Source: Fidelibacterota bacterium (GTDB lineage: Bacteria > Fidelibacterota > Marinisomatia > Marinisomatales > TCS56). Taken from it: 34,463 bases of DNA. This document shows positions 1 to 34,463 of this stretch, one piece after another (position 1 is the stretch's first letter; every line of letters begins with the position of its first letter). The position numbers were made by a program, and so were the translations under genes. The notes under the pieces are model-generated. The model saw only the letters and a list, made by a program, of their open reading frames with translations. It did no database searches and was not told the origin of the DNA. The stretch lies in the NCBI GenBank assembly GCA_043822705.1, contig JBDRBK010000133.1, positions 1 to 34,463 on the forward strand. Direction: 5' to 3'.

Positions 1-98
1 GGCAAACGGCCGCCTATGGTCATTTTGGCCGGAACGGTGATAATTTCTCCTGGGAAAAAACCGATCTGGTGGACCGGTTGAAGACATATTTACCATAA
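1..98 (+). CDS. metK: S-adenosylmethionine synthetase, 3' end only (truncated by window)
   Basis: Frame from base 3 reads [35 protein letters not shown] (TAA 96-98). TAAYGHFGR...WEKTD is the MetK C-terminal signature, and it lies directly upstream of ahcY. Not in the ORF track. Confidence 0.9.
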
Positions 99-108
99 GG
101 ATCAGAAA

Positions 109-1554
109 ATGAGTGTTGCCGAAAAACCGCTGAATGACACAGTGGATATAGTATATAAAGTCAAAGATATCAATCTGGCTGCGGCCGGACGCAAGGCGAT
201 CGAGATCGCCGAAAAGGAAATGCCGGGCTTGATGGCCGTACGGGCAAAATATGGTGTGGAAAAACCGCTGGCGGGTTTCCGGGTCAGTGGTTCCCTGCAC
301 ATGACCGTGGAAACGGCGGTGCTGATCGAGACCCTTCACGATCTGGGCGCCGATGTACGCTGGGCCAGTTGTAATATTTTTTCCACCCAGGACCATGCCG
401 CAGCCGCCATCGCCGCTAGCGGTATCCCGGTCTTTGCCTGGAAAGGGGAGACCCTGGAAGAGTACTGGTGGTGCACGCGCATGGCGCTGACTTTCCCGGG
501 GAACCGGGGGCCGCAGTTGATCGTCGACGACGGCGGCGATGCGACGATGATGATTCATCGTGGCGTAGCGCTGGAAAAAGAACTCACCGTCCACGGAACT
601 CTGGCCCCGGCTACGGCCACCAGCGGTGATGAAAAAGCGCTGGAAGAGAATTTACGGTCGGCCCTGGCCGCCGAACCGGAGCACTGGCAGCAGGTGGTCC
701 GGGAAGTAATCGGTGCCTCGGAAGAGACCACCACCGGCGTTCATCGACTGGAACAGATGGAGGCCGCCAGGACGCTGCTGTTTGCCGCCTACAACGTCAA
801 CGACTCGGTGACGAAATCCAAGTTCGATAATGTTTACGGCTGCCGCGAATCGCTGGCCGACGGAATCAAACGGGCGACCGACGTGATGATCGCCGGCAAG
901 ACGGTAGTCATAGCCGGCTACGGCGACGTGGGCCGGGGTTGTGCTCAGTCCATGCGCGGCTTTGGCGCCAAGGTGCTGGTAACCGAAATCGATCCGATCT
1001 GCGCCCTGCAGGCCGCCATGGAAGGTTACCGGGTCGTCACCATGGAACAGGCGCTGGCGGAAGGCAATATCTTCGTCACCGCCACCGGCAACATTGATGT
1101 CATCACGCTGGCGCACATGAAAGCGATGAACGACCAGGCGATTGTCTGCAATATCGGTCACTTCGATAATGAAATCCAGGTCGACGATCTGAACGCGGCG
1201 CCGCTGGTCCAGCGGGAAACGATCAAACCGCAGGTGGACCGTTACACCTTTCCCGACGGCCACCAGATTTTCCTGCTGGCCGAGGGACGGCTGGTCAATC
1301 TTGGTTGCGGTACCGGGCACCCCAGTTTTGTCATGTCCAATTCCTTTACCAATCAGGTACTAGCTCAGATCGCCCTGGCCAAGGAACGGCCGGCGGTCGG
1401 TGTCTATCGTCTGCCTAAAGCGCTGGACGAGGAAGTCGCCCGGTTGCACCTGAGCCACCTGGGAGTGACACTGACGGAGTTGACCGACCGGCAGGCTGAC
1501 TACCTGGGAATAGCCAAGGAAGGACCGTATAAATCAGAGCATTATCGCTATTGA
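109..1554 (+). CDS. ahcY: Adenosylhomocysteinase (SAH hydrolase)
   Basis: Motifs [37 protein letters not shown]-binding [16 protein letters not shown] and C-terminal HYRY. SD-like TAAGGA at 96-101. Confidence 0.98.
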
Positions 1555-1569
1555 TTTCACCATGTTTCG

Positions 1570-1605
1570 AAAAAAACGCTCCGCTGCCGGCGGAGTGTTT
1601 TTTTT
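1570..1605 (+). terminator. Rho-independent terminator after metK-ahcY
   Basis: AAAAAAACGCTCCGC-tgccg-GCGGAGTGTTTTTTTT: a GC stem with one G-U pair followed by a T run, 15 nt after the ahcY stop. Confidence 0.85.
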
Positions 1606-1692
1606 ATGGCAAAGCTCATAAAAATGAGTGAACTTTATGGGGTCCATTCATTTGAGCAACTTAGCATGAAAGTGACGGGGAGAACCAAAAAC

Positions 1693-4683
1693 ATGACCGG
1701 AAACCGACCCAATCAGGGTAAATCGGCCGCACACGACGGCCGAAGTGTATCCGGTTTTGTCTGTCTGATCGCCCTGTTGCTCCTGCTGGCGGCCGGCTGT
1801 GATTTCCAGAGTCCGGCCGATTTCGAGACACCAACCTGGTACATGGACCTGACCATACCGCTGGTACAGGAACGCTATCCGTTCAGCAATATGGTCAATG
1901 GCGAGGAGATTACCGTCACCGACGATTCCCTGGGGATGCAGGTCGTTTTCGACGATTCGCTGCCGGGTGTTTCGATCGATCCCAGCTATCTGCAGATTCA
2001 ACTCAACCAGAATATTGCCTTCAGTCAGGACCCGGTGTATGCGCCGGATATGGATTTTTCCTTTGATACGGTGCTGACGGTGGAAATTCCATTCGCCCCC
2101 AACGGGGAGTTCCTGGACGTCAGCGGCGCCACCTTCACGGTGCCATCGGCCAGCGATCATGATATCCTGGCCAGCCTGTGGAATGCCATCGCCGCCGCTT
2201 TCGATACGACGATTATCCTTGATATCGATATTCCCCAGGTCGATGAATCGGATTTGCCGGAATTCATCGCCAGCATCGAAGCGATCGAGATCGTCGCCGA
2301 CTCCGATAGCGACTCCAGCCTGTTCCAATCGACCATTATTAACAATGGTCTGCCAACGGCAGTCAAAGATATTGAATTCAGCCTTTCCACCGATACCAGC
2401 AGCCCGCCGGATACCCTGGCACGGCATGTCAAAGACCGCCTGCTCAAGGACAGTACCTATTCCGAATATACTCTGCTGGGCGACAGCCAGTTGGGCACGC
2501 GTATCCGCATGACCGTCGGCTTCAGCCTGGAAGAGGAGACGGTGCTCGATACGATTACGATCAAGGCCGATGATTCGGTGAAGGTCAACCTGTCGTTTCG
2601 TATTCGGATCGCCGGTATCGACCAGGCGGTGGTGCAGATTGTCGAATACGACCTGGCGCCGGAAATCGATCCGGTTTCGTTTCCCTCCGATATTGAAATT
2701 TTTTCCGGTGTTTTCACCGATCCTTCTCCGCCCTTCAGCACCACCAACGAAATCCGGGTCACGAATCTGCGCAGCACGTTTCTATTCGATATCAATTTTT
2801 CAATGAATTTCCGCAATTTCCTGCCACCGGAGGGAGAAGACACGGTCAAGGTGGAGACGGTACTCAGCCGCAGTGCCCCGGCCTATGCCAGAACATTCGA
2901 CGTGGACGGTTACCGTTTCGCCAATCCGGATGACACTACCAAGGCCATGTCTGCCATGGATATTGCCGTCTCGGCGGTAATTCCCGCCCAGACCGCCACG
3001 ATTCCCCTGGACGGCAGCGAATTCGGGCGGCTGACCCTGGGAGTCGGCATTGATTCCCTGCATTTCGAATCCCTGAAAGCCAATCTGGTACGGGAATTTC
3101 CGTCGGTTTCCCAGGAAATGACCGGTATGCCGCGCGGTTTCACGGGAATGGCCTTTACCGATGTCAAGATCGAAATCACGATGCTGAACCAGATTCAATT
3201 GCCGGTGTTCCTGGATATCGATATGATCGGCGTGAATGTCTTCGGCGATTCGATGCTGGTGGGTATCAGTTCAAATCTGGGTACCCCGACCTCCAGCAGC
3301 GACACGATCAAAACGGTCATCCGCCTCAGCCGCGACGGGACGACCACGATCGTTTACGATTCACCCGGCGCCGTAACCTACGATCCGGCCGACAGCGTGA
3401 CCGTGGCCCCCGGTCCCGGTGAATCCAATATTGTCGATCTGCTTTCCTTCAACCCGGAAACGATGGTCTTCAGCTCTTCCGCCAAGATCGACGGCCGTGG
3501 AACCATCACAATCGGCGCCGCGATCTGGGGCAGCTTCCGGCTGATCGCGCCCTTTGAAGTCCGCATGGCCCCGATGACCTTCATTCCGGTCAACGAATCG
3601 CCGATCGAGGAGTGGGACTATGAAATGCGCAATAGAATTCGCAGCGCACTGCGCAGTTCCAGCACCGTGGCCCGGGTCGTCAACAGCTTCCCGGTCGGCG
3701 GTGAGATTTCAATGTTGCTGTCCAACCAGGCCTACTTCCCGCTGGACCTGAGCCAGGAGAGCCTCGACAGTCTGGCGGTGGCGATGGGCTATGAGCCGTC
3801 CAACGGCGACAGCATCTACTACGTTTCGGAATGTGCCGCCATCGATCCGGCGCTTGATTCCACGATTTATATTTTCGATCTGATGTCCGATTTCAGCGAA
3901 TGTACCGACGGCGTGGTTTATTTGGTCCGCAGTACCGGTAGTGGCGTCGATACCCTGATCGCCTACGTTGACACGCTGCTGAGCATTGTGCTGCCGGACC
4001 CGGAATTGAACAATTATGATTCGGACCTGAATGACGAACCACGGTTGGTGGGGCAGCCCGGCGATTATACCTCGGCCAGCATTTTGACACCGGAAACGAT
4101 CCGTCTGCTGACCAGTCCCGGCCAGCATTTCACGGCGCCGCGGATTCACCTGAACGGGTCGCCGATCGATCCGGTTTCCGGCGACACCCTGCCGGTTTTT
4201 ATATCACTGGAAGATTATATCGATATCAAGTCCTATATGACATTTGAGATCAGCAGTACCGGAGTCATGGAACCGGCGCCACCGGAACTGGTGCTGACTT
4301 ATCCCAACGGTGGCGAAGTAATCAATGTACTCAGCCCGATTATCATCCGCTGGAAGACCTTCGGCAAAGTAAAGAAAGTTGATCTGGACTACTCGATCGT
4401 CAGCAATCCGGATATTGAGGATGAAGAGGACTGGACGCCGCTGGAATCGAACTGGATCGCCGTCGCCAATGTTGATTCCTTTGTCTGGAACGCCGCCACT
4501 GTCATTCAGGATATTCCCGGCGCCCAACGCGATTCTGTCCGTATCCGCGTCTCCGCCACCGGTTCCGACGCCACCGACATGAGCGGCTGGTATTTCACAC
4601 TGATGGAGGTTTTACGCTCGGTCGTCGTCCGCGAGGCCGTGGAACCGCCTGTGATTAACAAACCCACGAAAGACCGGCGTTGA
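1693..4683 (+). CDS. Large acidic, beta-rich lipoprotein of unknown function with a C-terminal PNGGE-type Ig-like domain
   Basis: ORF 1606-4683. ATG 1693 preferred (GGGAGA at 1678-1683; the 1606 ATG abuts the terminator). Hydrophobic signal ends in lipobox LAAGC (Cys codon 1798-1800). C-terminal LTYPNGGE...IRW...VDLDYS...FVW...RIRVS resembles the PNGGE/Kre9-like Ig fold. Start position uncertain. Confidence 0.75.
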   Translation: MTGNRPNQGKSAAHDGRSVSGFVCLIALLLLLAAGCDFQSPADFETPTWYMDLTIPLVQERYPFSNMVNGEEITVTDDSLGMQVVFDDSLPGVSIDPSYLQIQLNQNIAFSQDPVYAPDMDFSFDTVLTVEIPFAPNGEFLDVSGATFTVPSASDHDILASLWNAIAAAFDTTIILDIDIPQVDESDLPEFIASIEAIEIVADSDSDSSLFQSTIINNGLPTAVKDIEFSLSTDTSSPPDTLARHVKDRLLKDSTYSEYTLLGDSQLGTRIRMTVGFSLEEETVLDTITIKADDSVKVNLSFRIRIAGIDQAVVQIVEYDLAPEIDPVSFPSDIEIFSGVFTDPSPPFSTTNEIRVTNLRSTFLFDINFSMNFRNFLPPEGEDTVKVETVLSRSAPAYARTFDVDGYRFANPDDTTKAMSAMDIAVSAVIPAQTATIPLDGSEFGRLTLGVGIDSLHFESLKANLVREFPSVSQEMTGMPRGFTGMAFTDVKIEITMLNQIQLPVFLDIDMIGVNVFGDSMLVGISSNLGTPTSSSDTIKTVIRLSRDGTTTIVYDSPGAVTYDPADSVTVAPGPGESNIVDLLSFNPETMVFSSSAKIDGRGTITIGAAIWGSFRLIAPFEVRMAPMTFIPVNESPIEEWDYEMRNRIRSALRSSSTVARVVNSFPVGGEISMLLSNQAYFPLDLSQESLDSLAVAMGYEPSNGDSIYYVSECAAIDPALDSTIYIFDLMSDFSECTDGVVYLVRSTGSGVDTLIAYVDTLLSIVLPDPELNNYDSDLNDEPRLVGQPGDYTSASILTPETIRLLTSPGQHFTAPRIHLNGSPIDPVSGDTLPVFISLEDYIDIKSYMTFEISSTGVMEPAPPELVLTYPNGGEVINVLSPIIIRWKTFGKVKKVDLDYSIVSNPDIEDEEDWTPLESNWIAVANVDSFVWNAATVIQDIPGAQRDSVRIRVSATGSDATDMSGWYFTLMEVLRSVVVREAVEPPVINKPTKDRR

Positions 4684-6107
4684 AGCGCTACCTGATCAGA
4701 CTGGCAATGGTCGGCGGACTGATCTTAGCGGCCTGCTTCGGTCAGACCAAACGTGACGCCCGCGCCGTCGGACTAGCCGGCTCCTATGGTACCGTCGCCG
4801 ATGGGATTTTCGCGGTCGGTTACAATCCGGCCTTACTGGCGCTGCAACAGGACAAACCCTTCATGCTGCAACTGGTAGGTCTGGATTACGGGCTGGTCAG
4901 CAATTATATCTCATTGGCTAATCTCAATGCCCTCAGCGGCGATACGCTTTCGACCGACGAAAAAGATTTGATCCTGAATAATCTTGATAAAAGCGGCGGT
5001 CTGCGAATATTTACCGACCTGCATCTGCCGTTGCCGCTGCTGAACTACGCCTCCGGGAACATGGCCCTGACTTCCAACACGATCATCGTCGGCGATTTGA
5101 TCATACCGACCGGCATCCTGAGCCTGCTGCTGAACGGCAATCCCGTGGGCGAAGACCTCGATATGACCTTGAAATTTGATCTGTTGGGTGTGACCGAATA
5201 CGGTTTTTCCTTTGCCATTCCATCGGACGATTTCGCCTGGGGAATGACCATCAAATATCTGCAGGGACTGTTTTATTTCGGCCTCGATCCCGAATTCAGC
5301 AATGCCACTCTGGTTACCGATACTACCGCCCTGTATGGCAGCGGTACATACTATTTTCGGCAGGGGATTGGCGGCAGCGGTCTGGGGCTGGACCTGGGTT
5401 TTGTTACCCAGGAAATCGCCGGCTGGCGGATCGGCGTTTCCATGATCAACGCCCTCGGCACGATCAGTTGGAACAAGCCCAGTCTGATCAAGGATCTGAT
5501 GTCCGGCGGCGACAATATCTATGGCACGCGCGACGACCTGTTCCATATTGTCTGGGCCGGTACGGCCCTGAATGATTCGATGGCGGTAAGCTACGAATAT
5601 ACGATCGATACCCTGAATGCCCAGACCATGTCCCAGGGCGATATTTTCTATTCCAATCCGCCTGACGAACAGGTGGTTTACGACTTGACCGAGGACGGCA
5701 AACTGCGCCAATTCACGACGCGCTATCCGGCGCTCTTTCGTTTTTCTGTTTCAAAACGGTTCCCCGATCTACTGGTCGTTTCCGATCTGGTGGCCGGTTT
5801 CGAGGACCGCTTCTTCGCCCGCGATCGCTGGCGCTGGTCGATCGGCACCGAGATTCTCCGGAATCCCACCGTGCCGATCCGTTTCGGTTTTTCCTGGGCC
5901 GGCGGTGATTTCAAGCGGCTGGGGATGGGTATCGGCATCCACAAGGGACCGGTGATTTTTGATTTTGGTCTGGCATTTAAAAACGGAGTCTGGATTCACA
6001 CCATGAAGGGTCTGGATCTTTCACTGGGGGTGACCCTGACCAGTTTCCGCGGCCGCAAGGATAAAACGCCGGAACCGGCGGAAGAACCGGTAGTCCCGCC
6101 CCAATAA
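4680..6107 (+). CDS. Putative outer-membrane beta-barrel (FadL/TraF/PorV-like, DUF5723-like)
   Basis: TTG start overlaps the upstream TGA (TTGA). Signal peptide, then ARAVGLAGSYGTVADGIFAVGYNPALLA, which resembles the N-terminal plug motif of FadL-superfamily barrels. Amphipathic strands include GLGLDLGF, WRIGVS, IRFGFSW and FDFGLAF. Confidence 0.65.
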   Translation: MKRYLIRLAMVGGLILAACFGQTKRDARAVGLAGSYGTVADGIFAVGYNPALLALQQDKPFMLQLVGLDYGLVSNYISLANLNALSGDTLSTDEKDLILNNLDKSGGLRIFTDLHLPLPLLNYASGNMALTSNTIIVGDLIIPTGILSLLLNGNPVGEDLDMTLKFDLLGVTEYGFSFAIPSDDFAWGMTIKYLQGLFYFGLDPEFSNATLVTDTTALYGSGTYYFRQGIGGSGLGLDLGFVTQEIAGWRIGVSMINALGTISWNKPSLIKDLMSGGDNIYGTRDDLFHIVWAGTALNDSMAVSYEYTIDTLNAQTMSQGDIFYSNPPDEQVVYDLTEDGKLRQFTTRYPALFRFSVSKRFPDLLVVSDLVAGFEDRFFARDRWRWSIGTEILRNPTVPIRFGFSWAGGDFKRLGMGIGIHKGPVIFDFGLAFKNGVWIHTMKGLDLSLGVTLTSFRGRKDKTPEPAEEPVVPPQ

Positions 6108-6124
6108 AGAAAATTCTCCGGGCG

Positions 6125-7216
6125 TTATTTGCGGACGCCCAGCAGCAGCAAAATACCACCTACCGAAAAAACCACATTGCCGATCCAGGCCGACACCAAT
6201 GGTTCGATGATCCCTTTATATCCCAGCGATTGGCCGAATTTAATGAAGGCATAATAGGAAAAAATCACCAGCACGCTCATGCCGGCGCCGAAGGACAATC
6301 CGCCTTTCGGCTTCAGTACCACCAGCGGCAGGCCGAACAGAACGACGATCAGATTGGTGAAAGCGAAGGAAATCTTGAAATGGCGGACCACTTCCCAACG
6401 GGTGGTGTCGACCCCGTTTTCTTCCAGTTGGGCGATGAAGTCGGTCAGATCGCGGTAATTCAGTTCCTCCGGTAGCGATGATTTCCGTTCGATATCGGCC
6501 GGCGTGAAACCCAGGCTGATCAGCGTATCGGCCTGTGAAACCCGGACCGTGCTTTCCTCGCCGTCGGGGTTGAAACTGCGGATCGAGAATTGTGAGGCCG
6601 CCCAGGCATCCAGCGTATCGATCCAGGTGATCTTGGCGATATCGATCCGTTCGCCGATCATGCCGGCTTCCATGATCTGGACGGTGACGCCGTCGGCGGA
6701 CTGCTGGCGGTAATTATATCCGCCCAGGGCGATATGATATTTCTCGCCGCGCTGCAGAAACACATTGGTCCGCGTATCCTTGTTGCGGGGGCGGGCCTTC
6801 TGGATGTACTGTTCCTTGATTTCGGCGCGGTGAATATTGCCCCAGATTACCAGTTGATCCTCAAACACGAACGAAACCAGACTGATCAGAAAGCCCAGGC
6901 CGATCAGCGGAACGGCGATCCGGTACAGGCTGATGCCAGTGGCCTTCATGGCTGTCAGTTCATTCCGTTTGGCGGTCAGTCCGATCGCGAATACCGTGGC
7001 GATCAGCATCGCCATCGGCAGGCCGATATTGAAAAACCAGGGCAGGGAATAAAAATAATAGCGTAATATGATGGCGAGAGGGACGGTGCTGTCGATGAAT
7101 TTATCCAGTTGCTCGAAGATGTCGACAATTATGAAAACACAGATAAAACCCAGCAGCGCCATCGCCAGGATGGTCAGAAACTGTCGCACCAGGTAGAGAT
7201 CAAGCTTTTTAATCAT
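6125..7216 (-). CDS. lptG: LptF/LptG-family LPS export ABC transporter permease (LptG-like)
   Basis: KKLDLYLVRQF start, three N-terminal TM helices, NELTAMKATGISLYRI signature, periplasmic jellyroll region, and three C-terminal TMs ending PLVSAWIGN. Confidence 0.85.
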   Translation of the reverse strand: MIKKLDLYLVRQFLTILAMALLGFICVFIIVDIFEQLDKFIDSTVPLAIILRYYFYSLPWFFNIGLPMAMLIATVFAIGLTAKRNELTAMKATGISLYRIAVPLIGLGFLISLVSFVFEDQLVIWGNIHRAEIKEQYIQKARPRNKDTRTNVFLQRGEKYHIALGGYNYRQQSADGVTVQIMEAGMIGERIDIAKITWIDTLDAWAASQFSIRSFNPDGEESTVRVSQADTLISLGFTPADIERKSSLPEELNYRDLTDFIAQLEENGVDTTRWEVVRHFKISFAFTNLIVVLFGLPLVVLKPKGGLSFGAGMSVLVIFSYYAFIKFGQSLGYKGIIEPLVSAWIGNVVFSVGGILLLLGVRK

Positions 7217-7311
7217 TTTTAACGGTTAATATCCGGGCGGTAATTTGAATATAACCGCGCTATTAATGAAGCAATTTAGGGTGGTGCGGCATTGCCGGGG
7301 TCAGCAGGAAT

Positions 7312-8220
7312 TTATAGCTCACCGCGGTCGGTCTTTTTCCGGCCGCTCAGCAACACCCAGTCGTCCCGCTGGACCGGCGCCGCCAGATCGAAATAGCGCC
7401 GGTAGACCCGGCAGACCGCGGCCGTCTGTGTTTCCAAAATACCCGATAGAATGATCATGCCACCGGGTATGGTAAACCGGACCAGTCGCGGTGCCAGTTC
7501 CTTGAGCGGATTGGCTAGAATATTGGCGAGAACGATATCGTATTGCATCGCCGGCATCACATCCGGCAGGCAGGCCGGGCATACGACTTGATTCAGTCGC
7601 GCATTGGCAATCGTGCTGTTAACGGCATTCTGATCGATATCGACGCCCAGGGCTTCGGCGGCTCCCAGTTTCAGGGCGGCAATAGCGAGAATGCCGGAAC
7701 CGCAGCCGTAGTCCAGCACCCGTTCGCCGCCGCGGATATTGGTCTCCAGCCACTCCAGGCACAGGCTGGTGGTCGGGTGCGTGCCGCTGCCGAAGGCCAC
7801 TCCCGGATCGAGGCGAATATTGACGGCCGCCGGATCGGGAACTCTGTCCCAGGTTGGTACGATCCACAAGCGCTCACCGATTTTCCACGGCCGGGATAAT
7901 TTCTGGGTCGAACGCACCCAGTCCTGGTCGGGAACTTCGCTGATTTGATACACTGGTATGTCTTTCAAATTAAAATGTATCCGGACGGTTTCGAGGATCG
8001 GCTGCACGTCCGTGTCACCGGGCAGCAGCACGGTGACCGCCGCCGTTTCCGGATCGATAATCATCGACTGTCCGGGCTGATCGAACCAGGTATCCTCGGC
8101 CCGTCCATCGGGATCGGTATTGATCACCGAAACGGCCAGCCCGCCCAGTTCCAGCAGCAGGTCGGACAGAGCAGTCGGGTCGATTGCTGCCGGAATAATT
8201 TTAAGATTCAGCCAGCCCAT
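7312..8220 (-). CDS. prmA: Ribosomal protein L11 methyltransferase
   Basis: Motifs DQDW, LWIVPTW, LDPGVAFGSGTHPTT, VLDYGCGSGILAI, ANIL and LSGIL. ATG at 8220 chosen because it lies just after the DUF503 stop. Confidence 0.95.
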   Translation of the reverse strand: MGWLNLKIIPAAIDPTALSDLLLELGGLAVSVINTDPDGRAEDTWFDQPGQSMIIDPETAAVTVLLPGDTDVQPILETVRIHFNLKDIPVYQISEVPDQDWVRSTQKLSRPWKIGERLWIVPTWDRVPDPAAVNIRLDPGVAFGSGTHPTTSLCLEWLETNIRGGERVLDYGCGSGILAIAALKLGAAEALGVDIDQNAVNSTIANARLNQVVCPACLPDVMPAMQYDIVLANILANPLKELAPRLVRFTIPGGMIILSGILETQTAAVCRVYRRYFDLAAPVQRDDWVLLSGRKKTDRGEL

Positions 8221-8227
8221 GATCGGC

Positions 8228-8521
8228 TCAGAGGAATTCAATCCGTTGCCGGACGACGTCGGCCAGTTGCCAGTCTTCAATGGCAGCCAGGATTGTCCGT
8301 AGTTCCCGTTCCAGGTGCCGACGATCGTTGCCGACGGTGCAGATCGCCAGTGTCGCTGACTGCCATTTTTCGGTGTCGCCGACTTCGGCTACAGCTACGT
8401 TGAAACGGGCTTTAACCCGGTCCCGGATGCTGGCGACGACCTGGCGCCGATCCTTGAGCGATTGAGCGGCGGCGATGTGCAGTTCCAGGGTCAGGACGGC
8501 AATTGGCGGTGGTTTTGACAT
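8228..8521 (-). CDS. DUF503 (YlxP-like) protein
   Basis: 97 aa with SLKDRRQVV...RFNVAVAEV...WQ...L, the typical DUF503 pattern. Confidence 0.88.
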   Translation of the reverse strand: MSKPPPIAVLTLELHIAAAQSLKDRRQVVASIRDRVKARFNVAVAEVGDTEKWQSATLAICTVGNDRRHLERELRTILAAIEDWQLADVVRQRIEFL

Positions 8522-8662
8522 TTTGCTGGTGATCAGGATTATTTAGCGGCCTGAATTTGGTCATTTTAACCGGCAGAACCAAAAATATATGAGTTGGAAA
8601 TAATCCGGGATATCTGGCAATTAGGACTGAAAATCTATCGTTTAAAACTTCTAAATTCCGCC

Positions 8663-9586
8663 ATGGAAAATACGAAACCACAAGCACGCAAAGACCTGAC
8701 GACCGAAAAACAGAACCCCAACTCGCACCGGATCGATCAGCGCTCGATCGCGGAAATTCTGGATATCATGAACCGCGAGGACCAAACCCTGGCCGCCAAG
8801 GTGCGGGCGGTTATGCCTGCGATCGCCGTGGCCGTTGAGCTGGCGGTGAAAGCACTCCGTTCCGGGGGCCATGTCTATTACATCGGCGCCGGTACCAGCG
8901 GCCGCCTGGGCGTCCTGGACGCCTCGGAGATTCCGCCGACTTTTTCCGCGCCGCGGGACTGGTTCCAGGGAATCATAGCCGGCGGTCGCGAAGCGCTGGT
9001 GCGCTCGATCGAAGGCGCCGAAGACGAGCCCAAGGATGCGGAAGACGCCCTGATCGCCGCCGGCTTCGGTCCCAATGATTTCCTGGTCGGTATCGCCAGC
9101 AGCAGCGCCACGCCGTATGTGGTGCAGGCCCTGAAATACGCCCACGGCATCGGTGCCGGCACGGCCTATCTGATCTGCAATCCCCGGCCGCTGACCGACG
9201 TGGATGTCGATACCCTGATTGCCGTGGATGTGGGCCCGGAAATCCTGACCGGATCGACCCGGATGAAGTCCGGTACGGTCACCAAAATGGTCCTGAACAT
9301 GATCTCTACTGCCACCATGATCAAAATCGGCAAGGTTTACGGCAACCTGATGGTCGATCTGTCGGCCGTGAATCTTAAACTGGTCGATCGCGGTTCGCGG
9401 ATCATCGAACAACTCACCGGGCTGTCCTATGATGCGGCGCGCACGCGATTATTCGAAGCCGACAAGGAAGTCAAGACCGCCATTGTCATGACCCTGAAAA
9501 ACTGCGACAAGGACGAAGCGCACCGGTTGATCGCAGCCAATGACGGTATCCTGCGTAATATCATCGGGGATGTGGCCGGACAGTAA
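8663..9586 (+). CDS. murQ: N-acetylmuramic acid 6-phosphate etherase
   Basis: LTTEKQNP, YIGAGTSGRLGVLDASEIPPTF, EGAED, GPEILTGSTRMKSGT, GKVYGNLMVD. ATG 8663 gives the normal length of about 307 aa. Confidence 0.96.
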   Translation: MENTKPQARKDLTTEKQNPNSHRIDQRSIAEILDIMNREDQTLAAKVRAVMPAIAVAVELAVKALRSGGHVYYIGAGTSGRLGVLDASEIPPTFSAPRDWFQGIIAGGREALVRSIEGAEDEPKDAEDALIAAGFGPNDFLVGIASSSATPYVVQALKYAHGIGAGTAYLICNPRPLTDVDVDTLIAVDVGPEILTGSTRMKSGTVTKMVLNMISTATMIKIGKVYGNLMVDLSAVNLKLVDRGSRIIEQLTGLSYDAARTRLFEADKEVKTAIVMTLKNCDKDEAHRLIAANDGILRNIIGDVAGQ

Positions 9587-9602
9587 TTATGCCGGGTAAG
9601 TA

Positions 9603-10064
9603 GTGAAAATTAAATATCATGCAACTATACCACCCGAAGCTGATTTCTATGCCTTATTTTCCACAACCGGCTGGAATGTCGATTATAAACTGACCGCCGC
9701 CGAACTGTACCTGGCCGCTACGAACAGTTGGTATTTTATAACCGCCAGCGACGGCGGTAAACTGGTCGGTAGCGGACGGATCGTCGGCGATGGCATCGTT
9801 CACGCCCTGATCCTGGATCTGATCGTTAATCCGGATTATCGCCGGCGGGGGATCGGCAGCGCTATCCTGCAAAAGATGCTGGAGCATTGTCGGCAGCATA
9901 ATATCCGTGATATTCAGTTGTTCGCCGCCAGGGGCAGTCGGAAATTTTATGAAAAGAATGGTTTTTCCGTTCGGCCGGAAGCGGCGCCGGGAATGGAGGT
10001 CCGTTTCCGGAAAGAAGTCGATTTATTAAAGCGTGCCATAGTTACTGTCGAAGGTCAGGATTAG
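9603..10064 (+). CDS. GNAT-family N-acetyltransferase
   Basis: LVGSGRIVGDG, DLIVNPDYRRRGIGSAI (acetyl-CoA binding motif A) and FYEKNGF. GTG start. Confidence 0.9.
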   Translation: MKIKYHATIPPEADFYALFSTTGWNVDYKLTAAELYLAATNSWYFITASDGGKLVGSGRIVGDGIVHALILDLIVNPDYRRRGIGSAILQKMLEHCRQHNIRDIQLFAARGSRKFYEKNGFSVRPEAAPGMEVRFRKEVDLLKRAIVTVEGQD

Positions 10065-10070
10065 TCGACG

Positions 10071-10592
10071 ATGTCCCGACCAGTACCGATTAAAAACCAT
10101 CCCGGCCGGCCCGATCTGACCGGGGAACATCCCTGGGGCGATGTCGGGCAGGCCGTGCTGGCAATCCTGTTTTTAATCGTCTGGATCGCCGACTCGTTTT
10201 TTCTGAAGCTTACCACGGAACTCAGTCCTTGGCTGCCGCTGGTAATCCGGTTGCCTGTCGGGCTGGTCCTGCTGGGTCTGGCCTGGTACCTGGCCAGGAC
10301 GACGATGCATATCGTGTTTGGACAACACCAAACTGAACCACAGGTCATCCGGCAGGGTATCTACAATCATATCCGCCATCCCATGTATCTGAGCGAAATT
10401 CTACTGTACCTTGGTCTGTTGGTGATTAAATATTCGCGGGCAGCCACTCTGGTGTGGCTGGTGGTAATCGTTTTTTTATACTACATCAGCCGTTATGAGG
10501 AAAAACTGCTGCTGAATCGGTTTGGTGTCGATTATGAGAATTACCGGCGGGATGTACCGCTCTTAATCCCCCGTTGGCATCATCGTCGATAA
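10071..10592 (+). CDS. Isoprenylcysteine carboxylmethyltransferase/PEMT-family membrane protein
   Basis: TM helices plus GIYNHIRHPMY and EEKLL...FG..YENY..VP..IP signature. Confidence 0.9.
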   Translation: MSRPVPIKNHPGRPDLTGEHPWGDVGQAVLAILFLIVWIADSFFLKLTTELSPWLPLVIRLPVGLVLLGLAWYLARTTMHIVFGQHQTEPQVIRQGIYNHIRHPMYLSEILLYLGLLVIKYSRAATLVWLVVIVFLYYISRYEEKLLLNRFGVDYENYRRDVPLLIPRWHHRR

Positions 10593-10712
10593 GCGCTTCC
10601 TAATTAGCGGACGGTAGTAATAGCGGTCCCCCACGGCTGATTTCTATTGTCAGTAAGACAGTACAAAGGTAAACTCTTGTTATGTCGCAAGCCAGACGGC
10701 AACATTAACAGT

Positions 10713-11690
10713 ATGATCAGTAAAATAATTGCAACAGCAGCCATTAGCAGGATCAGATACCTATTACCAGGGCTGCTGATCATATTGCTGACGCATTGTA
10801 CCACCGAGGAGTCTGTTCATCCCTATGCCGGTGTAAAGTCACGTGAAGTCAGGAAATTTGCGGTGACTATTGTCGGGCGGGACACTATTTTAACCGCGCA
10901 GACCCAGCAAATCATGGTCGATCACAGTATAAAATTCGTTTATGAATATATAATCGAAAATTTTGACCGGACCGGCAATCTGATCGAATCCGGCTGGTTC
11001 GATTCGGAACAGGTGGCAATCTGGAAGGAGTATTTTGATTACAATGCCGCCGCCCAATTAACGCGGGAGCGCCATTGTCTTGACCAGGGTAAAATATTCG
11101 AGGAAATCAGCTATCGTTATGACGAGCAGGGAAATCTGATTGAGAAGTCTTCTCAGCATGAGCATATAACAGAGGTGAATAAGCGAATCTATATTTACCG
11201 AGATGACGTACTGACGTCAATGACTCACTATATTAATGACTCGTTGAGGTACATCGATACCTATGAACTGGATTCCAATGACAAAATCATCCAGCGTGTC
11301 CGACACAGACCAAATGGTAAAATAATTTTTCGGGAAATACATCACCAGGTTAATCAGTACTATCTGAAAATGGATTATTTTTATCCTTTCCGCGATTCGT
11401 CGTTTTTTTCCGTGCTGGAAACTTATGATGATTACGACAACCCGGTATCCAACACCATGATCATCGAAGGACAGGTAAAAAAAGACCGGATGTTTCGCTA
11501 TGAACGGCTGAACCGTCTTGATCAATTAATCAGCTCGGATCTGAACCGGAAAACGGGAGTGATCAGATCGTCTAAAAACGTTTATGTGTATAACGAGCAG
11601 GGAAGATTGTTGGAAGACCGGTTTTATGTTTTCGAAGGCTTCGAGGCGATACTCACAACAATTACTACCTACACCTATTCTTATTATTGA
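10713..11690 (+). CDS. Hypothetical lipoprotein with YD/RHS-like repeats
   Basis: ATG 10713, then a hydrophobic stretch and lipobox-like LTHC. Repeated units FDRTGNLIE, YNAAAQLT, YRYDEQGNLIE, YDDYDNPV and YVYNEQGRLLE; ends YTYSYY. Confidence 0.6.
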   Translation: MISKIIATAAISRIRYLLPGLLIILLTHCTTEESVHPYAGVKSREVRKFAVTIVGRDTILTAQTQQIMVDHSIKFVYEYIIENFDRTGNLIESGWFDSEQVAIWKEYFDYNAAAQLTRERHCLDQGKIFEEISYRYDEQGNLIEKSSQHEHITEVNKRIYIYRDDVLTSMTHYINDSLRYIDTYELDSNDKIIQRVRHRPNGKIIFREIHHQVNQYYLKMDYFYPFRDSSFFSVLETYDDYDNPVSNTMIIEGQVKKDRMFRYERLNRLDQLISSDLNRKTGVIRSSKNVYVYNEQGRLLEDRFYVFEGFEAILTTITTYTYSYY

Positions 11691-11864
11691 TCCGAAAACC
11701 GACTGCCGCGACCTGCCGTTTGTCATGTGGTCCTTCAGATGAAAAAAAGATCAATTATCCCCACATAGAATCATATCCAATTAATCCGTAAATTTTTACC
11801 GGCAACTATTTGACACTTTAACCCGTTAACACCCGAATACGTTAGCACTTTTACGAGGTAATCA

Positions 11865-13235
11865 GTGAATATCAATCCTTATATGTTTCGTGAATACGAT
11901 ATCCGCGGCAATGTGGCGGAAGATTTTCCACCGGATGTGGTTGTACTGTTAGGCAAGGGTTTTGGCACCTTCGTTCGCAACCAGGGTGGCAAGGAAATCA
12001 CCCTCTCCGGCGATGTCCGTTTGACTACGCCGACACTGATGGAGCAATTCAAGCGCGGCGTCCTGTCCACCGGCGTGGACGTGATTGATCTGGGCCAACT
12101 ACCGACTCCGGTCAATTATTTTTCCATGTACCATCTGGATGTGGCCGGCGCCTGCCAGATCACCGGCAGTCATAATCCGCCGGAATACAACGGTTTCAAA
12201 CTGAGTTACCAGCGCGGTGCCGTCTACGGCCAGCAGATTCAGGACATTCGGCAGATTATCGAGTCCAACGCTTTTGCCACCGGTGCAGGCAGCGAGATTC
12301 GCTATGAAATCAAGCGCGATTATGAGCAGATGATTCTTGGGAAAATCCATCTGGAACGGCCGGTGAAAGTTGTGATGGACTGCGGCAACGCCGCGGCCTG
12401 CATCAATGCGCCGGTGATTTTCCGGGAACTGGGAGTTGATCTGACTGAATTGTACTGCGATATCGATGGTAGTTTCCCCAATCATCATCCCGATCCCACC
12501 GTGGCAGCCAACCTGACTGAATTGATCCGGCTGATGAAGACCGGCCAGTATGACGTGGGCGTGGCTTTCGACGGCGATGCCGACCGGGTCGGCGTCGTGG
12601 ACGAGACCGGTACGATCATCTGGGCCGATCAGTTGATGGCCCTGTTCCTGCCGGAGATCGTGACGCCGGGTGATGAAATCCTGTTCGACGTGAAATGCTC
12701 TCAGGCGCTGGAAGATATGATCATCAGGTACGGCGGCAAACCGGTGATGTGGAAAACCGGCCACTCACTGATCAAACAGCGGATGCGCGAACTGAACTGC
12801 AAATTCGGCGGCGAAATGAGTGGTCATATCTTTTTTGCCGATGATTATTTCGGCTACGACGATGCCCTGTATGTGGCGGCGCGGTTAGTGCAGCTAATTT
12901 CCCGCGGCAATAAAAAATTATCGGAACTGGCGGCGGAAATTCCCAAATATTATTCGACACCCGAAATGCGGATGATGTGCGAATCAGACGAAGAAAAATT
13001 CCGGATCGCCAAAGAAGCGGCGGAATATTTCAGCGCCAATTACGACGTGATCGCCGTGGACGGCGTGCGGATCAAATTCGGTGACGGCTGGGGCCTGGTG
13101 CGCTCCTCCAACACTCAACCGGTGATCGTCTGCCGCTTCGAAGCTGCTACCCAGGAACGGATGGAAGAAATTAAAAATCTGGTGCTCACCAAACTGCAAT
13201 CCATTGGCAAGATAGAATTGGATGCCGGTCACTGA
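11865..13235 (+). CDS. Phosphomannomutase/phosphoglucomutase (AlgC-like)
   Basis: FREYDIRG, catalytic TGSHNP, metal-binding FDGDADR, sugar-binding GEMSGH, and RSSNTQP. GTG start with GAGG SD. Confidence 0.95.
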   Translation: MNINPYMFREYDIRGNVAEDFPPDVVVLLGKGFGTFVRNQGGKEITLSGDVRLTTPTLMEQFKRGVLSTGVDVIDLGQLPTPVNYFSMYHLDVAGACQITGSHNPPEYNGFKLSYQRGAVYGQQIQDIRQIIESNAFATGAGSEIRYEIKRDYEQMILGKIHLERPVKVVMDCGNAAACINAPVIFRELGVDLTELYCDIDGSFPNHHPDPTVAANLTELIRLMKTGQYDVGVAFDGDADRVGVVDETGTIIWADQLMALFLPEIVTPGDEILFDVKCSQALEDMIIRYGGKPVMWKTGHSLIKQRMRELNCKFGGEMSGHIFFADDYFGYDDALYVAARLVQLISRGNKKLSELAAEIPKYYSTPEMRMMCESDEEKFRIAKEAAEYFSANYDVIAVDGVRIKFGDGWGLVRSSNTQPVIVCRFEAATQERMEEIKNLVLTKLQSIGKIELDAGH

Positions 13236-14199
13236 TCAATTTCTCAAGCTGATTGCCGACCTGCACCGGCAGGTCGAAACCGGGCTGGCTGCGCTGCAAT
13301 TGCCTGCTGAGCCGCGTTACCTGTACGAACCGCTACGTTATGCTCTTGCGGGCAAAGCCAAGCGCCTGCGGCCGATTCTGGTCCGTCTGGCCGGTGAAGC
13401 CTGCGGCGCCGATCCGGTCGATCTGCTCAACGCCGGCCTGGCGGTGGAACTGCTGCATAATTTCACCCTGGTGCATGATGATATCATGGACAGCGACGAT
13501 CGCCGCCACGGACAGGCCACGGTCTATAGAAAATGGGATGAATCCACTGCGATCCTGGCTGGTGACGGTATTTTTGCCTTCAGCCAGTTGCTGATCGGTA
13601 GAGTGAAGGTCAATCCGCTGCAATGTTTCCTGCGGTTCAACCAGGCCACGCTGGCAATTTGCGAGGGACAGGCCTACGATAAGGAATTCGAAACCGCCGC
13701 TACTGTCGGCCTGGATCAATATCTGACAATGGTGGCCAAAAAAACCGGCAACCTGCTCGGCCTCTGTGCCGAACTGGGCGCGCTGCTGGGCGATCAGCCG
13801 GCCGCAACCTGCCAGGCCCTGTACGACTACGGTCTTGTTTTGGGTCAGGCCTTCCAGGTTCAGGATGACATTCTGGAGATCACCGCCGATTCGCGCGCGA
13901 TGGGCAAGAGTCTGGGCAGCGATATTGCCGCCGGCAAACAGACCGTGCTGACGATCCTGGCCCGGGAACGGAACCAGGCGGAATGGCAGTTGTTCCGGTC
14001 CGAGCATTCCGACATGGCCGCAGCGCAGTTGTGCGCCATCTACCGCGATTATTTTACCGTCACCGGCATCCTGGCACATTCCCGGGAACTGGCCGGTGAA
14101 CTGGTGCGGCAGGCGCTGGTGAAATTGCAGGTAATTCCGGAAGAACGCCGTGGCGATTTACTGGCATTTTCCGAGCTGGTGCTGAACCGCAAGAAATAA
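13222..14199 (+). CDS. Short-chain trans-polyprenyl diphosphate synthase (GGPP/FPP synthase family)
   Basis: KRLRP, first Asp-rich motif HNFTLVHDDIMD..RH, AILAGD, EGQAYD, KKTG, and second motif FQVQDDILE. Confidence 0.92.
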   Translation: MPVTDQFLKLIADLHRQVETGLAALQLPAEPRYLYEPLRYALAGKAKRLRPILVRLAGEACGADPVDLLNAGLAVELLHNFTLVHDDIMDSDDRRHGQATVYRKWDESTAILAGDGIFAFSQLLIGRVKVNPLQCFLRFNQATLAICEGQAYDKEFETAATVGLDQYLTMVAKKTGNLLGLCAELGALLGDQPAATCQALYDYGLVLGQAFQVQDDILEITADSRAMGKSLGSDIAAGKQTVLTILARERNQAEWQLFRSEHSDMAAAQLCAIYRDYFTVTGILAHSRELAGELVRQALVKLQVIPEERRGDLLAFSELVLNRKK

Positions 14200-14275
14200 T
14201 CTTACCCGATAATCCCGATGATATCCGTCCGATCAGGAACAGTAACATACAATTAAAGACATGCCGGAGTAAGCA

Positions 14276-15319
14276 ATGACAGAAAAGTTTTCATCGAAAT
14301 ACGACCCACAGAACATGTACCAGGCGATCTATGATTTTCCCGACCATATCGCCGATGCGATCCGGATCGGCGCCGCAATCGTATTGAATCAGGATTACAC
14401 AGATGTACATTCAATCGTCGTGGCCGGGATGGGTGGTTCCGCCATCGGTGGCGATGTAGCCAATATGCTGGTCGGCGAGCAACTGTCGGTACCGGTCAAG
14501 GTCGTCCGCGGCTATAAATTACCCAACTGGGCGAATGTCAAGACGCTGGTAATCTGTTCATCCTATTCCGGCAACACCGAGGAAACCCTGGCGATTTATG
14601 CCGAGGCCCGCACCCGCGGTATCCGGATTTGCGGTATCACCACCGGCGGTACGATCGGCGACCTTCTGGATCGCGATGGTCTCGATAAGGTGATGATCGT
14701 TCCCGGACTCCAGCCCCGGGCGGCGCTGGCCTATTCGTTTGTCACCCTGCTGTATCTGCTGAAGAACCTGGATGTAATCGATGGTGAGTTTGAAATCTGG
14801 CTGCAGCAGACGGTGGAACTGCTGAAAGTCGGCCGCGATAAATATTCCGCTGCCAGTAATAATCCCGCCCGCCACCTGGCTGGTGAGATCGCCGGGAAGT
14901 TGCCGATCATTTACGGCGAGACCGAATCGACGGCGGTCGTAGCCCGGCGCTGGTGCGGCCAGCTCAGCGAGAACGGCAAAATGCTGGCCTATTACAATGA
15001 ATTGCCGGAAATGAACCACAACGAAATCGTGGGCTGGGAGAATAATCCCGAAATATTGAAAAAAATGGTTATCCTGTGGTTGAAAGACAGTGACGATCAC
15101 CCCCGGGTGCAGATCCGCCAGCAGATCAGCGAACGACTGATTGCAAACTATTGTGACCAGGAAATTATCACTGTCGACGGTCCCAATCGCTTTGTGCGCC
15201 TGCTGCACCTGATTCATTTCGGCGACTGGCTCAGCTACTGGTGCGCCCTCGAACACCGGACCGACCCGACGCCGGTGACCAAAATCAACGCTTTGAAGAA
15301 TAAACTGGCGGAACTTTAA
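14276..15319 (+). CDS. Bifunctional phosphoglucose/phosphomannose isomerase (SIS-domain PGI/PMI)
   Basis: GMGGSAIGG, SYSGNTEET, QPRAA, RWCGQLSENGK, PEMNHNEIVG, and DPTPV..I..LK. Confidence 0.92.
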   Translation: MTEKFSSKYDPQNMYQAIYDFPDHIADAIRIGAAIVLNQDYTDVHSIVVAGMGGSAIGGDVANMLVGEQLSVPVKVVRGYKLPNWANVKTLVICSSYSGNTEETLAIYAEARTRGIRICGITTGGTIGDLLDRDGLDKVMIVPGLQPRAALAYSFVTLLYLLKNLDVIDGEFEIWLQQTVELLKVGRDKYSAASNNPARHLAGEIAGKLPIIYGETESTAVVARRWCGQLSENGKMLAYYNELPEMNHNEIVGWENNPEILKKMVILWLKDSDDHPRVQIRQQISERLIANYCDQEIITVDGPNRFVRLLHLIHFGDWLSYWCALEHRTDPTPVTKINALKNKLAEL

Positions 15320-15373
15320 ACACCGTTAAAAATAATTGAACTTGAATTATGTACGGGATATATTAATAGCAGG

Positions 15374-15931
15374 ATGCAGCTTGTTCCAGTCACAGTCGCC
15401 AAAATCACTTTTCATGCGCCCAGTCACAGCTACGCTGTACTGCTGAGCGAGATCGGTGGGCCGCGTTCGCTGCCGGTGATTGTCGGCGCTTATGAAGCCC
15501 AGGCGATCGCTCTGGCCGTCGAGAATATTAAGACGCCGCGGCCGCTGACTCATGATTTGCTGAGTAATCTGATCGATTCACTGACAATCAATCTGGTTTC
15601 GGCCGTAATCACCGATTTGAAAGACGGCGTCTACTATGCCCGGCTGGAATTCTCCGGCGGCGGAATCAGGCGCCACTCGATCGATTCCCGTCCCAGCGAC
15701 GCCATCGCCATCGCTCTGCGCCTGGGTACGCCGATGTTCGTTGCGGAAACGGTGCTGCGGGAAGCGGCAATTGAAACAACCAAATCAGAGCCGGAAATTG
15801 GCGATCGTCCTGAGGAACAGGGTCAAGGGGATCGGCTGTATCTCGAGCAGCAACTGGCCCGGGCGGTCGAGCGGGAGGAATATGAGACTGCCGCCGAATT
15901 GCGGGATAAAATCCGCCAGTTGGATTCTTAG
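15374..15931 (+). CDS. Bifunctional nuclease family protein (DUF151) with C-terminal UVR domain
   Basis: LPVIVGAYEAQAI, RPLTHDL, IDSRPSDAIAIALR, then the UvrB/C-type tail LARAVEREEYETAAELRDKI. Confidence 0.92.
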   Translation: MQLVPVTVAKITFHAPSHSYAVLLSEIGGPRSLPVIVGAYEAQAIALAVENIKTPRPLTHDLLSNLIDSLTINLVSAVITDLKDGVYYARLEFSGGGIRRHSIDSRPSDAIAIALRLGTPMFVAETVLREAAIETTKSEPEIGDRPEEQGQGDRLYLEQQLARAVEREEYETAAELRDKIRQLDS

Positions 15932-16647
15932 AGTTCGTCCAGCAGGGCGTCGAGTGCAATTTGAGCCGCGGACTGTTCCGCGGCTTTTTTATTACTACCT
16001 ATACCGGTAGGGAATTCACGGTCGCCGATCTTGACATGGATCTCGAACATTTTTTGATGTTCCGGTCCGGTGACTGAAGCGACACAGAATTTGGGGTTCC
16101 CCTGCTGGCTGGAATGGCAGAATTCGATCAGGCGCCCTTTATAATTGGTTGCTTTCCAGGCCTCGACGCGATGGCGCCAGACCGTATCCAGGATCAGTTT
16201 TTCGCAGGGATCGATACCGCCGTCCATATACATCGCTCCGATCAGTGCCTCGTACACATTACCCAATTGTTTGACGGCAATCTTGTCAATGTCCAGGTCT
16301 ACGGAAGCCTCGATTTTCAGGATGGACAGGAGGTCCAGCATATTTCCCATGACCGACAGGAACGATTTCTGCACCAAAGCGGATCGTTTCTGGGTCAGGA
16401 TACCTTCGTCACCTTCGGGAAATTCGGACATCAGCGCCTCGCTGATGACCAGGTCGATTACGGCGTCGCCCAGAAATTCCAACCGTTCATAGTTCTGGCG
16501 CGGACCGGGATCAAGCGAACGGTGGGTGAAGGCCTGGATCAGGTATTCAATGCGTTGGAAGCGGTATCCGATCCGTTTTTCCAGCTTGGCGAAGCCATCA
16601 TCTCGCCGCTGATCGGAACGTGCGAATAGTCTGGCAAAGAAACCCAA
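15928..16647 (-). CDS. rnc: Ribonuclease III
   Basis: AFTHRS, signature NYERLEFLGDAV, EALIGAMYMDGG, and a C-terminal dsRBD (NYKGRLIE...GPEH...KKAAEQSAA). TTG start 1 nt after the fabF stop. Confidence 0.97.
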   Translation of the reverse strand: MGFFARLFARSDQRRDDGFAKLEKRIGYRFQRIEYLIQAFTHRSLDPGPRQNYERLEFLGDAVIDLVISEALMSEFPEGDEGILTQKRSALVQKSFLSVMGNMLDLLSILKIEASVDLDIDKIAVKQLGNVYEALIGAMYMDGGIDPCEKLILDTVWRHRVEAWKATNYKGRLIEFCHSSQQGNPKFCVASVTGPEHQKMFEIHVKIGDREFPTGIGSNKKAAEQSAAQIALDALLDEL

Positions 16648-16648
16648 A

Positions 16649-17893
16649 TTAATTCGACCAGCGTTTGATTAGCAGAACCGCGTTGTGCCCCCCGAACCCG
16701 AGGGAGTTGGATATGGCAACGTTGATGCTTGATGCAACGGCCTGGTTTGGTACATAATTCAGATCGCATTCCGGATCAGGTGTGGTCTGATTGATCGTGG
16801 GTGGAACCAGATCATTATTGATGGCCAGGATTGCGGCAATGGCCTCGATGCCGCCGCTGGCGCCCAGCAGGTGCCCGGTCATCGACTTGGTGGAACTTAC
16901 CAGCAAGCGGCCGGTATGTTCGCCGAAAACGGTTTTGATGGCGGCGGTTTCGTTCTTGTCGTTATACGGTGTCGAAGTACCATGGGCGTTGATATAATCC
17001 ACAGCGGTCACCGGCAGTCCGGCATCGCAGATCGCCAATCGCATCGCTTCGGCGGCGCCGGTGCCACCGGCCGCCGGCTGGGTGACGTGAAAAGCGTCAT
17101 CGGTGGCGCCGTACCCGGCGACTTCCGCCAGGATGGTCGCCCCGCGGGAACGGGCATGTTCCAGTTCTTCCAGCACCAGGATACCGGAACCCTCGGCAAT
17201 CACAAAGCCGTCACGCTCGGCATCGAAGGGCCGGCTGGCGCCGACGGGATCGTCATTGCGGGTGGACAGGGCCTTCATGTTGGCGAAACCAGCCACGGCC
17301 ATTGGACAGACCGAAGCTTCGGCACCGCCGGTGATCATTACATCGGCGTCGCCATATTGAATCGCCCGCAACGCTTCGCCGATGGCGTCCGATCCGGAGG
17401 CGCAGGCCGAAACAACGACGTGGTTGGGACCCTTGAAGCCCCATTTAATAGCCACATGACCGGCCGCGATATTAGCAATCATCTTGGGTATGAAAAACGG
17501 TGAAATCCGGCGCGGACCTTTCTCAAGCATGATTTGATGCTGCTCTTCGAAGGTCTCGATCCCACCGATCCCGGAGCCGATGATGACCCCGACCCGTTCC
17601 GGGTCGATGCCGTCGTTGGTCAGGTGGGCCTGTTCGATTGCTTCGGCGGCGGCTACCAGAGCATAGAGGGCAAAACGGTCCAGTTTGCGGATTTCTTTAT
17701 GTTCAAGATGATCCTCGGCGTTGAAGCCGGTCAATTCACCGGCAATCCGGACCGTGTAATCGGTCGTGTCGAAATGCGTGATCGGGCCGATACCGCTGGT
17801 ACCGGTACGCAGCGCCCCCCAGTATTCAGGTATTGAATTACCGTTGGGGGCCAGGACCCCCATGCCGGTCACTACGACGCGCCGTCTGGGCAT
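16649..17893 (-). CDS. fabF: Beta-ketoacyl-ACP synthase II
   Basis: RRVVVTGMG, SACASG (catalytic Cys), INAHGTST, KSMTGHLLGA, and SNSLGFGGHN. Confidence 0.97.
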   Translation of the reverse strand: MPRRRVVVTGMGVLAPNGNSIPEYWGALRTGTSGIGPITHFDTTDYTVRIAGELTGFNAEDHLEHKEIRKLDRFALYALVAAAEAIEQAHLTNDGIDPERVGVIIGSGIGGIETFEEQHQIMLEKGPRRISPFFIPKMIANIAAGHVAIKWGFKGPNHVVVSACASGSDAIGEALRAIQYGDADVMITGGAEASVCPMAVAGFANMKALSTRNDDPVGASRPFDAERDGFVIAEGSGILVLEELEHARSRGATILAEVAGYGATDDAFHVTQPAAGGTGAAEAMRLAICDAGLPVTAVDYINAHGTSTPYNDKNETAAIKTVFGEHTGRLLVSSTKSMTGHLLGASGGIEAIAAILAINNDLVPPTINQTTPDPECDLNYVPNQAVASSINVAISNSLGFGGHNAVLLIKRWSN

Positions 17894-17899
17894 ACTATA

Positions 17900-18130
17900 T
17901 CAGGATTTGCTTTCGATATAATCGATGGCGGCGCCGACGGTGGTGATATTTTCGGCGTCTTCGTCAGGAATTTCGATTCCGAATTCTTCTTCCAATTGCA
18001 TGATTAATTCGACCGTGTCCAGGGAATCGGCACCCAGATCATCCACGAAATGTGCATCGCGGGTGATTTTATCTTCCTCGACGCCGAGTTTGTCTACGAT
18101 TACTTCTTTGATTTTTTCAAAAATATCCAT
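17900..18130 (-). CDS. acpP: Acyl carrier protein
   Basis: 76 aa, acidic, [12 protein letters not shown] phosphopantetheine site. Confidence 0.98.
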
Positions 18131-18146
18131 TTTTCTCTCCTTATTG

Positions 18147-18893
18147 TTAAGTCATCGTCATTCCACCATCGACGGCAACTGTCTGGCCGGTAATATAGGC
18201 GGCGGCGTCAGACACTAAAAACAGCACCATGGCGGCAATGTCATTTATATTTCCAATTCGACCCAGAGGAATCTGCTTGACCAGCTCGGCCTTAATTTCT
18301 TCCTTCAGGTCTGCGGTCATGTCGGTGTCGACATAACCGGGCGCAACACAATTTACGGTAATGCCACGGGATGCCAGCTCCTGGGCGGTGGCCCTGGTGA
18401 AACCGATCAAACCGGCTTTGGAGGCGGCGTAATTGGTCTGGCCGGCATTGCCGGTGATTCCCACCACCGACGATATATTGATAATCCTTCCCGCACGCTG
18501 TTTCATCATCTGCCGGCAGACGGCCTTGGTGGTATTGAACGCGCCTTTCAGATTGGTGTTCAGCACCGCGTCCCAATCGGCTTCGGACATCCGCACCAGC
18601 AGGGTGTCGCGGGTGATGCCGGCATTGTTGACCAGAATGTCGATCCGATCATATTTATCAATGATATTTTTAATCAGCTGGCTGACGCTTTCCGCGGCAC
18701 TGATATCGGCGGCGGCGGCTTCGGCCAGTAAACCGCTGGCGGTCAATTCAGCGGCTACCGACTGGACGGCGTCCAGATGCCGGCTGACACAGATTACCCG
18801 GGCGCCGGCGGTAGCCAGGGTCCGGGCGATACCATAACCGATACCGCGCGAGGCACCGGTTACAATTGCAATCTTATTAGTGAGTTCAAACAT
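18147..18893 (-). CDS. fabG: 3-oxoacyl-ACP reductase
   Basis: [23 protein letters not shown] and VDGGM motifs; fab cluster context. Confidence 0.97.
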
Positions 18894-19809
18894 TTTTCAG
18901 GTTTTCGATATCGGCTAACGATTCCACTCCAACAGCCCCGAATTTACGATTAATTCGCCGCAATAATCCTTGTAAAACTCGTCCCGGACCGACTTCGATA
19001 AAATTGGTTATGCCGGCTGCTTCCATATTGGTGATTGCCCGGTGCCAACGCACGGGATTTTCGAGCTGGTCGATCAGTGAGCGACGAATTTCGTCGTCAT
19101 GGGTGATCGGCAAGGCGGAAACATTGGCATAGAGCGGCGTGGTCAGGTCATTGATCGGCGTGGTCGCCAGTTTGGCGGCCAGTTTTTCCCGGGCCGGCGC
19201 CATCAGGGGCGAGTGAAAGGCGCCGCTGACATTCAATTCTACGACTTTAATAGCCCCGGCTGCCGTGGCCAGTTCCATGGCCTTGCGGACCGCCGTCACT
19301 GCACCGGAAATGACGATCTGGCTGGGGGCGTTGTAGTTGGCGGCAATCACCACGCCTTGGATCGAAGCCTGCCGGCAGACTTCATCGACAGCCTCGTCAC
19401 TGAGACCCATCACCGCCGCCATCGTGCCCGCCGCCGCTTCGCCGGCCGCCTGCATACTTTCAGCCCGGATTTTAACCAGTTCCAGTCCGGTGGCGAAATC
19501 GAATGCGCCGGCAATAGTCAAAGCCGAATATTCCCCCAGACTGTGGCCGGCCACCGCAGCCGGTTGCAGGCCCGCTTCCAGCAGTAATTGACCGAGGATG
19601 ACACTGACAATATAAATCGCCGGTTGGGTGTAGCGGGTTTGTTTCAGGACGTCTTCCGGTCCGTTGAAGGTGATCTCCTTGATATCAGCACCGAGAATTT
19701 GGTTCGCCTGATCGAAATATTGCCGGCCGATGGCGGTCTGCTGGTATAATTCCAGACCCATGCCCACTTTCTGGGAGGCCTGACCGGGGAATATGAATGC
19801 CTGGCTCAT
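18886..19809 (-). CDS. fabD: Malonyl-CoA:ACP transacylase
   Basis: FPGQASQ, TQPAI, GHSLGEY, VSGAFHS and EVGPG. Confidence 0.97.
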   Translation of the reverse strand: MSQAFIFPGQASQKVGMGLELYQQTAIGRQYFDQANQILGADIKEITFNGPEDVLKQTRYTQPAIYIVSVILGQLLLEAGLQPAAVAGHSLGEYSALTIAGAFDFATGLELVKIRAESMQAAGEAAAGTMAAVMGLSDEAVDEVCRQASIQGVVIAANYNAPSQIVISGAVTAVRKAMELATAAGAIKVVELNVSGAFHSPLMAPAREKLAAKLATTPINDLTTPLYANVSALPITHDDEIRRSLIDQLENPVRWHRAITNMEAAGITNFIEVGPGRVLQGLLRRINRKFGAVGVESLADIENLKNV

Positions 19810-19813
19810 GCTA

Positions 19814-20791
19814 TCACCAGCGTATCAGCATGCTGCCCCAGGTATAGCCGGCACCAAAAGCCGCCAGCAACAACAGATCACCGGTTTCCAGACGACCCTG
19901 TTCTACCGATTCGTCGATCCCGATCGGGATCGTGGCGGCGGTGGTGTTGCCGTACTTGCCGATATTGATCACGACCTGGTCGTCCCGCAGCCCGCAACGT
20001 TTGGCGGAGACGTCGATGATACGCTTGTTGGCCTGGTGGGGAATGAAAAGTTTCACGTCGTTACCGGTAAAATTATTGCGCTCCAGAATTTCCAGACTGA
20101 CGTCGGCCATGCCTTTGGCAGCGACTTTGAAAACCGCTTTGCCGTCCTGGCGGACATAGTGTTCATCATTATCGACCGTTTCGTGGGAGGCTGGTCGCAA
20201 GCTGCCGCCGGCCGGCATGTAGAGGAATTGACCGCCGTTGCCGTCCAGATGCAGTTTGGCGTCGAGGACGCCACGACCGTCTGTGGCAGGTTCCAACAGG
20301 ACGGCACCGGCACCGTCGCCGAACAGGACGCAGGTATTGCGATCTTTAAAATTCAGGATCGAGCTCATCGTATCGGCCCCGATGACGATCACCTTGCGAT
20401 ATTTTCCCGATTCGACAAATTTAGCTCCGGTTTCCAAAGCGAATAGAAAGCCGGTACAGGCACCGGACAGATCGAACCCCCAGGCGTTGGTGGCGCCGAG
20501 ATTTTTCTGGATCAGGGCGGCGGTGGATGGAAACAGCATATCCGGCGTGACGGTGGCGACGATGATCACATCGATCTCGTCCGCGCTGCAACCGGCGCGC
20601 TCCAACAGGAGTCGGGCGGCACTGGTACCCATGGCGGCCGTGGCCTCACCGGGAGCGACCAGGCGTCGTTCGGTGATGCCGGTGCGGGTGCGGATCCACT
20701 CATCATTGGTGTTTACAATTTTTTCCAGTTCCTTGTTGGTCAGGATCCGTTCCGGCAGATAGCGCGCGGTGGCCGTAATTGCTGCTTTCAA
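19814..20791 (-). CDS. fabH: Beta-ketoacyl-ACP synthase III
   Basis: WIRTRTGI, ACTGF, LFGDGAGA, PHQAN, YGNT and FGAGYTWG. Likely TTG start at 20791 overlapping the plsX TGA, with GGGAG upstream. Confidence 0.96.
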   Translation of the reverse strand: MKAAITATARYLPERILTNKELEKIVNTNDEWIRTRTGITERRLVAPGEATAAMGTSAARLLLERAGCSADEIDVIIVATVTPDMLFPSTAALIQKNLGATNAWGFDLSGACTGFLFALETGAKFVESGKYRKVIVIGADTMSSILNFKDRNTCVLFGDGAGAVLLEPATDGRGVLDAKLHLDGNGGQFLYMPAGGSLRPASHETVDNDEHYVRQDGKAVFKVAAKGMADVSLEILERNNFTGNDVKLFIPHQANKRIIDVSAKRCGLRDDQVVINIGKYGNTTAATIPIGIDESVEQGRLETGDLLLLAAFGAGYTWGSMLIRW

Positions 20792-21792
20792 TTCTGTACT
20801 CCCAAATGTTCCGCTAAACTGGCTCTGGTGACGCCGATCAGGTTCTTCTCGACGCATGATTTGGCCACCAGGATTGAATTCTTGATTGCTTTTTCACTGG
20901 AACTACCGTGGCAGATGATGCTGATACCGTTCACACCCAGGAGCGGCGTGCCACCGTGTTCCTCATAATCAAACTGTTTTTTTAGTGCTGAAAAAACCGG
21001 TTTCAGCAGCAGTGCGCCGGCCAGAAACCGAGGGCGCCGCCCGATCCGCGTACGGATTTCATCGTTAAAAATTTTAATCAGACCTTCGGCGAATTTGAGG
21101 ACCGTATTGCCGACAAATCCGTCACAGACCAGTACCTGGGCATCGCAGTCCATCAAGTGCCGGCCTTCCACGTTACCGACAAAATTATCCAGCTCCTGAC
21201 TCAGCAGGGTGTAGGTTTCCAGATACAGTTCACTGCCCTTGTTGGATTCGGCCCCGATGTTGATCAATCCGACCGAAGGTTTCTTGATTTTCTCAACGTA
21301 ACTCAGATAATGGGAGGCCATGATGGCGAATTGCAGCATGTGGTATGGTTTGGCGTCAGGATTGGCGCCGACGTCGCAGAGAATCTTGCTGCCTTTCAGG
21401 GTGGGAAGGATCGCACCCAGAGCCGGACGCCGGACGCCGGGAATGCGCCCCCAGGTCAGGAGTGAGGTGGACATGACCGCCCCGGTGTTACCGGCGCTGA
21501 TAAAGGCGTCGGCCTGACCGTTCTTGACCAGTTTAATGCCCTGAACGATTGAGGAATCGGGTTTGGATTTGAGTACTTTGGAAGCCGAGTCATGCATGGA
21601 AACCACCTGGGTGGCGGCATGGATGCTGACCCGTTCGCTGGCCAGACCGCCCAGCTCGGCTTCAATCGCCGCCGGTTGGCCCACCAGAGTAAAATACAAG
21701 TCATCCGGGGTCTCCGATAGTGCCTGCAGCACCCCATTTATAACGGCCCTGGGGGCATAGTCGCCCCCCATGGCATCTATGGCCAGTCTCAT
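20788..21792 (-). CDS. plsX: Phosphate acyltransferase PlsX
   Basis: MRLAIDAMGGDYAP start, SAGNTGA, RPAL, DVGAN, CDGFVGN and HGSS. Confidence 0.96.
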   Translation of the reverse strand: MRLAIDAMGGDYAPRAVINGVLQALSETPDDLYFTLVGQPAAIEAELGGLASERVSIHAATQVVSMHDSASKVLKSKPDSSIVQGIKLVKNGQADAFISAGNTGAVMSTSLLTWGRIPGVRRPALGAILPTLKGSKILCDVGANPDAKPYHMLQFAIMASHYLSYVEKIKKPSVGLINIGAESNKGSELYLETYTLLSQELDNFVGNVEGRHLMDCDAQVLVCDGFVGNTVLKFAEGLIKIFNDEIRTRIGRRPRFLAGALLLKPVFSALKKQFDYEEHGGTPLLGVNGISIICHGSSSEKAIKNSILVAKSCVEKNLIGVTRASLAEHLGVQN

Positions 21793-21806
21793 GTGTGAAG
21801 CTGGTA

Positions 21807-21986
21807 CTATTCCGTCGTCGAGATCACCGGCCGGCCGCGGTAATAACCGCAATTGGGGCAGGCGCGATGCGGCATTTTGGATTGTCCGCACTGGGGACAG
21901 GTACCGAAGGCCACCGCCGAGGCGGTATAGTGGGTGCGGCGTTTGCGGCCGCGAGCCCGGGAAATTCTGGTTTTTGGTAGTGCCAT
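21807..21986 (-). CDS. rpmF: 50S ribosomal protein L32 (zinc-ribbon form)
   Basis: Translated by hand: MALPKTRISRARGRKRRTHYTASAVAFGTCPQCGQSKMPHRACPNCGYYRGRPVISTTE (59 aa, absent from the ORF track). GGAG SD; canonical position between yceD and plsX. Confidence 0.96.
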   Translation of the reverse strand: MALPKTRISRARGRKRRTHYTASAVAFGTCPQCGQSKMPHRACPNCGYYRGRPVISTTE

Positions 21987-22020
21987 TGCTACTCCTAATT
22001 ATTCTGACTGCCAGATGCAG

Positions 22021-22518
22021 TTATTCAACTAATTCTTTCAGGTCGTTCCAGAGATTATTATCAGCGGAATCGGAACAGCCACAGGTCTTTTCATTCAAAT
22101 TCTGGCCGCAGTACGGGCAGAGACCGAGACAGTCGCTCCGGCATAATTTTTTAAATGGTTCATCAAGATAAACCAGATCACGAATTGGTTCCGATATGTC
22201 GATCCATTCCTGTTTATCGGCGAACAGGATAAGATCTTCATCTGATTCGGTGACTAAATCCTGTTTGGGTGTCAGCCATAGATTAACCGGTATATCATGA
22301 TCCCGCGTGAAATCGGCCAGACATCGATCGCAGGTTTCGATCGTGACAATATTGATATTGCCGGTCAATTTGAAACCTGCCAAAGTCACTTCCGATGACA
22401 GTCTGCAGCGGAATATCGGTTCGCCAAACCGGATATCTTCAATCTTCAGATCATCGACTGGAATCTCAAAAAGCGAATCTTCTATGCCGACTGTTAAATC
22501 GGAACGATAAAGCTTCAT
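22021..22518 (-). CDS. yceD: DUF177/YceD 23S rRNA accumulation protein
   Basis: CDRCL and P.K.LCRSDCLGLCPYCGQNLN...CGC motifs; located upstream of rpmF. Confidence 0.92.
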   Translation of the reverse strand: MKLYRSDLTVGIEDSLFEIPVDDLKIEDIRFGEPIFRCRLSSEVTLAGFKLTGNINIVTIETCDRCLADFTRDHDIPVNLWLTPKQDLVTESDEDLILFADKQEWIDISEPIRDLVYLDEPFKKLCRSDCLGLCPYCGQNLNEKTCGCSDSADNNLWNDLKELVE

Positions 22519-22555
22519 TTTTAACCTGCAAAACTAATTCTGGATACTGTTTCAA

Positions 22556-22591
22556 ACAAGAACAAAAGTGCCTGATCACTCAGACACTTTT
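22556..22591 (-). terminator. Rho-independent terminator ending the minus-strand run
   Basis: Minus strand reads AAAAGUGUCUGA-GUGA-UCAGGCACUUUUGUUCUUGU: a stem with a GNRA tetraloop and U-rich tail, about 33 nt past the stop at 22625. Confidence 0.75.
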
Positions 22592-22624
22592 ATTCAGGTT
22601 ATAGTGATAAGTAATTGTTTCGTA

Positions 22625-23824
22625 TCAGGAATTTTCCGGTTCAGCCGCGGCTGAATCGACGGAATCAGCGTCCGGTTCGTCGTCGCCGGTATCGTCCTCC
22701 GCTTCTTCTTTTTCTTCTTCCTCGGCTTCCAGCTCTTCTTCGTCCTTCCGTTCCAGCAGATTATCATCGTCGGATTTTTTCTTGTAAATGACAAACATCA
22801 GCGTCTCGCCGACCGACAAGATTGATAAACCGTAGGCTACGATTGAGGCGAATAACAGGAACAGAAAGATCGCCACGATTACGCCGGCAATCGCCTGTAC
22901 CACCGGAATATCACCGGCGGCGGCCGGGAACAGACAACATAAGCCACACCCGCCGCAACCGCTACAACCGCCACTGCAAAAGCTGGGGAAAACGATCTGG
23001 CTGGCATACCCGACGATATTCGTCAGCTTGGCACCCATTCCCATGAACCATTCGGCGCCAAAGACGATGTTGATTAATTTGTAGCCACCGTACCAGAACA
23101 GGCCGAAAATGTAGACACTCAGATATCCCAGGGGCAGCAGGATCAGATTGTACAACAAAATCCGCCAGGGCTGGGACCAGGTCAGGGAATAGCTCTGGAA
23201 CACTGTTCCCATCGTGTCTTCTTCATAAGCGCCGACAATGGCCGGTGTATAGATGAAGGAAGTGATCAGTACGACGGCGGTGTAAACGGTGAATACCGCG
23301 CCGAAAAAGTAGAACAGATAGGGGAGGGCGAACAGGAATTCTCCCACATACGGGATTTTTCCGAATAGACTGAAAACCGCTGCCATGAACAGGAACAGGA
23401 CGATTATCACGATGATGCTGAAAGAACCGAAAACGACCGGGTGCCAGTGTTTCTTGACATATTTCCAGGCATCGCCGGAGGAATAAAATTCATCGCCTTT
23501 AAGCTGTTTGTAGGTAACCCGGGCGACGGCGGTGCAGGCCAGATTAATCGTCAGGAACCAGATAATGATACCGATCCAGTATACAAGTTGTGCGTACCAG
23601 GGACCGCAACCGGTGGCATACAGGCAGGGGTACAAACCGAATTTTTCCCAGACGGTGGCGAACGAATAGCCCGCCAGCGCTAGCGCGATATTGGTCAACA
23701 CCCAGTAGGCCACCCAGCCGCTGAGCAGGCCTAACAGGAAAATCAGAATTTTCTTGCCGCTGAGCGCCAGACGCGGGGCGCGGCATACATCTCTTACATC
23801 GAAGTACAATTTCATCGGACTCAT
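22625..23824 (-). CDS. Hypothetical polytopic membrane protein with a Cys/Gly cluster and acidic C-terminal tail
   Basis: About six hydrophobic segments, motif CSGGCSGCGGCGLCC, and tail DEEELEAEEEEKEEAEDDTGDDEPD. AAGGAG SD before ATG 23824. Confidence 0.75.
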   Translation of the reverse strand: MSPMKLYFDVRDVCRAPRLALSGKKILIFLLGLLSGWVAYWVLTNIALALAGYSFATVWEKFGLYPCLYATGCGPWYAQLVYWIGIIIWFLTINLACTAVARVTYKQLKGDEFYSSGDAWKYVKKHWHPVVFGSFSIIVIIVLFLFMAAVFSLFGKIPYVGEFLFALPYLFYFFGAVFTVYTAVVLITSFIYTPAIVGAYEEDTMGTVFQSYSLTWSQPWRILLYNLILLPLGYLSVYIFGLFWYGGYKLINIVFGAEWFMGMGAKLTNIVGYASQIVFPSFCSGGCSGCGGCGLCCLFPAAAGDIPVVQAIAGVIVAIFLFLLFASIVAYGLSILSVGETLMFVIYKKKSDDDNLLERKDEEELEAEEEEKEEAEDDTGDDEPDADSVDSAAAEPENS

Positions 23825-23836
23825 TTGATACTCCTT

Positions 23837-24628
23837 TTAATTCTCCAGACGAACATGATCGACCCAGGTGTCGGTTTTGGTAATCGATTTGATATTTTTG
23901 GCCACAGCCAATGCGGCGGAATAGCTTTCAAAACTGCCGACCCTGACCCGGTACCAGGTTTCACTGGTTTCCTTGAAGTAGGCTTTCTGAATATAGGAAT
24001 CGAATCCGGCATCGATCAGTTTCTCGGCAGCCATCTGGGCATCTTCAAAAGTGCGCTTGGCTGAAACTTGGATCGTGTACCGATATGGATCCTTGGGAAT
24101 GGTGGCGCCAGGCACCGGTCTGGCCGGTTTCTTCGGCGTGACCCGGGTCGTTTTGGGGACCGACTTGACCGGCTGTGGTGTCGTCACCTTTGCCGCTGTC
24201 GGTAGGGGCTTTACGGCAGCTACGTAGCTGTCTTCTACCGTATCTTCGATGGTATCTTCGGTTTTGATTATTTCCTCTCGATCAGTAGCCCCGTCCGTAG
24301 CGGCCAGCGCGGCGATCGTGAACTCCTGAACCGATATTTCATCACCGAATTCATCGGCGACAACCACCTTAAAAACGAAGGTCCCGGGAAAATCGGGAAT
24401 GAAGGTCATTTTCTGATCGCCGGCGGAAAATTCCAGATCATCAACGGTAATCTTCGATGCATCCGGCTGCTGAGTGATCGACCAGGTTAAGTCCAGGTTA
24501 CCGCTGTCTTCCGGTATTTCGGCTTCGACTGACTGGTATTCGCCGACGATTCCCTCCTGAACGTCCTCGCCGCAGCCAGCCAATAAAAACAGCCCAACCA
24601 CGATTGTAAGAAAGTGTTTTATACGCAT
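23837..24628 (-). CDS. SPOR-domain lipoprotein
   Basis: Lipobox LLAGC, an Ig/PKD-like region (WSITQQP...FIPDFPGTFVFKVVV), a Pro/Thr/Lys linker, and a C-terminal SPOR domain (YTIQVSA...A....L...G...WYRVRVGSF). Confidence 0.85.
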   Translation of the reverse strand: MRIKHFLTIVVGLFLLAGCGEDVQEGIVGEYQSVEAEIPEDSGNLDLTWSITQQPDASKITVDDLEFSAGDQKMTFIPDFPGTFVFKVVVADEFGDEISVQEFTIAALAATDGATDREEIIKTEDTIEDTVEDSYVAAVKPLPTAAKVTTPQPVKSVPKTTRVTPKKPARPVPGATIPKDPYRYTIQVSAKRTFEDAQMAAEKLIDAGFDSYIQKAYFKETSETWYRVRVGSFESYSAALAVAKNIKSITKTDTWVDHVRLEN

Positions 24629-24659
24629 AACCCTCGCTTGTAGTTTTTATTTAACGTCC

Positions 24660-25082
24660 TCAAGCACTGTGAATTTGACTGGGAGCGAAGAAAAATGCAA
24701 TTTCTTTTTCGGCGTTTGTGTCGGAATCTGATCCATGAATGGCATTATTTTGAACACTTTCGGCAAAATCCCGGCGGATCGTGCCGGCGGCGGCCTCGGC
24801 CGGGTTGGTAGAACCGATGAATTTGCGGAAATTTTCCACGGCATTATCGTGTTCAATCACCATCGGCATACAGGGACCGGAGGTCATGAAGGCCACCAGA
24901 TCGTTAAAAAAGGGACGCTCTCTGTGAACGGCGTAAAAGTCCTGTGCCTGCTCCACGCTCAGTTGCTCCAGCCGGGCGGCGACGATTTTGAAACCACCGC
25001 TTAAAATCCGGTCGATGATCTTGCCGGCATATTTATTACCGATTGCGTCAGGTTTGATGATTGCCAATGTGCGATTTCCCAC
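24660..25082 (-). CDS. ndk: Nucleoside diphosphate kinase
   Basis: RTLAIIKPDA, FYAVH.ERPFF, GTIR and NAIHGSDS (catalytic His). GTG start. Confidence 0.98.
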   Translation of the reverse strand: MGNRTLAIIKPDAIGNKYAGKIIDRILSGGFKIVAARLEQLSVEQAQDFYAVHRERPFFNDLVAFMTSGPCMPMVIEHDNAVENFRKFIGSTNPAEAAAGTIRRDFAESVQNNAIHGSDSDTNAEKEIAFFFAPSQIHSA

Positions 25083-25110
25083 TATTTGTTCCTGCCTTTT
25101 CCGTTATTAA

Positions 25111-25992
25111 TTAGTTGCTGTTGTTCAGAACCCGGTGCATGGCCGCGCCGATTTCCGCCGGACTGGTAACGACCGTGATGCCGGCCTGTTTCAGGGCGGC
25201 CATTTTATCGGCGGCCGTGCCCTTGCCGCCGGCAATGATTGCGCCGGCATGGCCCATGCGGCGGCCCGGCGGTGCGGTCTGTCCGGCGATAAACGCCACG
25301 ATCGGTTTCGTGAAATTATTAGCGACCACCCATTGTGCCGTATCCTCTTCCGCCGTACCGCCGATTTCACCGATCAGCACGACACCGGTCGTGTCCGGAT
25401 CGTCTTTAAAAAAGCTCAGCATGTCAATGAAACTGGTGCCGATGATCGGATCGCCGCCGATCCCGATCGATGTCGACTGCCCCAACCCGAAGGCGCCCAG
25501 TTGATGCACCGCCTCGTAAGTCAGCGTGCCGGAACGGGAAACCACACCGATCGGTCCTGGTTTGTGAATAAAGCCCGGCATGATTCCGACTTTGGCCTGC
25601 CCGGGAGAAATAATCCCGGGACAGTTGGGTCCGATCAGCCGCAGCGGTTTGTCGCAGAGATATTTTTTTACCTGCACCATGTCACTGGTGGGGATTCCTT
25701 CGGTGATGCAGACCGCCAGGTCCAGGCCGGCCTCGGCCGCTTCCATGATCGCTTCCGCGGCGAAAGCCGGCGGCACGAATATTACCGTAGTGTTGGCGCC
25801 CGTCGCCCGTTGGGCGTCTTCGACAGTGTTGAATACCGGCACGCCCAGGGCCGTCTGGCCGCCTTTGCCGGGCGTGACGCCACCGACAATATTCGTTCCG
25901 TATTCCTGCATCTGTTCGCCGTGGAAACTACCTTCCTGCCCGGTGATGCCCTGGATGATCAGGCGTGTGTGCTTGCCGACCAGAACGCTCAT
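25111..25992 (-). CDS. sucD: Succinyl-CoA ligase alpha subunit
   Basis: [25 protein letters not shown] and RMGHAGA (phospho-His). Confidence 0.97.
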
Positions 25993-27161
25993 TTTACACC
26001 TCCCCGGGCGGCCCGAACCGCTTTTTCCGCCGCTTCCTGCAGACTGCCGGCCACGATGAATTTCAACGGTGATTCCGCCAGAATCACACTTGCTTCCTGC
26101 GCATTGGTACCCTCCAGACGGATAATCACCGGGATTTTCACCTTGACTGTCTCCAGTGCTTCGATGATTCCATTGGCGACCCGGTCGCAGCGGACGATGC
26201 CGCCGAAAATATTGACCAGGATGGCTTTCACGTTGGGATCCGCCAGGATCAGGCGAAAGCCGTTGGCCACCGTCTCGGAATTGGCCACGCCGCCGACATC
26301 CAGAAAATTGGCCGGTTCGCCACCGTTGAGCTTGATGATATCCATGGTGGCCATCGCCAGACCGGCGCCGTTGACCATGCAGCCCACATTCCCATCCAGC
26401 TTGATGTAATTCAGGCTGAACTTGCTGGCGGCGGCCTCGGCGGGGTCTTCTTCGCTGACATCGCGTAATTCTTTTATTTCCGGATGACGGTAAAGTCCGT
26501 TATCGTCGAAATTGATTTTGGCATCGAGGGCGATGACACGGTTATCGGTCGTGATGACCAGGGGATTGATTTCGATTAGCGTGCAATCCTTGGCGGCGAA
26601 GACTTTCCACAATGCTTTGAAAATTGCCACGGCCGCCTTGATCTGAGTGTCTTCCAGCCCCAGGTCGAAAGCCAGTTTACGGGCCTGGAAAGTCATTAAC
26701 CCGGTGGCGGGATTGATCCGTTCCATGATGATTTTTTCCGGCGTCTCGCGGGCGACTTTCTCGATTTCCATTCCACCGGCGGTGGATACCATAAAAACAT
26801 ATTCACCAGCTACCCGGTCCAGTACGATTCCGGCGTACAGTTCGCGGGCGATGTCGACTCCGGATTCAATCAGCAGACGTTGCACTTGTTTGCCGGCCGG
26901 TCCGGTCTGGTGCGTGACCAGTTGCATACCCAGCATCCGCCGGGCGAAAGTGCGGACTTCCGTTTCATTGTGAGCCAGTTTGACGCCGCCGCCTTTGCCG
27001 CGGCCACCGGCATGGATTTGGGCTTTGACAACCGCCAGTTCACCGGACAGTTCGTTATAGACATGGACCGCTTCATCGATGCTGAAGGCCGGATAGCCTT
27101 CCGGAACGGCGACACCGAACTGGCGGAATATTTCTTTAGCCTGATACTCGTGAATCTTCAA
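25989..27161 (-). CDS. sucC: Succinyl-CoA ligase beta subunit
   Basis: [39 protein letters not shown] and [13 protein letters not shown] start with GGAGG SD. Confidence 0.97.
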
Positions 27162-27175
27162 ATTGCCTCCCTCTG

Positions 27176-28120
27176 TCAGGACTTGACGATGGTGGTACCC
27201 GCCTCACCGTTGATTGCCTTAGCTACGTTGGGAATCGATGTAATCACCACTTTCTCGCCAAATCGGGAAAGAAAATATAAAGCCGCTTCTATCTTCGGTG
27301 CCATGCTGCCTTTCTGAAAATGACCGGCTTTCAGGTAATTTTCGGCTTCCGGCATGGTCATGCGAGGCACAGAGACCTGGTCCGGTTTGTTATAATTCAG
27401 ATAGACCGCATCGATATCGGTGATGATCCATAATTCTTCGGCATGGATGATCCGTCCCAGCAGCGCCGCTGCTAGATCCTTGTCGATAACGGCGTCCAGG
27501 CCTTCCAACCGGCCGTCCGGCTCGTAAAATACGGGAATTCCGCCACCGCCGGCCGCCAGTACGATCGTGCCCCGTTCCACCAGGGCCCGCATACTTTTAC
27601 CATGCATGATGTATTTGGGATGGGGACTAGGCACGACCTGACACCATTCGCCCGGATTCTTTTCCCGGATCGTCCAGTTGAACTTCGCCGCCAGTTCGCG
27701 GGCCTGGTCTTCGGGGTAGGTCCGGCCGATGAATTTGGTGGGATTGGCGATCGACGGGTCATCCCGGTCCACCACCACCTGGGTCACCAGCGTCACCACC
27801 TCACGGTCGACATCGGCGGCTTGAAGGGCATTCTGCAGCGACTGCTGGATCATGTAGCCGATCGTGCCCTGGGTGCCGGCGACGCAGACTCCCAGGGGCA
27901 GTGGCGCGATCGCTTCGTGGGTTAATTCCATGCGCAATAATTCATCCCCGACCTGGGGACCGTTGCCGTGGGTCAGACACAGGTTATAGTCCAGTTCGAC
28001 GAAATGCATGACGGCGCTCAGACTTTCGCGGGTGTGGGCGAATTGCTGATAAATCGTTCCGGATTCGCCTTTGGGGGAAAGCGCGTTTCCCCCAAAGGCG
28101 ATGATTGCCGTCCTGGCCAT
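27176..28120 (-). CDS. arcC: Carbamate kinase
   Basis: AFGGNAL, THGNGPQVG, TQGTIGY, PTKFIG, VVPSP.P, GGGGIPV, AVIDKD and GSMAPK. Confidence 0.95.
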   Translation of the reverse strand: MARTAIIAFGGNALSPKGESGTIYQQFAHTRESLSAVMHFVELDYNLCLTHGNGPQVGDELLRMELTHEAIAPLPLGVCVAGTQGTIGYMIQQSLQNALQAADVDREVVTLVTQVVVDRDDPSIANPTKFIGRTYPEDQARELAAKFNWTIREKNPGEWCQVVPSPHPKYIMHGKSMRALVERGTIVLAAGGGGIPVFYEPDGRLEGLDAVIDKDLAAALLGRIIHAEELWIITDIDAVYLNYNKPDQVSVPRMTMPEAENYLKAGHFQKGSMAPKIEAALYFLSRFGEKVVITSIPNVAKAINGEAGTTIVKS

Positions 28121-29436
28121 TACTTCAGAAAGGCTGCCAGTGCATCCACCAGGTTCGGCCGGCCGATTTCCTGCAGGTCGTAGGTCACCCGGACTGATGG
28201 CTGTTTAATCTTGCAGACCCGGCGCAGGTCGATCGGCGTGCCGATAATGACCACATCGCAGTCGCATTTGGCGATCGTCGCTTCCAGGTCCTTCATCTGT
28301 TTTTCACCGTAACCCATGGCCGGTAGCAGCAGGCCGATATCGGGATATTTTTCGAAAGTGTCGGTAATCGTTCCAACGGTGAATTCCCGCGGGTCGACGA
28401 CTTCGGCCGCGCCGAATTTTTCGGCGGCTACGGTGCCGGCACCGAATTTCATTTCACCATGGGTCAGGGTCGGACCGTCTTCCACCACCAGCGCTTTTTT
28501 CCCGAGGATCAGGGACGAGTTCTCGACGGTAATCGGCGATGCGGCATCGATGATGATCGCATCCGGGTTGGCTTCGCGGATGTTCCAACGCACTTCCTCG
28601 ATATCCTGCGAATCGGCGGTGTCGATCTTATTGATGATCACCACATCGGCCATCAGCAGGTTGGTTTCGCCAGGATAGTAAGTCAGTTCGTGGCCCGGCC
28701 GGTGGGGGTCGACCACGACAATATTCAGGTCCAGCTCATAGAACGGCAGGTCGTTATTACCGCCGTCCCAGAGGATGATGTCCGCTTCCTTTTCCGCTTC
28801 CCGCAGGATCGCGGCATAATCCACACCGGCATAGATAATCGTGCCGGTGGTGATATGCGGCTCGTATTCCTCCATCTCTTCGATGGTGCATTTGTGCTTC
28901 TTTAGGTCGTCGATGGAGGCGAAGCGCTGGACTTTCTGGGCGACCAAGTCGCCGTAGGGCATGGGATGACGGATGGCGACGACTTGCTTGCCGGCGTCCT
29001 TCAGTATCTGGGCCACGCGGCGGGTAGTCTGACTCTTCCCGCAGCCGGTGCGGACGGCGCCGATCCCGATCACCGGTTTGGTCGATTTAATCATCGTTTG
29101 TTTAGCCCCCAGCATTTTGAAATGGGCGCCGGTGGCGATTACCCGCGAGGCTTTATGCATGACCATTTCATGGGGAATATCGGAATAGGCAAAGACGACT
29201 TCGACCACCTGGTGACGTTCGATCAAAACTTCCAGGTCCGATTCATCGTGGATGTTAATCCCGGCGGGATAGAGCTTACCGGCCAGCTCGGCGGGGTAGA
29301 CCCGGCCATCGATATCGGGAATCTGTGTGGCGGTAAAGGCCACTACTTCGTATTGGGGGTTGTCCCGGTAAATCACATTAAAATTGTGAAAATCGCGCCC
29401 GGCGGCCCCCATAATCAGTGTCTTAATAGGTTTCAT
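28120..29436 (-). CDS. arcE: Probable arginine synthetase ArcE (family often annotated as cyclic 2,3-diphosphoglycerate synthase-like or predicted GTPase)
   Basis: IMGAAGRDFHNFN, VAFTATQIPDI, P-loop AVRTGCGKSQT, RHPMPYGDL, EEYEPH, WDGGNND, EDGPTLTHG and LPAMGY. TAATG overlap with arcC. ATG 29436 with GGAG SD. The family call is solid; the function is inferred from homology and context. Confidence 0.75.
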   Translation of the reverse strand: MKPIKTLIMGAAGRDFHNFNVIYRDNPQYEVVAFTATQIPDIDGRVYPAELAGKLYPAGINIHDESDLEVLIERHQVVEVVFAYSDIPHEMVMHKASRVIATGAHFKMLGAKQTMIKSTKPVIGIGAVRTGCGKSQTTRRVAQILKDAGKQVVAIRHPMPYGDLVAQKVQRFASIDDLKKHKCTIEEMEEYEPHITTGTIIYAGVDYAAILREAEKEADIILWDGGNNDLPFYELDLNIVVVDPHRPGHELTYYPGETNLLMADVVIINKIDTADSQDIEEVRWNIREANPDAIIIDAASPITVENSSLILGKKALVVEDGPTLTHGEMKFGAGTVAAEKFGAAEVVDPREFTVGTITDTFEKYPDIGLLLPAMGYGEKQMKDLEATIAKCDCDVVIIGTPIDLRRVCKIKQPSVRVTYDLQEIGRPNLVDALAAFLK

Positions 29437-29474
29437 GAGTACTCCATTGGAAAATTTTTGGTTTATCATCTCTG

Positions 29475-29525
29475 GATGCGAACCCCGATCCGGAACCCGG
29501 ACCGGCGGTAGCGCACCGCTGTGCG
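29475..29525 (-). promoter_or_regulatory. Candidate structured 5' leader RNA of arcE-arcC
   Basis: An 18-bp GC-rich imperfect hairpin (29517-29475) plus an overlapping alternative hairpin CGCAC-agcg-GUGCG (29525-29512) in an otherwise AT-rich intergenic region. Confidence 0.45.
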
Positions 29526-29594
29526 GTTGTTGAAGGGCCGGTTATTTAAAACCGAATTCCTGACGGAAGGACAATAATTCGCAGATCAGTTTGA

Positions 29595-31229
29595 TCATTT
29601 TTCCGCCATGAAGGGATAACGATAGTCGGTGGGTGGAACAAAAGTTTCCTTGATCGTCCGCTGCGAAACCCAGCGCAGCAGATTGAACATCGAACCGGCC
29701 TTGTCATTGGTACCCGAGGCCCGGCCGCCGCCGAATGGCTGCTGCCCGACCACGGCGCCGGTGGGTTTATCGTTGATATAGAAATTGCCGGCGGCGTGGG
29801 TCAATGCGCCCGCCGCTTCGATCACGGCCTGGCGATCGTTGGCAAAAACACAGCCGGTCAAAGCGTAGGGTGAGGTCCGGTCGACCAGCCGCAAAGTTTC
29901 GGACCACTTGTTCGAATCATAGACATAGATCGTCAGGACGGGACCGAAAATTTCGTCCTGCATCGTTTTGAACTGGGGATCGGTGGTAACGATCGTAGTC
30001 GGCTCGATGAAATAGCCTTCCGAGTCGTCGTAATTGCCACCGGTGATGATAGTGGCCGCAGCAGAATTGCGGGCATAGTCAATATAGGCGGTGATGGAAT
30101 CGAACGCGCCCTTATCGATGACGGCATTCATGAAATTACTGAAATCCTCCACATCGCCCATTCTGATGTCATTGACCTGTTCGACGTAACGTTCGCGAAT
30201 TTCATCCCAGATTACGTTCGGGATGTAGGCACGCGAGAGAGCCGAACATTTTTGTCCCTGGTATTCGAAAGCGCCGCGGACCATGGCCGTTGCCAGCCCG
30301 GCGATGTCGGCCGATTCATGGGCGATGCAAAAGTCCTTACCGCCGGTTTCGCCGACGATCCGCGGGTAGCTTTTATACCTGTTGATGTTATTTCCCAGTG
30401 ACCGCCACATACTTTGGAAAACGCCCGTGGAACCGGTGAAATGAATACCGGCCAGGTCGGGACTATCCAGCACCACCGGACCGACTTTGGAACCGGGACC
30501 CGGTATGAAATTGACCACACCGTCGGGCAGTCCGGCCTTCTTGAAAAGCTGCATCAGGTAATAGGCCGGGTACACGGCGCTGGACGCCGGTTTCCACAGA
30601 GAGACATTGCCCATCAGGGCCGGGGCCGTCGGCAGATTTCCGGCGATCGAGGCGAAGTTGAAGGGCGTTACGGCGAAGATGAAGCCTTCCAGCGGCCGAT
30701 GTTCCATCATATTCCAGGTGCCGTTGGGCGAATACAGTGGTTGCTGCTCGAAGATCTCCTGCGCATACATGGTGTTGAAATCGTAAAAATTGACCAGTTC
30801 GCAGGCGGAATCGATCTCGGCCTGGTAGGCGTTTTTACTCATGTTCAGCATGGTGGCGGCATTGACGGTCTGCCGGTAGGGACCGGCCAGCAGCGAGGCC
30901 ATTTTCCGGAAGATCGCCACCCGATCTTCCCAAGGCATTTTCGACCAGGTTTTCCAGGCCTGCCGTGCGGCAGCGATGGCTTCCGCTACTTCTTTTTCAC
31001 CAGCCAGATGATATTTAGCGATTGTTGTTTTATGATTATGTGGAAGTACGCAATCAGCTGTTTTTCCGGTCCGGACTTCCTTCCCGCCGATAATCAACGG
31101 TATTTCAATTTCGGTGGACCGCAGTTCGGCCAGCTTCGATTTCAGTTCCGCCTTCTCCGGGGAGCCGGGTGCATATTCCTTGATCGGCTCGTTCACTGCT
31201 TTGGGGACGGAAACTTTAATATTCGGCAT
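29595..31229 (-). CDS. pruA: L-glutamate gamma-semialdehyde (P5C) dehydrogenase
   Basis: ALDH4-type motifs NEPI..Y.PGS.E, QAEID, PFNF, FTGST, GETGGKDF, FEYQGQKCSA, EIFGP and GQQPFGGGRASGTNDK. Confidence 0.95.
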   Translation of the reverse strand: MPNIKVSVPKAVNEPIKEYAPGSPEKAELKSKLAELRSTEIEIPLIIGGKEVRTGKTADCVLPHNHKTTIAKYHLAGEKEVAEAIAAARQAWKTWSKMPWEDRVAIFRKMASLLAGPYRQTVNAATMLNMSKNAYQAEIDSACELVNFYDFNTMYAQEIFEQQPLYSPNGTWNMMEHRPLEGFIFAVTPFNFASIAGNLPTAPALMGNVSLWKPASSAVYPAYYLMQLFKKAGLPDGVVNFIPGPGSKVGPVVLDSPDLAGIHFTGSTGVFQSMWRSLGNNINRYKSYPRIVGETGGKDFCIAHESADIAGLATAMVRGAFEYQGQKCSALSRAYIPNVIWDEIRERYVEQVNDIRMGDVEDFSNFMNAVIDKGAFDSITAYIDYARNSAAATIITGGNYDDSEGYFIEPTTIVTTDPQFKTMQDEIFGPVLTIYVYDSNKWSETLRLVDRTSPYALTGCVFANDRQAVIEAAGALTHAAGNFYINDKPTGAVVGQQPFGGGRASGTNDKAGSMFNLLRWVSQRTIKETFVPPTDYRYPFMAEK

Positions 31230-31359
31230 TATACGCCTCCATTTGGGATGATTGATAAAATATCATGAGAAAAAGCCCCAAAATTTACCAGCCGATAAAA
31301 ATCATAAGCAAGGTAGATCGACCGGCGGCAAGTCCGTGGTAGACCGGGCAAGTGCTGTT

Positions 31360-32334
31360 TTAAGTCTGTACCAATAAAAATATTTCATCCAGGATGGCAT
31401 TCATGTAGTCGGCGTCCCGGGCGGTCACCAGGCGGTGACGAAATCCGGCCGCTCCCGGAAAGCCCTTCAGGTAGTAGCCGAAATGTTTCCGCATCAGGTT
31501 GGGACCGGCCACCGGTCCGCGGTAATCGACCTGCATTTGCAGATGCCGGCGGCACAGTTCCAGGCGATCAGACAACGATGGGGTAGTAGTAAGATCACTG
31601 TTGTTCCAGGCCTCCGACAATTCCCGGAAAATAAAGGGATTGCCCAGGGCCGCCCGGCCGATCATGACACCGTCGCAACCGGTCTCGGCCAGCATTCGTT
31701 GCATATCCGCGGCCGAACGAATATCGCCGTTGCCGATCACCGGTATATTAATATAGGACTTCAGGTCCCGGATCAGGGACCAATCCGCCTGGCCGTCATA
31801 ATTCTGTTTGGTGGTGCGCGGGTGCAGGGTAATGGCCTTGACGCCCAGTTTTTCCAGCAGTCCGCCGGCTTCCAGCGCCACGATCGAATTTTTATCCCAA
31901 CCCGAGCGCATCTTGACCGTCACCGGCACTTTCTTGACGGCACCGACCACCGCTGCCGTTATCTCATCCATCAGGCAAAGATCGCGCAGGGCGGCCGAGC
32001 CGGCCCCTTTTTTGGTGACTTTCGGCACCGGGCAGCCATAGTTGATGTCGATGATGTCAGGTTTGAAGCGGTTCACCAGCATCCGCGCCGCATCGGCCAT
32101 GACCTGCGGATCGTCGCCGAAGATTTGAATGCCGATCGGTCGTTCGAATTCGCTGAAGCGAACCATGTCCAGTGTTTTGGCGTTTTCGCGGATGATGCCG
32201 TCGGCAGAAACAAATTCCGAATACACGACACCGGCACCGAATTCCTTGCAGAGGATTCGAAACGGATAGTCGCTGACACCGGCCATCGGTGCCAGAAAAA
32301 CAGGTGTTTTGATATTCAGTCGGCCGATTTGCAT
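31360..32334 (-). CDS. dusB: tRNA-dihydrouridine synthase B
   Basis: LAPMAGVSD, QIFG, DINYGCPV, VTVKMRSGW, LHPRT, GNGDI and MIGRAALGNP. Confidence 0.93.
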   Translation of the reverse strand: MQIGRLNIKTPVFLAPMAGVSDYPFRILCKEFGAGVVYSEFVSADGIIRENAKTLDMVRFSEFERPIGIQIFGDDPQVMADAARMLVNRFKPDIIDINYGCPVPKVTKKGAGSAALRDLCLMDEITAAVVGAVKKVPVTVKMRSGWDKNSIVALEAGGLLEKLGVKAITLHPRTTKQNYDGQADWSLIRDLKSYINIPVIGNGDIRSAADMQRMLAETGCDGVMIGRAALGNPFIFRELSEAWNNSDLTTTPSLSDRLELCRRHLQMQVDYRGPVAGPNLMRKHFGYYLKGFPGAAGFRHRLVTARDADYMNAILDEIFLLVQT

Positions 32335-32828
32335 TATTTGTCCGATTGTGTCAAACCAGGGAAATTTTCTTCGTACATCAGGTAACGGGACTGTTGCATT
32401 CCCAGATTTTCGTAGGCACGTTGAGCCCGGATGTTGTCACTGTCAACATACAGCCGTAAGCCGCAGATGTTCCCCGTCGTCCGTGCCAGTTCACGGGCAT
32501 GCCCATAAAGTCGGCTGAAAATCCCGGATTTGCGAAATTCCGGGGCGATGTAAACCGACTGTATCCACCAGAAATAACCGTCGCGCCAGTCGGACCATTC
32601 CCGGGTGATCAGCAACTGACCGACGATTCGACTTTCGGTTTCGGCCACCAGATAAAAACCGCGATTGTCGTCACCCAGCAGAGTGTTTACACCGTGTGTC
32701 ACGGTAGCCGTGTCCAGGTTCAGATTCTCGGTCTCACTGGCGATGCCGCGGTTGAATTTAACGATCACGGGCGCATCGTCCGCTGTCGCCCGGCGGATAA
32801 TCACAGTATTCATAGGCAACCTTTTCAT
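32334..32828 (-). CDS. GNAT-family N-acetyltransferase
   Basis: IRRATADD, EWSDWRDG..WWIQSVY..PEFR..G, and RLYVD..N..AQ..Y..LGM. TAATG coupling to dusB. The start may be 32813. Confidence 0.9.
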   Translation of the reverse strand: MKRLPMNTVIIRRATADDAPVIVKFNRGIASETENLNLDTATVTHGVNTLLGDDNRGFYLVAETESRIVGQLLITREWSDWRDGYFWWIQSVYIAPEFRKSGIFSRLYGHARELARTTGNICGLRLYVDSDNIRAQRAYENLGMQQSRYLMYEENFPGLTQSDK

Positions 32829-32858
32829 TTGTGCTTTTAAAAATGAAGCGTAAATTTG
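32828..32858 (+). promoter_or_regulatory. Putative Bacteroidota-type housekeeping promoter for rpmB
   Basis: TTTG (32828-32831), 19-nt spacer, TAAATTTG (32851-32858), matching the TTTG-N19-21-TAnnTTTG consensus. Confidence 0.55.
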
Positions 32859-32902
32859 CTGGCTTTTTAAGCTAAGAACAAATTAATTATCTGGAGAATA
32901 TA

Positions 32903-33139
32903 ATGAGCCGAGTCTGCGACGTAACAGGAAAAAAACCGTTATATGGCAATAACGTCAGCCACGCTCACAATAAATCGCGCCGGCGGTTCAATATCAACCT
33001 GAAAACCAAGCGCTTCTGGTTGCCCGATGAAAAACGGTTCGTCACCCTGACCGTTTCCACCCAGGGGATGCGCCTGATCGATAAAAAGGGTATCCGCCGA
33101 GTCATCAACGACATGCGGGCCGACGGGCAGAAAATCTGA
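32903..33139 (+). CDS. rpmB: 50S ribosomal protein L28
   Basis: [41 protein letters not shown]. Confidence 0.98.
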
Positions 33140-33166
33140 CCGGCACTTTACCTGCTAAAGACTATT

Positions 33167-33196
33167 AAATGCCCGGTATTACCGGGCATTTCTTTT
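33167..33196 (+). terminator. Rho-independent terminator after rpmB
   Basis: Perfect 11-bp inverted repeat AAATGCCCGGT-att-ACCGGGCATTT followed by CTTTT. Confidence 0.85.
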
Positions 33197-33467
33197 ATCA
33201 GGAATGTGTTTCGTCAAAGGAAGTTGGACAGATTTGATTATTGGATAAGAGAGACATTGAGCGCTACTGTTTGATGGTTATCTGCTCTCATATTGGCAAA
33301 TTTACGATTGTTTAGAGTTTGTATCTTTAACCTTTCCCCTTAGTTTCACCCACTCCTATGATTGGCAGATATTTAGAGTCCGAGTTTGGTTAATATTCAT
33401 CCCTCATCATTCGCTGGTGGCTGGTAGATTTCATCGATATTGCAATATGACATCTAGTCCCCGTATT

Positions 33468-33947
33468 CTATTTTTCATGAAGATATGAAGCAACTGAATA
33501 CTTTTTGCCGTGTTTCTCAAATAACTCCACAATAAACTCATTGGGGTTAATGATCAGAATCTCACCAGGGTAGAATTCACCGGAGCCCAGGTATGCGTCA
33601 CCTTGGATTTCCACTATATCAACACCACAGGTCTTTAGCATTGGCCTACCTTCATGCTGAATCCATTTTAATACAACTGAACGATAGGGAGGTTCTTTAA
33701 AATCCATTAATGAAGCCTTTGGAAACGGGAAATACATTATTACCCCATCTCCACCTATTTTCTTAGCATCGCCTAATTTGAAGCTCTCGTAAGTCGCATA
33801 TAAATCCTTCAAATGCTGTGGATCGTATCCTTCATCGGTTAATCCGCCTGCCTCATTACAGCCAATAAAACCACCCACGATTATGGGTACTGCGATGCCG
33901 ATTGCCATAAAGATAAATTTACGCCTTGATATTTGATCTGTGGACAT
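33468..33947 (-). CDS. Hypothetical Tat-exported lipoprotein
   Basis: ATG 33947 with GGAGG SD, twin-arginine motif SRRKFI, a hydrophobic region and lipobox FIGC. AT-rich coding sequence. Confidence 0.65.
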   Translation of the reverse strand: MSTDQISRRKFIFMAIGIAVPIIVGGFIGCNEAGGLTDEGYDPQHLKDLYATYESFKLGDAKKIGGDGVIMYFPFPKASLMDFKEPPYRSVVLKWIQHEGRPMLKTCGVDIVEIQGDAYLGSGEFYPGEILIINPNEFIVELFEKHGKKYSVASYLHEK

Positions 33948-34050
33948 GAAACCTCCACTCAGTGTAAGTTTTTTGATTCTTTCGGACACTTCAGCTGAAA
34001 AACCAAGGTGCACTTTTGTGGTTAAGAGTTGGTGGTAATTTACTGTTTTA

Positions 34051-34338
34051 TTGATTGACCCGCCCCCAATTTATTATACCAAGTTTAATGAGAAAACTCG
34101 CATTTTAACCGGACCAATTTCCGGGGAGGAGGTCACAACCAAACTCGAACTCTACAAGTGGGCCAATCAATGGGGGCGGGTCATTAATCGGTTCCGGTCT
34201 ATTGACCAATTAGCCTGCTATATTGGTCTTATTCCAAGAGAAAAATCCAGTGGTGAAAAGCAGAATGTCTTCGGCATCGACACCAGAGGTAACCGAATAT
34301 TAAAAACCTTGTTGATTGAAAACCCGCGCGATTTTTAA
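34051..34338 (+). pseudogene. IS110-family transposase remnant (C-terminal domain fragment)
   Basis: RFRSIDQLACYIGLIPREKSSGE......I..RGNRILKTLLIE matches the IS110/IS116/IS902 C-terminal motif. The N-terminal DEDD/RuvC-like domain and the C-terminal end are missing. Confidence 0.8.
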
Positions 34339-34463
34339 TTCTTGTCGTGTTTTGTAGGATTTAATAAGCTATAGCAATAAGATTGTAATATGGCGTGAGC
34401 GTAGCTGACGGAGCATTACAATCATGGCCTGAACCATTTCCTCAAGCAATAGAGGAACCATGA

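Follow-up and report, generated by a model that had tools for sequence, protein, structure and literature searches.

We found that, within the Marinisomatota/SAR406 group, arcE and the arginine deiminase (ADI) gene arcA have repeatedly been exchanged in place among close relatives, an observation that is new here. In the genome under study (93% complete, 6% contaminated), the product of the gene at 28120..29436 is, on sequence grounds, an orthologue of the ATP-forming arginine deiminase (arginine synthetase) ArcE, and likely breaks down arginine to citrulline with formation of ATP. On balance, we favor the reading that this gene, together with an 18-codon upstream ORF (uORF), forms an exchangeable cassette in an old block of mixed function, where relatives carry an ADI-like gene. 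A literature search covering mostly papers available without subscription returned none treating ADI in Marinimicrobia, the matches being unrelated by title and by the start of the abstract. Among the matches listed in two further searches, none of the first mentioned arginine synthetase and none of the second Marinisomatota, and no paper on a sucCD-ndk operon was found by title. The Fidelibacter description makes no mention of arginine, and "Marini" does not occur as a word in the supplement text of PMC11032458, its figures aside.

The window, i.e., the whole stretch of 34,463 nucleotides that was analysed, carries the locus on the minus strand. Behind dusB (31360..32334), an upstream member of the conserved block that lies 130 nt before pruA, are pruA (glutamate-5-semialdehyde (P5C) dehydrogenase, 29595..31229; TIGR01236, 780.6 bits vs. 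a cut-off of 613.6), the uORF (29542..29598), the arcE-like gene (438 aa), arcC (carbamate kinase, 27176..28120), sucC and sucD (succinate-CoA ligase beta and alpha, 25989..27161 and 25111..25992) and ndk (nucleoside-diphosphate kinase, 24660..25082). The last three score above their family cut-offs. ArcC, the sole copy found in the genome, exceeded the cut-off of NF009007 (319.5 vs. 266) and fell below that of TIGR00746 (335.9 vs. 358.25). The preliminary description had named six co-directional genes, pruA to ndk, and each of them lies where it was placed and matches its named family. Its account of the junctions also held, with a 1-nt TAATG overlap between arcE and arcC, 14 nt between arcC and sucC and an ATGA overlap between sucC and sucD; the sucD-ndk gap is 28 nt. 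The pruA-to-ndk junctions are thus compatible with a single transcript, as far as sequence can tell. A promoter scan called no site upstream of pruA, with counts of 14 vs. 14.4 in shuffles.

Two features had been left out of the earlier account, namely the 18-codon ORF within the 158-nt pruA-arcE gap and the extension of the run beyond ndk. The latter comprises a non-metabolic SPOR-domain protein gene (23837..24628, 31 nt from ndk) and a gene for a 399-aa membrane protein (22625..23824, 12 nt further on). An intrinsic-terminator-like hairpin of 16 pairs, identified by consensus match only, ends the run at 22560..22595; it is the first strong minus-strand hairpin past ndk, as had been described. 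Weaker hairpins of 5-7 pairs lie inside genes at 26818, 24930, 24398, 23448 and 22813, and the scan total of 26 is close to that of shuffles (20.0 +/- 3.7). The 399-aa protein matched no family in NCBIfam, Pfam or Atlas. Since its gene is kept in empty-slot genomes (G015, G016 and G017), i.e., without arcE or arcA, we do not propose it as an arginine carrier. A search of this genome for DcuC/YfcC-family transporters gave no match.

The arcE-like gene has an ATG start behind GGAG; its product belongs to no NCBIfam family and has a weak Pfam cobW match. All 15 listed members of a Thermococcus cluster matched the protein at E 0.0, with 584-620 bits and 64.5-67.2% identity. The published threshold for ArcE homologues, E < 1e-100 to TK2200 (PMC11032458), is thereby reached with Thermococcus proxies rather than with TK2200 itself. 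The T. peptonophilus protein, which is 65.7% identical over 437 aa, has both ends equal to those encoded by the published TK2200 primers, and among the proxies five MAG loci matched the reverse-primer pattern and none the forward-primer pattern. Database names would instead make the protein a cyclic 2,3-diphosphoglycerate synthase (cDPGS) or a GTPase. Consistent with these names, a fold search with the structure model (pLDDT 84.8) placed cDPGS at the top, with 8oru as the best match (TM 0.48), followed by LpxK including 4ehy. However, identity to cDPGS is just 15%, as against about 66% to the Thermococcus orthologues, so that the likeness to the solved enzymes (PDB 8oru, 8ork and 9sxb) appears to be that of a distantly related P-loop fold. 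In sequence comparisons the solved cDPGSs reached at best E 8.3e-6, over residues 225-333 only, and full-length similarity, which would have pointed to CpgS, was not found. A P-loop fold resembling LpxK (4EHY) and low similarity to cDPGS are both traits expected of ArcE. Moreover, the Thermococcus ArcE orthologues bear the same database names and lie just as far from solved cDPGS, and ADI takes the same slot in relatives. We therefore regard a cDPGS or GTPase as highly improbable; judged by these alignments, the cDPG synthase name is a mis-transfer common to true ArcE orthologues, and the preliminary assignment to ArcE rather than CpgS stands.

Across 201 genomes of the phylum, arcE was found in 137 and ADI in 13, with both in one genome vs. 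8.9 expected, kin not being independent. In 12 of the 13 ADI-bearing relatives arcA occupies the exact slot of arcE and follows pruA, and in 11 of these 12 it is followed by arcC. Congeners in three genera differ at the locus in arcE vs. arcA only. In all four congeneric arcA/arcE pairs (4/4), DNA similarity stops at the pruA stop codon and resumes at arcC or sucC. The slot proteins matched TIGR01078/PRK01388 and solved ADIs. On an alignment with PDB structures of ADI we looked for HLD, FxRD and a C-terminal Cys, which we take to be the catalytic motifs (Asp/Glu/His/Cys); HLD and the Cys were present in 12/12 aligned stretches and FxRD in 11/12. The three slot ADIs tested (3/3) scored 240-251 bits, whereas NCBIfam sets its cut-offs at 414 and 489; they are therefore divergent, putative deiminases.

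On a 25-genome tree built from genes outside the cluster, at least six changes between arcE and arcA were required, and placing the five ADI genomes of family f10 in one clade was rejected (p-AU 0.0003). In the ADI tree, which would orient the swaps, 6/10 forks were open. One genome (G203) combines arcE and a uORF of family-f1 type with a pruA of f10 type. In f10, GC content did not separate arcA loci (0.36-0.44) from arcE loci (0.40-0.50). Single loci may reflect mis-assembly of MAGs, which is a less likely explanation for 12. The swaps may have occurred by homologous recombination through pruA and arcC.

The uORF, which ends Q-x-F-G-F-x and in this genome starts with an ATG overlapping the pruA stop, was found in 31/41 arcE loci of the order, but in 0/12 ADI loci and 0/6 empty-slot loci. 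Its length is constant at 18 codons, and residues Q13, F15, G16 and F17 are invariant in 28/28 strict matches across all synonymous codons. Differences at third positions numbered 2220, vs. 1032 and 971. It overlaps the pruA stop in 16/26 loci and lies 55-105 nt before arcE where DNA parts it from pruA. Such conservation at the amino-acid level, at a fixed position before its target gene, is what a leader peptide should display. On the other hand, downstream of the uORF no hairpin is conserved (mean z of -0.3 across 28 loci); the pruA-arcE spacer of this genome folds at z -2.0, but the fold is not conserved. Anti-Shine-Dalgarno pairing was better than in shuffles in 18/28 loci, five of them at p<=0.1 and this genome not among these, which amounts to a weak trend. 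Since the uORF is absent from 10/41 arcE loci of the order and from all 40 loci outside it, it is not needed for ArcE. The uORF product is thus a candidate for a leader or arrest peptide, or for a small protein that partners ArcE; if it acts in regulation, it would most likely gate the reversible ArcE by stalling the ribosome in response to a metabolite. By description rather than by sequence, and going by the parts of the sources available, it can be likened to the metabolite-sensing leader peptides SpeFL (ornithine) and TnaC (tryptophan) in being short, conserved in its C-terminal sequence and placed immediately upstream of an amino-acid catabolic gene. It differs from them in that no conserved terminator or anti-SD was found and in that, rather than coming first on the mRNA, it is in most cases coupled to the preceding gene's stop codon.

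A bolder reading, which we put forward only tentatively, is that bacteria of the SAR406 group maintain a hot-swap slot within an ancient operon of central metabolism. This slot would flip repeatedly between two ways of carrying out one reaction. In one, ArcE works reversibly, conserves ATP and is gated by a nascent peptide of a new class (Q-x-F-G-F-x-stop) that senses arginine or citrulline; in the other, the deiminase is irreversible, lacks such a gate and is coupled directly to pruA. If so, sister species could be compared as a natural experiment to ask why ArcE is not universal, and the uORF peptide would represent a new metabolite-sensing ribosome arrest motif.

As had been described, the window contains no arcA. 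The genome as a whole likewise yielded no deiminase, its sole PF02274 match being a 256-aa DDAH-like protein. Ornithine carbamoyltransferase (OTC), on which the proposed arginine route depended, is encoded on another contig, as are ornithine aminotransferase, GDH and 2-oxoacid:ferredoxin oxidoreductases (OFORs) for the steps from arginine to succinate. The genome, at 93% completeness, thus has the gene content of the arginine synthetase pathway, with ArcE, OTC and carbamate kinase present and ADI absent. No arginase was found in it, the two ureohydrolases being an agmatinase and a HutG-like protein. Nor was a sucA-type dehydrogenase found, and for this reason OFORs of putative specificity are assumed for the 2-oxoglutarate step. 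In the proposed route, ArcE would convert arginine, ADP and Pi to citrulline and ATP, OTC would yield ornithine and carbamoyl phosphate, and ArcC would form ATP from the latter. Ornithine would pass via the aminotransferase to glutamate semialdehyde and via PruA to glutamate, which GDH and an OFOR would take to succinyl-CoA, the substrate of SucCD.

The slot might instead chiefly supply carbamoyl phosphate and ornithine, or arginine in reverse, with ATP being secondary, as in T. kodakarensis. In that organism, according to the accessible text of PMC13260591, ArcE/ArcB provide carbamoyl phosphate and loss of arcC has little effect. Several counts point the same way: carB was not found in 11/30 genomes with arcE or arcA (6/12 with arcA) and was found in 11/11 empty-slot genomes, arcC is missing behind arcE in 16/41 loci of the order, and in those arcC-less loci that were read the leftover arcC sits in a ygeW-type cluster. 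In addition, argG is missing from many arcE genomes. However, the present genome has carAB, argG and argH (the last cut by a contig end) alongside a local arcC; it therefore does not depend on ArcE for either arginine or carbamoyl phosphate. In the 12 genomes where an irreversible ADI takes the place of ArcE, no argG was found, and this speaks against a role of ArcE in arginine synthesis there. We thus consider a mainly supplying role quite unlikely. With the remaining pathway genes located elsewhere in the genome and no deiminase found, the direction of ArcE in this organism is likely catabolic, and PMC11032458 argues likewise for such genomes.

The preliminary description had also proposed that the genes form an arginine catabolic unit yielding ATP at three steps. 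Its parts fared differently: ArcE, OTC and the gene order stood, but a dedicated unit did not, as four pathway steps are encoded away from the cluster and just 1/26 loci outside the class have all six genes side by side. A selected, co-regulated three-ATP unit, as a remnant of an ancestral operon with korDABC, would account for the tight junctions and apparent translational coupling, and the linkage is indeed conserved across order and class. The full order was present in 29/71 arcE loci (21/36 of the order, 7/9 of the class and 1/26 of other classes). Semialdehyde dehydrogenases of three different subfamilies fill the slot before arcE, including a TIGR01237-type enzyme in the pruA slot of 5/5 tested loci of families f21, f22 and f26. 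Among 79 metagenomic arcE loci outside the order, sucC was found in seven, korA(B) in three and an aldehyde dehydrogenase (ALDH) directly before arcE in four; three clusters with a similar ALDH-arcE-arcC-sucCD-(kor) order were named Zixibacteria. This linkage of sucCD/kor in another phylum, together with the three ALDH types, suggests more functional coupling than pure inheritance. Nevertheless, in the Zixibacteria loci a CCA-transferase-like gene splits arcC from sucC and the ALDH scores below every cut-off. The genes for OTC, aminotransferase, GDH and OFOR lie elsewhere in the present genome.

Retention near arcE did not exceed background synteny for the pathway genes, with SPOR kept in 65/76 loci, ndk in 66/77, fabH in 52/72, P5CDH in 52/77, arcC in 54/81 and sucC in 53/81. 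Hence the SPOR gene has kept its place beside arcE no less often than ndk has, and the rate for fabH is about that of sucC or P5CDH. In other classes ndk accompanies the SPOR gene, not sucCD; sucC was kept elsewhere in 21/26 genomes where it no longer adjoins arcE, and a P5C-dehydrogenase-like gene, scoring below the family cut-off, was unlinked in 26/27. Conversely, pruA-sucCD-ndk was intact in 6/6 genomes of the order read without arcE or an intact arcA there, and the unrelated SPOR/yceD/plsX/fab genes are conserved within the same block. A selected three-ATP unit therefore seems rather unlikely to us. The data support a dedicated three-ATP operon only in part, and we read pruA-arcE-arcC-sucCD-ndk as an ancient block of genes that has an echo, with korDAB, in Zixibacteria. 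Its functional core would be pruA-uORF-arcE-arcC, perhaps on a single pruA-to-arcC mRNA, with sucCD-ndk-SPOR-yceD-plsX-fab as inherited order that may be co-expressed but would not be required.

The nearest characterized system is the ArcE (TK2200)-ArcB-ArcC arginine synthetase pathway of T. kodakarensis (PMC11032458 and, in its accessible part, PMC13260591). It resembles the present one in the roughly 66% full-length identity of its Thermococcus orthologues, the adjoining ArcC, OTC in the genome and the lack of ADI. The differences are a bacterial host from a mesophilic-type marine phylum, the linkage to pruA and sucCD, the conserved 18-codon ORF upstream, and the exchange with arcA between congeners without a change of chromosomal position. 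With the ADI pathway arcABC the relatives share slot proteins that match ADI families and their motifs, with arcC next in 11/12. In contrast to arcABC, their clusters have neither arcB nor arcD and their slot proteins score below family cut-offs, while the present genome would use the unrelated ArcE for the deiminase step. In situ (xenologous or non-orthologous) displacement within operons, in which one gene is replaced while neighbours and order are kept, is a known concept. Here, however, it is recurrent, occurs between congeners and involves an energy-conserving vs. a hydrolytic enzyme for one step.

ArcE and ADI were described as mutually exclusive across genomes in PMC11032458, which left the role of ArcE elsewhere unevaluated and asked why the enzyme is not more widespread. 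Assays of ArcE are confined to a single archaeon. Its precise, repeated exchange with ArcA at one locus provides strong contextual evidence that bacterial ArcE does the job of the deiminase. In an abundant marine phylum, the findings correct a common mis-annotation that affects 137 of the 201 genomes sampled, and they tie a candidate regulatory peptide to ArcE, not to ADI. The congeneric arcE/arcA pairs would allow the trade-off between the two enzymes (extra ATP vs. irreversibility, phosphate need or carbamoyl-phosphate supply) to be tested against habitat and expression data.

The locus adds a bacterial member to a known pathway and lies inside an old gene block. Its key gene (28120-29436, minus strand) encodes a 438-aa protein that the preliminary description had read as ArcE rather than as cDPG synthase; the definition of ArcE and its reaction follow PMC11032458, the available text of which also describes low similarity of ArcE to cDPG synthase and a complementary distribution of ArcE and arginine deiminase (ADI, encoded by arcA) across genomes. 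A pattern from the TK2200 reverse primer yielded five Thermococcus loci, which served as proxies in place of TK2200 itself, and all five encode relatives of the 28120-29436 protein; the Thermococcus cluster includes a T. peptonophilus protein, both ends of which fit the TK2200 primers. Identity to this cluster was 64.5-67.2% (15 members listed), whereas solved cDPG synthases matched weakly, as they did the Thermococcus protein. A fold search with the predicted structure placed cDPG synthase first (TM 0.48, identity 15%) and LpxK next, the ranking also given for ArcE in the available text of PMC11032458. By these comparisons the product is an ArcE orthologue, with predicted arginine synthetase activity.

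The source genome (3.34 Mb; completeness 93%, contamination 6%), in which the window is contig C133, contains near-identical aminotransferase regions on contigs C155 and C10 (L073, L074), which fits the contamination estimate. The closest named homologues belong to Ca. Neomarinimicrobiota/Fidelibacterota. The families and junctions of pruA, arcE, arcC, sucC, sucD and ndk were as first described, with dusB 130 nt upstream of pruA; beyond ndk the run takes in two more genes, one for a SPOR protein and one for a membrane protein of 399 aa (22625-23824), before a terminator-like hairpin of 16 pairs (22595-22560, minus strand). The membrane protein has a Cys/Gly-rich stretch and an acidic tail, is conserved phylum-wide with look-alikes in Planctomycetota, and matched no known family in family searches. 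Elsewhere in the window, two large unannotated ORFs after ahcY (1606-6107; 1025 and 475 aa) appear by eye exported or outer-membrane-like, and a perfect inverted repeat of 11 pairs (33167-33191), called as a terminator on both strands, lies at the lower-GC end.

Other genes of the route lie on contigs other than that of arcE: OTC over its family cut-off (C106), an ornithine aminotransferase just below its own (C13; 372.7 vs 378.4), proline dehydrogenase, two GDHs and three OFOR sets that may serve 2-oxoglutarate oxidation. Genome searches found no ADI, arginase or sucA, and the biosynthetic genes argG, argH (cut by a contig end) and carAB are present, a combination that makes a catabolic direction likely for this ArcE. 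A second carbamate kinase (~40% identity) occurs at L099-L106 in eight relatives (G002, G005, G009, G012, G026, G036, G006, G038), behind two tandem putative carbamoyltransferases in a ygeW-like catabolic cluster; one such transcarbamylase, below all family cut-offs, is present in the source genome (L002).

We examined 82 arcE loci from the 137 of 201 phylum genomes that carry the gene (42 of the order Marinisomatales, source genome included, 10 of other orders of the class and 30 of other classes), counting neighbours within fixed distance cut-offs and leaving out incomplete loci gene by gene. P5CDH stood upstream in 52/77, and neighbours included arcC (54/81), sucC (53/81), ndk (66/77), SPOR (65/76) and fabH (52/72). 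The proposed linkage to sucCD and pruA held within the order (full set with arcC and ndk in 21/36 loci) and the rest of the class (7/9), but not in other classes (1/26). Where sucC no longer stands beside arcE, it was present elsewhere in 21/26 genomes (not counting G011, G026 and G064, whose sucC is local). Six order genomes with neither arcE nor intact arcA retain pruA-(arcC)-sucCD-ndk-SPOR unchanged. The cluster is an inherited gene order with modular loss. The dedicated three-ATP operon first proposed is partly supported: the six genes and their junctions stand, but their dedication to one pathway is not supported, since four arginine-to-succinate steps are encoded outside the cluster, the full set occurs in 29/71 loci overall and the block persists without arcE.

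Two findings weigh against a purely neutral reading of this gene order. A TIGR01237-type P5CDH takes the pruA position in three families (5/5 tested loci), and among the best 80 of 581 metagenome arcE loci, many of them short, eight carry sucC (one from this order), two read arcE-arcC-sucCD-korDA(B), one reads arcE-arcC-kor-ndk-yceD-plsX and four have an untyped ALDH directly before arcE; three of these clusters carry the name Zixibacteria. Selection for co-expression is thus possible. Judging from the kor and sucC clusters outside the phylum, the order is older than the phylum and may once have included the oxidoreductase missing from the cluster. In four Zixibacteria-type loci (L210:4158-5651, L214, L230, L231) a GucD-like aldehyde dehydrogenase immediately precedes arcE, a candidate third type of glutamate-semialdehyde dehydrogenase. 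Separately, the pruA position between dusB and arcE is taken in L125-L128 and L144 (families f25 and f30) by a gene for lon protease, which was typed in L125 and judged by similar-sized ORFs in the others.

Across the 201 phylum genomes, 13 had an ADI. Twelve of these lack arcE, and in all 12 ADI follows pruA, where arcE stands elsewhere; the thirteenth also has arcE, with its ADI at another locus. The ADIs in this slot after pruA retain ADI motifs, with scores below curated cut-offs (3/3 tested). Both states occur within each of genera g24, g26 and g28, alongside local traits common to both (arcC lost in g26, plsX in g28). In 4/4 congeneric arcA/arcE pairs, nucleotide similarity ends at the pruA stop codon and restarts at the next gene; in a control arcE/arcE pair the alignment runs through arcE. 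On a tree of eight genes that are not part of the cluster (56 rows; 14 excluded because their loci were short; 25-row subset), a single clade of the five f10 ADI genomes was rejected (p-AU 0.0003), and at least six arcE/arcA changes were needed. The arcE phylogeny tracks families except in G203 (an f10 genome with f1-type arcE) and G184 (unlike its congeners). In G016, a decayed arcA fragment and a broken arcC lie between pruA and sucC (L090:8392-8971), which we read as a slot being emptied. Among the order loci, sucC falls into two deep types with a branch of 0.48 between them; both occur inside f10 at one position, a pattern that suggests in-place replacement of sucCD also.

In relatives, the slot enzyme might instead serve carbamoyl-phosphate supply, a role treated in the available text of PMC13260591. 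OTC was found in 39/41 genomes tested and argG in 0/12 slot-ADI genomes; carB was not found in 6/12 arcA and 5/18 arcE genomes vs 0/11 with an empty slot, a distribution that keeps this role viable for them, beside the catabolic one likely in the source genome. Five f12 genomes of ~1 Mb (G019, G033, G076, G100, G107) have OTC and carB (5/5) and arcC (2/2 tested), and arcE, arcA and argG were found in 0/18 f12 genomes; these may use citrulline or, alternatively, encode a third arginine-to-citrulline enzyme.

Ahead of arcE lies an 18-codon ORF (uORF; 29598-29542, minus strand), single copy in the genome. It was found in 31/41 arcE loci of the order, 28 of them by strict matching and three by profile (one further locus is cut off), and in 0/12 ADI loci, 0/6 empty-slot loci and 0/40 loci outside the order. 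Its length and four residues are invariant, and its codons vary synonymously. The uORF overlaps the pruA stop in 16/26 loci, lies ≤3 nt away in four more and remains with arcE where pruA is separated; the arcA start lies ≤35 nt from the pruA stop in 10/12 ADI loci. In G203, the uORF, like arcE, is nearest f1 copies, and pruA is f10-type. This position and the G203 pattern support a single pruA-arcE mRNA, and uORF plus arcE as the exchanged cassette. The peptide would act by ribosome stalling, which we offer as a proposal, since no conserved RNA switch was found around the uORF across loci; alternatively, the uORF may encode a small protein partner. A recurrent in-place ArcE/ArcA exchange was not found reported in the literature searched, and it is this exchange, with a peptide that goes only with ArcE, that gives the locus its interest.
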